NCBI GenBank assembly: GCA_014728035.1
Contig: WJMJ01000078.1
Coordinates: 145,036-209,035, forward strand
Direction: 5' to 3'
Source: Promethearchaeota archaeon
Lineage (GTDB): Archaea; Asgardarchaeota; Thorarchaeia; Thorarchaeales; Thorarchaeaceae
Length of the DNA: 64,000 nt
The notes below the pieces were generated by a model that saw only the letters and a list, made by a program, of their open reading frames with translations, was not told the origin of the DNA and ran no database searches. Numbering within the stretch: position 1 is the first letter of the stretch; every line of letters starts with the position of its first letter. A program made the position numbers and the translations under genes. Shown piece by piece: positions 1-64,000 of the stretch.

Positions 1-1136
1 AGCTATTTCGTTCAGTAACGTTGCCTCTTGCAGTCCCTGGAATACAAGCGGGTGCAATTCTTACATTTATTCTAAGCATTGAAGATTTAGGGACACCCAT
101 TGTTTTCGCCGAACAAAACCAAGTTCGCAATTTGCTCGCCTTTCAAGTATTTGACAATATTACTGCAGAAAGTGGAACAATCAGTCCTATTGGTCCTGCA
201 ATAGGTGTTATGCTTCTAGTTCTTTCAATGGCTGGATTCTTGGCAATACGAAAGTATGCCTCTTTGAGAAGCTATACAGCAGGAAGCAAGGGAGGACAAT
301 GGAACCCCAGAACCAGAACCATTAGTCCACAAGCAACAATTCTTCTTTATATTATTGTCATTCCTTTACTATTCTTTGCCCTCATTCCACAGATCAGTGT
401 CATTTGGCTTTCACTAGCTCAATATCGGGGTGAACTCTTTCCACCCATGAGTCTTAATCACTACATGGTACTCGGTGATGTAGATATCCAAGGTGCAATT
501 ACACGAACTTTGGGTTACGCAGGTATTGCTACGCTATTCTGTGTTATCCTAGGAGTGTTTGCAGCTTATATAATATCGCGAAAAGATATCCCTGGAAAAA
601 CTGCTCTAGACATGTTAGTAACATCACCCATTGCTTTACCAGGAATAGTTATAGCTGCTGGATATTTCAATCTCTATTATACAACTCCTATATTTCCAGC
701 CGACTGGCCGATGTTTCTCATAATCATGTCATTTACCGTTAGGAAATTTCCATTTACCGTAAGGGCTGCGTTTGCAGGACTTCAACAGACCCCAGTAGCT
801 TTGGAGGAGGCGTCTTTGAACATGGGGGCAAGTAAAAATGCAACCTTTGCTCGGATAGTCGTACCACTAATTGGGGTGAGTGTGCTAGCAGGTGGACTGC
901 TTTCGTTCATCTATTCGGTTAGTGAGGTTAGTACAGCATTAATACTGGGTGGTGCAAATTACGGTCAAGCACCGTTTACATATTGGATTAAGGAAGTCTA
1001 TGAGGGTTTGCCTCCAGATTATGGAGCAGGTCCTGCAGCCGCTCTGGGAGTTATAATGATGCTTATGCAAATGGCTGTGATAACTATAACAAATGCAATA
1101 CTGAAGACACGGGCTTCAGCGATGACAGGAATCTAG
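1..1136 (+). CDS. ABC transporter permease (FbpB/ThiP-type, two repeats), 5'-partial
   Basis: Frame is open to the window edge; many TM helices; EAA loop LEEASLNMGAS; followed by an ABC ATPase. Confidence 0.88.
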   Translation, partial: LFRSVTLPLAVPGIQAGAILTFILSIEDLGTPIVFAEQNQVRNLLAFQVFDNITAESGTISPIGPAIGVMLLVLSMAGFLAIRKYASLRSYTAGSKGGQWNPRTRTISPQATILLYIIVIPLLFFALIPQISVIWLSLAQYRGELFPPMSLNHYMVLGDVDIQGAITRTLGYAGIATLFCVILGVFAAYIISRKDIPGKTALDMLVTSPIALPGIVIAAGYFNLYYTTPIFPADWPMFLIIMSFTVRKFPFTVRAAFAGLQQTPVALEEASLNMGASKNATFARIVVPLIGVSVLAGGLLSFIYSVSEVSTALILGGANYGQAPFTYWIKEVYEGLPPDYGAGPAAALGVIMMLMQMAVITITNAILKTRASAMTGI

Positions 1137-1148
1137 GAAGTGAAAAAC

Positions 1149-2285
1149 ATGGTAACAATACACATAGAAAAGGTCCGTAAAACATTTGGTGAAGTCGTTG
1201 CTACAGATGACGTGAACATGGACCTTCAAGATGGAAAACTATCCACTCTTCTCGGCCCTTCAGGATGCGGGAAGACTACACTATTACGACTCATTGCTGG
1301 TTTTTATGAACCGGATTATGGGCGCATTTACTTTGACGACCTTGATGTAACAGATATTCCACCAAATAAGCGGAATACAGGAATGTGTTTCCAGAACTAT
1401 GCTCTTTGGCCTCATATGACTGTGTTTGATAACATTGCATATGGACTAAAAATGAAACGTGTTGATGGAATGAAATACACTCAGGCTGCAATTAAACGAA
1501 GAGTCAAGGATGCATTGGAGCTGGTAAGAATGCAGGGACTTGGCGATCGAACACCTCATCAGCTAAGTGGAGGTCAACAGCAAAGAGTTGCTCTTGCTAG
1601 AGCTCTTGTAATCGAACCAGATGTATTATTGCTTGATGAGCCACTATCAAATCTGGACGCGAAACTGAGAAATGAAATGAGAGAAGAAATACTCAGAATT
1701 CAAGGTGAATTAGGAATAACTACAGTATACGTTACACACGATCAAGTCGAGGCCTTGAGTATTTCAGATATGGTTGCAGTAATGGAAAAAGGATATATCC
1801 AACAATATGGGCCACCTAGAGAGATTTATGCTAAGCCACAGACACTTTTCGTAGCCGATTTCATTGGAAAATGTACTTTCTTCGACGGAATAATTCATTC
1901 AATTGGCCAAGACTACCTCACCGTTGAATTAACTGACGGGCAGAAAGTTAGCGGTAGAACGCCCATTGAAGGATACCCATTTGAAGAAGGCGAATCTGTA
2001 CGATGTGCTGTACGTCCTGAGGATTTGTTCTTAGAATCAACAGATCCAAAAAACAACGAAATCTCTGGAGATGTCTTCCAAGTTGTTTACATTGGTAGTA
2101 ATGTTGAAGTATTCTTCCATGTTGGAGAAACCTCTGCAGTAGCCTTGTTATCACCAGATGTGAAAGTAAGTGAGGGAGAAAAAATTGAACTCTATGCACC
2201 TCGTTCTGATGTGATGATTCTCCCATTGGGTGGTGTTGACGCTCTACGAAAAATACCTGGGCATCCGTTGTATTCACAAGATTAG
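1149..2285 (+). CDS. ABC transporter ATP-binding subunit (PotA/FbpC family, TOBE domain)
   Basis: Walker A GPSGCGKT, signature LSGGQQQR, Walker B LLLDEP, YVTHD; ATG at 1149 (GTG at 1140 is an alternative). Confidence 0.93.
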   Translation: MVTIHIEKVRKTFGEVVATDDVNMDLQDGKLSTLLGPSGCGKTTLLRLIAGFYEPDYGRIYFDDLDVTDIPPNKRNTGMCFQNYALWPHMTVFDNIAYGLKMKRVDGMKYTQAAIKRRVKDALELVRMQGLGDRTPHQLSGGQQQRVALARALVIEPDVLLLDEPLSNLDAKLRNEMREEILRIQGELGITTVYVTHDQVEALSISDMVAVMEKGYIQQYGPPREIYAKPQTLFVADFIGKCTFFDGIIHSIGQDYLTVELTDGQKVSGRTPIEGYPFEEGESVRCAVRPEDLFLESTDPKNNEISGDVFQVVYIGSNVEVFFHVGETSAVALLSPDVKVSEGEKIELYAPRSDVMILPLGGVDALRKIPGHPLYSQD

Positions 2286-4312
2286 TCTTTTGAATGTCTG
2301 GTTGTGACTGCAACTCCACGATTCATAGCCAGCATTTCAGGACCACTTAGCAATGCCCTCCCAGTTCCGAGAAGTCTCTTTGCACTGTCCGCTATGAGAA
2401 CCTCTTCACCTGGGCGTAGATTGGGACTTGCAAATCGTACGAACTTGGCAAGTGCAGATTTTCCTTTGATGATATATTCTGAAACCTCATCATCAATTGT
2501 CACCAGATAATCATCAGAAATGCCGATATCTTGTAGAACCAATCCACCTGCATAGGTAGGTGCTAAAGTTCCAGTTGTTGGAACAATAGTGAATAGAATA
2601 TCATCTTCATTCTTCACATGACGCATCTTCCCTGTGCCTTTTGAAATAGAGATTTCCCATTTTTTAATGACATCAAAATTAACACGAAGATTCCATTGAT
2701 GCGCCATTATTGCACGAAGTTTTCTTAACATCCAATGCTTTTCTGTCGTTGCTTGAATGTCTAACTCTTCAATAACTTCGGAAACAGTTTGTGTGTGAAC
2801 AATAGCAGATTGCGTATTGATTAATTCATGTACCTTGTTCATTGGATCATTCCGGGATAGCCAAATAATCTTCTCAGCAGATATTAAATCCAAGACTTCC
2901 TGAAGTTTTTGCCCCACAGAGATAATCGACTCAGTATCTAAATACTCTGGATAGATACACTGTTGTGCGGGATAGACATGCTCCAACTCCCAGGGAATAA
3001 CACCCATGGGCGTTACAAACAAGATGAGCATTTCCTCTGCTTCTGTTTTTCTGACTTCTTGTATTGGAAGAGGTGCAGTTTCATAAAAGGGCCTTCCACC
3101 TATATCAGGAAACAACAACATTTGTCTGGTATGTGAATAGGGATATCGATTCTTGACTCTTGAATGGAAACGATAAGCTACTGGATGTCTTGCGTTCTCG
3201 ATTCCAGTATAAAGTATTGAGGTGCTATTCGCTACAGGATATTCCTTCTCAATTTGTTCTACATAGTGAAGCATAGTCTGTAATGCATTGAATAGATTTG
3301 GATGACTTCTTGCCCTAGCTGCAACAAGCTCAAAGAGTTTACCATCTACAATAGCTTGTCGTACCCGTTTCATTTCACCGATAGTAACATACAGGTTATG
3401 ACGCATCAAATGGAGTACGCGTTCATCTCTTTTCATCTGATTCATATCATCAGCTGTGAATGAATTACAAACTACACACTCACAAGGCAATTCTCGCAGA
3501 TTACCAAGATGTAAGGTACCAGTAGGAGTTACATAACGATCCGATTCGGCAAATTTGGCGTATAAAGCAGAATCAAAGAAATCACATCCAAGAAAAGCAG
3601 CTTGTGCAAGCAGCATTGGATGGCCACAACCGAAGAGATGAACTGGTCTATTGAATGGAAGATGTCTTTTTGATGCTAAGGTAATACGAACAATGTCCGA
3701 ATATCGATAGCTCTCCATAAGAGGGACTACACCTCCAATAGGATGAACATCGAAATCCATAGTAGCCATCATTTTGGCAGAATGTTCTCGTAAATCAGGA
3801 AAGATACCACCTTGTATAGTACCTGCAAGAAGCATATCCTCTTTTCTGCCTACAGAAATCTTTGCGCGTTCTAATGATTTTTTCACGTCATGTTCTACCT
3901 GTTGTCTTCCAACATTTGGTTCTGAAAAGGCGTCAAGTATAGTTCCAATATCTGAACCAATTGATTTTTGGAAGTCAACAATTTCCAGTGGGTCAATCTC
4001 TTCCTCAGGAAGATTGTGAAAATACATTTGAAACGTCCCAGAATCAGTCATAATAGGGCCGTCAAAATTAATGAGTCCATGAACACCCTCAGAGAGTGCT
4101 TTCTCTCGGAACTTGTCCTTAGATTTGATGATGTAAGAATTTGTTATCACCATTTGAAAGCCGAATTCCTCTCTCAATTGGGCAGGTGTAATAGATGATT
4201 TGGCTGGATGAATAACTGGCATAAGCAGAGGAGTATGTACCTTGCCATGTTTTGTTGTATAGATGCCCAACCGTGCCATTCCATCTTTTGCACGAATTTC
4301 GAATAGACTCAT
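2282..4312 (-). CDS. tgtA: Archaeosine tRNA-guanine(15) transglycosylase with C-terminal PUA domain
   Basis: DSGTFQ, IGGVVPLME, HLFGCGHP, DFFDSA, Zn site CECVVC...HNL, PUA-like C-terminus; start set at MSLFEI. Confidence 0.93.
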   Translation of the reverse strand: MSLFEIRAKDGMARLGIYTTKHGKVHTPLLMPVIHPAKSSITPAQLREEFGFQMVITNSYIIKSKDKFREKALSEGVHGLINFDGPIMTDSGTFQMYFHNLPEEEIDPLEIVDFQKSIGSDIGTILDAFSEPNVGRQQVEHDVKKSLERAKISVGRKEDMLLAGTIQGGIFPDLREHSAKMMATMDFDVHPIGGVVPLMESYRYSDIVRITLASKRHLPFNRPVHLFGCGHPMLLAQAAFLGCDFFDSALYAKFAESDRYVTPTGTLHLGNLRELPCECVVCNSFTADDMNQMKRDERVLHLMRHNLYVTIGEMKRVRQAIVDGKLFELVAARARSHPNLFNALQTMLHYVEQIEKEYPVANSTSILYTGIENARHPVAYRFHSRVKNRYPYSHTRQMLLFPDIGGRPFYETAPLPIQEVRKTEAEEMLILFVTPMGVIPWELEHVYPAQQCIYPEYLDTESIISVGQKLQEVLDLISAEKIIWLSRNDPMNKVHELINTQSAIVHTQTVSEVIEELDIQATTEKHWMLRKLRAIMAHQWNLRVNFDVIKKWEISISKGTGKMRHVKNEDDILFTIVPTTGTLAPTYAGGLVLQDIGISDDYLVTIDDEVSEYIIKGKSALAKFVRFASPNLRPGEEVLIADSAKRLLGTGRALLSGPEMLAMNRGVAVTTRHSKD

Positions 4313-4411
4313 CGCTAATCCCATCGAATTGTTCAGGCAAGCCTCAAAGAACCTTTTGCTATAGTCTATGTTCAATCCAAACTGTTTAAGAAAGAAGATT
4401 TTGACTCAATA

Positions 4412-5698
4412 TTGATGTATAATCCAACTGCACTACTAGTCCAACGTCGAAAATATGACGAACCAGATTTACTTGATGAATTCGAGGCTATTGCTAAAAC
4501 AGCAGGTTATTCTGTGATAGGTGCTTTCGATGTGGTATCTCCACCATCCGCAAGATTTGGTATCGGTAGTGGTAAGGTAGAAGAGATTGCCACGTGGATT
4601 GAAATAAACCAACCAGAATTTGTTCTTTTTACACCAATGCTTTCTTCAAGTCAAATATACCGCTTGATGGAAGCTTGGGATACAGAGGTTAGAGACCGCA
4701 ATCAAATAATTTTAGAAATATTTGACCGTCATGCTCAGACTCAGCAAGCTAAATTACAGATAGAACAAGCTCGACTAAGTTATGAACTGCCATTTGAACG
4801 CCATCAAATTCGCAAGAGATTACAGAAAGAACACACTGGAGATCGACCAGTTGCAGAACAAATCGGAGCTGGTGAAGATCTACTGAATATGCGAATAAAA
4901 GAGATTAGAAGGCGAATTGCAAAGATTCAGAAAAAATTAGAAAAAATCGCACAAGTTCAAGAGATCAAAAAACAAAAACGAGTGAATAAGGGATTTCTTG
5001 AGATTACCTTAGCTGGTTATACTAATGCTGGAAAGAGTACACTGCATAAAGCATTGACTGGTTCTACAGTAGAGATTGCCGATAAACTATTTACTACACT
5101 ATCAACAAAGACAGCTGAAATTGATATCCCAGGTAGACAGGTGGTGCTTTCAGATTCAGTTGGGTTCATCAGCAATCTTCCATCATCACTCCTAGATGCA
5201 TTTCATACAACATTGATGGAGATAGGAGATGCTGATGTTATTGTACTAGTTCTTGATGCATCCGATTCAGTACAAGAAATGATTAGAAAGGCTAATGCCT
5301 CTCGAGACACCTTCAAAGAGATTGGCATCAATGGTATTCCACTGATTGTAGCTCTCAATAAGATTGACTTGATTGACAAAGAGGATATCGCTAATAAAAT
5401 AGATATTCTCTCTCCAGAATATAGTCAAATCATACCAATTTCAGCAAAAGAGGAGATTGATCTTGATGTGCTTGTGCAGGCAATTGAAGCGGAACTACCT
5501 CCACTTTCTTTGTACGAGATCAAACTAGATTATGGGGATGATAGTATGTCTCTTATCTCTTGGTTACATGAAGTAGGTGATGTTGAAATCGAAGAATACC
5601 AAACTGGAACAATACATGTTGAAGCTTATCTTCCCATTGATATTGCTCGAAAATTAGCCAAGACTCTTCCTCAGGGAACTTTCTCGCTACTAGAGTAG
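4412..5698 (+). CDS. hflX: GTPase HflX
   Basis: GSGKVEE, ILEIF...AKLQIE, G1 GYTNAGKS, LFTTL, G3 DSVGF, G4 NKID. Confidence 0.95.
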   Translation: MMYNPTALLVQRRKYDEPDLLDEFEAIAKTAGYSVIGAFDVVSPPSARFGIGSGKVEEIATWIEINQPEFVLFTPMLSSSQIYRLMEAWDTEVRDRNQIILEIFDRHAQTQQAKLQIEQARLSYELPFERHQIRKRLQKEHTGDRPVAEQIGAGEDLLNMRIKEIRRRIAKIQKKLEKIAQVQEIKKQKRVNKGFLEITLAGYTNAGKSTLHKALTGSTVEIADKLFTTLSTKTAEIDIPGRQVVLSDSVGFISNLPSSLLDAFHTTLMEIGDADVIVLVLDASDSVQEMIRKANASRDTFKEIGINGIPLIVALNKIDLIDKEDIANKIDILSPEYSQIIPISAKEEIDLDVLVQAIEAELPPLSLYEIKLDYGDDSMSLISWLHEVGDVEIEEYQTGTIHVEAYLPIDIARKLAKTLPQGTFSLLE

Positions 5699-5756
5699 GA
5701 TGTAATCGTCACTTGATAAAACCTATTACCTGTCTTTCACAACTTAGCCTGATTTT

Positions 5757-6425
5757 GTGGTGTGTCTAATGATAGTTATGGAACTCAAATCCAAAGAAGA
5801 GATTCTAAAGATGCTAGTAGACCATCAGAAAGTTGTGCTTTTTGGAGATACTGGTTGTGCTCAAATGTGCGATGTTGGGGGTTGGTTACAGCTAGAGGAC
5901 ATGGAAGATTTTCTTAAAGAACATGGAAAGGAAATTCTCGCCAAAATCCTTGTCGAAGGTGGAATATGTGACCATAGAGCACTAAAGGAAGAAATTGAGA
6001 GCTATCAGGAAGTAATTAATCAGGCGGATGCAATTTTAGTGCAAGCTTGTGGTGTTGCTACCCAGACACTCACTGCATTACTTCCATCACTTCAGTCATT
6101 TCCAGCTGCAGACTCCAAATTTCTTGGAGATATGCCAAAAAGATTTCATCATAATGAGAAATGTTCCCTCTGCGGAGATTGCATCCTACATCTTACAGGA
6201 GGAATATGTCCATTGACACGCTGTTCAAAGGGTATTATGAATGGACCATGTGGTGGTTCAATGGATGGGAAATGTGAACGAGATGCAGATACAGATTGTG
6301 CATGGCAGCTGATTTATGACCGTTTGAAGGAGCTAGACAAATTGGAAAATATCCAAAAGATCTGGAAATTACGAGATTGGAGTCTAGCAAAGGGGCCCCA
6401 TGTACTCCAACATGAACAAGATTAG
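5757..6425 (+). CDS. Methylenetetrahydrofolate reductase small subunit-like protein (MetV / MTHFR_C domain)
   Basis: CSLCGDC...GGICP..RCSKG..NGPCGG...GKCE...DCAW cysteine pattern. Confidence 0.85.
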   Translation: MVCLMIVMELKSKEEILKMLVDHQKVVLFGDTGCAQMCDVGGWLQLEDMEDFLKEHGKEILAKILVEGGICDHRALKEEIESYQEVINQADAILVQACGVATQTLTALLPSLQSFPAADSKFLGDMPKRFHHNEKCSLCGDCILHLTGGICPLTRCSKGIMNGPCGGSMDGKCERDADTDCAWQLIYDRLKELDKLENIQKIWKLRDWSLAKGPHVLQHEQD

Positions 6426-6530
6426 AATTGGACTGGTCTCAGAATCAATACTGAAGGTAATATTCTGAGAAGGTAATATCCTATACTGACTCTGTAAAAT
6501 AGAATTTGCATCAAAAAGTAAAAAGAGAGG

Positions 6531-6549
6531 ATAGGGCACAAGGCCCTAT
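6531..6549 (-). terminator. Hairpin plus T-rich tail after the MFS gene
   Basis: ATAGGGC-acaag-GCCCTAT perfect 7-bp stem; on the minus strand followed by CTCTTTTTACTTTTT. Confidence 0.55.
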
Positions 6550-6553
6550 TCAG

Positions 6554-8065
6554 TTAGACAATTTCTCCAGGAACAATATCATCCTCAAGATAGACTTTTG
6601 CTTCACCTTTCACTGGTTGTCGAACTTTCATAAGTAACAATACAGCTACAACAAAGAACAGAAGCACCGCGAGAATCGCAGTGAGATGTGCATCCACAAC
6701 TAAAGAGGGAAGCTGCAGAGGATTAACAAGAAGCAATACACTAGCATAGACAAATGGGCCAAGGATAGCTGCAAATTTGCCAGTCAGAGCGTAGAAGCCA
6801 AACATCTCTGTTTTCTTTTCTTCTGGAATGAATTGACCATACATACTTCGAGCTGTGCTTTGTGATGAGCCCATCCCAACTCCAGCGATAAGACCCACAA
6901 TCCACCATACAATTTGACCGAAGGGTGTGAGGAAGTATGCTATTAGAAGTGCACCAATCCATATGAAGAGTGTACTGATCAATGTATTCTTTGTACCAAT
7001 CCTATCTGCTATCCAGCCAAAGATAAAAGCGCCAGGAATTGCTGCAAGTTGTGTTACTGCAAAGAAGATGAGAATCATAGTGGTACTAAAGCCATAAACA
7101 ACCTGTCCGAAGATGGCCGCATAATATATCACAGTGGTGATGGCATCACTGAATAAGAAGTATGCAACTAAATACAGAGGTAGACCTTCATAGTTTCGAA
7201 TTTGTTTAATAGTGTTCTTTACACGACGGAATCCCACAGTAATGAGACTTACATTCTCTTCGCCAGGCAATTTTTTCGCAGGACGGTTTTTCAACATGAT
7301 GAAGCTTGGTATTGAGAAAACAAGGAAGAATATTGCGCTCAAGAAGAATGCAAGAGTGTAAGGCAAGTTCATTGCAAATACAACAAGTGCAATGACAATA
7401 GTTGCCATTGCCCCTACATATCCAGCAGCAAATCCATATCCTCCAATTCTGCCGATATTATCTTCTGTGGAAATCTCTGGTAACCATGCATTGTAAAATG
7501 GGAGTGCGCCCTGAAATCCAACGTTTGCAATGATGAAGATGATCCAAGCCCATAGCCATAAATCAACACCGAGAAATGGTAGGAATGAAAAAGGACCTTC
7601 TTCAGAAGGCAAAATATCCGGAAGGAACAACATTGATGCTGTGAAAGCGACGCACACCGCAGTATAGAATGCCATAAATTTCTTTTTCGAACCACCAAAG
7701 TCAGCAATTGCACCAAGAATTGGGGAACTTAGTGCAATAATTATCATTGTGATGCTACCTGCATATCCCCACATCGCATCACCGAGGGTTTCATTTCCAA
7801 CCAGCAATCGGAAATACAAGGGGAAAAGAGCAGTGACTATGAGGACTGTAAAGCTAGTATTAGCCAAGTCATAGAGGTACCATCCTATCTGCTCCTTTTT
7901 ATCGGTAGGAACCTTTTGTGTTTCAGTTTCAGACAAATCAATATCCTCCATTATTAGAAGAACTATATCTTGGAGCTGCATACTGATATATATCAATGGT
8001 GAAAATGTTTCATTTGCAAAAAAGGCATGGGCTAGTTTTTCTTTGTCCACATATAGAATATGCAA
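6554..8065 (-). CDS. MFS transporter, UMF1/Atg22-like family (true start probably ~7951, MEDIDL)
   Basis: WYLYDLANT, SPILGAIAD, YNAWLPEI, GYVG, SQSTARS, MFGFYAL; about 12 TM helices. Confidence 0.88.
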   Translation of the reverse strand: MHILYVDKEKLAHAFFANETFSPLIYISMQLQDIVLLIMEDIDLSETETQKVPTDKKEQIGWYLYDLANTSFTVLIVTALFPLYFRLLVGNETLGDAMWGYAGSITMIIIALSSPILGAIADFGGSKKKFMAFYTAVCVAFTASMLFLPDILPSEEGPFSFLPFLGVDLWLWAWIIFIIANVGFQGALPFYNAWLPEISTEDNIGRIGGYGFAAGYVGAMATIVIALVVFAMNLPYTLAFFLSAIFFLVFSIPSFIMLKNRPAKKLPGEENVSLITVGFRRVKNTIKQIRNYEGLPLYLVAYFLFSDAITTVIYYAAIFGQVVYGFSTTMILIFFAVTQLAAIPGAFIFGWIADRIGTKNTLISTLFIWIGALLIAYFLTPFGQIVWWIVGLIAGVGMGSSQSTARSMYGQFIPEEKKTEMFGFYALTGKFAAILGPFVYASVLLLVNPLQLPSLVVDAHLTAILAVLLFFVVAVLLLMKVRQPVKGEAKVYLEDDIVPGEIV

Positions 8066-8119
8066 AGAGGAAAAGAATATACTTTCATGAGATGTATGAG
8101 TACAGAAGAATTAGAATAA

Positions 8120-8194
8120 TGGGGCCCGAGGCGGGAATCGAACCCGCAGCTAGAGATCCACAGTCTCCAAGGTTACCGCTACCCCACTCGGGCC
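8120..8194 (-). tRNA. tRNA-His(GUG), with G-1 and CCA encoded
   Basis: Reverse complement: G GCCCGAG TG GGGT AGCGGTA ACCT T GGAGA CT GTG GA TCTCT AGCT GCGGG TTCGATT CCCGC CTCGGGC C CCA; full cloverleaf, no intron. Confidence 0.96.
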
Positions 8195-8355
8195 ATAGAT
8201 TAATGAGTTAGGAAAGCAGCTATGAAAATTGTACTGCTTGGTGAAAGGAGTCGAGCAGTTTGGACTTATTAGATTATCTATGTAGAGAGGAAAAATCTAC
8301 TTGAAGAGAGTCCCTTATTTAGAAGTAAATATAACACAGGCAAGAGGAAAAAGAA

Positions 8356-8913
8356 GTGAAGAATCCATTTACTACAATCGATAAGTGGTCAACGTGGCGA
8401 AATTTGGTCCTGATGATTGTTATTAGTGCAGTAAGTGTAATAATGATGGGTTTTCTTACTCAGACATTGGTCTATGATGTCTATGGTGAAGCATCTATGC
8501 CAGATACACAATTCACCTATACGTACGATGAAATTCTTGAGGCTTTCAACATACTAGGAGCTCAAGGACTTCAAATCTGGTCACAAGTACATCTTCTGGA
8601 TACAATTTTCCCAATCGGATATTCTTTTGCTTTAGTATTTGGTCTGGGGTTAGGACTTCGTGCAACATATCCAGAGAAAGAAACACTTAGAGTATTGACA
8701 CTGTTTCCATTGATTGCAGCTTTATTTGATTATTTAGAAAACGCATTGATAGCATCGCAGATTGGAGTATATCCAAATCTATCTATAGAAGTCATTGCAA
8801 TATCTAGTGTAGTAACAAGCATAAAGTGGATCCTGCTCTATTCTACCTTTGCAGTTGTATTCATCTTGATGATTATTTGGATTATCCAGAAAATTGCGAT
8901 TCAACTGAAATAA
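8356..8913 (+). CDS. Hypothetical membrane protein (4 TM)
   Basis: PDTQFTY, LDTIFP..Y, FDYLEN pattern of an uncharacterised prokaryotic membrane family. Confidence 0.75.
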   Translation: MKNPFTTIDKWSTWRNLVLMIVISAVSVIMMGFLTQTLVYDVYGEASMPDTQFTYTYDEILEAFNILGAQGLQIWSQVHLLDTIFPIGYSFALVFGLGLGLRATYPEKETLRVLTLFPLIAALFDYLENALIASQIGVYPNLSIEVIAISSVVTSIKWILLYSTFAVVFILMIIWIIQKIAIQLK

Positions 8914-8951
8914 AAAACGATATCAGAATTTTTACATAAAGAAATGACAAG

Positions 8952-9440
8952 GTGTTACTCATGACATATAGAATACTGGAATTCAACATTGCAATAATTG
9001 GACCAAAAGGAGCTGGAAAGACAAAGCTGTTTCCAGAAATTAAAGATGAAATGCAAGCAGAGAAGATAGTTATCTTGTCGGAAGTCGAAGCGAATATTCA
9101 TCTTGTACTTCACAAAATTCACACACCACTTAATGAAGAAAAAATGAATTTTTCAAAATTCGATGGCATGATTGGAGTCTATGATGCAACATCAGCAGGA
9201 ACCTATAAGGAACTCAAACAAGCTCTACTTTCCATTAAGGAAGATATGGTGGAAAAACCGCTATTTGTTGTTGGTAATAAGTTGAATCCTGGAGAGCCAT
9301 GTGCAACTGAGAATACAGTGAATACTGATATTGGCTACAATAAGCTAATCTATTGTATGTCTGAATATGACACAAGAAAAGAGTTTGAAATTCGCCTCAG
9401 ATGGTTTGCAGCAGACTTGGCAAAACGAATGAAAGAATAG
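8952..9440 (+). CDS. Divergent Ras-superfamily small GTPase-like protein
   Basis: G1 IAIIGPKGAGKT, DGMIGVYDAT strand, G4-like VVGNKL; G3 not recognisable. Confidence 0.65.
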   Translation: MLLMTYRILEFNIAIIGPKGAGKTKLFPEIKDEMQAEKIVILSEVEANIHLVLHKIHTPLNEEKMNFSKFDGMIGVYDATSAGTYKELKQALLSIKEDMVEKPLFVVGNKLNPGEPCATENTVNTDIGYNKLIYCMSEYDTRKEFEIRLRWFAADLAKRMKE

Positions 9441-9525
9441 ATGAAATGCTACAATATGTTTCAATCCACAATGATTATACATACCTACTAAAAAACAACA
9501 GTACTCCCGAAAATGAGGGATAAGA

Positions 9526-10704
9526 ATGTTAAATGAGCAAGGACTAAGTGAGGAGCAGGTTCTTTCCAGACTGAACAGCCTTCTAGAAAACGATGCGACA
9601 TATAGAAGTGGACATCCTGTTGCCTCGATGTCAACCATTCCTCACTCGATTGGTTCAGAAGTGTTCTACAAGACTATGGAAAAAAATGCAGGACGTCTTC
9701 ATACATTCAAAGGGTCTGCGCAAGTTGAATGTGAAGTCATTGCTATGATTGGGGAACTACTGAATTTAGAAAATCCAGTTGGTTCAACCACCTCAGGAGG
9801 TACTGAATCAAATATCTTAGCAATGCTCTGTGCGCGAGAATCAAATAAAAAAATACAGGAACCAGAGATAATTGCGCCTCGAACAGTTCACTCCTCTGTC
9901 GATAAAGCAGCGTGGCTGCTTGGAATTAAGCTGGTAAAAACACCGATAGATAAGGAATTCAAAGCTAAACCAAAAGCAATACAGAAAAAAATTAACGAGA
10001 ACACTATCGGTATTTTCACAACAGCTGGTACAACATACCTTGGACAAATAGACCCGATTGATAAGATTGGAAAAATCGCACAAGATAATAGATTACACCT
10101 TCACGTTGATGCGGCTTTTGGAGGTTTTGTAATACCATTTCTTAGGGATTTAGGTATTAGTCACCATCAATTTGCATTTGAAGTAGAGGGAGTGACAAGT
10201 GTTAGTTCAGATCCACATAAAATGGGACTTGCCCCAATCCCAGCTGGTAGTCTTATTTTTCGTTCGAAAAAATTTTTGAAAAAGATAACCAAGAAGATAC
10301 CATATCTTCAGGGTGCAAGTGCTACACAATCGACAATTCTGGGCACACGCCCAGCAGGAGCTATCCTCGCAACTTGGGCAGTTATGAAACGACTTGGAAA
10401 GGAAGGGTATAGGCAAATGGTTCTACAGTGTATTGAAAACACACAAATTGCGCTCAATAGACTTGAGGATAATCCACTATTGAAACCAGCTATTAAACCA
10501 GTAATGAATATCATTGGGATAAAAAGTAATGAATTACCACTAGAATACATAGTGGAAAATATGGAGAAAAGAGGTTGGCGAATGGCAACTTCGCCCAAAC
10601 CACATACTATGAGACTGGTATTAATGCCTCATGTGACTGTGGGAGCATTGAATGCATTTTTCAATGATCTAGATCAGGTGTCAACAACAATTCCAGCTGA
10701 CTAA
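9526..10704 (+). CDS. mfnA: PLP-dependent L-tyrosine/L-aspartate decarboxylase
   Basis: SGGTESN, AGTT..G.IDPI, HVDAAFGGF, DPHK (PLP lysine), GTRP, MPH. Confidence 0.92.
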   Translation: MLNEQGLSEEQVLSRLNSLLENDATYRSGHPVASMSTIPHSIGSEVFYKTMEKNAGRLHTFKGSAQVECEVIAMIGELLNLENPVGSTTSGGTESNILAMLCARESNKKIQEPEIIAPRTVHSSVDKAAWLLGIKLVKTPIDKEFKAKPKAIQKKINENTIGIFTTAGTTYLGQIDPIDKIGKIAQDNRLHLHVDAAFGGFVIPFLRDLGISHHQFAFEVEGVTSVSSDPHKMGLAPIPAGSLIFRSKKFLKKITKKIPYLQGASATQSTILGTRPAGAILATWAVMKRLGKEGYRQMVLQCIENTQIALNRLEDNPLLKPAIKPVMNIIGIKSNELPLEYIVENMEKRGWRMATSPKPHTMRLVLMPHVTVGALNAFFNDLDQVSTTIPAD

Positions 10705-11126
10705 GAGGAGGCACTTAGGTTTGAACGAAGGTCTTCTATTTCTTCTTCTAGATCAGATACTTTTTCAACCAAATCGAGCATCGTTTCTAACATGACAGAA
10801 ATAAGCCTTCCAAAGTTCACAGCATAGCCATCCTCACGGTCTATCAATTCAGCTTCTTCAAGTCTTCTTGCTGCGTTAGTAACAGACTGCTTGGATAGTT
10901 TCCTCTCACCTACCAGTTTATTCACCATTTTACGAACATCTTTTGGAGCAATTGGCTCCCCCTTCAGAGGTTCTAACAAGCTGTATAGTACATGAATTCC
11001 GGCACTCATTCGAGGGTTCTTTAGCTTTGCAAATGCAAGCTCCAATTCATCTTTCATATCTGTGGCATCCTTCCTCCAGACTTTGTGACAATAGACATTT
11101 GGTATATGAAAAACCTTCGTATCCAC
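10701..11126 (-). CDS. Winged-helix protein with C-terminal coiled coil (start probably MKDELE)
   Basis: LSKQSVTNAARRLEEAELI HTH-like segment, then heptad tail. Confidence 0.6.
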   Translation of the reverse strand: MDTKVFHIPNVYCHKVWRKDATDMKDELELAFAKLKNPRMSAGIHVLYSLLEPLKGEPIAPKDVRKMVNKLVGERKLSKQSVTNAARRLEEAELIDREDGYAVNFGRLISVMLETMLDLVEKVSDLEEEIEDLRSNLSASS

Positions 11127-11285
11127 AAAGAATGAGTGGATACACAGTTTTGCAATTGACTCAGACTAGATTGACACTGTACAAGAATAGCTTCTGCAAA
11201 CTGTGATAAGAAAGCCAGTGTTACTCGAAGAACAATCATTCAATAAAGATGAAAAGCACTTGTAGTTCTCAGATATTGAGTATCA

Positions 11286-11975
11286 ATGCCAATTCATGAC
11301 CTAAAACGAATCGTATTTGTCCCTGTTATTCATACCGATACCGAAAGTATCGAAAGAGCCAGACAGACTGTCAGAGATGTCAAACCTGATGTAGTAGCTG
11401 TAGAATTGGATAAAGAAAGGTATAACCAATTGATGAACCAAGACCTAGAAGAACATGACATGCCTACTGAAATGTTTGGAGACCCTACACAAAATATGAT
11501 GAATCAGATAGCTTTACTACTGAGAAGCTTTGGTCAGCAGACAGGAGCTGGTGTAGGTCAAGAGATGCTCGCAGCTATTGAGGAAGGACGCTCAATTGGT
11601 TCTAAGATTGCCCTTGTGGATAGACCAATCCAAGAAACGATTTATGCTGTTTCACAGGTTCCTTTGGATGAGATATACAAAATCACTTACTCTGTTCCAG
11701 ATGCTAATGAGGACCTCCAAAACATGGGAGCTCAAGGGTTTCTATCTATGCTAAAAGATAAAGAAACTGTAGATGAGTTGCTCATAGAATTCAGAAAAGA
11801 ACTTCCAAAGCTGGCAGAAGCTCTTATAGATCAAAGAGATGAATACGTAGCTACTGCACTTCATACAATTCTCAATGATGTAGAGGGGAAAATAGTGGCA
11901 GTGCTTGGAGCAGGCCATATTGAAGGCGTGAAGCGAGCACTGCGTAAAAAACTCAGTTCTGATGCCGCAGCTTAG
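11286..11975 (+). CDS. TraB/PrgY (TIKI) family protein
   Basis: PDVVAVELD..R, GQEM, LVDRPI, LIDQRD, VAVLGAGH. Confidence 0.9.
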   Translation: MPIHDLKRIVFVPVIHTDTESIERARQTVRDVKPDVVAVELDKERYNQLMNQDLEEHDMPTEMFGDPTQNMMNQIALLLRSFGQQTGAGVGQEMLAAIEEGRSIGSKIALVDRPIQETIYAVSQVPLDEIYKITYSVPDANEDLQNMGAQGFLSMLKDKETVDELLIEFRKELPKLAEALIDQRDEYVATALHTILNDVEGKIVAVLGAGHIEGVKRALRKKLSSDAAA

Positions 11976-12622
11976 AGACCCAGAGCTTCTAACAGCTTAT
12001 CAATGCCTTCGCCCGTTTTTGAACTGACACTAAAGACTGGAATAGTCGCATCAACTTCACGAACATCTTCAATTAATGAGGCAATATCAAACCCAATTGC
12101 TTCAGCAAGGTCTACCTTATTGATAACAACCATATCACTTCGCTTTATTGTCAATGGATGTTTCTTCACCATATATGGACCCTCAGTTACGCTGACTACA
12201 ACTATCTTTTTATCAACACCCAAACTGTAACCAGCTGGACAGATTAGGTTTCCAACGTTTTCAATAAACACTACTTGATATTTTGTAAGGTCTACTTCAT
12301 CAAGTGCAACACGAATCATTCGTGCATCCAAATGGCAAGCTGTACCAGTATTGATTTGAACCGTATCAACACCATGAGATGCAACACGATCAGCATCAAT
12401 AGTCGTAGCAAGGTCTCCAGCAAACATCAAAATCTTGTATTTCTGTGATATTTTCTCACAGAGAGCCTCAATCAACTGCGTTTTGCCAGTTCCAACAGAT
12501 CCCATTATATCAATTGCAATAATTCCATGTTTTTTGAATAAAGCAGCATTGAATGAAGCGGCATCTTCATTCGCTCCAAACAAATCTTTTCGGATATCAA
12601 TGGATAAGGTCTTATCTGTCAT
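11972..12622 (-). CDS. hypB: Hydrogenase nickel incorporation GTPase HypB
   Basis: GSVGTGKT, TGTACHLDA, ENVGNLICPA, SVTEG, NKVDL; start set at MTDKTL. Confidence 0.93.
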   Translation of the reverse strand: MTDKTLSIDIRKDLFGANEDAASFNAALFKKHGIIAIDIMGSVGTGKTQLIEALCEKISQKYKILMFAGDLATTIDADRVASHGVDTVQINTGTACHLDARMIRVALDEVDLTKYQVVFIENVGNLICPAGYSLGVDKKIVVVSVTEGPYMVKKHPLTIKRSDMVVINKVDLAEAIGFDIASLIEDVREVDATIPVFSVSSKTGEGIDKLLEALGL

Positions 12623-13187
12623 CTTCTGATGCCTCAAGTAGTAGTTCTGATTCCTGCATATTAGGATAGAGATAGTGGCCTAAGATGGGACGAATTATTT
12701 TTCGTTCTAGTACAACTGCAATAACTGCCCAGAAAAGTGCCTGTATCATGTCCATTAGAGCATAAAGGAAGGTAGTTTCAAAAGGAACTCCAACACCAGC
12801 AAACAGGGTCATGCTTGGTATAAATCCGCCAATAAGTCCACCACCTAAAATTGCAAGTAGGGCATATTTCAATCCATCTCGATTCTTTGTTATGTGAACG
12901 GCATAACCAGTTCCAAATCCGAGAGCCATATTACCAATAAGCGGAAGAAGAGGAATCTCTCCTCCAGCTATAGCTCCGCCTATTCCCACAATTGCTCCAA
13001 CGAGAAGTCCTCCAGGAATTCCTCCGACAACGCCACCAAGTTCAGAAAAGAGAAAACCAGGTGTCAGCTCTAGAAGACCAGGAATTATTGGAATTCTAAT
13101 AAATAATCTAACTACAATACCAAGGGCACCTAGAAATGCCAAAGTGACAATTCCAGATGTATTCTTTTCTAAAGGATATATACTCAT
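12612..13187 (-). CDS. ECF-type S-component-like membrane protein
   Basis: About 6 TM helices, IRIPIIPG, Gly-rich GG.PGG.LVG motif. Confidence 0.7.
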   Translation of the reverse strand: MSIYPLEKNTSGIVTLAFLGALGIVVRLFIRIPIIPGLLELTPGFLFSELGGVVGGIPGGLLVGAIVGIGGAIAGGEIPLLPLIGNMALGFGTGYAVHITKNRDGLKYALLAILGGGLIGGFIPSMTLFAGVGVPFETTFLYALMDMIQALFWAVIAVVLERKIIRPILGHYLYPNMQESELLLEASEDDR

Positions 13188-13197
13188 TTTGTTTTCC

Positions 13198-13587
13198 TCA
13201 AGCAGTCGAGTATTCTTGTGACTGCTCCGGCCAGTTATTCAACAAGAAGTCTCTGGTCTTCTCGTAGAATTCTTTCAGTTTTCTAAGAATCTCGTCTCGA
13301 ACCTCTTCGCTTGAGATTGCATGATACACATAGTATCTACCACCACGATCAAAGAATTTTGCTTCCCTCTTGACAAGATTCTTCTTTTTCAATCTTACAA
13401 TGAATCGTTGTACTGTGCTACGATCCTTGCCAATAAGGTCTGCAATAGCTTCAACAGTTTTAGGACCAGATAACAGAGCAAAGTATGCATCTAATTCTGT
13501 ACTTTTCAAATCATATGCACAACATAACAAATCAGAGGGCCTCTCGAATCGTTTCTCAAAAAGTCCCGATAGAGGGTCACGAGTCAT
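13198..13587 (-). CDS. TrmB/MarR-like wHTH transcriptional regulator
   Basis: LLCCAYDL, TVEAIADLIGKDRSTVQR, GGRYYVY. Confidence 0.85.
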   Translation of the reverse strand: MTRDPLSGLFEKRFERPSDLLCCAYDLKSTELDAYFALLSGPKTVEAIADLIGKDRSTVQRFIVRLKKKNLVKREAKFFDRGGRYYVYHAISSEEVRDEILRKLKEFYEKTRDFLLNNWPEQSQEYSTA

Positions 13588-13699
13588 AGTTCATCACAGA
13601 TATTTTCGCCCCATACAAATTAAGGATTGTGCAAGTGACATGCACATTCCATAACATAATACAGCCCTTCAAAAGCCAAGAATGCATTCAATGAAATAG

Positions 13700-14161
13700 G
13701 TGCTACAAATGAACTTCGATGCATTTAGAGATGGACATGGTACAACCCCTTGGGAAAATCCAGAACGTGGAGGTAGGCATCTTCAGTCCATTAATATCGC
13801 ACCACTAAAAGGCGTTCTAGAGTCAGACCCGGTGAGATCAAAATTGCTGCGACTCCTAATAGATGATGGAGGATGGGTCACCACTACAGACCTTCTAAAA
13901 GCTGGTAGACAGGTGAGGTCAATCATGGGAGCAGTTACAGTCGGAACCATATTAACTGGTCTGAACGAACTAGTATCGTCACGACTTATTCTTAGTAGAA
14001 CTTCTATGAATTCAGGGATAGACTGGGCAGAATGGAGAATCAATCCGGACTGGTTAGAACCAACTAGAAAATTAGTTCAAATGTTGAGTAGACCAAGAAT
14101 ACATACATCTGAGGCGGTCATTCACGAGAAAATACAACGCCGCTTATCAGATATGGAGTAA
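13700..14161 (+). CDS. Hypothetical protein, possible winged helix
   Basis: 153-aa ORF; SDPVRSKLLRLL...EWRIN is wHTH-like. Confidence 0.55.
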   Translation: MLQMNFDAFRDGHGTTPWENPERGGRHLQSINIAPLKGVLESDPVRSKLLRLLIDDGGWVTTTDLLKAGRQVRSIMGAVTVGTILTGLNELVSSRLILSRTSMNSGIDWAEWRINPDWLEPTRKLVQMLSRPRIHTSEAVIHEKIQRRLSDME

Positions 14162-14242
14162 AAATATACTCAGTTATGAGTAATGTACTTGCATTGAGTA
14201 ACATTCATAAGGAGCTTGATAACCACTATATCATGTTCTTGA

Positions 14243-14899
14243 ATGACAGTCTGGAGAAAAATTGGAATGAATGAAACAGTTCAGAAAATTGAAACGGACA
14301 ATGACTCTGAAGACCAGATGGAATGGTTCGACAGCGTAAAACCAGGTATCGACAGCAAGAAAGTAGCAATTGCGGGGGTTTTTGCAGCGCTATCAATTGC
14401 ATTTTCATTCATTGCTGAATATCTTCCACGACATCCTGGATGGGGAATCGCATATTTTGATCCGGTATCAATAATCTGGATTGTTTCATTTTTAATAGGA
14501 GGATTTTGGATTGGTTCGACTACAGCTATCGCTGGTACCCTAGGGCTCTTCATATTTGATCCAACAGGTATTGGCCCAGTTTTCAAGTTTGCAGCAACCT
14601 ATCCAATGATTCTTGTTCCATATCTTGGACTACTCGTTATAAAACAAGCAGATGACGGTTCTAATCTCTCGCATTTAGGGAAGCTATCGGTTTTGATGTT
14701 CTTTGGATTGCTACTTAGACTGGCATTTATGATTCCAATGAACCTTCAAATTGTACCCTTATTTGTACCAGACCTAACTCCAGAGTATATTATTATTACA
14801 GTTATACTGCTTAACATTCTCCAGAGTGTTTGGGATACAATATTCCCATACCTAATAGTACACAAAACGGGTGTATTTGAGAATTACAGAATGTGGTGA
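14243..14899 (+). CDS. ECF transporter S component (RibU-like); true start probably further downstream
   Basis: KKVAIAGVFAALS, YFDP, multiple TM helices. Confidence 0.75.
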   Translation: MTVWRKIGMNETVQKIETDNDSEDQMEWFDSVKPGIDSKKVAIAGVFAALSIAFSFIAEYLPRHPGWGIAYFDPVSIIWIVSFLIGGFWIGSTTAIAGTLGLFIFDPTGIGPVFKFAATYPMILVPYLGLLVIKQADDGSNLSHLGKLSVLMFFGLLLRLAFMIPMNLQIVPLFVPDLTPEYIIITVILLNILQSVWDTIFPYLIVHKTGVFENYRMW

Positions 14900-15028
14900 A
14901 ATCTAAGCCCTACTAACTGGTCGCGTGGTTTAGGAGGGACCTTTTCATCACAAACCGTTGTAGCCCAGTAATCTCTATATGTTATCAGAGGATAACAGAT
15001 ATAGATAAACTTGTGAAGGGAACAAACA

Positions 15029-15853
15029 TTGAGAAGATGCGAGTTCTGTGACTCCCCAGTAGCTGCCGATGCTGTGGTTTGTCCAGTCTGTAAAGAAGAA
15101 ATTGCAGAAGAAACACTGGAAAGACTTCTGCCATTGTTGAAAAGACCGGATGAACCAGAAGTTCAGAGGATTGGGATTATCCAACGGATGTGGGGAACGA
15201 TCAGACGACCTGCACCAACATATAGAGATATTGGTCAACGTCCTGACAGTGCAGGGCCATTTTTCATAGTCATGATCAATGCGTTGATAATGGGAGTTCT
15301 TATGTTACTGATGACTTCCAGATTTACGACAACTGTACAATTATTCGACCCGATTGCCAATGCAACGGTCCCCACTCAAGTTAGCGTGCTTACTGGGCCA
15401 CAAGCCATATCATTCTGGATGGTAGGACTAGGAACCATGGTACCCAATATTCTGATAGGAATGATCTTCTTGATTGTTGGAAGTGCTTTTGCACACATCG
15501 CAATCAAGATTCTTGGAGGAAGTGGAAAGCGCGGGCAAACGATATCGATTGTCGGGTATAGCATGATGCCTGTTCTGCTTGTGCGTCTTATTGCAATTCT
15601 GCTTATTTTTACTACAGTGCCAACAATTGCAATAGGCACAGCTGAAACAAATGCCGCCACCGTGATAACACAAATATACAATTCATCAGTTTGGACAACG
15701 ATTGATTATTTGACGACAGGAGCATTTCTGTGGACGGGATTCCTACTCATATTTGGAATTAGAGAGGCACATAATACATCCACCCAATGGGCTGCAGTAA
15801 TATCTATAGCATGTATTATTGTTCTTATTTGGACTTTCTGGCAAATGCATTAA
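15029..15853 (+). CDS. Yip1-domain membrane protein with N-terminal zinc ribbon
   Basis: CEFC...CPVC; RP..TYRDI; AHIAIKILGG, VGYSMMP, GIREAH. Confidence 0.85.
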   Translation: MRRCEFCDSPVAADAVVCPVCKEEIAEETLERLLPLLKRPDEPEVQRIGIIQRMWGTIRRPAPTYRDIGQRPDSAGPFFIVMINALIMGVLMLLMTSRFTTTVQLFDPIANATVPTQVSVLTGPQAISFWMVGLGTMVPNILIGMIFLIVGSAFAHIAIKILGGSGKRGQTISIVGYSMMPVLLVRLIAILLIFTTVPTIAIGTAETNAATVITQIYNSSVWTTIDYLTTGAFLWTGFLLIFGIREAHNTSTQWAAVISIACIIVLIWTFWQMH

Positions 15854-15856
15854 CGA

Positions 15857-16780
15857 TTAGAATACTACTCCGTATAGTGGGATAATCACAAATGCAATTA
15901 GACCGATAAGAGCTCCAATCTTATCTAGAGTGCTACCAATCAAGAGTTTCTTCTTTTCACTGGGTCCCATTAACGGTGCTATAGCTGCTCCCAGAACAAC
16001 ACCATCACCTAATAACAACAAAAGCCACAGATCCCAGCTTGCAAAGCCAAGTAACCAAATCAATGAATAACAAATTACCCCAACAAGGTTCAATACAGCT
16101 TGTACTCCTGCAGCTGCGCGATAGCCATAAACTCGTGCAATAGTTCTGACATCTCGTAATGCATCACCTTCCACATCTTCAGAGCCCTTAATGGTTTCCC
16201 GGGCTTGTAATATCATGAAAGCAGTCAGAAAGAATAACCAAGAGGGAACAGGAATTACCCAGACTCCAACTTGTTCAGCATAGATAATAGAACCGTAAAT
16301 AACACCAAATGCAAAAGAAAATGCAACCATGAAATTACCAGCTAATCCTAGCTCCTTCACTTTTGCTGCATAAGCATATCCTACTACTAAAAATACAATA
16401 ACAATGATTGCACCAATAATTCCGTTCAACCATGCAAAAAACACACCGAGCAAACTCAGAATGATAACATATATCCAAGCTTGGGTAACGCTTATTCTAC
16501 CGCTTGGAAGTGCCCTATGCGGTCTATTTATCTTATCAATTTCTATGTCAAAGATGTCGTTAACAACATTCCCACCAGCGGCTACAAAGAAATATGTGAT
16601 ATATCCATACAAAAAGACAAGCCAATTTGCACCTAATGAGCTCCATACGTTTGTCACTTGATGAGCAATTGCAATTCCAGCAAGAACCGTGAGACCTCCA
16701 ATGATACAATTTTGAGGCCTAATAATAGATAAGAACGCTTTTGGATCAGTCTTTCTCTTCTGTTCTGTTGTATCAGACAT
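15857..16780 (-). CDS. UbiA-family prenyltransferase, probable digeranylgeranylglyceryl phosphate synthase
   Basis: IIRPQN, NDIFDIEIDKINRP.R.LPSG, ARETIKGSEDVEGD. Confidence 0.9.
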   Translation of the reverse strand: MSDTTEQKRKTDPKAFLSIIRPQNCIIGGLTVLAGIAIAHQVTNVWSSLGANWLVFLYGYITYFFVAAGGNVVNDIFDIEIDKINRPHRALPSGRISVTQAWIYVIILSLLGVFFAWLNGIIGAIIVIVFLVVGYAYAAKVKELGLAGNFMVAFSFAFGVIYGSIIYAEQVGVWVIPVPSWLFFLTAFMILQARETIKGSEDVEGDALRDVRTIARVYGYRAAAGVQAVLNLVGVICYSLIWLLGFASWDLWLLLLLGDGVVLGAAIAPLMGPSEKKKLLIGSTLDKIGALIGLIAFVIIPLYGVVF

Positions 16781-16876
16781 CTAGCTCTCCTCTACACAAA
16801 GGGGGAAATTCTGATAGATAAAAGACTTTTTGAAAACCACTCAAAAAAGAAAAATCGCAACCCAATAACTCATATT

Positions 16877-17416
16877 GTGGATAAGGATTCTAAACATGTG
16901 GGGAAAATGAATTTCGAAGACCTAAGTAAAGAAGAATTACTGAAAATTGTTGATGCCTATGCAAAAGCATGGCAAGCAATGGACGGAGCATATTTTCTAG
17001 CTCTTGAGAAGAAATATGGTATGGATGTAGCCATCGAGATGGATAAGGAGGCTTGGCGAATCTTCTCGCCAATAGAAGCAAAGCGAATTATGCGAGAATT
17101 TGATGTGGCACAAAATGGAGGTCTCGAAGCATTAGAGAAAGCCCTTGGATATCGAGTATACGCACGACTAAATACTCAGTCATGCACCAGAAAAGATGAC
17201 AAGACATTGGTTTTCAAAATGCATGAATGTCGAGTTCAAGTTGCTCGGAATAGAAAAGGATTACCTGATTTCCCTTGCAAACAAGTAGGAGAAATCGAAT
17301 ACGAAGAGTTCGCAAAGACTATTGACCCAAGAATCAAAACACGTTGTATATCATGCCCACCGGACCCCCATCCAGAGGATTATTATTGTGCATGGGAGTT
17401 CACCTTGGAGGAATGA
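16877..17416 (+). CDS. DUF6125-like protein (V4R/ATC-hydrolase-like fold)
   Basis: WQAMDG.YF, CRVQ.AR.RKG..DFPCK, CPPDPHP..YCAWEF. Confidence 0.8.
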   Translation: MDKDSKHVGKMNFEDLSKEELLKIVDAYAKAWQAMDGAYFLALEKKYGMDVAIEMDKEAWRIFSPIEAKRIMREFDVAQNGGLEALEKALGYRVYARLNTQSCTRKDDKTLVFKMHECRVQVARNRKGLPDFPCKQVGEIEYEEFAKTIDPRIKTRCISCPPDPHPEDYYCAWEFTLEE

Positions 17417-17420
17417 TGTC

Positions 17421-18266
17421 CTGGCAGATTTGAAATTTGGGCCAGCGGGATATCCAGCAGAAGCGAAGAATAGCGTCAAACGAGTGTTCCAGATATTATC
17501 TGATGTGGAATTAGATGCACTTGAATATGCAGCAGTATACGGTCTACGAATGGGAGAAAAGAAGGCAATCTCAATTGGAAAAGCAGCTAAATCTGCCAAC
17601 ATAACTATGAGTATGCATGCTCCTTACTATATTAGTCTGGCATCAAAGAAAGACGATGTTAGAGAACGATCTCGAAATAGGCTCATCAAAGCCTTGAAAT
17701 TTGCACCACTTATGGGAGTGAAAAGGATTGTATTCCATGCAGGAGGATACAGTGGAAGAGACCCCAATGAAGCTTATCAACTGATACTTGATAGTTTGCA
17801 GGAAGTGTGGTCAACAGCCGGACACCATGGAAACGGAGCTCTTCTGGCTCCAGAGATTGCAGGAAAGCTCAAAGCATTTGGTTCGGTTGATGAAATAATC
17901 AGAATTTGTGAGAATGTAGAAGGTTGCATTCCTACAATTGATTGGGCACATATGTATGCTAGAAGGCAAGGGGGAATTGCAACGAAAAAGGACTATCTTG
18001 ATATCTTGGAAGTGTTTGAAGGTAGGCTGGGAGAAAAATTCACAAAGAACATGCACTTCCATGTAAGTGGGATAATTTTCACCAAAGCAGGTGAGAAGGC
18101 CCATCGCCCTTTGGATGGCAAATGGGGACCGGACATCCTTCCGCTTGTAGAGGTTATTAGAGAAGTTGGCTACAAGCCCACATTCATATCTGAAACACCA
18201 GATTCTCTAAAAGGCGCTCTGTATACCAAGTATCTATTCGAAGAATTGGAGAAAGCACAACAATGA
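17421..18266 (+). CDS. nfo: Endonuclease IV-like TIM barrel (AP endonuclease family 2); start uncertain
   Basis: FGPAG, HAPYYISL, VFHAG, APEIAGK, IDWAH..AR, HFHVSGI...GEK.H, ISETP. Confidence 0.85.
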   Translation: MADLKFGPAGYPAEAKNSVKRVFQILSDVELDALEYAAVYGLRMGEKKAISIGKAAKSANITMSMHAPYYISLASKKDDVRERSRNRLIKALKFAPLMGVKRIVFHAGGYSGRDPNEAYQLILDSLQEVWSTAGHHGNGALLAPEIAGKLKAFGSVDEIIRICENVEGCIPTIDWAHMYARRQGGIATKKDYLDILEVFEGRLGEKFTKNMHFHVSGIIFTKAGEKAHRPLDGKWGPDILPLVEVIREVGYKPTFISETPDSLKGALYTKYLFEELEKAQQ

Positions 18267-19606
18267 CCGATTACGCATTCATTTTAGGAAAAAATTGGCT
18301 CTTATCATTAGCGGAACTCATATTATATTTGCAAGATCGTGATTTGATTGTTAAAGTCAGAGACCACTCCAGAAATGTCGCTATAATAGAAATGAATCAA
18401 CGACTCGACTTGGAACAGATTGTTGAGATTCAAAGTGCCCTTGGTGGGTGTTTCAAACTTGGCGAAGTAATTACGACATATGAAAAAGACCTCGTGACGG
18501 ATGCGTTCCCAAGGAAAGGAAAGCCAGATAAATCCGCCAGAAAAACGATGCAGCGATGTGATTGGACTGAGAAAATCTGGAAGAATAGACGATATAACAA
18601 AGTCAAATTTGGTGTAAGTACATATCCTATGATTGATAGAAAACCAGATGTGGATCTTAGAAAATTCACCTATGGATTAAATCAATGGATTAAGAACAAA
18701 CTCTTGGCAGATGGAATTCGAAAGGCTTCCTTTTTCATCTATGACGAACCAGACAGAAGGGATAAAAGAAGAGCTAGTGTCGCTCTTTGGCCTCACACAA
18801 TTGCAAGACATGGATTGCTGGTTCCACCAAATGCTGAGATTCTAGCAACCTTTACTGATTCTAAGTTGTATCTTTCAAAGACTGTTGTAGTTTATGATTC
18901 ACAATTGCAGAAATACAGAGATGAATCGAGACCTTATGTTTCAGCTGAAATAAGTACAAGTCCAAAAATATGTAGAACTCTACTAAATTTTGCAGGAGCT
19001 CGACCAGGTGAAACAGTTCTAGACCCATTCTGTGGAACAGGAACTTTGCTCATGGAGGCGATCATGCTTGGAATTAGAGCAATCGGAATTGATGTGGACC
19101 CGGATGTTTTACAGGGTGCCCACCAGAATATAATGTGGCTAAGTAGAGACCTTGGTGAACATGTAGATTTTGAACTAATTAGAGGAGATTCTCGTCAGGT
19201 TGTGGATATTCTCCATGAACCTGTAGATTCAGTTGCTTTTGAACCCCACTTGGGCCCGGTTCTAGAAGAGAAACCAGATGCCAAAACAGCAGACGAGATA
19301 ATAGAAGACCTTACTGAATTATACAACACTGTACTTAGAGGTCTCTCAGAAGTGCTAAAACCAAGAGGAAGGGTGGGAATGACCTTACCGCTAATTAAAA
19401 GCACCAAGGACATCCATTCAATCGATATATCCCGGATACTACTGGGAACTGACTTTGAAATCGGTTTGTTATTGCCAGATTCAATGTTAGATAAATCACT
19501 AGCCAGAGATAGCCGAATAGTAATCAATCCGAATCGTGATCGGCTTCCTGAAAGGAAGATGGGACAATTGGTTCAACGCGAATTGATCATGCTTATCAAA
19601 GTATAA
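18263..19606 (+). CDS. SAM-dependent RNA methyltransferase, Trm11/TrmG10-like
   Basis: FILGKN..LSLAE, SPKICR, VLDPFCGTGT, FEPHLG. Confidence 0.8.
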   Translation: MTDYAFILGKNWLLSLAELILYLQDRDLIVKVRDHSRNVAIIEMNQRLDLEQIVEIQSALGGCFKLGEVITTYEKDLVTDAFPRKGKPDKSARKTMQRCDWTEKIWKNRRYNKVKFGVSTYPMIDRKPDVDLRKFTYGLNQWIKNKLLADGIRKASFFIYDEPDRRDKRRASVALWPHTIARHGLLVPPNAEILATFTDSKLYLSKTVVVYDSQLQKYRDESRPYVSAEISTSPKICRTLLNFAGARPGETVLDPFCGTGTLLMEAIMLGIRAIGIDVDPDVLQGAHQNIMWLSRDLGEHVDFELIRGDSRQVVDILHEPVDSVAFEPHLGPVLEEKPDAKTADEIIEDLTELYNTVLRGLSEVLKPRGRVGMTLPLIKSTKDIHSIDISRILLGTDFEIGLLLPDSMLDKSLARDSRIVINPNRDRLPERKMGQLVQRELIMLIKV

Positions 19607-19619
19607 TATCGCAAGAGAT

Positions 19620-20453
19620 TTAGAAAAGGTACCGAATGACATCATCCAAAATTGCATAGGTCTGCAATCTATCAATATCCCGTTTGACATACGGCATAGC
19701 GTATTCAAATAACATCTCACGGTATTTTGCCTTGCTTACATTACTTCGAATAACGTCAGCTAAGATCTTCAATAATTCCTCCAAACCATTCCTCAAATGA
19801 CGATATGAAACATTATATACATCCACAGAAAGAATCTCAATACCATATTCATCGATAGGAATTGATTGTAGGAACTGATATGACTCAATAGTTGATTCTA
19901 GTCGTTTTTTAAGCTTTGATGCAATTTCTTTACGTTCATTTTGACTGATATCAACTCGAAGTATAGCTCGAATTAGATGACTGTATACCTCCAAACAATC
20001 CATTGACTTTCCCGCTACAAGGCATTCATCAGTTTCTTCGTACTGCTCAACTAACTCGTCAACAAAATAAGCAAAGTCATTAAAAGTTGTAGATACACCT
20101 TGCCATTGGTTTAGCAACGATTCAACTGTTTCATCTTTTGGCACAACTTTCCGCATGAACTCGTTCAATGCAAAATCAAGAATGAATCGCATATGAGGTA
20201 ATCGTGCTCGTTTCGATACCACCATGACGAACAACAAATGCTCGTTTGCAGACCAAACATACCTGCTTTTCTCAGTGTCTATCGTCTTGAGACTCTCATT
20301 TGATGCCTTGTCAATAAATGTGTGTGTGGCAGATAGAAATGGAGCAATCAGATCCATATCAATCTCAATGTCAGTATAAGCTCTTGCAATAAGATTTCTA
20401 CCAGTCGTCTTCTCTATTAGCCAGACGCCTTGGACAGAGCGCTTACTGGACAT
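19620..20453 (-). CDS. Longin-like domain protein
   Basis: VWLIEKTTGRNLIARAY...DLIAPFLSA..TF...LLFVMVVS...LNEF longin-type topology. Confidence 0.6.
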   Translation of the reverse strand: MSSKRSVQGVWLIEKTTGRNLIARAYTDIEIDMDLIAPFLSATHTFIDKASNESLKTIDTEKSRYVWSANEHLLFVMVVSKRARLPHMRFILDFALNEFMRKVVPKDETVESLLNQWQGVSTTFNDFAYFVDELVEQYEETDECLVAGKSMDCLEVYSHLIRAILRVDISQNERKEIASKLKKRLESTIESYQFLQSIPIDEYGIEILSVDVYNVSYRHLRNGLEELLKILADVIRSNVSKAKYREMLFEYAMPYVKRDIDRLQTYAILDDVIRYLF

Positions 20454-20547
20454 TATTTACCTCAAGCTCCATTTGCAAATCATCTTGAACAATAATAAGG
20501 ATATATATTGTGTAATCACTCTTTGGAATATTAACAAATAGAACAAA

Positions 20548-20573
20548 AGGTGAGGAGTTTTAATTCCCCACCT
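20548..20573 (-). terminator. Imperfect hairpin after tfb
   Basis: AGGTGAGGAG...TTCCCCACCT, followed by a T-rich tract on the minus strand. Confidence 0.4.
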
Positions 20574-20600
20574 ATCTGCACTTGAGTTAGGTACTCCACA

Positions 20601-21563
20601 TCATGTAGTGCTTAAATCTAGCTTAGCCACCATTTCTTTGTATCTATTCCGCACAGTAACCTCGGTGACACGAGCGGTCTTTGCTATTTCTAGCTGAGTA
20701 CGTCGCGAACCAGTGAGAATACTGGCAACATAAATAGCAGCGGCAGCCATACCTTTTGGATCTTTTCCAATGGTCAAGCGTTCAGCTTTTGCCATCTCAA
20801 GAATGTCAATTGCTTTCTTTTTCGCTTTACCTGGAAGGTCCAAATCGCTTCCAAATCGATGCACGAAGTCAATGGGGCTTGAGTGTGGAATCTTAAGATT
20901 GAGATATCTCAGAATAAGTCGCACACACAAACTCAATTCTTTTCGAGTAATATGAATTTGGTCGCAAACCTCCTCCAAAGGTCGGGGTACTTTATGCACT
21001 CTACATGCAAGATATAGAGATGCAGCAATCATACCGAGTATAGTTCGTCCACGAGTCAATCGTTTACGAAGGGCCTTTCTGTATAGCACAGCGGATGTCT
21101 CACGAATCGAGTATGGAATACTCAATTGTGAAGAAATTCGATGGAGCTCTGTCATCGCAACCGCAAGGTTGCGTTTGTCAGAAGAGTGCACTTTTGTGCG
21201 TATCTGCCATTTCCGTAGTCGATGTATTTGAGCTCGTCGTGTTGAAGAAAGCTTTCTTCCGGATGCGTCAACATTCTGTCTACCAATAATTGTTGTAAGA
21301 CCTTGATCGAATTTACTCCAGTCGGCTGGACCTCCTACACGCTGACGTGATTTCTTTTCATCAGCAGTAAAAGCTCGCCACTCCGGACCCATATCGATTG
21401 AGTGGTCAGAAAGAACTAGTCCGCATTGGGAACAGGTGACCTCACCACGAGTAGTATCAATGTGTACATCAGTAGAACTACAGACTGAACAGACGTAAGC
21501 CGCAGCGCTAGTGCGCTCATTGGTTGTTTTTGATTTCGATTGTCTGCTGGCCAGTCCAATCAT
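20601..21563 (-). CDS. tfb: Transcription initiation factor IIB (TFB)
   Basis: Zn ribbon CSVC...CSQC, B-reader GPEWRAF, RLRKWQ, two cyclin repeats, VTEVTVRNRYKE; SD GAGGGAG. Confidence 0.96.
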   Translation of the reverse strand: MIGLASRQSKSKTTNERTSAAAYVCSVCSSTDVHIDTTRGEVTCSQCGLVLSDHSIDMGPEWRAFTADEKKSRQRVGGPADWSKFDQGLTTIIGRQNVDASGRKLSSTRRAQIHRLRKWQIRTKVHSSDKRNLAVAMTELHRISSQLSIPYSIRETSAVLYRKALRKRLTRGRTILGMIAASLYLACRVHKVPRPLEEVCDQIHITRKELSLCVRLILRYLNLKIPHSSPIDFVHRFGSDLDLPGKAKKKAIDILEMAKAERLTIGKDPKGMAAAAIYVASILTGSRRTQLEIAKTARVTEVTVRNRYKEMVAKLDLSTT

Positions 21564-21960
21564 CTCCCTCAGCTACAACGGGGGGTTTGTAGCCGTTATC
21601 AGAGCTGTCATGTTCCTTTGGGTGTCCTTCTTGGCGTAAGTGGACACTATATGGTGCACGGATGTTTGGGGAACCGTTCTCGTAAAGAGAACTAAATTAC
21701 GGAACTCATAAAACATAAATAAGCGTTTGCACGTTTTTTATTAAAATACTAAGTTTATGATTATTCTATTTAGATAGTAAAGATAACATATGAGCGTTTA
21801 ACAACAATGCTCGTTTATATAATTAAATGTATTTTGTAATAAACCGTTCTTTTTTGATGGTTTGTTACAAACCGTAATATTTGAAATTATGATTATCTAT
21901 GCACTTTTCTACAAGGAGAAGCCATCTAATTTATCTAGTCGGATAGAACCATTATGATGT

Positions 21961-23883
21961 GTGATCAAAATGAAAGGTGGAACCAGTAACAACCCATGGA
22001 AAGCTATGATCAATTATGTTGCTGAAATAATATCTGAAAAAACAGAACTAGAAAAAAGCGAGATTCTAGATAGTCTCGAAGTTCCACCCGATTCAAATCT
22101 TGGAGACCTTGCAACAACCGTTTCATTTCAACTAGCTAAAATCCAAAAGAGGAACCCTGCGGTCATTGCTGGAGAAATAGTTCAATATCTTGAAGAAGAG
22201 TCGGAAAAGAGTGGCTTCATCGACCATATTGAATCGAAAGGGCCCTACATCAATATCTTCTTTGACAAAGGATGGGTTTCTTCATTTGTGGTCTCATGTG
22301 TAGAGCATTTCAAATCAGACTATGGAAAATCCGATGAATATAAGGGATTAAGAGCATTAATCGAATTCCCTGCGGTTAATCCTTCAAAGCCATGGCACAT
22401 TGGGCATACTCGAAATGCAGTGATTGGGGACACATTGGGAAAAATTCTTGATGCGGTCGGTTATGAGGTTATTCGACTGGATTATATCAATGACCTGGGA
22501 CTCCAAATCGCACAGATTACATGGAAGTTAATGATGGACGGAGAACCCAATAGTATTGAAGAAAAGTACGACCATTTCATCGGAAAAATCTATGTTGATG
22601 TTCAAAAGGCCTTTGAAAAGTTTGATAATATTGAGAGAGAAGTTAGAGAAGTTGCAAGGAAACTGGAAGATCTCTCCAGTCCTGAATCAAAACAAAGTAT
22701 TGAGATGGTAACAAAGTGTGTAAGAGCTCAATATCAGACAGCATATAGACTAGGAATATATCATGATTATCAGGTCTGGGAAAGCCCTATAGCACATAGT
22801 GGGCTTCTGAAAATAGCAAAAGAGATGATGTTGCAGTGTGGAAATGTCGTCAAACTTCAAGAAGGAGAAAAAGCAGGATGCGTTGTTGCAAAGCTGGACT
22901 CTATGGACGAATTCAAGGGAATGAAAGATCCAAACAAAGTGTTATTCAGATCTGATGGAACAAGAACGTACACAGGAGCGGATATAGCACTACAGCTTTG
23001 GAAGTTCGGTGTCTTTGAGGATCCCTTTAGATATCAAATATTTGAAACGCAACCGAACGGAGAAAATGTTCTACGAACTTCGTTAGAGGGAGCGAAAGGA
23101 GGAATAGGAAAAGTAGATGTTGTATTCAATGTTATTGGAGCTGCACAAGCACATCCACAAAAATTAGTCTACTCAATCTTGGATTTACTAGGCTATGAGA
23201 AGGAAAGTAAAAATTCCCATCATATAGCATACGAGCTTGTAGGTCTAGAAGATGAAGATTTCTCAGGAAGAAAAGGAACATGGATAGGATATAGTTGCGA
23301 TGCGGTACTAGATAAAGCCAAAGAATTGGCTAAAGACGAGGTTTCAAAGAGAAATAAAGAGTGGAATACTGAACAAATTAGCAAGGTTGCTGAACAGGTA
23401 GCTGTAGGAGCACTAAGATATTTCATGCTAAATGCTTCACCAGACAGAAAGATCACCTTTCGCTGGAAAGATGCACTTGATTTCAATGGAGATGCAGCAC
23501 CATATCTGCAATACTCCTATGCTCGAGCAACACGAATTCTTGAGAAAGCTGAAAATAAAGAAATACCTGAACCGGACTGCTCACTCCTAACTGCTTTACA
23601 AGAGTATGAGCTGATTAAAGCTATCGCAAAACTTCCAGAGGAAATTCTTGAAGTTGCAAGAGGAATGAAGAAGAATGTATGGGGAACAGGATTCACATCA
23701 AACAGGATAACGAGCTATTGCTATAATCTTGCAACATTATTTAGTAAATTCTACGATTCATGCCCAGTCCTCAAGGCAAAACCAGAGATGATGGCAGCCA
23801 GACTTGAGTTGGTTCGAGTATTTCGAACTGTTATGTCCAATTGTTTAACGTTATTGGGAATCCCCATTATCGAACGAATGTAA
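21961..23883 (+). CDS. argS: Arginyl-tRNA synthetase
   Basis: VNPSKPWHIGH, DLGLQ, RSDGT.TY, FSGRKG, YLQYSYAR, C-terminal ERM. Confidence 0.95.
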   Translation: MIKMKGGTSNNPWKAMINYVAEIISEKTELEKSEILDSLEVPPDSNLGDLATTVSFQLAKIQKRNPAVIAGEIVQYLEEESEKSGFIDHIESKGPYINIFFDKGWVSSFVVSCVEHFKSDYGKSDEYKGLRALIEFPAVNPSKPWHIGHTRNAVIGDTLGKILDAVGYEVIRLDYINDLGLQIAQITWKLMMDGEPNSIEEKYDHFIGKIYVDVQKAFEKFDNIEREVREVARKLEDLSSPESKQSIEMVTKCVRAQYQTAYRLGIYHDYQVWESPIAHSGLLKIAKEMMLQCGNVVKLQEGEKAGCVVAKLDSMDEFKGMKDPNKVLFRSDGTRTYTGADIALQLWKFGVFEDPFRYQIFETQPNGENVLRTSLEGAKGGIGKVDVVFNVIGAAQAHPQKLVYSILDLLGYEKESKNSHHIAYELVGLEDEDFSGRKGTWIGYSCDAVLDKAKELAKDEVSKRNKEWNTEQISKVAEQVAVGALRYFMLNASPDRKITFRWKDALDFNGDAAPYLQYSYARATRILEKAENKEIPEPDCSLLTALQEYELIKAIAKLPEEILEVARGMKKNVWGTGFTSNRITSYCYNLATLFSKFYDSCPVLKAKPEMMAARLELVRVFRTVMSNCLTLLGIPIIERM

Positions 23884-23892
23884 TAGAAATCC

Positions 23893-25257
23893 CTAACCAG
23901 ATGTCACTCTTGCAGATTCTATTACTAGAGATGGACTTACAATAGATGATGCCTTACGTACGTCAGCTCCTATTCTATGAACTCTTTTGAGTAGGTCAAT
24001 CATATTGATTCCAATCAATGTGTTTTTGACTGGGTGGACTATTTCACCATTTTCAATGTAAAACCCCTCCATAATCATTGCACTAAGTTCTCCAGTTGTT
24101 AGATTAGGACTGTCAGCAGTGTATTGACATATAACTCCACGGTCTATTTCAGAAACTAAGTCATCAAGTGTGCCACGACCAGGAGAAACAATGAAGTTTG
24201 AAGAAGAGATGAAGGGAGTTCCAGAATAGGATGGACGCGCAGCATTTCCAGTGTTTTCAACCGAGCCTTTGTAAGCAGTGTATGAGTTGTGTAATAAGCT
24301 CTTCAGCACACCATTTTCGAGGATAGTTGTTTTTTGAGAGGGATATCCTTCAGCGTCATAAGGACGTGATCCGATTCCTTGATTTAGTATTGCATTGTCA
24401 ACTATATTCAATTTATCAGATGCAATCTCATCACCAAGATGATCCTGAATATATGACCGACCATATTGCACTTCTTCAGCATTTATCGCTGATGCAAATC
24501 CGGAACCAAGAACAGTTGCAACTGCCAAAGGGGTAAGAATGACAGGTAATTCTCCACCCTCTATTATTTTTCCACCTAAACCCGCAAGAGCTTGATTTGT
24601 AGCTTTTGAACCAACACGTTCGGGATCAATCTCACTCAATTTTCGAGTGATTTGATATTCATAACTTGATGTTTGGTCATCATTCATTTTTACAGTAGGA
24701 TAACTATAGACATAGAATGATGTTGAAGCTGTGAATTGTGCGATTCCAATAGAATTAGCAACAGCCCTTTGAGAATGAGACGCATTTAGAGTGGATTCAA
24801 CCGCAATATCTGCTTTTCCTGCTGCTTGAATTGATGAATCCACTGTACGCATGATTATATCCGCTGCATAATCGGGCTCAATATCACGGATTTCGGAGTC
24901 AAACAAACCATCAACAACAGGATATTTACCAGAGTAGGATGGCAAACTAACAAACTCAGGATCAGGAATAGCAGCTTTCGCAATTTTTACTGCTCTTTCT
25001 GCAATTTCCAATATGTCTGAATCTTGTATAGTAGTCACATATGCGAATCCGATAGCCTTGTTGACAATTGCTCTTATTCCACATCCAGCATCTCGAATCT
25101 CAGACGCAGTCTTGATTGTATTATTTTCTACTTCGATAGAGAAGGATTTAGATGATCCAATATATGCTTCTGCTTGTTCTGCACCATGGCTCTCGGCTTT
25201 CCTTACAGCCTTTTCAGCTATTTCGAGTAATTCTTCTGTCAACCTACATGCCTCCAA
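23893..25257 (-). CDS. pmbA: TldE/PmbA family protein
   Basis: GIRAI, SRPYDAEG, TGNA.R, TGELS; no HExxH; paired with tldD. Confidence 0.9.
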   Translation of the reverse strand: MEACRLTEELLEIAEKAVRKAESHGAEQAEAYIGSSKSFSIEVENNTIKTASEIRDAGCGIRAIVNKAIGFAYVTTIQDSDILEIAERAVKIAKAAIPDPEFVSLPSYSGKYPVVDGLFDSEIRDIEPDYAADIIMRTVDSSIQAAGKADIAVESTLNASHSQRAVANSIGIAQFTASTSFYVYSYPTVKMNDDQTSSYEYQITRKLSEIDPERVGSKATNQALAGLGGKIIEGGELPVILTPLAVATVLGSGFASAINAEEVQYGRSYIQDHLGDEIASDKLNIVDNAILNQGIGSRPYDAEGYPSQKTTILENGVLKSLLHNSYTAYKGSVENTGNAARPSYSGTPFISSSNFIVSPGRGTLDDLVSEIDRGVICQYTADSPNLTTGELSAMIMEGFYIENGEIVHPVKNTLIGINMIDLLKRVHRIGADVRKASSIVSPSLVIESARVTSG

Positions 25258-26629
25258 CGGGAATCTGACGTATTCTCACATGTGGTCCTCCGGACATTTC
25301 AGGAACGGATTGGCCATTTTTGCCACATGATCCCGCAGCTAACTCGAAATCACTCCCAACAGCATCTATTTTATCCAGAATATCAAGTATTTGTCCAGCG
25401 AGTGAAACATCTCTAACCATTTCATCTAGTTCTCCATCTTCAATAATATATCCATGACTCGCTTGAAATACAAACTGGCCCTTTGCAGTCTCGGTGTATC
25501 CATAATTGAAGTCACAAAGGAGAATTCCATTCTTAGTTTCAGAGATAATTTCGTCAGCATCCCATGTCCCCTTTTCCATGAAAGTGTTACTCATCCTTGG
25601 AATAGGAACATCCATGAAGGACTGAGCCCGTGCAGATCCATTAGCGAACATTTCAAGGCGGGATGAGGTTTCTAATGAGTGTAAAAGCTCGGTGAGAACA
25701 CCATCTTTTACTAATTCTCGTTTTTTCGTTTTAGTACCTTCCCAATCATACTCAAATGAACCGCGCATTTCAGGTAACGTTGGATCATCACTGATATTAA
25801 GATGGTCAGGACCCACTTGCTCACCAATTTTGTCTTCGAGTATTGTTGCTTGTGCAAGAAATCCATCAGCCTCACAAGCATGCCCAAAAGCTTCATGGAC
25901 CATCACACCATTTAACACAGGATCGATTACTACATCATAGATACCGCCGGTTGCGGCCACAGAGTCCAGAAGCTCGATAGCTATTCTTGCGGACTCGGTC
26001 CCAATATTTTGTGGTCGCTCTAATTCAATCTTCTCGAATCCACCAACTACACCATAAGAGCGAGATGCCCTTTGTCTATTAGTGCCATCTTTAGCTGTAG
26101 TTACACTAACAATACGAGGAAGGGAGTTTTCTCGATACACCGAAGTGCCAAAAGAGTTCAAGACGTAGAGATCGGTCCAAAGCTCACCGTAAACAGTTCT
26201 TGTATTCTGGATGCGTTCATCATATGATCTTGCTTGTTCATCAATCATCTTAGCAAATTCGATTTTATCTTCAAAGGCAACATCTCGAAAATCCTTTTTC
26301 GGTTTAAAATACACTTTGTCACAGTAAGTTTTTCCATGAATATCAAAAGATTCTTTCACTCGTGGTTTAGTTGCCAAGGCTAATTTAGCAACAGATTCTC
26401 CAGTTTCTCTTAATGCGGATGGAGATAGATCGGTTGTTTGTGCGAACGCCCACGCACCACCTACAAAAGCTCTAATTCCAGCACCTTTTAGATGCGATGA
26501 GAGTGCGCGTTTTGTTATTCCGTCGGTCATCTCGATAATCGTAGAGATAGAACTTTCGATTCGAATGTCAGCGAAAGAAGCTCCTGCTTGTAATGCAGCA
26601 TTCACAGCAATGTTTGCTAAATCTTCCAT
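25244..26629 (-). CDS. tldD: TldD family metalloprotease
   Basis: HEAFGHACEAD, YDWEG, PRMSNT, CGKNGQ, GGPH. Confidence 0.93.
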   Translation of the reverse strand: MEDLANIAVNAALQAGASFADIRIESSISTIIEMTDGITKRALSSHLKGAGIRAFVGGAWAFAQTTDLSPSALRETGESVAKLALATKPRVKESFDIHGKTYCDKVYFKPKKDFRDVAFEDKIEFAKMIDEQARSYDERIQNTRTVYGELWTDLYVLNSFGTSVYRENSLPRIVSVTTAKDGTNRQRASRSYGVVGGFEKIELERPQNIGTESARIAIELLDSVAATGGIYDVVIDPVLNGVMVHEAFGHACEADGFLAQATILEDKIGEQVGPDHLNISDDPTLPEMRGSFEYDWEGTKTKKRELVKDGVLTELLHSLETSSRLEMFANGSARAQSFMDVPIPRMSNTFMEKGTWDADEIISETKNGILLCDFNYGYTETAKGQFVFQASHGYIIEDGELDEMVRDVSLAGQILDILDKIDAVGSDFELAAGSCGKNGQSVPEMSGGPHVRIRQIPVGGM

Positions 26630-26805
26630 GGAAATCGCCTATAGCTTATACAAACCCAAGAACTGGGTGTTTTAATCAATTCGATTTAGGCGAATTTTTC
26701 AATGAATTTCTTATGGGTTTTGAATGAAATAGTGTATAACTGGGATGATACTAGGGTTATTCTTCTAATATGTTCTCAATATAGTTGCACTCAGAGGAAT
26801 AGCAG

Positions 26806-28353
26806 ATGACACAAGATATGGCTAGGCAAACATGCAATATATGTAACGATACAAAAGCTTCGCATCTCTGTGAAGGATGTGGAGAACTTCTTTGTCTTGA
26901 GTGTCAAGGAACAAAGTCTAGTATATTCTATGTTTGCAATGAGTGTCATCATGTTCTAGGAACACCAAAACCTGGCGAAACATTTACTAATTGTCCTGAC
27001 TGTGATTCAGAAAATCTGGGTGAAGGAAAACGGGTCGAGAATATTTGTCCTCGTTGCCATTCCACAAAGACCGTTTTGCTAGAAGAAAAGAAACGTCATC
27101 TGACCCAGAATATCCGTCATGCCATCCAGAGCTTGTCATATGGACATTCAAAACTGAGAGAGTTCCAAAGCAAATTTACGAGTGCGAAACATTTGTTGGT
27201 ATCACTGCGCATGGCGAATTTTCTCCACTATCATTGGTTAGAAACCAAGATGGAAGAAATCCATGATGAAATTCCTGCAATCAAGACAAGAATTGCCAAC
27301 CAAGCTGAGATAGTTGCAAGACAAATGGCTGCTGAAACTAAAGGTCTGATTGATTACAATGACTGGGAACCAGCACAATTTCCATTCATTGAGGGTGTCA
27401 CCAATCGAGTGAATGAATTAGGAAAGCAATACAAGAGAGAGGTGGAGGATTCACTTCAGCAGATTCAACTTAAGCTAGATGAGCTCGATACCCAGCTTGA
27501 GGGCTTGAATTACTATCGAAATGAGTTTGCCAGTTTTTATGAGTTTGCAGAGCTATCGGTAAATGAACTACCAGTATCTGCATTTCCTGATGTTAAATTA
27601 ACTGGTAGTGACTTTGTGAAAGCAGACAAATCTACTGGAACCCTATTCTTCACTAACAAGAGAGTCGTATTCATTGCTGAAACTGGTCTTGTAAGAAAGA
27701 AAACAGATGTGGTCTTCGACTACCCATTAATCTATTTGAATTCAATTGGAGAAGATGGAAGAATAAGAAAACGAGTTGTATTGAAATTCAAACAGGGAGA
27801 AATCAAAATCACGTGCTGTGAACAAACAGAAAGCGTATTACCAGATTACATTGAGATTGCTAGAAAATTTGACAAGTATATCCAAACAGACCTCCAAAGG
27901 GTGAGAAAGCTTGAACAAGCAGACCTCAATATCAGTGAAGTCCGAATGAAAATAGAGAATCTCGTTTATTCACTCTTAGCTCCCACCAGACGAGAAAAAG
28001 AAACAGACTATCGAGAGAAACAAAGATATATTCGCCCTCATTTAGATAGAAGAAGAGTTGTTAATCCAAGCCAATACGATGATGAGAAAGGATTTCGAGA
28101 ACACCTCGAGAGAACAATAGAACAACGTTCTCATGAGAGATATTCATATCCAGAAAAATCAGAGATTCATGGATTAGAAAAAAGTCTTCAAGATTTAGAG
28201 TTTGCAATGCGTGACGCCATCCATCTACTGAGAAACGGAAGACTGATCCCTGAAGAGTTTATTAGAAGATACAAGCGTTTAGTGAGAGATTCCTATTTCA
28301 CCAAGAAACGAATTAATGAAATGTCACGAGACCACCAAAAATATAGATGGTAG
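26806..28353 (+). CDS. ESCRT-associated protein: six CxxC Zn motifs, coiled coil, PH/GRAM-like domain, C-terminal steadiness-box-like helices
   Basis: CNIC, CEGC, CLEC, CNEC, CPDC, CPRC; GTLFFTNKRVVF...FDYPL; LLRNGRLIPEEFIRRYKRL resembles the Vps23/TSG101 SB. Confidence 0.7.
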   Translation: MTQDMARQTCNICNDTKASHLCEGCGELLCLECQGTKSSIFYVCNECHHVLGTPKPGETFTNCPDCDSENLGEGKRVENICPRCHSTKTVLLEEKKRHLTQNIRHAIQSLSYGHSKLREFQSKFTSAKHLLVSLRMANFLHYHWLETKMEEIHDEIPAIKTRIANQAEIVARQMAAETKGLIDYNDWEPAQFPFIEGVTNRVNELGKQYKREVEDSLQQIQLKLDELDTQLEGLNYYRNEFASFYEFAELSVNELPVSAFPDVKLTGSDFVKADKSTGTLFFTNKRVVFIAETGLVRKKTDVVFDYPLIYLNSIGEDGRIRKRVVLKFKQGEIKITCCEQTESVLPDYIEIARKFDKYIQTDLQRVRKLEQADLNISEVRMKIENLVYSLLAPTRREKETDYREKQRYIRPHLDRRRVVNPSQYDDEKGFREHLERTIEQRSHERYSYPEKSEIHGLEKSLQDLEFAMRDAIHLLRNGRLIPEEFIRRYKRLVRDSYFTKKRINEMSRDHQKYRW

Positions 28354-28354
28354 A

Positions 28355-28999
28355 CTACATTCCAAGTTCTTTTTCAAGCGACTTGATCTCGTCTTCCAGC
28401 TCTTCGGTTTCCGATACTGGTCCTGAAGGTGTAGGTGCTTCTCCAATTCCTGCTTCTCGGTCGATTTCTGCCATTGCAGATGCAAGGTCTTCTGAGGTGA
28501 CTCTGCTATCACCTGTTGAATCAAATGCTTCTTCAGTTATACTACTCTCAATTTCAAATTCTTCAAGTCGTCTAGAGATATCATCAATATTCTCAACTAC
28601 TTTTGTAGTATCAGTAGCATCTCCGAGAAGACCCAGAATCTTGGAAACTCGTTCTACGATTTTTGTTGCTTGCGCAGTAGTTTGAGCCCGAGTGATATGT
28701 GCAAGAATTTTCAAAAGCTGTAATCTTGACTTATCTATTGATAGAGCGTATCGCCTAAACCGGACCATTTCAGTTGCGTACATACGATAAGCTTCATTCC
28801 GGTTTTCTTTTCTTGCTCTTATAGCTCGAGCTTTGACATCACGTTCTTCTTTCTCCAATTTGTTACGTTGGCGCTCAAGTTGTTTCGTCATAATACGAAG
28901 CTGACTAGTTACCTCTGCTATATCGGGTTTCTTCTTGCCCCATGAAAATGCCTTTTTCAGTGCGTCCAACAATATCACCAATGGAAAAGAATATTCCAA
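28355..28999 (-). CDS. ESCRT-III subunit (Snf7 family, Vps2/24/46-like); true start probably a few codons downstream
   Basis: Basic helical hairpin QLERQRNKLEKEE...RMYATEMVRFRR; acidic C-half; MIM1-like tail LEDEIKSL; divergent from vps4. Confidence 0.88.
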   Translation of the reverse strand: MEYSFPLVILLDALKKAFSWGKKKPDIAEVTSQLRIMTKQLERQRNKLEKEERDVKARAIRARKENRNEAYRMYATEMVRFRRYALSIDKSRLQLLKILAHITRAQTTAQATKIVERVSKILGLLGDATDTTKVVENIDDISRRLEEFEIESSITEEAFDSTGDSRVTSEDLASAMAEIDREAGIGEAPTPSGPVSETEELEDEIKSLEKELGM

Positions 29000-29115
29000 C
29001 TCAAGGTATGATGCTATCCGTTTAAATCTTCGCAGAAAGGAAAGTATAATGAAGCAATTACACTCATAACACGGAAGGTTTTAACATGTTCAGAGCTTTC
29101 AAGTAGTGAGTAATC

Positions 29116-30342
29116 ATGTCAGGAAATGGTGGCGATCGAGTAGATAAAGGTCTAAAAGCACTCCTTGACAAGGCAATAGACCTTGATAAACGAGGAATGA
29201 ACAAAGAAGCATGCGAATATTATCTCAAATCAAGTAAGATTCTACTCAAACTTTCAAATTCCGCATCACTTCCATCCATCCGCAAACACTATTTTGATCG
29301 AGCTCAAGAGTGTGTTGATCGAGTTCGATACCTTTCAGGAATAAAGAAGAAATCAAAGGGCCCAACTGAAGGACTTAGTACGATACCAAAGAGACATCCA
29401 TTACCTGAAGAAACTGCTGAGAAAGAATCCAAAGATGCAGAGAGAGAAGAAGATACGGATGCACAAAGGCTCAAAGACATGATTGCTGACACAATAATTA
29501 CAGAACGGCCAAACATCAAGATGTCTGAAATTGCAGGACTTGACGAAGCAAAACAAGCAATCCAAGATGCAATTATTGCTCCAGCAAAACACCCAGAGTT
29601 ATTCAAAGGGAAATCACGCCAACCTTGGAGAGGTATCTTGTTTTATGGACCAGCTGGTTGTGGGAAGACCCTAATTGCTAAAGCGGTAGCAGCTGAAGTT
29701 AATGCCACCTTTTTCAACGTGTCAGCCGCTAATATTGTCAGCAAGTGGCTTGGGGAATCTGAAAGATTGATTATGACCTTGTTTGATCTTGCTAGAAAGA
29801 ATCAACCAGCAATCATCTTCATGGATGAACTAGATTCGGTGGGAGTGGCAAGGTCTGGTGATGACGTTGGGGGAGAACGAAGACTAAAAACACAATTGCT
29901 AACTGAACTCCAAGGACTATCTAGTAAACAAGATGAACGAATTACAGTCATAGGTGCAACTAACTTACCTTGGGAGATTGATTTTGCTTTACGTTCACGG
30001 TTTGAAAAGAGAATTCATGTGCCATTGCCTAATAAAGAGGCACGAACGGAAATTTTCAAAATTCATATGGAAGATATCGATATTGATACAGATGTCGATT
30101 TCAAAGAACTCGCAGATTTAAGTGAGGGATACAGTGGAAGAGATATCAGCGTAGTCTGTCGAGAAGCCGCAATGGAGCCCATTAGGGATCTTCAGAAGAC
30201 TGGGAGAATGGATGACGAAGGTGAAATTCTATCACTTAGACCAGTTTCTAGAAATGATTTTCTCCAAGCAATAGACAACATTCGACCAGCAACATCTCCA
30301 GAGGATATCAAGAAGTATATTGATTGGGCGGAGGGCTCTTAA
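29116..30342 (+). CDS. vps4: Vps4 AAA ATPase with N-terminal MIT domain
   Basis: MIT-like KAIDLD...EACEYY; PWRGILFYGPAGCGKT, VSKWLGESE, FMDELD, GATNLPW, RFEKRI, GYSG.DI. Confidence 0.92.
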   Translation: MSGNGGDRVDKGLKALLDKAIDLDKRGMNKEACEYYLKSSKILLKLSNSASLPSIRKHYFDRAQECVDRVRYLSGIKKKSKGPTEGLSTIPKRHPLPEETAEKESKDAEREEDTDAQRLKDMIADTIITERPNIKMSEIAGLDEAKQAIQDAIIAPAKHPELFKGKSRQPWRGILFYGPAGCGKTLIAKAVAAEVNATFFNVSAANIVSKWLGESERLIMTLFDLARKNQPAIIFMDELDSVGVARSGDDVGGERRLKTQLLTELQGLSSKQDERITVIGATNLPWEIDFALRSRFEKRIHVPLPNKEARTEIFKIHMEDIDIDTDVDFKELADLSEGYSGRDISVVCREAAMEPIRDLQKTGRMDDEGEILSLRPVSRNDFLQAIDNIRPATSPEDIKKYIDWAEGS

Positions 30343-30345
30343 ATC

Positions 30346-31071
30346 GTGAGCACAAGAGAACGAACACGGGAGAAGAAAGAGAAGACCAAATCAAGAACTA
30401 CAGAGAAAAAGTCAGAGTCTATTGATAAGAAGACCGAATCTGGAGAGAACGAGAGAACACCTAGAGAAGTCGCCAAATCTGTTATAGGACGAACAGCTGA
30501 AAAAACCACCCAACACAGTAGCTTAGAATCGGGAAAAACTACTCAAGTCACCGATTCCATTCAACCTCTACTTCCATTATGGGGAAACCGAGAAGAGAGT
30601 GAGTGGATGTATCACATTCCAGATAGAGGTGATGACAAGAAAATGTGGGCACAGGAGTGGGCGGATTTTCTTCTTGAATGGACACAGGATAAAGTCGTAC
30701 ACATAATTTCAGTTACTATGTTCCTCAAGGAATCACCCTTTAACGAAATTCTAGGAAAATCTGATGCTTTCAAAATGATTGGAGATGCACTAGTAGAAAA
30801 GGAAATGGCAGATTGGACAAGTAGAAAGAAAAGGCAACTTCGAATCTATTGGAGGCCATTAGAGGAGTGGGCGGATATCATTTATCAATGGGCTCTGGAA
30901 ACTGGGCAAATCCGATTAGATGTCAAATCATTAATCATTCAAAACGCGGATCAAGATTTTGCTTCTCTGCCTGAGAAAGACCTGTATATAGTCATGGAAC
31001 TGATGGTCGAAAAAGAATTTGCAGAATGGGTAGATAAGAAAAGAGGGGCTATCAAAGTCAACCTGATTTAA
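30346..31071 (+). CDS. vps25: ESCRT-II subunit Vps25-like
   Basis: EWADFLLEW; IYWRPLEEWADIIYQWA matches the Vps25 WRxxEEWxxxIYxW motif. Confidence 0.85.
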   Translation: MSTRERTREKKEKTKSRTTEKKSESIDKKTESGENERTPREVAKSVIGRTAEKTTQHSSLESGKTTQVTDSIQPLLPLWGNREESEWMYHIPDRGDDKKMWAQEWADFLLEWTQDKVVHIISVTMFLKESPFNEILGKSDAFKMIGDALVEKEMADWTSRKKRQLRIYWRPLEEWADIIYQWALETGQIRLDVKSLIIQNADQDFASLPEKDLYIVMELMVEKEFAEWVDKKRGAIKVNLI

Positions 31072-31076
31072 CTAGT

Positions 31077-31829
31077 TTACATGGGATTCTGACCACTCTC
31101 AGATTCATCACGAGCTCGTAATCCAGGGAACCAATATCGCCCACCTGTGGAAAATCTTCGATCGGCTACGGCCATCCCGGCTTCAACTAAACTGCCAAGT
31201 ACTTGTCTAGCATGGTCTTCTGACCACTTTAGACGCATCATAACTTCTTCAATTGATGTGAATCCTTTAGAAGCAGCTAGGTTTATCACGTCCGATTGGT
31301 CTCTTCGTAATTCAAGCGGCCTAAGCTCTACAACTTTCACTCCACATCTCAATGTACGGATTCCAGGAATAAGACCATGTTCAGCAACCATATTCACAGC
31401 TTGAATTACATCATTGTATGAAACTGATTTCAACTGAGGAATCTTTCGAACGACTTCAACAATAAGCTCAGCGAGCCCCATTAGACCTTTTGATGAATTT
31501 GCAGTTGCAACATCTAATACAGCAAGTCCAATAAAATCATAGTATTCTTCTTCCGACATTCCTTCGGGCAAGGTACTCTGAATAGAGGATACGTTAAGCA
31601 TTCTTAGAGCCTCTGGAAAATCTCGAGAGAGCATTTCACCATCAAGAAATGATTGAATGTCAACTCCAAATTGTCTAAGCTCTTTTATGTAATTCCGAAC
31701 TTCGTAAACGAGTGCTTCTGACTCTCTCTGATATGACCTGATGTCGACAACGCCATGATCGAACATCTTTTTGAGTTGGTCGAGTGTTGCTATTGAGGCG
31801 TATAGCTCAGATTGAAGTCGATTCTGCAT
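31077..31829 (-). CDS. ESCRT-II Vps22/Vps36 (EAP30)-like protein with N-terminal Vps28-like segment
   Basis: YYDFIG..VLD...GLMGL.EL, VS..DVIQAV, ELRRDQ.DVI, WS...A..VL..LV..GMAV.D, YWFP; N-terminal ELYASIATLDQL. Confidence 0.83.
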   Translation of the reverse strand: MQNRLQSELYASIATLDQLKKMFDHGVVDIRSYQRESEALVYEVRNYIKELRQFGVDIQSFLDGEMLSRDFPEALRMLNVSSIQSTLPEGMSEEEYYDFIGLAVLDVATANSSKGLMGLAELIVEVVRKIPQLKSVSYNDVIQAVNMVAEHGLIPGIRTLRCGVKVVELRPLELRRDQSDVINLAASKGFTSIEEVMMRLKWSEDHARQVLGSLVEAGMAVADRRFSTGGRYWFPGLRARDESESGQNPM

Positions 31830-32270
31830 TAGCCATTATCCGTCCATAGAGAGTATACTATTCACTCGTCAGATAAGTTTCACAGGTAAAATGAGCCTTT
31901 AAGACCAAGTATTATACTCTTGATAGTCTTTAATTCCTAGACTATCATCTGCGCCGGAAATTGAACGTGGAAAAGCATATAGACTGCGCGCAACTCATAA
32001 CCATGATTTAATCTCATTCCTATTGCTCATTCTCTCAACTCGAATCCAATTCGGAATAATCCACATTGCTTCTTTGGTATGGCGTTAATTGTCACAAATT
32101 GAGACTATATTGAAGGTCCTAAATTTGTCCTTCGCTATACATATTGAGCCTGACATATCCCCTCATTTTATTTTCGTTCTGATAGAATCATCAGTCAGTA
32201 ACAATACAACCAGTCCACATAACCAATCAAAAGTAATAACAAACTTGTTTCAGTATGTCCACCAGTTATA

Positions 32271-32408
32271 CCAAAATCAAATATCGAAAGTCATCTGTGG
32301 TACTCCATGAAACATGACTGCAACACCTCCAATAATAACAAATCAGCTATTCTCATCTCCAAAGTAGTCCGATATGATGGAAAGGATTTCTTCTTTCTTC
32401 GATTTCAT
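32271..32408 (-). pseudogene. Decayed nucleotidyltransferase (MNT/AbiEii-like) remnant
   Basis: Hand translation MKSKKEEILSIISDYFGDENS*FVIIGGVAVMFHGVPQMTFDI then a +1 shift to DF; matches the GGxA..HG.PR.T.DiD motif. Confidence 0.65.
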
Positions 32409-32743
32409 TATATTCCCAGCTCCTTTCGAGGCTGTATTAAGTTGGAATGCGAATGCTTCAAACATTGCTCTAGTGTCTGATTCGGCAGGATTTGAAACCG
32501 TTTACAACGCCCGCAACCCCTGTAGAGCAGTCTGAATAATATTTGGAAGGGGAAATGTTAGTCAAGTAGATATCTGAAGAATTGGATATTTCCCATCTGA
32601 TCCGGTTCGAGAAATAAATATTGGATAATGCACGAAACTCTAGAAAACATTTATAGGTATGGAATAAACTGCACGCATAATTTTGACGAGTTACAAAGTC
32701 AAGATGAGAGAAAAACACTAGAAATAGTGTTGGAGGATATGAT

Positions 32744-33868
32744 ATGTATAGTCGATACCAAATTATGGTAATCTCTATCTGTCTTGCTCTTGCCGCGCCA
32801 GGGTTTGTGACGGCGTTTGCTACGCCGATTGCAAATCCTATTGTTGTTACTTTTCAAGACACACATGCGGAGAGAGCTGCATTGGATACATTCCAAGGAG
32901 AAATATCTAATGCAATAACTGTAGAATATGGAAGCATCCAATATAACCTAATGAAAATGCGATCCATTGGACCAATGGTCTTTATTGGGCATGGAAATGA
33001 CAATGGAATCGAGGATAAAGCTGGAGTTGTATCAGCAGAGCAGATGCAGACTGAAATTCAGACTACAGCGGCACCTCAAATATTTCTTCTAGCCTGTGAT
33101 TCAGATGAAATTGCATCAATGGATAAGTCGGGTAGAACACATGGATATAACTACATGGTAGATGCAGAGCTAGCTGCATATGATGCGGTCATTCGAATCA
33201 AACTATTCTATGGACAGATTGAATCAGCTATAGACACATTCAACACATTCAGAGAAGTTCTTACAAGCAAATTCACCGGAGAACGAGAGATTCTTTGGAT
33301 GGGGCTATCTATGCTGGATCCAGGTGATCCTACTGGTGGAGGTACACCTGAACCCGTATTTAGCACACGAGAAAAACTCAATGCGATTAGAGTCTTTGTT
33401 TTAGGTTGTGTTTTTGCACTGATTGGTTTTGGAATCGAGGTAGCAAAAGACAAACTAATCGAAGCAGTAACAATTGAGTGTGCAGGAATTACAATGCAAT
33501 CCAGTAAACTTGTGCAAGTCTTCAATTATGTGAACGACTATGGTATTGGTACACTTGGACAAGCAGTGAATGGTATCTATGGTGGTTGGGGCGATATGGC
33601 AACCGACTGGTTAGATACATCAGTGAATTGTCTGAAAACATGGACTGACAGAATGACTGCTGGTGAATGGGCAGCTTTCATTGCAATTATTGCATTAGAA
33701 ATCGTTGTTGTAATTCTCACAGCCGGTTCAGAAGCATGGGTCAGACTTGTTGCAGGTATCGGGTTTGCTGCACTTGAAGCTGCCACAATAGCCATCTGTG
33801 ATGCACACGATTCAAACTATTATCCAGCTTCAACTTTGATGGATGCCATCTCTGGTTGGGACACATAA
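32744..33868 (+). CDS. Secreted protein: signal peptide, clan-CD peptidase-like domain, hydrophobic C-terminal domain
   Basis: Hydrophobic N-terminus ending AFA; VFIGHG and IFLLACDS; linker DPGDPTGGGTPEP; three hydrophobic helices. Confidence 0.7.
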   Translation: MYSRYQIMVISICLALAAPGFVTAFATPIANPIVVTFQDTHAERAALDTFQGEISNAITVEYGSIQYNLMKMRSIGPMVFIGHGNDNGIEDKAGVVSAEQMQTEIQTTAAPQIFLLACDSDEIASMDKSGRTHGYNYMVDAELAAYDAVIRIKLFYGQIESAIDTFNTFREVLTSKFTGEREILWMGLSMLDPGDPTGGGTPEPVFSTREKLNAIRVFVLGCVFALIGFGIEVAKDKLIEAVTIECAGITMQSSKLVQVFNYVNDYGIGTLGQAVNGIYGGWGDMATDWLDTSVNCLKTWTDRMTAGEWAAFIAIIALEIVVVILTAGSEAWVRLVAGIGFAALEAATIAICDAHDSNYYPASTLMDAISGWDT

Positions 33869-33877
33869 AATTTTGAG

Positions 33878-33899
33878 AATCGGGGTGCATCCCCCGATT
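33878..33899. terminator. Hairpin between convergent genes
   Basis: AATCGGGG-tgcatc-CCCCGATT perfect 8-bp stem, followed by TCATTTCTTTTTT. Confidence 0.65.
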
Positions 33900-33917
33900 T
33901 CATTTCTTTTTTGAAAG

Positions 33918-35276
33918 CTATGGAGTGATTCTATCTCTATCACGGGGGAGTAGTGTTGCTTCACGAATATTATCAATTCCTAACAACTGCATGGTAAGTC
34001 GTTCTACACCAAGACCTAATCCACCATGAGGTGGTGCCCCATATTTGAAAGGTTCCAGATAAAAGCCAAAATTATCAACATTGTATCCTTTAGCCTTGAA
34101 TCGGTCCACTAGTAAATCATAGAGATGAATTCGTTGACCTCCAGTTGTAATTTCCATTCCCTTGTAGGTTAAATCAAAGCTTTCTGTCATGCCCTCATCA
34201 GTAGTACTAGGCATTGTGTAGGCGGGTCGTAACTCTAGGGGATAATGGGTTATGAATACCATATCAGTTCCGAATTTTTCGGGAAATACTTCTCCAAGAA
34301 TCTTCTCACTCTCAGGGTCAAGGTCATCAGTAATGCTTAGGTCTTTCCCTTCCTGATTCACCAAATCGATAGCCTCAGCATATTTTATCCGTTTGAAGGG
34401 CACATCAGGGACTTCAAGATTTACACCCAAGGTTTCCAAGGCAGAAGCTAGTAATTCTTTGGTCTTCATAAATGTATAATGGAGCATGTTTTCCTCCATC
34501 CGCATTACATCTTCAACACCACTAATCCAAGACATCTCAAAGTCAAAGGAAGTGTACTCATTTATGTGACGACGGGTGTTATGCTTCTCAGCTCGGAAAA
34601 CAGGTGCAATCTCAAAGACTCTACCAAAGCCAGCAAGAAGCATCAATTGTTTGTAAAATTGTGGACTCTGGGCTAGATACGCAGGTCTGTCAAAATACTT
34701 GACTTCAAAGAGGTTTGCTCCACCCTCAGTAGCCTCTGCGACAATTTTAGGTGTATGAATCTCTACAAACTCATGCTTCTCCAGATATTCTCGTGCAAAA
34801 CGTACAAGCGAATGTTGTATCCGAAAGATTGCATTTATGGTAGGCTTTCTCAGGTCAAGAATTCGAAAGTTCAAACGTGTATCAAGGTCAATATCCACCT
34901 TTCCTTCTACCACATCAATAGGTAACCTTTCAGCAGTATTGAGAATGCGAATAGAAGTAGGGATAACCTCAGCTCCAGCAGCGACTTGTTTTGCTTCCAC
35001 AACTTCCCCAGCTACGGAAACTGCATATTCAGGTTTGAGTTGTTCTGCTATCTGAAACAGCTCTGCAGGAACCTTCTTCTGATGTATGAAAATCTGGCAT
35101 GTACTACGTTCGTCTCTAAGAATGAGAAACTTGAGCTTTCCTTTATCTCTAAGAATGTGAACCCAACCCATCAATGTGACTTTTTCGCCAATATTGTCGG
35201 GATTAATCTCGGATGTGAAATGTGTTCTGCGCATGTCTCCAATAGGCACAACACCTGCATTTGTGTAGAAGTCCAT
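33918..35276 (-). CDS. aspS: Aspartyl-tRNA synthetase, archaeal type
   Basis: [51 protein letters not shown]. Confidence 0.96.
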
Positions 35277-35415
35277 AGTAATTGCCTCGGAACTAAACTT
35301 TTACACGATTTGATTACATTAAGAGGCTTTTGGATTATCAACAAGTTATTCGTCAACAGTCAACTTATCTGTCAAAAAGCCATAGCAAACTGGTGCCTAA
35401 ACTACTACCGGAAAA

Positions 35416-37623
35416 ATGATGGGACCATCAAAAATGACAACCATTCATGTTCTTATAATTGACGATGATGATGATTTACTAGAAATTTCAAAGAGGTTCG
35501 TTAATAAAATAGATGACACTATTGAGATTACTACAGTTAACTCGGGGAAAAGAGGACTTGAAATTTTAGCTAGCATGTATTTTGATGTAGTTGTATGCGA
35601 TTTTCAAATGGAAAAGATGAACGGACTTGATGTATTGAAGACCATTCGAGAACAGCAAAACCAGATCCCATTCATCATGTTTACTGGCCACAGTCACGAG
35701 CAGATAGCTATTCAAGCATTGAATTTAGGAGCAACAAATTACCTCACAAAAACTGGAAACCCCAAGACATTGTATACTGAACTAGTTCATCTCATAAGAA
35801 GAGCTGTGGAACATGACAGAACGGAAAGAGCACTTAGAGAAAGTGAGGAACTGTATAGAAGCCTAGTTGAAGCTTCACCTGATGCGGTCTTCGTTTTCAA
35901 TCTTGAAGGAAAAATATTACGATTGAATCAGCAGGCGAAAAGATTACTTGGAATAGAGAATATTGAGGAGATAATTGGTAAAGACTATCGATACTGGTTA
36001 GTAGGGAAACAAGCAAAGACAGCGAATATTGAATTTGAGAAACTTGTAAGAGGAGAAGCATTGAGTCAGCGTGAATACAAGTTCACACTAGAGAATGGAG
36101 AACCAATAACTGTAGAGGCACATTCAACTAGTTTGAAAAATAGCCACGGTGAACCTGTAGGGATACTGGCAGTTGTAAGAGATATAACTAGGAGAAACGC
36201 AATTGAGGAAGAGATTCGCATAAGTGAGGAAAGACTTCGGTCACTAGCCAATAACATTGATAGTGCAATTTGGCTTAGCAGTCCATCCAATCCTTCTAAA
36301 ATAATCTACCTCAATCCAGGATTTGAACAGATCTGGGAAGTTCCAGTAGAACACGCACTCCAGAACCCAGAAGTTTTCACAGAATCCATCCATCCAGAAG
36401 ATAAAGCAAGAGTTGAAACAGCTATTGCTGATTTTGTGAGAGAGCAAATAGACTATAATCTTCAATATCGAATCTTGACAGGCCAAGGAGAATTGAAATG
36501 GATCTGGGCAAAAGGATTTTTTATCCTCGGGAAAGAGAAAGGAGTTCGACAATTTGGAGGTATAGCTCAAGATATCACCGAGTGGAAAAAAACTCAAAAA
36601 GCTCTAGAGGAGTCCCTAACACAATTTGACCGTTTATTTGCTGCGTCTATCAATGGCGTCGCTCTATGTGATACTAGTGGAATATTGAAGCAGGCTAATT
36701 CCGCAATTCTGGATATGCTTGGATACGAACATAATGAGCTAATTGGTAAGAACATCTCCGAGTTCACCGTTCAAGAATATCATGAAGATTTCTTTAGAAC
36801 ACTTTCAGAAATGAGAATCGATACACAGATTAGAAGCTTGAAATATGAATATTATCACAAGAATGGGACAAGAATTCCAGTTTCACTAAATATTTGGACA
36901 AATATTGACCAGAATGATGAGATAATTGGTTACTGGATAATCATACGAGATATCAGTAAGCAAAAGGATATGATTGAAAAATTAAGTGAATCGAAAGAGA
37001 AGTACCGAAGAGAACGAGAGAGATTGAGTGAGCTAGCTCATCACATGCGTCATGATTTAGTGGCGGGATTACAAAATATTGAAGCATTTAGTGAGCTGAT
37101 CAAGGATAATATGGACTTCAAGTTAATTGATAGAATTCGCGAGAACGCGCGACAAATGAGAAAAGTGCTTGACAGGTCTGTGGAACTAGCTGATGCTGGA
37201 TTGGTTATTGGCAAAATGCAACAGACAGATATGGCAAAATTAGTTGATGAAGTAGCTTATCGTGTAATTCCAGAGAATGTTACAGTTGAACATAAAAACT
37301 TACCAATTGTGAAATGTGATAGAGAGAAAATAGAACAGGTACTTCATAATATCTTGACCAACGCTATTCAACATGGAAAAGCAAAGACAATCGTGGTATT
37401 TTCTCAGGAATTAGAAAGTGAATTACAGATTGTTATAAGAAATGATGGAGAATCAATCCCTGATAAAATCAGAAAACAGATATTTCGAGGAGACTACTTT
37501 CTTAGGACATCTGAAAGCTTAGGTATGCAGATTGTAAGAAGAATCATTGAAGCACATGGTTGGTCAATCACATTAGATGAAGGAGAACCAGTTTCATTTA
37601 GGATTAGTATACCAAGAAAATAA
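35416..37623 (+). CDS. Hybrid sensor histidine kinase (REC-PAS-PAS-PAS-HisKA-HATPase)
   Basis: LIIDDD, VVCDFQM, FTG, YLTK; three PAS/PAC repeats; MRHDL; NILTNAIQHG, NDG, LGM. Confidence 0.92.
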   Translation: MMGPSKMTTIHVLIIDDDDDLLEISKRFVNKIDDTIEITTVNSGKRGLEILASMYFDVVVCDFQMEKMNGLDVLKTIREQQNQIPFIMFTGHSHEQIAIQALNLGATNYLTKTGNPKTLYTELVHLIRRAVEHDRTERALRESEELYRSLVEASPDAVFVFNLEGKILRLNQQAKRLLGIENIEEIIGKDYRYWLVGKQAKTANIEFEKLVRGEALSQREYKFTLENGEPITVEAHSTSLKNSHGEPVGILAVVRDITRRNAIEEEIRISEERLRSLANNIDSAIWLSSPSNPSKIIYLNPGFEQIWEVPVEHALQNPEVFTESIHPEDKARVETAIADFVREQIDYNLQYRILTGQGELKWIWAKGFFILGKEKGVRQFGGIAQDITEWKKTQKALEESLTQFDRLFAASINGVALCDTSGILKQANSAILDMLGYEHNELIGKNISEFTVQEYHEDFFRTLSEMRIDTQIRSLKYEYYHKNGTRIPVSLNIWTNIDQNDEIIGYWIIIRDISKQKDMIEKLSESKEKYRRERERLSELAHHMRHDLVAGLQNIEAFSELIKDNMDFKLIDRIRENARQMRKVLDRSVELADAGLVIGKMQQTDMAKLVDEVAYRVIPENVTVEHKNLPIVKCDREKIEQVLHNILTNAIQHGKAKTIVVFSQELESELQIVIRNDGESIPDKIRKQIFRGDYFLRTSESLGMQIVRRIIEAHGWSITLDEGEPVSFRISIPRK

Positions 37624-37629
37624 ACTGGT

Positions 37630-37660
37630 GTAGGTTCCGTTTCTGAGATACAGAACCTAC
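37630..37660. terminator. Hairpin between convergent kinase and MarR genes
   Basis: GTAGGTTCCGTTTC...GATACAGAACCTAC, 12 of 14 bp inverted repeat. Confidence 0.5.
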
Positions 37661-37673
37661 TATTGATTTTGAA

Positions 37674-37970
37674 TTACATAGGAGCCGACACTAATTCATA
37701 TACACGCTCTCGTCTGTCATCATCACTCTCTTCTTCTCGAATAAGTCCCAAATCGCGCAGTCGGCTCAAGCCATAATTTACAGTTCTTGGCGGTAGAAAA
37801 GTAAGATCAATTAGATCTTGCCTAGACAAGCGATGTCTATTCTTGAGAAGAACATACAGAAACTTTGCAGACGGAGGTAGTGCTAAGAATGAGCGCCTGG
37901 CAAACACGATCCCACCTAAGAATTGTTGCCAAAGATTTTGTACCTCCTTTTGCTTACGATATTCAATCAA
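37674..37970 (-). CDS. Small MarR-like wHTH protein
   Basis: LPPSAKFLY..L, LPPRTVNYGLSRL..GLI, D.RERVY. Confidence 0.8.
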   Translation of the reverse strand: MIEYRKQKEVQNLWQQFLGGIVFARRSFLALPPSAKFLYVLLKNRHRLSRQDLIDLTFLPPRTVNYGLSRLRDLGLIREEESDDDRRERVYELVSAPM

Positions 37971-38088
37971 TGTTCAACCTGTAAAAAACTTGTTGATTCC
38001 AGCTTACAGGTCTACACTAATAACTCTGATAAGAGATTTTCATCTAAGCAAATCGTACAAACAGATGAAACTGAAAATCTCGATTTAG

Positions 38089-39360
38089 ATGAGTTATAGA
38101 GAATATGAGTTGAATGATTTGGTCAGCACAAATATTGAAGCAATTCTAATAATTGAAAGAGGCTCAGGTTTACCATTACTTCTTCAAAAGCTGGACCCTA
38201 GAGTAATTGAGATTGATCCCGCGTTAGTATCCGGATTTCTATTTGCAATTCAAGCTTTCTCTGCAGAAGTAATGGAAAAAGGCTCAACCGAGTTTCAGAT
38301 AAACTATGGGAAAAAACTATTCACAGTCATTGTTGGGGAGAGTGCAATGGTTGTAGCTATTAACTCAGGAGGATGGAGTGATGAAGTCACCCCCATTGTA
38401 ACTGATCTTCTTGATGAATTTGAGAGGGACTGGTATCTTGGGATTGAGATGCATGGTGGGGATCAAATCTATGATGATTTTAAGCCGAGAATCATTGAAA
38501 GATTGGGCTTGCAAAATGTTTCATTGGATTGGATTCCATACTTTAAGACAAATGATGTTTCAACAGAACAGGCAGTGCATGTTCAAGACCATATAAATGG
38601 CGAACTGGCAATTGGAGAGATACTCAAGAGATGTGAATCTAACGATGATGAAGTATTGATGGAAATATCAAGGCTTTGGGCCAATGGCGATATTGGATTC
38701 AAAAATACCTTAGAGCGTTGTGATATTGTAATTCCAACTCAGAAGCTTTTCAGATATATTCAATCACACACTCAAGAGCGAGAGGAATTGAAACAATTTT
38801 CCTCAAAGTTAGTACAGATTCTTCCAAGAGTCATTCAACATTTTGATGGAAAATCCACCATAGACCAAATACTTCAAGGTCAGCCAAATCACCTCTATGA
38901 GCTATTAGATTTTCTACTAAGTAAGAGAGCCCTAGAGATATTATCAGCAGAAAAGAAACGAATTCTACTAGCTAAAGAATTACTTGAGAGATGTCTTGAT
39001 GTAGCTGAAGATGTATACTCTAAACAGGAGGCAAGATTATCTCTTGAAAGAGCACTTGACCACATTGAAGAACCAGAGATAATTACGCAAGTACATCTAG
39101 TGGAAGACAATGAGTGGAAAATTGACTACGGATTCTTGGTGTATGATGGATTAACACCCAAAAGAGTGATGGAAATCCACGCAATATGGTTAAAGCTTCT
39201 AAAACAATATGTAAAAGAGTTGCCAAACAAGAAGAAATCGAAATATATTGAAGAACTTGTTTCCACACTACAAATCGAGTTTTTTGACAGATATGCATCG
39301 GATGAGCTTGAAGGTGTGGTCGAGTTTTCATTTAGTCTAGAAGCACATCTAGAACAATAA
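38089..39360 (+). CDS. Longin-like N-terminal domain protein with wHTH-like middle region
   Basis: AILIIERGSGLPL...DPALVSGFLFAIQAFSAEV; INGELAIGEI; FDGKSTIDQI. Confidence 0.7.
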   Translation: MSYREYELNDLVSTNIEAILIIERGSGLPLLLQKLDPRVIEIDPALVSGFLFAIQAFSAEVMEKGSTEFQINYGKKLFTVIVGESAMVVAINSGGWSDEVTPIVTDLLDEFERDWYLGIEMHGGDQIYDDFKPRIIERLGLQNVSLDWIPYFKTNDVSTEQAVHVQDHINGELAIGEILKRCESNDDEVLMEISRLWANGDIGFKNTLERCDIVIPTQKLFRYIQSHTQEREELKQFSSKLVQILPRVIQHFDGKSTIDQILQGQPNHLYELLDFLLSKRALEILSAEKKRILLAKELLERCLDVAEDVYSKQEARLSLERALDHIEEPEIITQVHLVEDNEWKIDYGFLVYDGLTPKRVMEIHAIWLKLLKQYVKELPNKKKSKYIEELVSTLQIEFFDRYASDELEGVVEFSFSLEAHLEQ

Positions 39361-39444
39361 TCGGGCAAACAGTATATCACAATGAAAATTATATCCTCTT
39401 TCATATTGTAACAATTTGCTGGGGACTATCAGAGAGGTGTCCAA

Positions 39445-40179
39445 ATGCCTGAAATTAATCCTGAAAAAGCTGTTGAAGTTAAACCCGGGGTTTGGTGGGT
39501 CGGATGGCCAGACCATGAAGCGGGCTTTTCCAATAATCCATACTTAATTCTCGAAGGAGAAGAAGCAATACTTCTCGATCCAGGTTCACGTCTGGATATT
39601 CATTGGAATTGGGTGAAAACAAAAATCGAATCGATCATACCGATTGAGAAAATTACAATGGTAATTGTGCATCATCAAGATCCAGACCTATGTGCTGCAA
39701 TACCACTTGTAGAAGAAATTGTAGGCGTGAATAATTTCGAGATTGTAACTACCGAGAGATCTGCACTCTTCGTACCATACTACGGAGTGAAGACAGAAGT
39801 TACTGCTGTTTCGGATGGTGAAAGTATTGAGATTGGAGAAGAGGGACGCGAGCTATTCTTCATTACCACACCGTATCTGCATTTTCCTGGAGCAATGGTC
39901 ACGTATGACACAAAAGAAAAGATTCTGTTCTCCTCAGATATATTCGCAGGATTTTCCATTGATTGGTCACTATATGCTAACGAGTATTATCTTGAGGCAA
40001 TGAAAGTCTTTTCTCAACCATATCTATCAGACCAAAGACATGTACATAATTTTCTAAGAAAGATAGAAGGACTGGAACTCGAGATGATTTGTCCGCAACA
40101 TGGATCAATCATTCCAAAAGAGCAAATCGACCAAGCGGTCGAAACTCTCAGAAACTTGGAGGTGGGAATATGGCAGTGA
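39445..40179 (+). CDS. Oxygen-binding di-iron (ODP)/FprA-like MBL-fold protein, no flavodoxin domain
   Basis: NPYLI, LLDPGS, HHQDPDLC, TPYLHFPG, LFSSDIF, CPQHG. Confidence 0.85.
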   Translation: MPEINPEKAVEVKPGVWWVGWPDHEAGFSNNPYLILEGEEAILLDPGSRLDIHWNWVKTKIESIIPIEKITMVIVHHQDPDLCAAIPLVEEIVGVNNFEIVTTERSALFVPYYGVKTEVTAVSDGESIEIGEEGRELFFITTPYLHFPGAMVTYDTKEKILFSSDIFAGFSIDWSLYANEYYLEAMKVFSQPYLSDQRHVHNFLRKIEGLELEMICPQHGSIIPKEQIDQAVETLRNLEVGIWQ

Positions 40180-40496
40180 CAATCAAACAGATTGAGGATA
40201 TGATTAGCACTCTTGTTGCGAGAGGACTCGGAATATATGGACGGGAAAAGATGGGAGAAATTTGTTTGACATCCGGTGTTGCATTGCTAGACGATAATAC
40301 TACTGACTGGCTTACAGAAGATATCGAAACGGCATTGAACAAATTTCTTGTAAACTATGCGAAATTCAATATAGCTGCAAAAATGACGGTTATGGTATTA
40401 GCTAAAAAATATGGAATCGAACTTCCAGAAGAGCTTCAAAGGAAGAAGAAACGTAAATCAAAATTCAGAAGATTACTAGAAAAAGTAAGAGGATAA
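40170..40496 (+). CDS. Small hypothetical protein, translationally coupled to the ODP gene
   Basis: SD GGAGGTG before ATG 40170, overlapping the upstream stop; Lys/Arg-rich tail. Confidence 0.7.
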   Translation: MAVTIKQIEDMISTLVARGLGIYGREKMGEICLTSGVALLDDNTTDWLTEDIETALNKFLVNYAKFNIAAKMTVMVLAKKYGIELPEELQRKKKRKSKFRRLLEKVRG

Positions 40497-40501
40497 TAAT
40501 A

Positions 40502-40525
40502 GAAGAGGGAAGAGTTTTCCTCTTC
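40502..40525. terminator. Hairpin between convergent genes
   Basis: GAAGAGG...CCTCTTC inverted repeat. Confidence 0.45.
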
Positions 40526-40537
40526 CCCAAATTTACA

Positions 40538-41884
40538 TCAAATCGAGTCTGCGATGGCTTTGTCAAGACGTTCAACCGCATCATCAATATCTGCTTTTGT
40601 GATTACATAACTGGGTGTGAAACGGATGCAATTTTGCCCAGCACCTAAAATCCAAAGTTGATGCTTTTGCACAGCAGTCTTAACAATTTTATCACGAAGC
40701 TTTGGTGCCTTTTCCTTTGACTTCTTGTCTTTAACAAATTCTACACCAACCATCAAGCCAAGACCACGAACATCCCCAATGACCTCGTACTTGTCTTTAA
40801 GCTCATTTAGACGTTTTATGAGATAAGCACCGTTTTCAGTATTCTTCTTGAGATAGTCACCGTCTTCAATCTGTTTTATTGTCCAGAGTGATAAAAGAGA
40901 CATCTTTGGTTCTGCAGAGAATGTTTCAGAGTGACGAGATCCTTCTGTATACATAGGTGAAGGCCCAATAGAAGCACCCATTGGATACCCGCCACCAAGA
41001 GCTTTAGCCATTGAAACATAATCTGGAACGACACCATGATTTTCCATTGCACACCATTTGCCAGTTCTGCCCATCCCAGCTTGAACTTCATCTGACATGA
41101 AATACGCATCAATTTCCTTTGTTACGTCGTAGAATCCTTGTACTGCTTTAGAAGGAGGTACAATTAGTCCACCCTCACCACAAAGAGGCTCCATGACTGT
41201 AGCAGCAATATCATTTCCTTCCACCTGGAGAGCGTATCGTAAAGCTTCTACACATTCTAGACTACAATCTTCCTCATTAGTGCCATAGGGACAACGATAG
41301 CAATAGGGATAGAAGACCCGAACTACATCCACCCCTTGTGGAAATCCTGATTTGTGTTTAGAATTGGAAGAGGTCAGTGCAAGGGCATACCCAGTTCGTC
41401 CATGAAATGCAGGACGAAATGCTACAAATCTACGTTTGCCTGAAAGGTCCATTGCAGATTTCATACATCCTTCAACTGCACGCCCACCTGAAGTGGTAAA
41501 TACAACGCGCTTTTTGTGATCGCCAGGAGTAAGAGTTGCAACCTTTTCTGCAAGCAAAGTCTGGGGAATTGCATCAAAATCCATTCCTGGTAGTTCCTTA
41601 ATCACATCGTTAATCTTTTCTTCGAATTCCAAGTAAGGTTTGTACCTCAGACCAAGAGCCCGAACCGCAACCCCACCAGTTACATCAAGATATTCCGTGC
41701 CCTCAACATCGAAAATTCTAACTCCTTCACCACGTGTATGGTCAAGGCAACCATATACAGCACGGTCTTGTGTAGTTAGTGCAAGAGCTTCTGATGCTCT
41801 CTGCTTCCAATAGTCGTTGGTCATATTTTTTGGATCTATATCAAATCCCAAATCTTTGAGAATTTGTATGTGCTTATCGTCCAT
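40538..41884 (-). CDS. Class III PLP aminotransferase (GABA/ornithine type)
   Basis: AFHGRT, EPLCGEGG, DEVQAGMGRTG, MAKALGGG, VRGLGLM; start set at MDDKH. Confidence 0.92.
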   Translation of the reverse strand: MDDKHIQILKDLGFDIDPKNMTNDYWKQRASEALALTTQDRAVYGCLDHTRGEGVRIFDVEGTEYLDVTGGVAVRALGLRYKPYLEFEEKINDVIKELPGMDFDAIPQTLLAEKVATLTPGDHKKRVVFTTSGGRAVEGCMKSAMDLSGKRRFVAFRPAFHGRTGYALALTSSNSKHKSGFPQGVDVVRVFYPYCYRCPYGTNEEDCSLECVEALRYALQVEGNDIAATVMEPLCGEGGLIVPPSKAVQGFYDVTKEIDAYFMSDEVQAGMGRTGKWCAMENHGVVPDYVSMAKALGGGYPMGASIGPSPMYTEGSRHSETFSAEPKMSLLSLWTIKQIEDGDYLKKNTENGAYLIKRLNELKDKYEVIGDVRGLGLMVGVEFVKDKKSKEKAPKLRDKIVKTAVQKHQLWILGAGQNCIRFTPSYVITKADIDDAVERLDKAIADSI

Positions 41885-42031
41885 AGCTGTCACAATCCGT
41901 ATAGGCAAGTCTGTTCGGGATAATTCTCTATTATCTAATTTGTGATGCAGGCGTCTTTTTCTCAAAGAGTCTAATTCATATTCAAAAAGAGGTAAGAAGG
42001 ACCGCTCTTTGCGGCCCCACTATTTCAAAGG

Positions 42032-42367
42032 TTAAGCTAATACCATCAAGATGGCACCAATAATGATGAGAATTCCAGGAAGGCCGCCACCAAAGATGTA
42101 AACAAGTATACCAAGGATGAGAATAATCACCCAGTTGTTATCGAACTTGAGCATTGGAATGCTAACTACACCACTCGTAGCAAGTACAGCAAAAGATAAG
42201 ATAATGAGAATTATTGCAGTAAAAATACCCAAAACGCTCAGGTCAATACCCGGTAATCCAAAAGTAAAAGGCATATTAAGGAGAGCAAGAATACCCCAAA
42301 CTACTCCAAGAATTCCACCAAGCAATACTAGTAGATTTGCCAGTTTTTTAATGTCAGATTTTGCCAT
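42032..42367 (-). CDS. Small hydrophobic membrane protein (paralog of the upstream gene)
   Basis: About 4 TM helices, LLGGI motif. Confidence 0.75.
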   Translation of the reverse strand: MAKSDIKKLANLLVLLGGILGVVWGILALLNMPFTFGLPGIDLSVLGIFTAIILIILSFAVLATSGVVSIPMLKFDNNWVIILILGILVYIFGGGLPGILIIIGAILMVLA

Positions 42368-42403
42368 TATTGTTTCCTCGTTTTTCTACGTTTCAATATG
42401 CGT

Positions 42404-42772
42404 CTAAGACTTGGTTATAATTAGAAGCCCTGCTATTAGAATCATTAGCCCTGCAAGAGTTCCTACATTCATAAGCCAACCAATTATGTCAAAGGACAAT
42501 CCACGACCAACTAAGATAATTGCAACAAATCCAATTATTGTCAGTAGTAATCCATTTCTGTGTATCATCCAATAGACAAAACCACAGGCATCAAACGCAA
42601 GAATTGCCATCACTAAGAGTGCAATTCCTAAAACTAATGTTACAACTCCGTCAAAAATTCCGTTAAGTATCTGGTTTAATCCATTGATAATATCGTTAAG
42701 AGCAAATATGATCAATACAATTCCACCAAGAAGTGTATAACCTTGTGCAGCTCCTTCTGCTTTACAACCCAT
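42404..42772 (-). CDS. Small hydrophobic membrane protein
   Basis: About 4 TM helices, LLGGI motif. Confidence 0.75.
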   Translation of the reverse strand: MGCKAEGAAQGYTLLGGIVLIIFALNDIINGLNQILNGIFDGVVTLVLGIALLVMAILAFDACGFVYWMIHRNGLLLTIIGFVAIILVGRGLSFDIIGWLMNVGTLAGLMILIAGLLIITKS

Positions 42773-43002
42773 GTTTCCTCGTTCCTAGTGAGGTAGTTAG
42801 GTGAAATAGGACAATTATGTCCATAACCCAAGTCCTCGACTACTTTGTTAATGAAGAAGATAAGGTAAATACTTACCGATGAATTAGAAAACGATTTCGA
42901 CAAATGCCGTTTTCATCTATAAGTCCTATCTAGGTAATACACAGATTGGTATTAGTGTGTGATAGAGAATCTATAGAGAATACTAGGATTGAGGTAGTCA
43001 TC

Positions 43003-43872
43003 ATGAGATATCCATCATATGGAGAAGATAAACGAAGTGCACGTCCAGTGAGACTTGACAAGACTGAAGGTCATATTGTCATTGAAGGGCGGACATATCC
43101 AGCAAGAGAAATAGTTGAAGCTCTAGCTCAGAGTGGATATGCAGAAATCAAATCGGATGGCGACTCCCTAGTATTAGGAAGAAGAAGGATCACACCAATA
43201 TTCAAATCGAGCCAAGAGCGCGCAATGGCATCTTTGTGTCATGGTAGTCTAGCATACTGCTGCCCTCTTTCAAAAAGGTGTGCTCAACGAAATCGAGCAC
43301 TAGAAATGTTAGGCCTCACAAAAGAAGATTATGCAAGAATAAAGGATGACACTCATCATCATTATATCGAAGTAGCAAAAGGTTTGGTAAAAACGAGAGA
43401 TTCTCACTACGACCAACCAAGAAGATCAGCAAATCAACCAGCAGTTGATCGAGGATATGGTAGAGATGATTATCGTGAGGGTTTTGATGCTATTGAGCGA
43501 ATGATTCAGGAGCGATCAAAACAACGAGATAGTAGAAGAAAATGGACCTCGGAAGCTCATGCACCCCAATCCCGGCAAAGAGAACATAACCCTCAGTATC
43601 CCAAACGTGAACAACAAAATCCATTCACAGATGTAGATGAAGAAGGATACCTTGCGGATGAACGAAAATCTTCAGTCCATTTACCAAGAGGTGCATCTTG
43701 TAGTTGCCCAGAAGAGGAGGAGGTTGAAGGTTTAGGTTCATTATTTATGCGAGGCGAACTAAGTCCATTCAGCGAAGATTCGAAAGAAGATACAACAAGA
43801 TTCTGTTTCTCATGTGGTAGAACTATCAAAGCAGGGAAAAGAGAATGCCCTTACTGTGGAGCCTTAAGATAG
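43003..43872 (+). CDS. Protein with methanogenesis-marker-9-like Cys domain and C-terminal zinc ribbon
   Basis: LCHGSLAYCC...KRC..R..AL..LGL..EDY..IK; FCFSCG...CPYCG; SD GAGGT before ATG 43003. Confidence 0.65.
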   Translation: MRYPSYGEDKRSARPVRLDKTEGHIVIEGRTYPAREIVEALAQSGYAEIKSDGDSLVLGRRRITPIFKSSQERAMASLCHGSLAYCCPLSKRCAQRNRALEMLGLTKEDYARIKDDTHHHYIEVAKGLVKTRDSHYDQPRRSANQPAVDRGYGRDDYREGFDAIERMIQERSKQRDSRRKWTSEAHAPQSRQREHNPQYPKREQQNPFTDVDEEGYLADERKSSVHLPRGASCSCPEEEEVEGLGSLFMRGELSPFSEDSKEDTTRFCFSCGRTIKAGKRECPYCGALR

Positions 43873-43895
43873 AGGCTCACAGTAAGCTGAAAAAT

Positions 43896-44927
43896 CTAGT
43901 AATTACCAATAGCCGCCTCACGGCGAATGGAGTAATCTGTGGGATAGCTGAAAGTTGAGATAAATCTAGTAACACCAGCTTCTTTTCCGAGGGCAGCTAG
44001 CTCATCAAACTGATCGATAGTGGAAATGCCCCATCGAAACAAAGATACCGAACCACCCCTTCGTTTGAATTCATTGGTGAAATACAGAGATTCGATCAAT
44101 TCATTGTACTCTTTACTCCCTTTTGAAGGTAGCAAAGGAGACCAAGGATATAGATTGATAGCAATACTTCCAGTAGTTTGATTTATCCGTTGGTAATCAT
44201 ATCCATATTCAGCTTTTGCACCCTCTGAGAAGCCAGTTTCTGCATCAAGAAGGACCTCTGCAGTAATCCTAAGGGGTTCTTCGCGGCCCATTTGAGCATC
44301 AACATCCTGCGCAGCTTCTTTGAGATATCCTAATCCTGAAATGACCTTATCCTGACGCCATTCATGCCACTTCTTTCGATAATCATCATTTTCGATAATA
44401 TATTCAAATGTCAATCTATCTGGTTCCTGTCCTACCAAAGGTGCGAATTCATTTCTACATCGTTCACAAAAACAAAACTTCTCACGAATGAATCCAGAAC
44501 CAAATACGAGAATCTCATCAATTGGATACGAGCCCAGCTCTTTTACTATCTCTGCACCATATTGCCAATATTCTTCACGGTTAGGACAGATTTGATGAGC
44601 CATGGTTTTTCCTTTTGGAGTCATAGTCTGATATTTGGGATCCTTCGCAAACCATCCATCAGTATAGAAATCCATACTTACAACAGTCTTAATATCAAGA
44701 GCATCTGTAAGGTTAATCCATTCCTCAAAGAACCCTGTGAATGTATCCTCAACAGGTGCTGTTCGGCTTGGATAGATTGTGTAGCCATTAGGCCGTTTTC
44801 CAACAAGACCAATCTCTGTACAATATGAGGCGTATGTCGATAGGAATTCCTTTGCACCCATCTCTACATCCTCAGGCTTGAATAAGATATTGAGCTTTTT
44901 CATAAAGAACTCGCGCCAGTTTGTCAT
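43896..44927 (-). CDS. Glycoside-hydrolase-like TIM barrel (GHL10/DUF187-like)
   Basis: ICPN..EY, CFCERCR..F, W.EWR, YGYDY. Confidence 0.6.
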   Translation of the reverse strand: MTNWREFFMKKLNILFKPEDVEMGAKEFLSTYASYCTEIGLVGKRPNGYTIYPSRTAPVEDTFTGFFEEWINLTDALDIKTVVSMDFYTDGWFAKDPKYQTMTPKGKTMAHQICPNREEYWQYGAEIVKELGSYPIDEILVFGSGFIREKFCFCERCRNEFAPLVGQEPDRLTFEYIIENDDYRKKWHEWRQDKVISGLGYLKEAAQDVDAQMGREEPLRITAEVLLDAETGFSEGAKAEYGYDYQRINQTTGSIAINLYPWSPLLPSKGSKEYNELIESLYFTNEFKRRGGSVSLFRWGISTIDQFDELAALGKEAGVTRFISTFSYPTDYSIRREAAIGNY

Positions 44928-45022
44928 GTTTGAAACCCCTTTTTATTTTTCGAATCTATTATCAGCTATTTACCAAAGGAACGAGCCCGTATTTATGGAT
45001 TGTTAGCTGATACAGGTAATTT

Positions 45023-45427
45023 TCAGGTTTTTTTAGTTTTTACACGTGGTTCTGAGATAAAACCTATCCGATTTCCATCAGGGTCGTGTGCAATTAGGAT
45101 GGAAACCATGTTCGGGATATCATTAATTGGTTCTGTCTTCACCTTATGCTCTAGCAGATACCTTTCGGTCTTGTCTAAATCAAGTGTATCAAAATAAATT
45201 ATCCCTGAGCCTGGAGTCACCTCACCTTCACGAAGGAGATTAAGACCGAGTCGAGTGCCTGGAACAGGTAAATCAAGCTGACACCAGCCAACCTCATCAC
45301 CGCCATCCCAAGTAACTTCGAGGCCGAGTACACGGTGGTAGAATTCCTTTGCACGCTCTAGATCTTTCACATCTAGCTCAAAGTAAATCGAATCCTTTCG
45401 CACAAGTTTTTCAAATAGTTCTGACAT
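45023..45427 (-). CDS. VOC/glyoxalase family protein
   Basis: YFELDVKDLERAKEFY..VLG, HDPDGNRIG. Confidence 0.92.
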   Translation of the reverse strand: MSELFEKLVRKDSIYFELDVKDLERAKEFYHRVLGLEVTWDGGDEVGWCQLDLPVPGTRLGLNLLREGEVTPGSGIIYFDTLDLDKTERYLLEHKVKTEPINDIPNMVSILIAHDPDGNRIGFISEPRVKTKKT

Positions 45428-45524
45428 GCTTTCATAAATATGCCGTGATATTTATTTCTTACAGAGTTTCCTATTCATTTAGTCGAATAGTATGAGCATG
45501 GAGATAGGTGAATCTATTCAATAG

Positions 45525-48500
45525 CTAGAAGAACTGATCAAGTGTGGTGAATCCTAGAAGTTCTTCAAAGTCAATTCCTACTGATTCAAGAACCTGCCCA
45601 AATACAGATTTCAAAGTGTCCATATATTTATCCTTGTCAAGCCAGTAGGCTTTCTGCTCTGCCATTTGAACTGGTAGCACACCTTCATTGTCTTTGGTCT
45701 TGATGTACTCAATTATGGTGCCAGCTGGAACAGGGTATCCAGCTTCCTCTAACATCATCGCTGCCTTAACATGTTGGGGTTTTACCTTCCCATATTGTGA
45801 AACATCTTTTGTCATTTGCACTCGAAAAGCAAGATCACTTGGTGAGTAAGGTTCGGTCTTTCCTTCTAAACGGTCTAGAACAGCGTTTACAACTTCACGG
45901 ATATATTCCTTTGCGGTTTCAAAGCCAGTAGGAGAATCAACCTCGCTCAAAATCTCCAACATGTCACGAAATGCATCCTGAACAAAATCAGGGGTGTTTC
46001 GCTTCTTACCACTGAGCCCTTTCACTTCAACATACCCAGATTGATATACTCCAATGTAGTTCTTTTTCCGATCAGACAATGCAACATATTTGTATGTCTT
46101 CTCAACTTCTAAATCGATGCCTAGAACTGTACGTGACCATTCTATCAGTTCTGCTTGCTGTTCTTTAGTAGGGGCGTCTAAGAAAACAGAGTCTGTGTTA
46201 TGAAGTAGAATTCCACCAAGACCACCACAAAAGTGATGATTGGCAGTTTCCAAATCATGAACAAACCCATCGATATCAAATTCTTCAATCGCAATTATTC
46301 TAAGTGGAGTTCTCTTTCGTGGGTTAGATTTTCTTATACGTACTCTAATGAAATTGGTTTTATCAGGTCGTGTTGATAGATAATAATCATAATCTAGTCG
46401 AGTAAGAATCATTGTTAGTCCTTGAAGAAGAGAAAAATCGATGGAGCCAAAACTGATAGAACCACCTTGAGTTTCATGACCATCACCTGCAAGGTAACCT
46501 TTCAAAAATGATTCCTGAGATTCTTTACATGCATCTAGGATAAATGACGGAACTATTTTCTCGCGAGAATGCTTTGAATGACAACATTCAAAGAAAGTGA
46601 TAATTCTTTCAAAATCACATTTAGCTGTGAGATAGCTCATACCATCTGAAGCATCAATAATAGCCGATGGAAAACCAAATTGCCATAAAATATTTTGACC
46701 CTTCTCCAATAAGGTTCTATCCTGATTTGCGATTCTCCAACTCTTTTTTCTTTTTACACCCTCACCATATCTACCAGATGTGCCATCTGCTGCATAGAAA
46801 CCTAATATCCAAGCAAGATCCAAATTGACAACGTTCTGTCCATCAAGACAGGGTTCGTACCTTTCAATTTCATCACCAACACTCAAATTCTTTGGACTGA
46901 CCTCTTTTCCGCCAACAACTAGGGAATGGTCTTCTGTAGTTTCAACGTACCCTTTATCGGTCAGTATTCGAAATCCTTTTTTCTTGACTTTGTGGCGATA
47001 TGAATAAACAACTCTACTCCACCCTTCTTCGGTCCAGACCTCGATATCTTCTTTAATTTCTCGTCTTGCATTTGTATTTGATTTGCTCCAATGTAAATCT
47101 TCTATTGGAACAACCTGTAGAACTCCATCTCGTTTTATCATAACAGGAGTGTTTGGTAAAACACTGTCGCCGTATAATACTCGAACACCCATGGATTCGG
47201 CTTTTTGTTTCGTCTTGACTATAGCATCTCGTCCATATGCGGTTACACTCTCAGCAGCAGGCATACAGAACAGCTCAAAATGTTGGGCTCCTGTAACCCC
47301 ATAGCTATTATGAACCACAATGCCATGTGTAGCAACAAATAAGCCATTTTCAGTTTCCAAGTCGAATGTTTCTACCTCATGAGAACTCATTTCAATGGAT
47401 CTAATACGAACGGGAAATGTCCCATGAAAATCAACGGAAGCGAGATTCGGATTTGTAGACTTCGATTCCTTTCGCTCTACAACAACGAACATGTTTTCCT
47501 CATTATGAATAGAGGCATTGACTCCCAAGGAGCCAATTAGTACTAACAGGTCACTAGCTAAACTTTGACTGGATGTTGAGTAGCGACGGGCTCTAAAATC
47601 ATTGAAATTGCCATCAGCCTTAGAAAACGTGTCTAGTAATATCTGTGCTCTTTGAGAATCAAGTAGTTCAAATGGAATTCTCTTGTTTTCGGACCTGGAG
47701 CCGCATATCGACTTAAGTAAGGTAACCAGAACTTTAGAGTAACTAGCATAATCTTTCTCGTGGTATATTGCAAATGGCGGCTCCATTCTGGTAAGTAATG
47801 GGCCAGACCCACGGATACAGGCGGGATTGACTTCTGAATATTGTGATATACTAACGTGATTTACACCAATGCTTTCCTCTGAGAGATACCATCCCAAAAG
47901 TTTGAAGAAGTCATCATTAAGGTCAATTTGTAGGTAGTGCCATTCATCAGCTTCTTCCCACATTTCTTGGTTGATAATCAGCTTGCCATAAAGAGGAATA
48001 GACTTGGAAGTATCTGCAGAGAGTGTTTCTTTTGCATAGTCTGAAAGACTGTCCCACTTAGCGCTGTACCATTTGTTTTCCTCAGAATATTCAAACTCAT
48101 TATCAATTACCTTGATTATTGTTTGATCACAGTACTGTGTCTTTTGAGAGGAATACTTGCAATAATCTTGTTTCTTGATTCCAACAAAAAGGGTATCAGT
48201 TTCAATGAAGTCAGGAACAAAGAGTTTTTCTGGCGGATTGCTTGTAAGAGGAATCTTTGTATGAATTAGTATTTCGTCATTATTTCGTAAATCCTCTGCT
48301 GCCACATAGCTGAGCTTCAAAGACTCCTTAGTGATACACTCTTGCTTTTTTCTAATTCGTTTAGATGACAGTTTTGGTATTACATGATTAGGTGTACAAC
48401 GAATAGTCCGACCGTCCCGAAGGCGGATAGTAAGAATTTTCGATTTTCCGCTCCGCCTAAACCCCTTGATAGGTACAAAGACAGACTTACCAAATGTTGG

Positions 48501-50618
48501 CGAGTCCCAATCTTTGTCAATACTAAGAATCTGAAGATTTTTCCAGCTCTCCCTTAATGAGCCAACAGGTACTTTAGATACGTTACCGTCTTGATTGCAA
48601 ACGATTACTTGTTCTTCATAGGGCAGACATGCGTTAACATACACTTTTAGTGCCTTTTCAACCACTTTATACCAATTTCGTATCTTTGAGTCGAGAGTTG
48701 AATCTTTGCTTTTAGATTTGAACCAATTGACACGAGTATCTCTGAAGAAACCAATTGTTTGACTGATCATCCCAGTTCGTTCTCTGCACACCCAATGATT
48801 AGTTTCAGGTACTCGATTGTCATCACGGTTCTTGCATGACTCATGAGAACAGTCAACTGTTTCATAGCTGATATTGTGACGCTTCATGATGGTAGGATAC
48901 AGACTTGCAAAGTCAAGCACTGTAGCATTGAAGTGTACACCAGCAATAGGTTCGATGACAATAGCTCCTTTGAACCGTTTATCTTTAATCATGGCCTCCG
49001 TCTGAGCCTCAGTAGCTTTCACACTCTCTATATCCTGCTGGCGAGGGATAAGATAATCATTAGATCGATGGACTTGACGAAATAGTGATTGAATCCAAGA
49101 AGATATGCCGAAACGAGTGACATCTTCCATAGAAAGACGAGATATACGCATAAGAAGAATGATTAAGCGAAGAACTAGATTCTCGTCATACTGAGTTATT
49201 TGTAGTGTGATATTTGCATCAAGCCAACAATAGTGTGCAAGTTCATAATAGGGGAGTTTTGATATCTCCGTACTAAGTTCAAGCTTTCCGATATCTAGTA
49301 GTCCTTTCGCAATGCTGTCAAGATTGTTTTGCTCGTACGCACCTGAAAGCGCATAGAGTCGAATCGATGGGTTTTTCAAAAACCGATAAAGATCTATATG
49401 AATACCTCTCTGAAGGAGAGCAATATCACGACCCAAATAGATGGGACAATGCTTCCTCATGTTGATTTTTAGACGTTCAGCACGATGATAGAGATAGTTA
49501 AGGTCGAAAGCATCACCAACAAAAGTCAACACAACAGGATAATTGTCGATGATACGAAAGGTTTCAAGAAGCATTTGCTTCTCACTCTCAAATACTTCTG
49601 GCTCAAGATTATCAGGATAGTTAGGGCCTTTTTCACCCAGAGAAATATTATCCCGCTTCAAGATGAAGCATTTATTCAAGCCTTCATTATCTGACAAACC
49701 AATTGCAGTCACTTCATAAGGAGCAGTACTCGCATCAGGAACTCTATTTTCATGTGGAGTATATACTTCAATATCCAAAGCAATCCGACGGATATCAGGG
49801 ACTTCTGTGAAGAACATGGGGGCATAGGTGTCAAGGATGTCCTTGAACATCTCCTCCCCTGCAAACATTGATTTGAATTTCTTAAGTATATCAGAATCAA
49901 CTTCAGGGGGTGACGGAGTCAATTTACCCGAGTCTATCGTGTATGGTAATCCGGGTACTAAATCGCAGTCATATGAATAACAGTTCCGATATCGAATGTT
50001 TGCCTCCCATGCATGACTGATTACTGTTCCGTCGGGTGCATTGTCAACGAGCATCTCACGAATTGATCCAGCATGCCCACCAATACTCAACGGGTCTTCT
50101 GCAATCACTTTCGTCATTTGCTTTTCTTCATCACGAAGTAGATCAGTTACCGTTACCGATCGGGTGCGATATGGTCCTCGAAATCCCTGAAGTTTATAGT
50201 CAACCACTTGACTCGGATAATCAGTGTAACAATATGGTTGGTGACCTGTATTATCGAACCAAAAATACAATTTTTTTGTTGAGGGGTCGTAAAGACGGGC
50301 AAAAGCTTTCTTTTCAGGTCCAGCATAATCAACCGATAATAGAATCGAGGGGGGGAGATTTTGTGGTGTATCGCGATTTCCAATTGTGAAGTCTAAACTT
50401 GTTTCATCAAATTCCATTTCTTGAAGTGTTTCTTCGTCCTCTTCGTCAAGAATTACAACAGTTGTCTTCGCTTTCTTCCGTTTTTCTTCAGCAGATGGTT
50501 TATGCTCTTCAACCCTTTTCTTCTTTGAGTCAAGTGAGGGCCCTTTCAAATCGGTTTCGAAAAAGGTGTCAAGAGTTGCTTGAGAATCATCGGGTTCTTT
50601 ATCTTTTGCCAAATCCAC
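45525..50618 (-). CDS. polB: Family B DNA polymerase (PolB1-like) with two inteins; about 933 aa after splicing
   Basis: Exo DIEV, FD..YL, YC..DA; pol DFASLYP, K.YVNA|SYG, YGD|TDS, KKNY; C-terminal TTLDQFF. Confidence 0.95.
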   Translation of the reverse strand: MDLAKDKEPDDSQATLDTFFETDLKGPSLDSKKKRVEEHKPSAEEKRKKAKTTVVILDEEDEETLQEMEFDETSLDFTIGNRDTPQNLPPSILLSVDYAGPEKKAFARLYDPSTKKLYFWFDNTGHQPYCYTDYPSQVVDYKLQGFRGPYRTRSVTVTDLLRDEEKQMTKVIAEDPLSIGGHAGSIREMLVDNAPDGTVISHAWEANIRYRNCYSYDCDLVPGLPYTIDSGKLTPSPPEVDSDILKKFKSMFAGEEMFKDILDTYAPMFFTEVPDIRRIALDIEVYTPHENRVPDASTAPYEVTAIGLSDNEGLNKCFILKRDNISLGEKGPNYPDNLEPEVFESEKQMLLETFRIIDNYPVVLTFVGDAFDLNYLYHRAERLKINMRKHCPIYLGRDIALLQRGIHIDLYRFLKNPSIRLYALSGAYEQNNLDSIAKGLLDIGKLELSTEISKLPYYELAHYCWLDANITLQITQYDENLVLRLIILLMRISRLSMEDVTRFGISSWIQSLFRQVHRSNDYLIPRQQDIESVKATEAQTEAMIKDKRFKGAIVIEPIAGVHFNATVLDFASLYPTIMKRHNISYETVDCSHESCKNRDDNRVPETNHWVCRERTGMISQTIGFFRDTRVNWFKSKSKDSTLDSKIRNWYKVVEKALKVYVNACLPYEEQVIVCNQDGNVSKVPVGSLRESWKNLQILSIDKDWDSPTFGKSVFVPIKGFRRSGKSKILTIRLRDGRTIRCTPNHVIPKLSSKRIRKKQECITKESLKLSYVAAEDLRNNDEILIHTKIPLTSNPPEKLFVPDFIETDTLFVGIKKQDYCKYSSQKTQYCDQTIIKVIDNEFEYSEENKWYSAKWDSLSDYAKETLSADTSKSIPLYGKLIINQEMWEEADEWHYLQIDLNDDFFKLLGWYLSEESIGVNHVSISQYSEVNPACIRGSGPLLTRMEPPFAIYHEKDYASYSKVLVTLLKSICGSRSENKRIPFELLDSQRAQILLDTFSKADGNFNDFRARRYSTSSQSLASDLLVLIGSLGVNASIHNEENMFVVVERKESKSTNPNLASVDFHGTFPVRIRSIEMSSHEVETFDLETENGLFVATHGIVVHNSYGVTGAQHFELFCMPAAESVTAYGRDAIVKTKQKAESMGVRVLYGDSVLPNTPVMIKRDGVLQVVPIEDLHWSKSNTNARREIKEDIEVWTEEGWSRVVYSYRHKVKKKGFRILTDKGYVETTEDHSLVVGGKEVSPKNLSVGDEIERYEPCLDGQNVVNLDLAWILGFYAADGTSGRYGEGVKRKKSWRIANQDRTLLEKGQNILWQFGFPSAIIDASDGMSYLTAKCDFERIITFFECCHSKHSREKIVPSFILDACKESQESFLKGYLAGDGHETQGGSISFGSIDFSLLQGLTMILTRLDYDYYLSTRPDKTNFIRVRIRKSNPRKRTPLRIIAIEEFDIDGFVHDLETANHHFCGGLGGILLHNTDSVFLDAPTKEQQAELIEWSRTVLGIDLEVEKTYKYVALSDRKKNYIGVYQSGYVEVKGLSGKKRNTPDFVQDAFRDMLEILSEVDSPTGFETAKEYIREVVNAVLDRLEGKTEPYSPSDLAFRVQMTKDVSQYGKVKPQHVKAAMMLEEAGYPVPAGTIIEYIKTKDNEGVLPVQMAEQKAYWLDKDKYMDTLKSVFGQVLESVGIDFEELLGFTTLDQFF
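46197..47165 (-). mobile_element. Intein 2 (323 aa) with LAGLIDADG endonuclease at the pol-c site
   Basis: YGD|SVLPNTP, TTEDHSL, LGFYAADG, FLKGYLAGDG, ends LLHN|TDS. Confidence 0.94.
47307..48629 (-). mobile_element. Intein 1 (441 aa) with apparently degenerate LAGLIDADG endonuclease
   Basis: Starts CLPYEE, block B CTPNH, ends VVHN|S; LAGLIDADG-like LLGWYLSEE and LLDTFSKADG. Confidence 0.93.
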
Positions 50619-50708
50619 TCACAAATTGTAGTAATAGAAAACTCTTGATAAGCACTTCCCAAAATACATAATCTGATACGATTCACTTACAGGTATTGTG
50701 GTGTAAAT

Positions 50709-51140
50709 ATGGTCAAATCTATTATTACAAAACCGAAACGCATTATTGTTGCCAGATTAAGCCCAGGAGAAGATGTACTTGATACAGTTACCAAACTTGC
50801 GGTGGAAAATGAAGTTACTTCAGGTCAACTCACACTGATAGGGGCTGTTGGAAGTGCTCATTTGGGATATTTTGACACAGAAGATAAAACCTACAAATCA
50901 TTTCAACTGGACGAAGATCTTGAAGTGGTTTCCTGCATGGGGAACATTGCAAATCATCCAGAAGGTATCATAATCCATGCACATATGATAGTTGCAAATG
51001 AAGATGGAAAATGTTATGGAGGACATCTCATGACAGGAACTAAAGTTTCAGTCACAATTGAAGTAATCATCATTGAAACCGAAGACACATTTTCTCGTGC
51101 GAAAGATGCCCAAACTGGTTTGAACTTATTGAACCTATAG
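50709..51140 (+). CDS. PPC/DUF296 domain protein
   Basis: RL.PGED, IGAV, GNI, HAH, GGHL, T.EV. Confidence 0.92.
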   Translation: MVKSIITKPKRIIVARLSPGEDVLDTVTKLAVENEVTSGQLTLIGAVGSAHLGYFDTEDKTYKSFQLDEDLEVVSCMGNIANHPEGIIIHAHMIVANEDGKCYGGHLMTGTKVSVTIEVIIIETEDTFSRAKDAQTGLNLLNL

Positions 51141-51147
51141 CTAAGAA

Positions 51148-51579
51148 CTAGATTGCTTCAGTTATTTTTGAAGCAATCTTTTTCAGGTCTTCTTGACTTG
51201 CCATTTTTTCTCGATAACCATCAGGAAAACGAAATCCAAACTCATCCCCTTTATTTCTAGGAATTACATGAAAGTGCAGATGAGGAATTTCCTGTCCAGC
51301 ACCAGGCCCATTTGCAACTGTATTTAGAACTCCATCAGGCTTAAAGGCACGATTCACCATTCTTGTCAAGTCTGCTAGACGTTTGGAGAGATGAGCTAGA
51401 ACATCCTTATCAACATCAAACATGTTTGCATAATGGTCTTTGGGAATTAGTAGACAGTGACCTTCACTGACAGGGTAAATATCCATAAACGCCAAAACCT
51501 TATCGTCTTCAAACACTTTAGTTGAGGGAATTTCTCCCTGAATAATCTTACAAAACAAGCATTCTTCATTATTTGTCAT
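51148..51579 (-). CDS. HIT family hydrolase
   Basis: CLFCKII, GH.LLIPK.H, AGQEIPHLHFHVIPR; start set at MTNNEE. Confidence 0.94.
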   Translation of the reverse strand: MTNNEECLFCKIIQGEIPSTKVFEDDKVLAFMDIYPVSEGHCLLIPKDHYANMFDVDKDVLAHLSKRLADLTRMVNRAFKPDGVLNTVANGPGAGQEIPHLHFHVIPRNKGDEFGFRFPDGYREKMASQEDLKKIASKITEAI

Positions 51580-51685
51580 ATGAAGGAGATGGAAAATCAA
51601 GAAAATAAACAATTCGAGAGAGCCATAATGCTCTTTAGAGAACTTCACATTAAGGAAAACAGGCAAACACAGCAGGTGATTATCT

Positions 51686-52858
51686 ATGAGCGGTAGAAGA
51701 CGCTTGATATACTTTGACACCACACAAAACGAACGTGGCAGACTTGATACTACATACTCTGAACTCGGAACAATTCTTCGAGATAATGACTTTGACGTAG
51801 AACCTTATACAGAATTCATGATACTTGCGAAAAAAATTGAAGAAGCAGATGTTGTTGTTTTTGGGTGTCCTAATAGCTCGAAGCTGAGACCTGCTGAAAT
51901 TGACGCTCTTAAGAAATTTGTACAAAATGGAGGTGGACTCATGCTTCTATCTCTATCAGGAGGAGATAGGGGACTAATGAATAACATGAGTCAGATTTCA
52001 AAGGAATATGGGATCACCTTTGAGAATACAGCAATCAAAGATGAGAGAAATAATGCTGGTATTCCCACTATGCCTATCATTAGAGATATTGAACCACATA
52101 TACTTACAGAAGATGTCCAGGAGATCATCTACCCTTCAGGGTGTAGCCTAAGTGTTTCTGAAAAAGCCAAGGTCATTGCAAGGACCTCAGATATGGCGGA
52201 ACCATCTGCAGCACCAATCATTGCTGCCGTGGAGAAAGGTAAAGGAAGAGTTCTTTGTATTGGAAGCTATGAGGTGTTTAGGAGAGGTGGCGGCCTAAAG
52301 AACGAAGGAAACCAAACTTTCGCCCTGAATGCATTTCGGTGGTTAGCAGGAGAAACCAAGCTTGCAAAACCAAGCAAAGTGGCAGCGTCACAATCAGATA
52401 CTGAAGAAAAGGAGCCAACACATGTACCTGCTATGTCAGAAGAAGTAGAGAAAACCCTACGACGCCTTGTAAATGCGGTATTTGACCTTCAAAAAGACAT
52501 TGCAAAAGCGACTGAAAAAATCGATAAAGTAGAATCCAATATAGAAATGCTAAGAGATCAATTTCAAGATTTTGCAGAAAAGACGCAAAAACAATTAGGA
52601 ATAATAATCCCATCTAAGCAATTTAAAACTGTAGAGGAAAAAGAAGTAGCAGACCTTGAATCAGATATCAAATCACTTGAAAGAGAAATTAGATCTGTAA
52701 AACAGCTACGAGACCATGTTGAAGAACGTCACTCTTCTGGAGCTATGAAACGGGATGTTTACGAAGAACAAGTAGAGAAGCTCAATGCGCGAATCGAAAA
52801 TCTACAGAAAAGATTAGATTCGAAACAGAAGAGTTTAGAAGAATTCGCAGAAGAATAA
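51686..52858 (+). CDS. GIFT/IFT52-like (DUF4350, GATase-like) domain plus long coiled coil
   Basis: IYFD...E, EIDALKKFVQNGG.L, YGITF, YPSGCSL, GKGRV..IGS..F, N......F.WL; heptad-rich C-half. Confidence 0.7.
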   Translation: MSGRRRLIYFDTTQNERGRLDTTYSELGTILRDNDFDVEPYTEFMILAKKIEEADVVVFGCPNSSKLRPAEIDALKKFVQNGGGLMLLSLSGGDRGLMNNMSQISKEYGITFENTAIKDERNNAGIPTMPIIRDIEPHILTEDVQEIIYPSGCSLSVSEKAKVIARTSDMAEPSAAPIIAAVEKGKGRVLCIGSYEVFRRGGGLKNEGNQTFALNAFRWLAGETKLAKPSKVAASQSDTEEKEPTHVPAMSEEVEKTLRRLVNAVFDLQKDIAKATEKIDKVESNIEMLRDQFQDFAEKTQKQLGIIIPSKQFKTVEEKEVADLESDIKSLEREIRSVKQLRDHVEERHSSGAMKRDVYEEQVEKLNARIENLQKRLDSKQKSLEEFAEE

Positions 52859-54445
52859 TCATCTCGATTCTTCGAAACGCTCAGGATATATTGCATATTC
52901 AACTCTTCGCTTAACAACCACAAATCCTTGGAAATAAGATTCGGTCCTGTTTCTTAACTGTTTAATCACCCACCTGATTGGAGCTGTAAGAGTTCTCCAG
53001 AAGAGACCTACTTTTTGCCCCATAGCATATCCGAGAGATATTAAGATAATTCCGAAGAGGTATATTTCTCGGGGAGGTATTAGAATGACTAAGCTTAGAG
53101 CGAGTGGCAACCAAAGCATGGAAAACGAGAATGAAACATGTTCATCTTTACTTGTCACCATCTTTGATGAGGAGAAAATTGAGAAGAATGGTGCCATTAG
53201 AACAAAATAGTATTTGAATACACCACGGGGTCCGGTCAAATAAACCCACATCATAAGAAGGAATGTAAGAAATAGTAAACGTCTGAGATATACCTTGATT
53301 TCAGAGTTATCTCGTGGTTCTAGTAACATGACCCCTGCAAATAAGATAACTCCAAAATAGAGTAAGAAGCCATAACTCACGATATTATTCATTATTTCTG
53401 CTACTAGAGGTAATCCAGCCATAACAGGAAGATAAGGTAACGTAATTGGAGTACCATAACCAGGGGGATCAGTATATGGTGGTTCTAATGGAAAGCCCCC
53501 CATTGCTAAACGCCAATGGTCGAACATATGTGGTTGAGATATCAAAAACGGAAACAATATTGCTGCAGCAAAAACTAGTACTATAATTGTGTATTTTAGA
53601 AAACCAGAAATATCAATTGTGGCATTTATTCGATCAATTATCGTCGCAGAAGGCTCCTCCTCTTCTTCTTCGTCTTCTATCTCTGTTTCAGGTTGGTCTA
53701 TTTCTTTATGTGATTCGGATTTCCCACGAATGAGAAGGTAGGTAACAAGTGGAAATGCAAAAAACCATGCAGTTTGTTTGAAAAGGGCTGAAACCACGAT
53801 CAGCAAGACTCCAGTTAGCTTGTTTCCACGGACAAGCATATAGAAGCCCATAAAAAAGAAAAACACAAATGGAGCAGGGTTCATCCAAAGAAAAATCGAG
53901 TGATAAAGTACACAAGGACTTAGTAGATAGGTAAGAGCAGCTGCCTCCCCCACATATCGATTATTGGATAATTCCCGTCCGAGACCGTAAACAGGAAAAA
54001 CGGTGAGATATGAGAAGGCTGCTAGAAGGAATCCAATTCCCCAGTTATCAACAGGAAGCATGATTCCAATTGCGTAAAAAATAGCTGTAAGTGGCGGGAA
54101 AATATACAGACCATTCTCGTTTACATACCATCCAATCTCACGATATCCAAAGTCGGATGTGTAAGGCATAACTCCATCAAGCATATTCTGGCCCCAGTGA
54201 ACATAATAGAAGCTATAATCAGAGTAGCCTTCGAATTGGTACGTAAGTGTGTAATCAAATAATGATATCTCTCCATTTCCCAACCAGACATATCTAAATA
54301 TCCATAGAGACCTTTCCAGATATTGTTCAACAGCTTCTAGAAATACAATTCGATATATTACAACCCCGATTGCTAATATAACAATAAATGTCCCATATTC
54401 GATGATGAAACGAATAACATATCGAAGATATCTGGAAAGTGCCAT
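52859..54445 (-). CDS. GT-C fold membrane glycosyltransferase-like protein (GT87/PIG-M-like)
   Basis: YSDY, PY, YIFPPLT, LFKQ; many TM helices. Confidence 0.65.
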   Translation of the reverse strand: MALSRYLRYVIRFIIEYGTFIVILAIGVVIYRIVFLEAVEQYLERSLWIFRYVWLGNGEISLFDYTLTYQFEGYSDYSFYYVHWGQNMLDGVMPYTSDFGYREIGWYVNENGLYIFPPLTAIFYAIGIMLPVDNWGIGFLLAAFSYLTVFPVYGLGRELSNNRYVGEAAALTYLLSPCVLYHSIFLWMNPAPFVFFFFMGFYMLVRGNKLTGVLLIVVSALFKQTAWFFAFPLVTYLLIRGKSESHKEIDQPETEIEDEEEEEEPSATIIDRINATIDISGFLKYTIIVLVFAAAILFPFLISQPHMFDHWRLAMGGFPLEPPYTDPPGYGTPITLPYLPVMAGLPLVAEIMNNIVSYGFLLYFGVILFAGVMLLEPRDNSEIKVYLRRLLFLTFLLMMWVYLTGPRGVFKYYFVLMAPFFSIFSSSKMVTSKDEHVSFSFSMLWLPLALSLVILIPPREIYLFGIILISLGYAMGQKVGLFWRTLTAPIRWVIKQLRNRTESYFQGFVVVKRRVEYAIYPERFEESR

Positions 54446-54477
54446 ATCATTTTGGAAGTGGACTATTGATTAATACT

Positions 54478-56571
54478 TTATGCGTCACCACGATTAAGAA
54501 TTGCTGTACTACCCGATCCAGATTTTCTGATTTCGATTGTAGGTACGCCACTCCAATCTTGCACATCAGTGTGAGTGATTAAGAGAATTTGATCGAAGCT
54601 TTGATCGTTTTCCAAGCTAGACACTACTGAATGGCGTCTGTCTTTATCGAGTCCACCAAGGGGTTCATCCAACATAACACACCTAACTCGAGGAGATACT
54701 GCAGGACTCTCTTTTAACGGACGAATTCTACTCATTGTTTTACTGATTCCGAGTCGTAATCCAAGACTTACTGCAGTACGATCACCATAACTTAGCTGCA
54801 ATGTTTTCTTGCTTGCTTTATCGCGTTCATCCCAAATCTTCAAAGCAAGACCCGCCCCAGACCGACCAGTTGCAGGTGTTGAATCTAAATCAATACTGGT
54901 ATATTGGTCATTCGTGAAAGCACGAACATACGGGTTTGTGGCCCCTCGGATAATACCAATCAGTCTCTTTTGGACCGCATAGTCGGCAATGAACCCATTA
55001 ACTAACTTTCTTCTGACATATTTTGTATGTGCTAGAAGTTGTTTCAATGATTCAATCTCAGCGCCAAGTTTCTCCATACGAATGATTTCTTCTTTCAGTT
55101 CTTCAATTCTAGAATATTCCTGTTCGATATTTTCACTGATTGAGTCACAATCATCCTTGGCTGATTTCAATGTAGTACTTAGTACAGCAATTTTTTGATC
55201 CAAATCGGATATGCTCTTAGCTCCATGCTTTTCAAGTAGAGCCTCGACACTTTCTATACCTAATTTTTTGCATAATTCCGAGAATTCCTTTCTCGTTGCT
55301 TCTAGTTTATCTTTCAATCCTTCTATTTCTTCATCTTGCTGCTTAACCCTACTTACAGCATCGAGTGCTTTATTTGATACACGAAGGCGCTGGTCAATAT
55401 CTTGAATCTCAGACTTGATTTCAGTTCTTTCTTCATTAAGCCCCTTGATCTTCTCAATACCTACTTCGATTGTTTCCGAGTATTCCCTCACAATTCTAGT
55501 TCTTTCCTCAGGAGAGAGGGGATTGGAACAAGTAGGACACTCTGTAGATTCAGGATTAGTCTTAGCAGCTTCCCTAAGTGTTCTAATTTTCCGTTTAAGG
55601 TCGCTTTCCTTACCTTTAACAGCACCAATCTCAAAATCTATTTCTGAAAGTTTCTTCTGTTTCTCTTCTTTTTCATCTTCATCTTTCTTGATGCGTTTTT
55701 CAAGAGACCGTAGCCGAGCATCGATTACTTTAGAGTCCGCATCGGGAATTCCCGCAGATTCTAAATCTTTGTTCCGTCTTTGTTTACTCTGTTCGTAATC
55801 ACGTTCCAATCGATCTATCTTTTTAACTACCTCAGATACAGAAGACAAATCCGAAGATTTGGGCAAGGATTTGAGAAGCTTCTCAGTCTTCTTTATTTCT
55901 GCAGTACGTTCTTTTAGACGTTCTTGAGATTTCTTTACTCGTGATGTGGCTAGGTCGATTTCCTTCTCGATTCGTTCTGGATTTGTATAATCAGATTCCA
56001 ACGCTTTGATTCGGATGTCCAAATCCTTCTCTAATCCAGATAGTTGACCGGTCATCTGGTCTAATAATTCAATATTGTAGACCTTCACAATGAGATTTCT
56101 TAAAGTGGTTGGGGTGGCATTAGCAATCTCCGCAACTTCACCTTGATTGACCATCAAAGTACTCTCAGCTTGTTTTCGATCAATATTGAGGATGTCTTCC
56201 ATTGTATCGGAAACTGTTTGACTCTTATCTGCAATTCTTTTCCATGAGTTTTTCTTACGAATATATAGTACAACAGACATCCCATTAGCTGGGTCATACG
56301 AACGGTCAATCTTGTACCGATTTCCTGCAACCTCAAAGATAAGGATAACCTTACAAAACGAAGAAGAGAAGCTAATGAGTTCTTCATTCTTGAGCTGAAC
56401 TGCACTAGAACCCCATAGTGCCCAAAGAATCGCTTCAAATAATGAAGACTTTCCAGTTGAATTTGGGCCTTTAATGATAACCAGTCCATCAGGAAGATAA
56501 CTTCCATCATCAGGTAATCGAAGACTTCTAAACGGTTTGAAGTTCTGAATCTCGACACTTAGAATCTTCAC
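54478..56571 (-). CDS. rad50: Rad50 ATPase
   Basis: IQNFK, GPNSTGKSS, QGE, Zn hook CPTC, LSYGD, LDEP, ITH. Confidence 0.92.
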   Translation of the reverse strand: MKILSVEIQNFKPFRSLRLPDDGSYLPDGLVIIKGPNSTGKSSLFEAILWALWGSSAVQLKNEELISFSSSFCKVILIFEVAGNRYKIDRSYDPANGMSVVLYIRKKNSWKRIADKSQTVSDTMEDILNIDRKQAESTLMVNQGEVAEIANATPTTLRNLIVKVYNIELLDQMTGQLSGLEKDLDIRIKALESDYTNPERIEKEIDLATSRVKKSQERLKERTAEIKKTEKLLKSLPKSSDLSSVSEVVKKIDRLERDYEQSKQRRNKDLESAGIPDADSKVIDARLRSLEKRIKKDEDEKEEKQKKLSEIDFEIGAVKGKESDLKRKIRTLREAAKTNPESTECPTCSNPLSPEERTRIVREYSETIEVGIEKIKGLNEERTEIKSEIQDIDQRLRVSNKALDAVSRVKQQDEEIEGLKDKLEATRKEFSELCKKLGIESVEALLEKHGAKSISDLDQKIAVLSTTLKSAKDDCDSISENIEQEYSRIEELKEEIIRMEKLGAEIESLKQLLAHTKYVRRKLVNGFIADYAVQKRLIGIIRGATNPYVRAFTNDQYTSIDLDSTPATGRSGAGLALKIWDERDKASKKTLQLSYGDRTAVSLGLRLGISKTMSRIRPLKESPAVSPRVRCVMLDEPLGGLDKDRRHSVVSSLENDQSFDQILLITHTDVQDWSGVPTIEIRKSGSGSTAILNRGDA

Positions 56572-56574
56572 ATT

Positions 56575-57900
56575 TTATTCCTCCTCGGGTAGTGTATCAA
56601 GCGTAAGACGCTCATCGCTCTGACCTGCAGCAATCTTCAATGCTCGTACTGCAATTTTCGTCAGCTCTGTCGGGTCGAATTTCTCATCAATTTCAAGTGT
56701 TTCGAGATATGCACGAAAGTCAGCCTCGGGGTCTTCAATGAGATATTCAGATTCTATCTCTGGATATGCAGGTGACACGAATTCCGTATCACTCTGTTTG
56801 ATTGACCAGACGAGTTGTACAAGATTATATTCCGAATCAGATGCTAGAAGATTAAGCCTCAATGACTCCATAGCCATTCCTAGATCAAGACTACCAAAAC
56901 GAGGAGATTCGCCTTCAAAAACGATACGAACTCTTGCAGCTGTTTTACTGTTCCACTCAGTCTTAACACCTGCTTTTTTCAATAGTGCTTTTATCTTTTC
57001 AATAACGGTATCAACGGTATCATCTGATTCAATCTTAATTCGCTCGTTCAGAACAAGTCGCCTAAAAGTAAGTGTTTTGGGGACCACAATAGGTTCTTTT
57101 CCAGATTCAATCTCAACGAGCAAATATCCTTTCTCATGCTTTACTTCATCAAACCTCCAACGCTCAGGGCATCCTGCATACCATGCCTTCTTGGAATAAG
57201 AATGCTGTTTATGGTCATGACCAAGAGCAATGTAATCATAATCCATACTAAACATTGATGGAAAGAGGGTCCTATCAAGGTCCATCCCATGAGCAACAGC
57301 TACAGATGGACGATTATTGTCTGGTCGTTGATGAGTAGTAATCCAATCATTGAATTCAGCTAACAAGTCGGATGACTCAAGAACGTTGTATTCAACGAAA
57401 GGAAAACAGAATACATCCAAATTATCATAAGAATATTTCAGGGGTTCTTCGTTAGCTAATGCACGCTTGAAGTCGTCTTGGGTTGCCACATCAAGACCTG
57501 GAACAGACATCTCTAACGTGTCAAGTAGGGAAACATTAAGCGAACGCCAAATACCGTGATTACCTTCTAGAATCAAGACTGGAATATTGGTCTTTTCTAT
57601 GAATTCTTTAATTACTCGAATCACAGTCTGTTCCGCCATCGCAGGAGGATGAGTTGGATTATTCTCCCAAGGAGAATTGTAGAGGTCTCCAGAATGAATA
57701 ACTGCATCGACAGGAGGGTCTTCTTTTGCAATCAACTGGAACAATTCTTCAAACCGTTCATAGAAATCATGTTCAAGCAGTCGCGAACGCATCTCTATAC
57801 CCCATACATTGTGCTTGACACCTTGCCTGAATTTGGTTCCAAGATGTGTATCGGATATGTGGACGATTCGTGCAGTCACATTCATAACCTCACAGTTCAT
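56575..57900 (-). CDS. mre11: Mre11 nuclease
   Basis: HISDTHLG, SGDLY, GNHG, AHG, ALGHDH, YAG.PE. Confidence 0.9.
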   Translation of the reverse strand: MNCEVMNVTARIVHISDTHLGTKFRQGVKHNVWGIEMRSRLLEHDFYERFEELFQLIAKEDPPVDAVIHSGDLYNSPWENNPTHPPAMAEQTVIRVIKEFIEKTNIPVLILEGNHGIWRSLNVSLLDTLEMSVPGLDVATQDDFKRALANEEPLKYSYDNLDVFCFPFVEYNVLESSDLLAEFNDWITTHQRPDNNRPSVAVAHGMDLDRTLFPSMFSMDYDYIALGHDHKQHSYSKKAWYAGCPERWRFDEVKHEKGYLLVEIESGKEPIVVPKTLTFRRLVLNERIKIESDDTVDTVIEKIKALLKKAGVKTEWNSKTAARVRIVFEGESPRFGSLDLGMAMESLRLNLLASDSEYNLVQLVWSIKQSDTEFVSPAYPEIESEYLIEDPEADFRAYLETLEIDEKFDPTELTKIAVRALKIAAGQSDERLTLDTLPEEE

Positions 57901-59674
57901 GTTTTACTTTCTTCGTTGAAGACTTGGTCTTGTATCTATCTATATCGCGTTCAAATACATCATCAAAGAGGGGTATTTTGACAGGAAGAGGAAGCTCACG
58001 ATAAGATGCAGTAAGAAGAGCCTCACCTCGAGACATGACTCGAAACTCGTTTTCAAAGCCAGTGATATTGACGCTTGCATTCTCAATACATGCCTTGATT
58101 TCTCGTTCATTTCCCAATCGTAAATTGATCTCTGTGTTCATTTGACTAAGAATCACATTGTCTAGTACACTCACTTGCTGACTTACAACAAGCAAGCCAA
58201 TGTTAAATTTTCGGCCTTGACGAGAAATATCTTTGAATACAGATTGACCACGCATCAAGCGAGGATTTAGAATTGAGGGTGCCTCCTCGACAGTAATCTG
58301 AATAACAGGAAGATTTCGTGGATCTCTAACAGGACTATCATCTGCAACACCACCAGCCCCATAAAATGATCTTGCGCTCGTCTTAATTGTTGAGAAAAAA
58401 GTATTTGGGAGTCTACTTTTTGCCTGTTTCTCAAAGTCACTAAGATTTCCGCTGCTCTTTAGAGCTCTTCTAAGATCAGAGAGTGTACGGGTAACTATTG
58501 TTGTAAGAAGAAATTGTTCCATATCACTCATCAAGCTCGTATTTACAACAAGTACCCGCCCAGATTCCATAGAACGATAAATATCTCCAAGAACAGAATT
58601 TCCTTTTTCTATGAAAATAGGAGACCGTTTTACAAAATTGAGACGACGTTTAACAGCTCGTAGAGTGCCTTTTGTAGTACCAATATCATCATGCTCCTCA
58701 TCCAGAGCAAGAATTGTGTCTATCCAGTTTTCGTGATGAATAGAGTAAACTTGTTCAATGAAAGCGTACATTTCCGAAGAGAACTCCATGATAGAAAACA
58801 AATCCCGAGGCTGAATCTCATTCCAGAGAATTCGGATATCTCGTCCATATCTTCGGATTTCCTTTTGTGTGGCTGACAAGTGAGTAGTAAGGTAATAGAA
58901 ATCACCAATCAGGGATTTACGCGTTTTCGGGTCCATAGACTCGATAATATTCTGAATTCCATAATTGTCCACACCTTTAGCAAATTCATCGTGAGGGTCG
59001 ATACAAAAAGCAGATATTTTTGGATGTTCAGCACCTGGATCTTCTACAGCAGTAAGATTTGTGTCGAGAAGTGATTTAATCAATACCATCATGAGATTGC
59101 TCTTACCTGCACCTGTTGACCCGAATATTCCCACATGCATTCCAAGAAATTTGCTAGGAATCATAATCGGAACATCCAATGTGCCCTCACCAATTTGGAG
59201 GTCTCCTACATACACCTCACCATCAGTCTGACTTCCCAACATTTCTTGGACCACCTCATCAGATGTACCAGCAATTGGGCGGTATACATGAGCTAGATGG
59301 TCAGGTAGTCTTCGTGGAGAACGGAATTTCCATTCATCCCCAATCTTTTCAGCGTAACCGAGCATTTTCCCTCCAACAGATAGGAGCATATTTCGTTCGA
59401 TTCCTGAGAGGTATGCATCCCCTTCAACCATTAGAGTGCCTGCAACACGAGCCATATCATCTACTTGACGAAGATAATTCTCTAGACCAAGTACTCTAAA
59501 GAAGAAGACTCGCTCCTGTCCATCACGTTGCGAGTATATCATGAATATTTCTCCAACACTTACATCTCGGTTATTCCCCATGATGTCAAGCATTGTCTGG
59601 TTTCCTACACCAACACGTCCGTAAAGTTCTCCAAGTGTATCTCTATCAATTCTCATTGGTATTCCTCCTATCAT
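57890..59674 (-). CDS. herA: HerA helicase/ATPase
   Basis: HVGIFGSTGAGKS, DPHDE, EEA, RQGRKF, SQQ, LSQMNT. Confidence 0.9.
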   Translation of the reverse strand: MIGGIPMRIDRDTLGELYGRVGVGNQTMLDIMGNNRDVSVGEIFMIYSQRDGQERVFFFRVLGLENYLRQVDDMARVAGTLMVEGDAYLSGIERNMLLSVGGKMLGYAEKIGDEWKFRSPRRLPDHLAHVYRPIAGTSDEVVQEMLGSQTDGEVYVGDLQIGEGTLDVPIMIPSKFLGMHVGIFGSTGAGKSNLMMVLIKSLLDTNLTAVEDPGAEHPKISAFCIDPHDEFAKGVDNYGIQNIIESMDPKTRKSLIGDFYYLTTHLSATQKEIRRYGRDIRILWNEIQPRDLFSIMEFSSEMYAFIEQVYSIHHENWIDTILALDEEHDDIGTTKGTLRAVKRRLNFVKRSPIFIEKGNSVLGDIYRSMESGRVLVVNTSLMSDMEQFLLTTIVTRTLSDLRRALKSSGNLSDFEKQAKSRLPNTFFSTIKTSARSFYGAGGVADDSPVRDPRNLPVIQITVEEAPSILNPRLMRGQSVFKDISRQGRKFNIGLLVVSQQVSVLDNVILSQMNTEINLRLGNEREIKACIENASVNITGFENEFRVMSRGEALLTASYRELPLPVKIPLFDDVFERDIDRYKTKSSTKKVKHEL

Positions 59675-60963
59675 AAATTATAATCTGCACGATAAGGTTC
59701 AGTCTTTACCGAATCTAATTTCATTTCAATTCTAACATCCCTACATATCTCACGAGCTAATCTCAAGTCTTCATAACCGAGCTTACATTGTTCATGTGCT
59801 AAAGCTAAGGCAACAGGATATCCATACCACCGAGCATCACGCGACATGAATTCAAGCTCTCGAAATAGAGCTTTTTCGTTATTGCGTGTAGCAACTGGAT
59901 CATCCTTGACAAATATCTTCTTCAACCACCATACTCTATCGAAGTCGATGCGAGAAGGACGATTATCACGAGAGAAGCTAAAAAGATATGGAACAGCAAG
60001 GCGTGGGGGAATATAGGTACGGTCTTCATAGATATGCAATCCACCACCGGGGTCGTCACGACAAGGTAGATGACAAAACCACTTTGCCCCATCACCAAAA
60101 ACATCACGTGCCATTTTTGCAATTTTATGGGCAAATGGAATAGTATGATTTTTACTGACAGCACACAAGATGACATTCTCTTTTCTTGCAAGAGATGCAA
60201 GCTCCCTAAGCATGAACCCACTTGGCATAGAGGGGTATTTGTAAACATGATGCATGAAGACTGACATCGCACCATCAAGAAGCAGGTATTTTGGCATAAA
60301 TCTACTTGATAGTATTTGATGTGCTGCCGCATATTCGGATACCTTTCTAATTTCTTCGTGGACAATTGGATTAGTGAGTATCCGTTCACGTGATATTAGA
60401 GATTCCATGTCTTTTAGTTTGGAAATTCGTCGCTCATATTCAGTACCCGAAAAATCAGAGTAACATGAAATCGATCCATTTGAATGATCTTGAAAGAAAG
60501 GTAAAACAAGATTTGCCATATCCTTAACTGGATACACTTCTGCGAGAGTTTCAGCTAATTTCTTTGTAGCATCAAATCGAACACCAGAATGCCAGTGTGT
60601 ATCAAGATGGGGTTGGTCCCCCAATTCTTGTTCAATGAGGTCGGTTCTAACTGGTTGGAATACTTGTTCGGCTTGAGTGTTGGTACTTACAAGAACGCTT
60701 GCTGTGCTGAAAAGATGAACTCTAACATCATCCAATAACATCAGATTATCAGTTCCAGACCCATCAACTGCAGCAACCAGGAAATCCTCATCTAAAACAA
60801 CATCAGCAGGGTAGGGTTCAACAGCAGATAATAACTGAGTTTTTATTCTTTGCTCATCCTTTGCAAATTCTTCTTGGTCACGTTTATCCTGTTGATTTTT
60901 AATATCAGTGAAAAGCAATTTGAGCTTCTTCCTGAACTTATCGGTAAGAATCTTTTCGAGCAT
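59671..60963 (-). CDS. nurA: NurA nuclease
   Basis: AVDGS, LLLDG, AVSK, GYP.AL..AH; first gene of the nurA-herA-mre11-rad50 operon. Confidence 0.87.
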   Translation of the reverse strand: MLEKILTDKFRKKLKLLFTDIKNQQDKRDQEEFAKDEQRIKTQLLSAVEPYPADVVLDEDFLVAAVDGSGTDNLMLLDDVRVHLFSTASVLVSTNTQAEQVFQPVRTDLIEQELGDQPHLDTHWHSGVRFDATKKLAETLAEVYPVKDMANLVLPFFQDHSNGSISCYSDFSGTEYERRISKLKDMESLISRERILTNPIVHEEIRKVSEYAAAHQILSSRFMPKYLLLDGAMSVFMHHVYKYPSMPSGFMLRELASLARKENVILCAVSKNHTIPFAHKIAKMARDVFGDGAKWFCHLPCRDDPGGGLHIYEDRTYIPPRLAVPYLFSFSRDNRPSRIDFDRVWWLKKIFVKDDPVATRNNEKALFRELEFMSRDARWYGYPVALALAHEQCKLGYEDLRLAREICRDVRIEMKLDSVKTEPYRADYNL

Positions 60964-61206
60964 AGAACCCCTCGCTGAGATGGAACTTGATGTTTAAAGT
61001 TCACTCTCAAGATGCTAGTACTTTCTGGGTCATAAAAACATAACACTCGGAATCGCAGAGATAATAAACAAGCGCCTTTTATGGGATAAAAGCATGTTTT
61101 TGAGTTAGTTTGCAATTTCCTTTTAAGGAACGAAACTAACGGTTTTTCAACAGCAAGTATTCCGGCTCGTTAGTGACCGTATACGAAAAGGAGAAGTGGT
61201 TGAAGT

Positions 61207-61932
61207 TTGTTAAAGATAAAATTCTTGGGACATAGCGCATTCATATTTGAAACCGAAAAGACTTCACTCTTGGTCAATCCAGTTCTAGTCAATGAGGAGC
61301 CTGTAGTTCCTGATGACTTAGATGTGAGACTGATTGCAATAACGAATCACCTAGATGAAACAATAGGAAATGCTGTAGAGATTTCCAATACAGCAAAATC
61401 ATGGATTCTAGGAAATGAACAGACCATTGCAAGAGTAAAAGCTAAAGGTGGAAAACCATGGCTTCTTCATCCATTAAAATACGAGGTTCCGTATGAGATT
61501 CCCGGTCTGAAATTAACTCCATTCCAACTTCATCGTACTATTACAAATGAAGAGGGAGAAACTGAACGAGTTGATAATCTGGGCCTCTACATAGAGATGG
61601 GACAAATGCGAGTTAGTTATCTTGGGGATACTATTGTTCGAGGTGGTTTTGGATCAATGGAAGCTGATGTTCTAATCACACCAGTCGGTAATCAGGGAGT
61701 ATTTCCTGTAAAGGATGCGGTGAGCTTGTGTATTGATCTACAACCAAGGATTGGAATTCCAATGGGATGGTCTAGCAAAGAACAACTCTCAAAGTTTGAC
61801 AAGTATATAGACCAGTTCGGTCAAGGTACTGTTTCAGTGATTATGGTACCGCCACAAGAACTTGATTTACAATGGGCTGCTGGTAATGAGTTCAGATACG
61901 AAATTAGGGATACGTTCATTCAATATCGATGA
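61207..61932 (+). CDS. UPF0173-like MBL-fold protein with degenerate metal site
   Basis: KFLGHSAF, YLGDT, ..PVG, IPM; HxHxDH replaced by TNHLDE. Confidence 0.75.
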   Translation: MLKIKFLGHSAFIFETEKTSLLVNPVLVNEEPVVPDDLDVRLIAITNHLDETIGNAVEISNTAKSWILGNEQTIARVKAKGGKPWLLHPLKYEVPYEIPGLKLTPFQLHRTITNEEGETERVDNLGLYIEMGQMRVSYLGDTIVRGGFGSMEADVLITPVGNQGVFPVKDAVSLCIDLQPRIGIPMGWSSKEQLSKFDKYIDQFGQGTVSVIMVPPQELDLQWAAGNEFRYEIRDTFIQYR

Positions 61933-62595
61933 TACACAGACTCAAGTAGAGAAACTCATGATGCCGAAAAAGGATATACTGATAATGATGAAATATATTT
62001 AGGAAGTATTGGAATCTATAAGGAAGATATGATGAAATCATCTATAGCACCACAGAAGCATGATTCTGAACTATTTAGGAAACTTCTCGAGTAGTACTGT
62101 GCTCGTAAAACATCCATCTGATTCTATTTGATATGATTTTATTGGCATCTTACAAGTATGTTACAGGATGAGATTTGGTAGAATATCAATATCGATGGAG
62201 AAGATATAGAATTCTATCCTGTCGGTCCAGTAGAAGCAATGCCTCAGACACGGTAATCAATATAAGTTGGATGTAGAACGACGATTATTGGATCCTGCAG
62301 ATTCATGAAACAAACGACTGATATTTCGGTGGCTATTATGGAGGGAGTGATATATTGGGTGGGAAGACACAATCTTTGAAGAAGCAAGTTCCTGTGATGA
62401 AGAAGGACATACATCTCCTTCAGTCAGAAAAAATGTGACCGAAATGTTGAGGTCCATTCCAAACAAGGAACTTGAACCCAAACTCAAAAGAGCAATGGTA
62501 GAGGTAATCAAACTTCGATTGGAGGAGATAAAACAATAACAGATGGTGTAGTACAACTTATTAGGAGGCCGGAATCTCAAGGTCATTGGTAGCAA

Positions 62596-62689
62596 GGTGC
62601 ATGGGCTAGTTTTCGTTACATGCCCTCAATTACGAAACTCCCCCTCCTACCACGAATGTCGGCTCCGTCGCCACCTTATCCCTGCACCA
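62596..62689. other. GC-rich structured element (nested stems) at a compositional boundary
   Basis: GGTGCAtGGG (62596-62605) pairs with CCCTGCACC (62680-62688); inner AGTTtTCGT/ACGAAACT stem (62608-62639). Confidence 0.45.
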
Positions 62690-62714
62690 AAATACACGGG
62701 GAATTTGGATAGAC

Positions 62715-63977
62715 TCATCCACAATTGAATGCTTCATGACCAAGACTGCGAAGTGACATGATATCCACCTTCTCTTCGATGAACCGTACCTCCTTGCTGA
62801 TACCTGAATGGTATCTGAAGAAGGCTAGCAGTATCTTCTGAGGTAGATGCAGTAGCTCCTTTCCAATCCTGTACCTGTGAGCAAGATACATACAGGCACA
62901 GGCAAGTATCGTGGACTGGAAATCATTCTCAGGAACAAGCGAATTGATACGCAGAGCCAGACACTCGACCTCTGAGAGATAGTCACTCATCTTGAACTCG
63001 GTCAGCTCATCCAAACTGTCTTTGATTGCGATGATCAACTCACGTGGAGAATCGTCATCATCATCACGAAGAGGGGGAATCTCACTGAACAGAAGACGAT
63101 GGGGCATCCGAAAATGATTTGCAAGTACCTTCTTGGAGAGAGAGCTGTCCAATATCTCCGTGATTCGGTTCTTTGGGGGTCTGAACTTGATAGAGGTATG
63201 GCGTAGGATGCATTCATAGACCAACATCGCTGAGGAATTTGCTAGACTTGGAAACACGCGAACCCCAAAATTATGACTTTTCAATATCTCATGAACACAT
63301 CTTGAGAGCGTCTTGTAATCTAGTCCATCAGGATGGTCATCAAACAGACCGCTCTCTCGAATCAGGGATAGGTGCTGTTCGATGACCGGAAGAAGGTCAG
63401 CCTTGTACTGCTTGTTCCGTTCATAGGTCATGAGGAACCCCCCCACTTCTTCAATGAGCTCAAGTGTCTGTCTGATAATGGACTCTGACTCTGCTCCCGT
63501 GATGGTAAACCCACCAGACCCGAACAGAATAACTGTGACATTGTATCTCCGAATCCGCCACACCATTCCCGGATACTGTTCTGGTTCGTAAACAGTGTTC
63601 TCTAACTCTAGGGATAGGAGTTCCAGATTCAGACTCTTCTCAATCTTACCCGTTGCCACCAAGTTCTGCAGCTCGACATCAGGCATGGAGAGGTGTGACT
63701 CCCTACGGATGAAGTAGAGTGAGTTGTAGTACTTAATGAAGTCTTGAAGCACAGACTCTACTTTTTCAATCTCCACATACAGATTCACAATGAACTTTCC
63801 CGATGCAAAGACAAGTAGGGAGTTCTTGTCGTCCTTGTCTTTCCATCTCATCCCTGGAAACTTTTCAACCTCGAAGGTAGCTCTGGATGGGAATGACGCT
63901 GCTATCTCGTCCAGGTCGATTCGTTTTCTTAAATTCCCAGACCATACCGCATTGACCAACCTGTATTCGATGGTCAT
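62715..63977 (-). CDS. TATA-binding protein (two repeats) fused to a TFB/cyclin-like C-terminal domain
   Basis: Repeat 1 NAVWS..FPG..LVFASGK; repeat 2 NLVAT..YEPEQYPG..ILFGSG..ITGA; C-half SPRELI...LD and LACACMYLAHR; SD GGAGGGG before ATG 63977 (frame open to the edge). Confidence 0.8.
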   Translation of the reverse strand: MTIEYRLVNAVWSGNLRKRIDLDEIAASFPSRATFEVEKFPGMRWKDKDDKNSLLVFASGKFIVNLYVEIEKVESVLQDFIKYYNSLYFIRRESHLSMPDVELQNLVATGKIEKSLNLELLSLELENTVYEPEQYPGMVWRIRRYNVTVILFGSGGFTITGAESESIIRQTLELIEEVGGFLMTYERNKQYKADLLPVIEQHLSLIRESGLFDDHPDGLDYKTLSRCVHEILKSHNFGVRVFPSLANSSAMLVYECILRHTSIKFRPPKNRITEILDSSLSKKVLANHFRMPHRLLFSEIPPLRDDDDDSPRELIIAIKDSLDELTEFKMSDYLSEVECLALRINSLVPENDFQSTILACACMYLAHRYRIGKELLHLPQKILLAFFRYHSGISKEVRFIEEKVDIMSLRSLGHEAFNCG

Positions 63978-64000
63978 TTGGCCCCCTCCCACTGCCACTC

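Follow-up and report, generated by a model that had tools for sequence, protein, structure and literature searches.

A Znr_CC_PH_SB protein as a putative upstream ESCRT adaptor in Thorarchaeota

RESULTS AND DISCUSSION

A probable Thorarchaeota ortholog of Znr_CC_PH_SB beside ESCRT-III

The window, by which we mean the whole 64,000-nucleotide stretch of DNA analyzed here, carries a gene whose 515-amino-acid (aa) product is best explained as the Thorarchaeota ortholog of Znr_CC_PH_SB, acting as an upstream ESCRT adaptor; sequence comparisons and structure models together make this overall reading highly probable. Its probable role is to link membranes or cargo with the ESCRT machinery independently of ubiquitin. 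The sequence features listed in the first-pass annotation were all confirmed, and its interpretation is supported. Both the family and its functional reading were already published in 2024 by Makarova et al. (mBio 15:e00335-24; PMC10936438), who described Znr_CC_PH_SB (also Znr_PH_CC_SB) as asCOG cog.011556, with three Zn ribbons, a coiled coil, a PH domain, and a steadiness box. [quoted passage not shown]

The gene and its ESCRT neighbors are as follows:

26806..28353, + strand: Znr_CC_PH_SB gene (ORF and translation: 515 aa, ATG at 26806, stop codon at 28351-28353)
28355..28999, − strand: convergent ESCRT-III gene of the Snf7 family, CHMP1/2/3-like (Pfam Snf7, 1.2e-9; best PDB matches CHMP1a, CHMP1b, and CHMP2a)
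29116..30342, + strand: Vps4 (MIT, AAA, and Vps4_C domains; Pfam)
30346..31071, + strand: Vps25-like ESCRT-II subunit (Pfam ESCRT-II, PF05871, 3.9e-13)
31077..31829, − strand: Vps28-N hairpin fused to Vps22 winged helices (Pfam EAP30, 6.8e-14; VPS28 at residues 7-81, E 0.0026)

Because the Snf7 ORF occupies 28355..28999 of the opposite strand, a single base (28354) lies between the two stop codons, just as the first-pass annotation of this DNA had it. A genome search found the Znr_CC_PH_SB gene to be single copy in its own genome. When we searched 5.8 billion proteins with the product of 26806..28353, 168 close homologs were found; among the 120 matches listed, identity was 47-76% with at least 71% query coverage, most were full length, and the named ones were almost all from Thorarchaeota and annotated as "hypothetical." The whole 515-aa sequence, used alone, had no match below E 0.1 in the PDB, and an NCBIfam search with the protein gave no meaningful match.

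We filed the gene as the Thorarchaeota ortholog of cog.011556 because it aligns over its full length with a 662-aa homolog whose surroundings resemble those of a published member. In Table S2 of Makarova et al. (PMC10936438), the Lokiarchaeum GC14_75 member, As_004-p_01543, sits between a C69 dipeptidase and MetE, followed by an ESCRT-III gene; the 662-aa homolog, in locus L034, has the same neighbors (C69 dipeptidase, gene, MetE, Snf7). The 515-aa protein is homologous to, and collinear with, the 660- to 720-aa forms from end to end (2e-35 by tblastn; 1e-20 to 1e-27 by profile). It shares with cog.011556 the three Zn modules, the helical region, the PH domain, the steadiness box, the Asgard-only distribution, and the position beside ESCRT-III. 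Nothing essential differs; ours is a short Thorarchaeota form (∼515-525 aa) with a diverged hairpin.

Linkage to ESCRT genes, which the first-pass annotation expected of relatives, was found in a synteny sample that covered twenty loci in twelve Asgard families: in nine families (f1, f2, f9, f12, f15, f16, f18, f19, and f21), 0.2-8 kb separates the gene from an ESCRT-III gene or from a whole Vps4-Vps25-Vps22 cluster. No such linkage was seen in the sole f27 genome examined.

A Vps23-type hairpin at the C terminus

The protein has the following parts:

26833..26946, + strand: zinc module 1, residues 10-47; four CxxC pairs with B-box-like spacing
26992..27057, + strand: zinc module 2, residues 63-84; CxxC-x14-CxxC Zn ribbon
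27079..27531, + strand: helical region, residues 92-242; predicted antiparallel three-helix bundle (pLDDT 89-95, AF2)
27532..27918, + strand: PH domain of GRAM/GLUE type, residues 243-371, including a C-terminal helix at 339-371 (structure and Pfam)
27919..28143, + strand: linker, residues 372-446; a single short helix precedes a charged, length-variable, low-confidence stretch
28144..28347, + strand: steadiness box, residues 447-514; Vps23-type helical hairpin (family profile and model)

The first-pass annotation had proposed that the C terminus, which includes AMRDAIHLLRNGRLIPEEFIRRYKRLVRDSYF (residues 467-498), is a steadiness box, and the family-level evidence upholds this. AF2 predicts a hairpin of two helices, 451-476 and 482-514, with pLDDT of 84-96, and the hairpin is kept in every family examined bar one, with the consensus LE..K.S.E.TL..L...F..G.I..E.Y.K....L...LY. 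A profile made from the C-terminal 110 residues in 20 diverse members matched the yeast Vps23 core in the PDB (2p22_A, E 2.9e-5; 2f66_A, 6.9e-5; 2caz_A, 2.4e-4) as well as human TSG101 (6vme_B, 4.2e-4), with Vps37B far behind (E 0.59). Similarly, Pfam Vps23_core matched 16 of 20 relatives, the best at 6.9e-7. It matched neither the diverged C terminus of the 515-aa protein itself nor anything elsewhere in its genome, so the assignment here rests on the cross-family profile and the model. The model hairpin superposes on 2f6m_C, the Vps23-C chain of the Vps23-C:Vps28-N crystal, with an rmsd of 1.4 Å over 63 of 63 residues (Z 10.2, VIA); helical hairpins are common folds, so a Z score of 10 is weak by itself. 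Taking the superposition together with the family profile result, we accepted a Vps23-type steadiness box at residues 447-514. The published HHpred table has no row for the cog.011556 steadiness box, and the profile and model evidence is supplied here.

Upstream of the hairpin, the linker falls below a pLDDT of 50 at residues 397-426 and 441-449 in the AF2 model. Its length differs greatly among families; in the 660- to 720-aa forms it is rich in Pro, Asn, and Gln and ∼200 aa longer.

Candidate partners of the hairpin

The neighboring Vps22 gene offers a candidate partner. Its profile matched SNF8 in the PDB at 4e-19, and its N terminus matched the Vps28-N chain, 2f6m_B, at E 0.096; Table S3 of Makarova et al. 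(PMC10936438) gives 99% by HHpred for residues 1-70 of Thor Vps22 against PF03997. The steadiness-box profile also aligned in register with residues 1-61 of the Vps22 profile (hhalign probability 58%, E 9.6e-5). Our genome search found no VPS28 match besides this N terminus and no Vps28 C-terminal domain. With a steadiness box on one protein and a Vps28-N-type hairpin on Vps22, both partner chains of the 2f6m crystal have counterparts at the locus, and we infer from these sequence matches that the two hairpins may pair. Two other hairpin candidates are encoded in the genome: P0363, a free-standing hairpin protein of 130 aa (hhalign probability 84.5%), and, with weaker evidence, P0362. One or the other might complete a headpiece-like bundle as its third member. 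P0363 could instead be the true partner of the steadiness box, with P0362 as the weaker option.

Family f21 shows another arrangement. Its proteins carry the Zn-CC-PH module without a steadiness box, fused to EAP30-type winged helices. The fusion matched PF04157 (1.8e-11) and the GLUE family PF11605 (1.8e-4), and in the PDB it matched Vps22/SNF8 (∼1e-5) and Vps36 (3e-3); the same locus carries a plain Vps22, a full-length Vps28, a UEV-type protein, and a Snf7 gene. Such a Rosetta-stone fusion supports docking or working of the module on an ESCRT-II core.

These observations bear on an alternative that we consider unlikely, in which the domain assignments hold and the steadiness box, instead of docking on Vps22, homodimerizes or pairs with free-standing hairpins, forming a separate ESCRT-I-like complex that reaches ESCRT-II/III by some other contact. 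The genome does encode P0363 and the weaker P0362; moreover, an Odinarchaeota Vps23 dimer binds one Vps28, and yeast two-hybrid hints point to Thorarchaeota ESCRT-I/II-ESCRT-III contacts that bypass Vps25 (Hatano et al. 2022). However, f21 proteins carry the module built directly onto a Vps22-like core, and the sole Vps28-N-type hairpin found in the genome is the one on Vps22, four genes away.

A GRAM/GLUE-type PH domain with conserved basic loops

The beta-rich PH/GRAM domain of the first-pass annotation, recognized there around GTLFFTNKRVVF (residues 278-289) and FDYPLIYL (residues 304-311), is borne out by structure comparison and by domain matches in relatives. By VIA, the modeled domain matched MTMR2 PH-GRAM (Z 12.5, rmsd 2.8, 107 aligned) and Lam6 (Z 12.0); the EAP45 GLUE domain, 2hth_B, followed at Z 11.3 (rmsd 3.7, 107 aligned), tied with other PH-GRAM domains. 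Foldseek retrieved the GLUE domains of yeast Vps36 and mouse EAP45 with TMt of 0.57-0.65. Pfam matches among 21 relatives were to bPH_3 (11), GRAM (6), and the Vps36 GLUE family, PF11605 (3), the last of which was not found on the 515-aa protein itself. Basic loop residues K272, K275, R297-K299, and R319-R323 are conserved.

By analogy, the PH domain may bind lipid; PH, GLUE, and PTB folds also bind proteins. It is thus conceivable, although we consider it rather improbable, that this domain is a protein-binding module like GLUE or PTB domains that recognizes a protein tag or cargo, for example a ubiquitin-like modifier of the SAMP/Urm1 type, in which case the pathway would be tag dependent rather than lipid driven. 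PH folds are versatile in function, and both PTB domains and the EAP45 GLUE domain, which was solved with ubiquitin, are among the top matches (Z 10-11). Nevertheless, the very best matches, MTMR2 and Lam6, are lipid-binding PH-GRAM domains, the basic loop residues listed above are conserved, and ubiquitin was not found in the genome.

Zinc modules and a predicted helical bundle at the N terminus

The six CxxC pairs reported in the first-pass annotation are C10/13, C22/25, C30/33, C44/47, C63/66, and C81/84. The spacing of the first three, said there to resemble a B-box, is indeed C-x2-C-x8-C-x2-C-x4-C-x2-C, and the resemblance extends over the first eight cysteines (C-x2-C-x8-C-x2-C-x4-C-x2-C-x10-C-x2-C). 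All 12 cysteines are invariant or at least 90% conserved, both among 30 Thorarchaeota homologs and among 21-27 members from at least 12 Asgard families; conservation across this range argues that the CxxC pattern is not due to chance. In the second module, C63, C66, C81, and C84 are invariant in Thorarchaeota and in one cross-family alignment, and C63 is nearly invariant in another. Zinc module 1 probably binds two Zn.

On the 515-aa protein, Pfam gave an ANCHR-like B-box (E 0.0025) and zf-B_box (E 0.021), both under the cutoff (15-18 bits versus cutoffs of 24-27). Among 21 relatives, zf-B_box matched 10 and the ANCHR-like B-box matched 6, the latter reaching 6.5e-6 in P0134. AF2 models show the zinc region (residues 10-91) as short beta hairpins, including those at 71-80 and 89-91. 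In a Foldseek search, the zinc module gave weak Zn-ribbon matches only, from the MCM N-terminal domain; with no strong structural match, its fold class rests on the cysteine spacing and the sub-threshold Pfam matches.

What the first-pass annotation called a long coiled coil corresponds to three long helices (92-136, 143-177, and 189-242; pLDDT ∼90), which AF2 predicts to pack as an antiparallel bundle. Mean pLDDT was 79.7 for the full model, made on a 30-sequence alignment, and 87.8 for a second model covering residues 1-245. Against 48,161 chains, the helical part gave generic helical-bundle matches only (best Z 9.9), and the V domains of ALIX/Bro1 and BAR domains fell within noise. The N-terminal half, folded alone, had no Foldseek match at E 0.001 or better.

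B-box-like zinc modules followed by long helices invite comparison with TRIM proteins, and DH-PH tandems topped the Foldseek list (E 7e-5). One might propose a B-box/coiled-coil regulator of the TRIM kind, or an exchange factor resembling DH-PH proteins that acts on the many Asgard small GTPases, and take its adjacency to ESCRT genes as coincidental. We regard this as highly improbable: no RING domain was found on the 515-aa protein, the helical part matches generic bundles only, a Vps23-type hairpin is present, and ESCRT linkage is conserved across many families. The DH-PH alignments themselves had rmsd values of 13-23 Å and TM scores of 0.18-0.27, and the PH part alone fits; the RhoGEF reading was rejected on these grounds.

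Distribution and relation to ubiquitin and UEV

A family profile built from 30 homologs retrieved 121 representatives at 50% clustering. It matched 203 of 301 sampled Asgard genomes, with the gene usually beside an ESCRT-III gene. It occurred in nearly all genomes of the source genome's own family (73/76) and of the family with the 660- to 720-aa forms (64/68), and had no match in several other Asgard families (e.g., 0/28 and 0/21 genomes). Distant members carrying labels came from Promethearchaeota, Hodarchaeota, Jordarchaeia, and "Asgardarchaeia" bins.

The first-pass annotation proposed that the zinc and PH modules stand in place of the ubiquitin-binding UEV, and suggested checking co-occurrence with UEV genes. 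The idea of a stand-in for UEV is only partly right. For this genome, neither ubiquitin (PF00240) nor UEV (PF05743) was found in an assembly that is 97.9% complete, and UEV was found in none of the 76 genomes of its family, in agreement with Hatano et al. (2022) and Lu et al. (2023). The co-occurrence pattern was mixed. Five larger families (f1, f7, f9, f12, and f24) have Znr_CC_PH_SB with no UEV match, several (f3, f4, f5, and f22) have UEV without Znr_CC_PH_SB, and nine sampled Asgard families have both. Because of these nine, we view Znr_CC_PH_SB as an old, separate component rather than a Thorarchaeota-specific UEV substitute, and we rejected a general rule by which Znr_CC_PH_SB replaces UEV. 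As far as these sequence searches reach, Znr_CC_PH_SB is retained where UEV-Vps23 is missing.

The family is a candidate answer to the question of how Asgard lineages that lack ubiquitin and UEV start ESCRT assembly; these lineages include Thorarchaeota and, by our searches, the family with the 660- to 720-aa forms. It also bears on the pre-eukaryotic origin of the ESCRT-I headpiece and of the membrane-binding arm of Vps36. Makarova et al. already set out these implications from sequence analysis in 2024 (PMC10936438).

Comparison with known ESCRT recruiters and a proposed mechanism

With Vps23/TSG101 and Asgard UEV-Vps23, the 515-aa protein shares the C-terminal steadiness-box hairpin, recognized by profile homology and by the superposition described above, and the expected partner, a Vps28-N hairpin. 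In contrast to Vps23/TSG101, it has no UEV or UQ_con match, and zinc fingers and a PH domain are present instead. Its long helices lie N-terminal to the PH domain, are separated from the hairpin by the disordered linker, and form no continuous stalk; as these helices do not run on into the steadiness box, the geometry differs from that of ESCRT-I.

With Vps36/EAP45, it shares the combination of zinc fingers and a PH domain, here one whose fold matches GLUE and PH-GRAM domains alike, as well as a putative seat on a Vps22-containing core. The resemblance to Vps36/EAP45 extends to the covalent joining of module and EAP30-type winged helices in f21. The 515-aa protein itself has no EAP30 winged-helix match, so its attachment would be noncovalent, via hairpins. 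The zinc modules also differ: here they are N-terminal (B-box-like plus ribbon), whereas those of Vps36/EAP45 are NZF fingers set within the PH domain. The protein works like parts of Vps23 and Vps36 and is a member of neither family, since it has neither the UEV and continuous stalk of the former nor the winged helices of the latter.

These comparisons suggest how the protein might work. The PH domain with its basic loops, and perhaps the zinc fingers as well, would select a membrane patch or cargo; the steadiness box would join the Vps28-N-type hairpin at the N terminus of the neighboring Vps22 in a headpiece-like bundle, possibly along with a third, free-standing hairpin protein; and the site would then be handed to Vps22/Vps25, ESCRT-III, and Vps4. 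In such a scheme, ESCRT-I and ESCRT-II would be one assembly in the Thorarchaeota lineage, and Znr_CC_PH_SB would contribute in trans the function that Vps36 has from its GLUE domain.

Tentatively, we would go further and picture a merged ESCRT-I/II complex in ubiquitin-less Thorarchaeota, with the protein as its detachable arm, comparable to Vps36, rather than as a subunit of a eukaryotic-style ESCRT-I. Its hairpin would pair with Vps22, a free-standing hairpin would perhaps replace Vps37, and the PH and zinc modules would select membrane or cargo independently of a ubiquitin tag; the f21 protein would then be the hard-wired version of this arm, beside a separate Vps22.

CdvA of Thermoproteota is similar in that it, too, binds membranes and acts upstream to recruit archaeal ESCRT-III. 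The helical hairpin of CdvA and the steadiness box are related, a link also drawn by Makarova et al. in 2024 (PMC10936438) and by Lu et al. (2023), and Pfam CdvA weakly matched 4 of 20 relatives. CdvA differs in that it has a PRC-barrel, binds CdvB via a C-terminal peptide, and is without Zn or PH modules.

Znr_CC_PH_SB and UEV proteins across Asgard archaea

We scored the presence of Znr_CC_PH_SB and UEV proteins at the family level in a phylum-wide sample of 301 Asgard genomes and found three family patterns. Five larger families (f1, f7, f9, f12, and f24) encode Znr_CC_PH_SB and gave no UEV match, a count to be read with the caveat that diverged UEV proteins may escape the UEV Pfam model. 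Among the families with UEV only are f3, f4, f5, and f22, and nine families have both proteins.

In family f21, the Zn-finger and PH modules occur in a fusion protein:

L028:9401-11203 (G053:C138), plus strand: 601-aa fusion protein, with further copies in two other sampled genomes (G044:C95 and G061:C86)

It has in common with the Znr_CC_PH_SB protein of the window six CxxC pairs, a helical region, and a PH domain, and carries EAP30/Vps22-like winged helices where the latter has its steadiness box; this architecture is Vps36-like. Plain Vps22 and full-length Vps28 are encoded at the same locus, as are a UEV-type protein and a longin-Arf GTPase, and a Snf7 gene is also present. We found no mention of the Zn-CC-PH/winged-helix fusion in Hatano 2022 or Makarova 2024 (PMC10936438).

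ESCRT-III and hairpin proteins of the window's genome

The window's genome has two ESCRT-III genes:

Window 28355-28999, minus strand: convergent with the Znr_CC_PH_SB gene; nearest to CHMP1a, CHMP1b, and CHMP2a (Vps2/24/46 class)
G000:C37:92410-93075 (L039:1456-2121): unlinked to the Znr_CC_PH_SB gene; nearest to Heimdallarchaeota ESCRT-IIIB and to Vps20/32/60-like proteins

Two further proteins of this genome are candidates for a C-terminal hairpin of this type:

L043:1468-1857 (G000:C103, about 42241-42630), minus strand: P0363, free-standing, 130 aa
L042:1501-2142 (G000:C37, about 133020-133661), minus strand: P0362, 214 aa

By hhalign, the C-terminus of P0363, SGTISPEEFDEKYRILQDEL, aligns to the profile of the steadiness box with a probability of 84.5% and E = 7e-6, and P0363 is a candidate for the third hairpin, with a Vps37-like role, in an ESCRT-I-type headpiece. 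In P0362, helices at the N-terminus are followed by a long repeat linker rich in Pro, Glu, and Lys and then by a C-terminal steadiness-box/CdvA-like hairpin that scores weakly (hhalign, 47.6% for the steadiness box; Pfam CdvA, 6.4e-4); its gene adjoins that of an Arf-family small GTPase. P0362 may be the "BAR-SB" Thorarchaeota protein of Makarova Table S3 (PMC10936438).

In Znr_CC_PH_SB itself, whose last residues are encoded at window 28330-28350, a conserved aromatic residue (…RW, …LW) past the hairpin closes most Thorarchaeota homologues, and the 660- to 720-aa forms have the terminal sequence FD..(R/K)(R/K)Y(Y/F)S. These residues may constitute a short terminal binding motif.

Flanking synteny

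Gene order in the window flanks (21961-26629 and 32744-35276) is kept in two relatives, L036 and L037: in both, one flank carries ArgRS together with two genes of the TldD/PmbA type, and the other carries AspRS. One flanking ORF was matched in just one of these two relatives:

Window 32744-33868: ORF without a Pfam match, with a counterpart (68% identity) only in L036

Follow-up and report, generated by a model that had tools for sequence, protein, structure and literature searches.

The Zn ribbon of TFB and its B-reader, which begins with the motif EWRA, recruit RNA polymerase, and in known complexes the acidic stirrup of TBP contacts TFB or TFIIB. Archaeal TBP (PF00352) is well represented by the protein of Pyrococcus woesei, known from the TBP-TFBc-DNA complexes 1AIS and 1D3U. 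In archaea, extra copies of TBP and TFB take the place of alternative sigma factors. Lineage-specific expansions of both factors have been described in haloarchaea (PMC3261711) and, in Sulfolobus, the truncated TFB named TFB3 acts in trans (PMC6101594). Such paralogs reprogramme promoter choice, and the case of TFB3 shows that a partial TFB is able to function. A TFIIB-family core and a TBP in one polypeptide are found in engineered form, in the Brf1-TBP chains of Pol III pre-initiation structures (PDB 6cnb, 6eu0 and 6f40).

The window, that is the whole stretch of 64,000 nucleotides analysed here (G000:C44:145036-209035), ends at position 64000 together with its contig, and a TBP gene that reads on into a second, helical domain is found at this end. 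Like the archaeal TBPs, the encoded TBP has two repeats, three of the four intercalating phenylalanines and the EPEQ stirrup; unlike them, it has neither the TGAKS motif nor the acidic tail and its reading frame continues into another gene. The locus also resembles the TBP and TFB paralogs of haloarchaea and Sulfolobus in providing additional copies of general factors, but here the TBP and the TFB-like pieces, known from sequence, stand in one coupled cassette on an island and the TFB-like protein, unlike TFB3, is apparently split around the TBP gene. When compared with the TFB/TFIIB core (PF00382), the C-terminal half of the product (C-half) has a size and a helix count that fit two five-helix repeats, whereas the window reading frame is devoid of a TFIIB-type Pfam match, a Zn ribbon and a B-reader, and its recognition-helix motif has diverged. 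The engineered Brf1-TBP chains, which turn up among both the sequence and the fold matches, were built with designed linkers, whereas the window reading frame results from a natural frameshift, with a junction of two to three residues and the opposite domain order. The reading favoured here, with a probability of about 0.6, is that of a cassette of three coupled genes for a Zn-ribbon protein, a TBP paralog and probably a TFB-core-like protein, fused by one extra G and serving as an alternative promoter-recognition set.

A divergent TBP in an uninterrupted reading frame

The open frame described in an earlier note on this DNA was present as claimed, running over 420 codons of the minus strand from an ATG at 63977 to the stop codon at 62715-62717 with no internal stop, and the G7 run signalled in the same note was located within it (Table 1). 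The other long reading frames of the window are all intact.

Table 1. Coordinates of the features at the cassette end of the window
Feature	Position	Strand	Basis
Stop codon of the fused reading frame	62715..62717	-	read from sequence
Divergent two-repeat TBP domain, residues 1-177	63447..63977	-	PF00352 and PDB matches
G7 homopolymer, in which the seventh G brings the downstream gene into the frame of TBP	63438..63444	-	
ATG of internal Met183, start of the separate downstream gene in the C113 paralog	63429..63431	-	
Old TBP stop (TGA), now out of frame	63428-63430	-	comparison with C113
Orphan all-helical C-half, residues 183-420, putative two-repeat cyclin/TFB-core-like	62718..63431	-	
Second putative cyclin box, residues 305-420, with conserved helix-3 motif and possible HTH	62718..63065	-	
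Upstream reading frame, last 8 codons and TGA stop, cut by the contig end	63974..64000	-	
Conserved repeated core of 36 nt just downstream of the gene, possibly an att-like recombination site	62620..62655	+	
Left end of the strain-specific island	61903..64000	.	synteny break with the sister genome

The N-terminal half had been taken for a complete two-repeat TBP, which was confirmed by two PF00352 stretches within residues 6-177 (Pfam E 6.8e-32, 109.6 bits against a cut-off of 22.9) and by archaeal TBPs as the best PDB relatives (E 5e-28). Alignment with 23 canonical Asgard TBPs placed F (EKFPG), F (VFASGK), Y (EQYPG) and F (LFGSG) at the intercalating positions, in agreement with the three kinking phenylalanines and one tyrosine reported previously. 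The window TBP is 36-41% identical to the canonical Asgard TBPs; its repeat 2 and EPEQ stirrup are conserved and near canonical, and repeat 1, in which TGAKS is lost, has gained an insertion of 7 residues. None of 10 NCBIfam TBP models (PRK00394) reached its cut-off, the best attaining 114 bits vs 181. As judged from its sequence, the window TBP is a divergent paralog, the canonical TBP of the same genome being located on contig C115. The closest TBPs bear Thorarchaeota names, and no relatives of the window TBP clade were found in the metagenome or viral contig collections searched.

A single base separates the fused frame from its split copies

A second copy of the cassette was found in the same assembly on a 13-kb contig (C113), where TBP and C-half lie in different frames. 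The C113 TBP (182 aa, 86% identical to the window TBP and with the same F, F, Y, F at the intercalating positions) ends with ...EVGGSS, and the TGA that terminates it shares bases with the start codon of the following gene (ATGA), which encodes a C-half of 235 aa, 57% identical to that of the window. Where the window has seven G, C113 has six, with identical flanks. Aligned across the junction, the DNA of both copies is 91% identical over 669 nt and requires only one gap, and the junction itself, homopolymer length apart, is about 96% identical. The linker at the window junction consists of 'FL' and the old start methionine only, and a purine-rich, Shine-Dalgarno-like stretch precedes the internal ATG.

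Between the two copies, TBP repeat 1 shows a dS of 0.47 and repeat 2 one of 0.11; for the C-half, the value is 0.14 over its initial 36 codons and saturated beyond them. Within this mosaic of divergence, the values of only 0.11-0.14 around the junction show that the latter has been homogenised recently, probably by gene conversion. Omega lies between 0.09 and 0.27 in all parts, with 0.15 for the C-half against its paralog, which shows that both halves are genuine coding sequence.

The outgroup TBP (P0007), from another metagenome (L077, a Logan assembly), is 64% identical to the window TBP at a dS of about 1.2-1.3, is exactly 182 aa long and has Y, F, L and F at the intercalating positions. 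ATGA overlaps connect it on both sides, upstream with a CxxC reading frame and downstream with an unrelated membrane-type reading frame of 90 aa. With C113 and L077 both split and both carrying ATGA, the ancestral state is that of separate coupled genes, and the fusion corresponds to one inserted G. The pre-assembled single-chain TBP-TFBcore put forward in the earlier note, taken as an evolved architecture, is therefore not supported, since both homologues are encoded as two separate reading frames, a stand-alone TBP of 182 aa and an ATGA-overlapped downstream gene, an outcome that the note itself had named as refuting it. The same fusion was also sought elsewhere: among 86 genomes of the family no other TBP reading frame exceeded about 320 aa, and a search of 5.8 billion proteins for fused relatives of 231-735 aa found none, the fused protein being present on a single contig in all the collections searched. 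On the basis of these comparisons, the fusion was created very recently by a +1 G, or else reflects a consensus error, and does not represent a conserved architecture.

With regard to consensus errors, 2 of 341 long homopolymer runs of the assembly would lengthen a reading frame by at least 100 codons after a one-base edit, compared with 4 of 341 random sites, and the G6 run of C113 is one of these two. Errors at homopolymers are thus infrequent in this assembly. The contamination of the MAG is 8.5%, so that the window and C113 copies may stem from two strains binned together and not from a single cell.

The gene upstream of the C113 TBP encodes a TFB-like Zn ribbon

On C113, the gene that precedes and overlaps the TBP start encodes 265 aa with two CxC...CxxC ribbons. 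The eight codons retained at the contig end of the window are homologous to the end of this 265-aa reading frame and to that of the L077 upstream reading frame, and their TGA overlaps the TBP start in the same ATGA manner. The C-terminal ribbon of the C113 protein, together with an EWRA motif, can be aligned by hhalign with that of TFB (P 1.5e-4, probability 52%) and is matched by Pfam Zn_Ribbon_TF at E 0.035; in a genome-wide HMM search with the C113 ribbon TFBs came at ranks 2, 5 and 7 of 3264 ORFs. No relatives of the upstream reading frame were found in 301 genomes of the phylum, and neither PADLOC nor PHROGs returned anything for the three cassette proteins.

The statement of the earlier note that no Zn ribbon is present holds for the window reading frame, from which it is absent, but not for the cassette, as the C113 paralog has a TFB-like ribbon in its upstream gene. 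Owing to this ribbon gene and its EWRA motif, the cassette has the appearance of a TFB N-terminal part, a TBP and a TFB core in succession, and from these weak but concordant signals we infer that it would encode a TFB-N-like protein, a TBP and a TFB-core-like protein. Because L077 retains a ribbon protein and a TBP next to another third gene, the conserved core of the cassette consists of these two, the core-like protein not being obligatory.

The C-half is an orphan with cyclin-like features

In sequence searches, the C-half gave no Pfam or NCBIfam match even at E 10, the PF00382 TFIIB repeat included, and no relatives outside its own assembly in the genome, viral and metagenome contig collections searched. 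Inside the assembly, it is represented by two full copies, a fragment of 83-93 aa on contig C82 and a decayed 3' remnant on contig C130. Residues 183-420 are without Cys pairs. The only PDB sequence match is cyclin L1 (E 5.4), at the helix-3 motif, and an internal-repeat test of the first half of the C-half against the second was not significant.

Hhalign comparison with the six TFBs of the genome aligned positions 78-184 of the query with TFB positions 186-282 over 94 columns (P 0.009, probability 4.5%), in a match that is colinear over both repeats and involves helices 3-5 of repeat 1 and helices 1 and 3 of repeat 2. The TFB matches previously drawn by eye were recovered in the same order, but with a weak score. 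In a block-permutation null, this score was reached by 2 of 150 permutations and the 94 columns by 0 of 150. Over a sample of 222 ORFs, TFBs ranked 2, 5, 20, 21, 48, 49 and 69, and the first rank was taken by chance by a glycosyltransferase with P 2.8e-4, so that hhalign P values are poorly calibrated at such an alignment depth. The TFB similarity was not significant in plain HMM searches in either direction; with the TFB-core HMM of the genome, the C-halves ranked 303 and 410 of 3264 ORFs. Taken together, the sequence signals that tie the C-half to TFB are weak yet consistent. Several other reading frames were considered and set aside: those of 313-316 aa in genus g12, which match weakly, are not TFB, one of 261 aa in genome G030 is only faintly TFB-like, and the one of 338 aa that follows the degraded cassette copy on contig C60 encodes a Thr-rich surface-type protein unrelated to the C-half.

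When the whole C-half was submitted to AlphaFold2 with a 3-row alignment, 11 helices were predicted in an unfolded model (pLDDT 39.7), for which Foldseek and VIA gave mixed helical matches with 0 cyclin-fold proteins in 50 rows; this 238-aa model provides a contrast to the one that follows. The last 116 residues were modelled separately with AlphaFold, template-free, from three orphan sequences and with no TFB or cyclin sequence. This model of residues 305-420, of low confidence (pLDDT 48.5, pTM 0.35), has five helices plus one. In the VIA comparison with 48,161 PDB representatives, cyclin-fold proteins accounted for 25 of its best 50 matches, among which were Orc6, the cyclins A, B1, D3, F and H, the Rb pocket, p25 and viral cyclins. 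The Z scores were 4.7-5.8 for cyclin-fold proteins, with 5.2 for Trypanosoma brucei TFIIB and 4.7 for human TFIIB, all of them (5.8 or less) under the level below which VIA itself advises caution with helical models. As single Z scores are low, the argument for a cyclin fold rests on the enrichment for one fold class, and as all Z lie within 1 unit, TFIIB is not separable from cyclins, Orc6 and Rb by these scores. The best Foldseek rows for the same residues were p25, cyclin D1 and cyclin A, and the top 29 rows of a second structural search were all cyclin-fold, including Brf1 in Pol III complexes.

A cyclin-box topology can be assigned to the model of residues 305-420 with moderate confidence, and the C-half as a whole would probably be a double cyclin box of TFB type, the support for its first half consisting of the helix pattern and a weak alignment. 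The cyclin/TFB fold expected in the earlier note was thus supported in part, by the enrichment seen with the last 116 residues, the weak colinear TFB similarity and the operon partner with a TFB-type Zn ribbon, the models being of low confidence.

The cassette lies at the border of a strain-specific island

Alignment of the sister genome (G001:C1, same genus) with the window stops at position 61,902, the end of an MBL-fold gene; beyond this point the sister sequence continues directly with the ortholog of G000:C28:32,523 onward. This direct joining in the sister genome implies that at least 35 kb were inserted in the genome studied here, the TBP gene marking the left border of the inserted DNA. 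At its opposite end, as far as assembled, a single reading frame of about 9,975 aa and an LRR protein are encoded. The GC content of the cassette, 46-50%, places it at the 98th-99.6th percentile of ORFs.

On C113, C60 and C28, the neighbours comprise AbiTii, a STAND-TPR NTPase, Schlafen/AlbA_2, a HEPN-like protein, an LRR protein and the giant reading frame; the AbiTii, STAND-TPR, Schlafen and HEPN-like genes are typical of variable or defence islands. The cassette copy on C60 is heavily degraded, with several stops. No integrase, transposase or viral hallmark was recognised on these three contigs with Pfam, PHROGs and PADLOC, the island being incompletely assembled. The DNA had been described as apparently foreign; it is indeed accessory, as a strain-specific island and a GC outlier, but no virus or plasmid was identified.

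Proposed origin and function of the cassette

In the ancestral form proposed here, three genes would be translationally coupled by ATGA overlaps. An extra G in the G6 run at the overlap of the TBP stop with the next start would then cause TBP to read straight into the downstream gene, in what would be a very young single-base event, a consensus error being less likely. The cassette would probably encode an alternative promoter-recognition set on the strain-specific, GC-rich island, in which a TFB-like factor would exist as two proteins, one with the N-terminal Zn ribbon and B-reader and one with the core. The TBP paralog, with its saddle and TFB-binding stirrup kept, could pair with the core-like protein of the cassette or with host TFBs, and the ribbon protein could contact RNA polymerase in the way the TFB ribbon does. 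Such a set could steer host RNA polymerase to island promoters, or else compete with or titrate host factors. The G7 allele would give no free TBP; its product would be a TBP tethered to the core, and free core could still be made from the internal start, which is retained together with its purine-rich leader. In a bolder version, which we regard as distinctly unlikely, the cassette would constitute a self-contained initiation system of the island with a split TFB, and the G6/G7 tract would act as a slippage switch between separate and tethered TBP and core.

The C-half could instead be another helical, perhaps generic cyclin-fold, protein that was not derived from TFB and that would act as a partner or modulator of TBP, for instance as an inhibitor, or be island cargo. 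This would be consistent with the lack of a significant sequence match to any family searched, with structural Z scores that do not distinguish TFIIB from cyclins, Orc6 and Rb, and with the unrelated membrane-type reading frame that occupies the same position in L077 and suggests a variable slot. On the other hand, the TFB match is colinear over both repeats at the expected helices, the one PDB sequence match falls on the cyclin helix-3 motif, and the same cassette has genes for a TBP and for a TFB-type Zn ribbon; a C-half of non-TFB origin is accordingly considered rather doubtful, while still deserving some weight. As to the extra base, the true locus might have G6 and two separate genes as on C113, in which case the 420-aa protein would be nonexistent. 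At the junction, nothing but the homopolymer length differs, the fused protein is confined to one contig of the collections searched, and the gene is situated at a contig end beside a 91%-identical repeat, where reads of the two copies may mix; such an artefact is nevertheless fairly unlikely in view of the assembly showing no excess of homopolymer-broken reading frames (2/341 vs 4/341) and of the intact state of the other long reading frames of the window.

If the base is real, the frameshift might be the first decay step of a redundant cassette copy, with a fused product that is inactive or harmful and bound to be lost. The degraded copy on C60 and the 3' fragments on C82 and C130, all in the same assembly, indicate that copies of this family do decay, but the 420 codons contain no stops or further indels and omega is well below 1, although reflecting the history before the insertion, and decay is on the whole unlikely. 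Highly improbable, finally, is an evolved and functional single-chain TBP-TFBcore that would clamp TATA/BRE as one polypeptide. Its open frame of 420 codons with both halves under purifying selection and the conserved TFB-binding C-terminal stirrup of its TBP would suit such a function, and the presence of the engineered Brf1-TBP fusion 6cnb among the PDB matches means that a tethered arrangement is buildable; against this, both paralog and outgroup are split with ATGA coupling, the junction is nearly that of the split copy with no adapted linker, and other fused forms were not found in the 86 family genomes or the 5.8 billion proteins.

Significance

The coupled cassette is of more interest than the fusion itself. 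If confirmed, a cassette of TFB-type Zn ribbon, TBP and cyclin-like core on an island would be an unusual arrangement, in which a general factor is split around its partner, and it would offer a compact system to test how much of TFB needs covalent linkage. Extra TBP and TFB copies in Asgard archaea also bear on how the eukaryotic initiation machinery diversified. The fusion, for its part, illustrates how one homopolymer slip can turn overlapping coupled genes into a Rosetta-stone fusion, and it calls for caution, as fusions located at homopolymers in a single assembly are not to be taken as evolved architectures.

A repeated element downstream of the gene

The conserved core of 36 nt located just downstream of the fused gene occurs in 5 close copies in the assembly, in four flank combinations. 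It was considered as a CRISPR repeat and rejected, since no more than six matches, all solitary, and no array are present in the assembly. No tRNA or Rfam family was found near the gene, and the predicted RNA fold of the repeat was no better than that of shuffled sequence. Copies of the same core are also present in the sister genome, with 94-96% identity.

Divergence between the cassette copies

When the cassette of the window was compared with its second copy on contig C113, where the Zn-ribbon ORF, the TBP and the putatively cyclin/TFB-core-like C-half are separate genes (window 63065-63700 vs L022:11900-12270), a mosaic divergence was observed: identity is ~96% over some 380 nt at the TBP/C-half junction and falls to 84% and 55% in the flanks of this stretch. 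This uneven identity points to a recent gene conversion involving the two copies. By eye, the C113 TBP appears to start with GTG rather than ATG, and at the end of its upstream ORF (L002:1440-1511) the ORF/TBP junction looks to have undergone a short tandem duplication. A third Zn-ribbon ORF and TBP copy, on C60, is degraded and adjoins Schlafen/AlbA_2 and HEPN-like genes.

Coordinates of the features (G000, this assembly; G030, another genus of the same family)
Feature	Location	Strand	Remark
36-nt core	window 62620-62655		directly downstream of the gene
Further copies of the core	G000:C44:130979; C130:135988; C5:4314; C127:3557
Rad50-like, Mre11-like (metallophosphoesterase), HerA and probably NurA genes	window 54478-60963	-	immediately adjoining the island border
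Giant ORF, roughly 9,975 codons	L085 + L086, G000:C28:148 to about 30,075	-	single ORF, then LRR protein
Degraded Zn-ribbon ORF + TBP	L024:4275-5667 (G000:C60)		several stop codons
261-aa ORF	L021:1363-2148 (G030:C1)	-	without Zn ribbon
93-aa ORF	L023:860-1141 (G000:C82)	-	intact; between rpoB and rpoA', RNA polymerase operon

Repeated core and surroundings of the gene

The 36-nt core has five close copies across the assembly, whose flanks are of two left and two right types present in all four combinations. The sister genome has it at three loci with 94-96% conservation, compared with only ~78% identity for coding DNA. The core looks like a target of site-specific recombination. Matches to a CRISPR array, a tRNA or an Rfam family were ruled out.

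In the gene row beside the border, of which NurA is probably a member, the 430-aa ORF is without a Pfam match. The giant ORF of C28 is located within the same strain-specific insertion as the TBP/C-half gene, and no Pfam domain was found at E 1e-5 in the 4,524 residues scanned.

Related sequences at other loci

The 261-aa ORF of G030 gave a faint match to TFB helices 3'-5' (hhalign P 0.0045) and matched the C-half at the same helices (hhalign P 0.003). This ORF may represent a further TFB-like protein that lacks the ribbon.

On C82, the initial ~27 residues of the 93-aa ORF duplicate the RpoA' start, the duplication behind it being a 78-nt direct repeat of 81% identity with copies 493 nt apart. 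The remainder shares 40% identity with the C-half's second putative cyclin box. The ORF is a chimera of the RpoA' start and a C-half-like part, and its co-transcription with the polymerase subunits would be expected.
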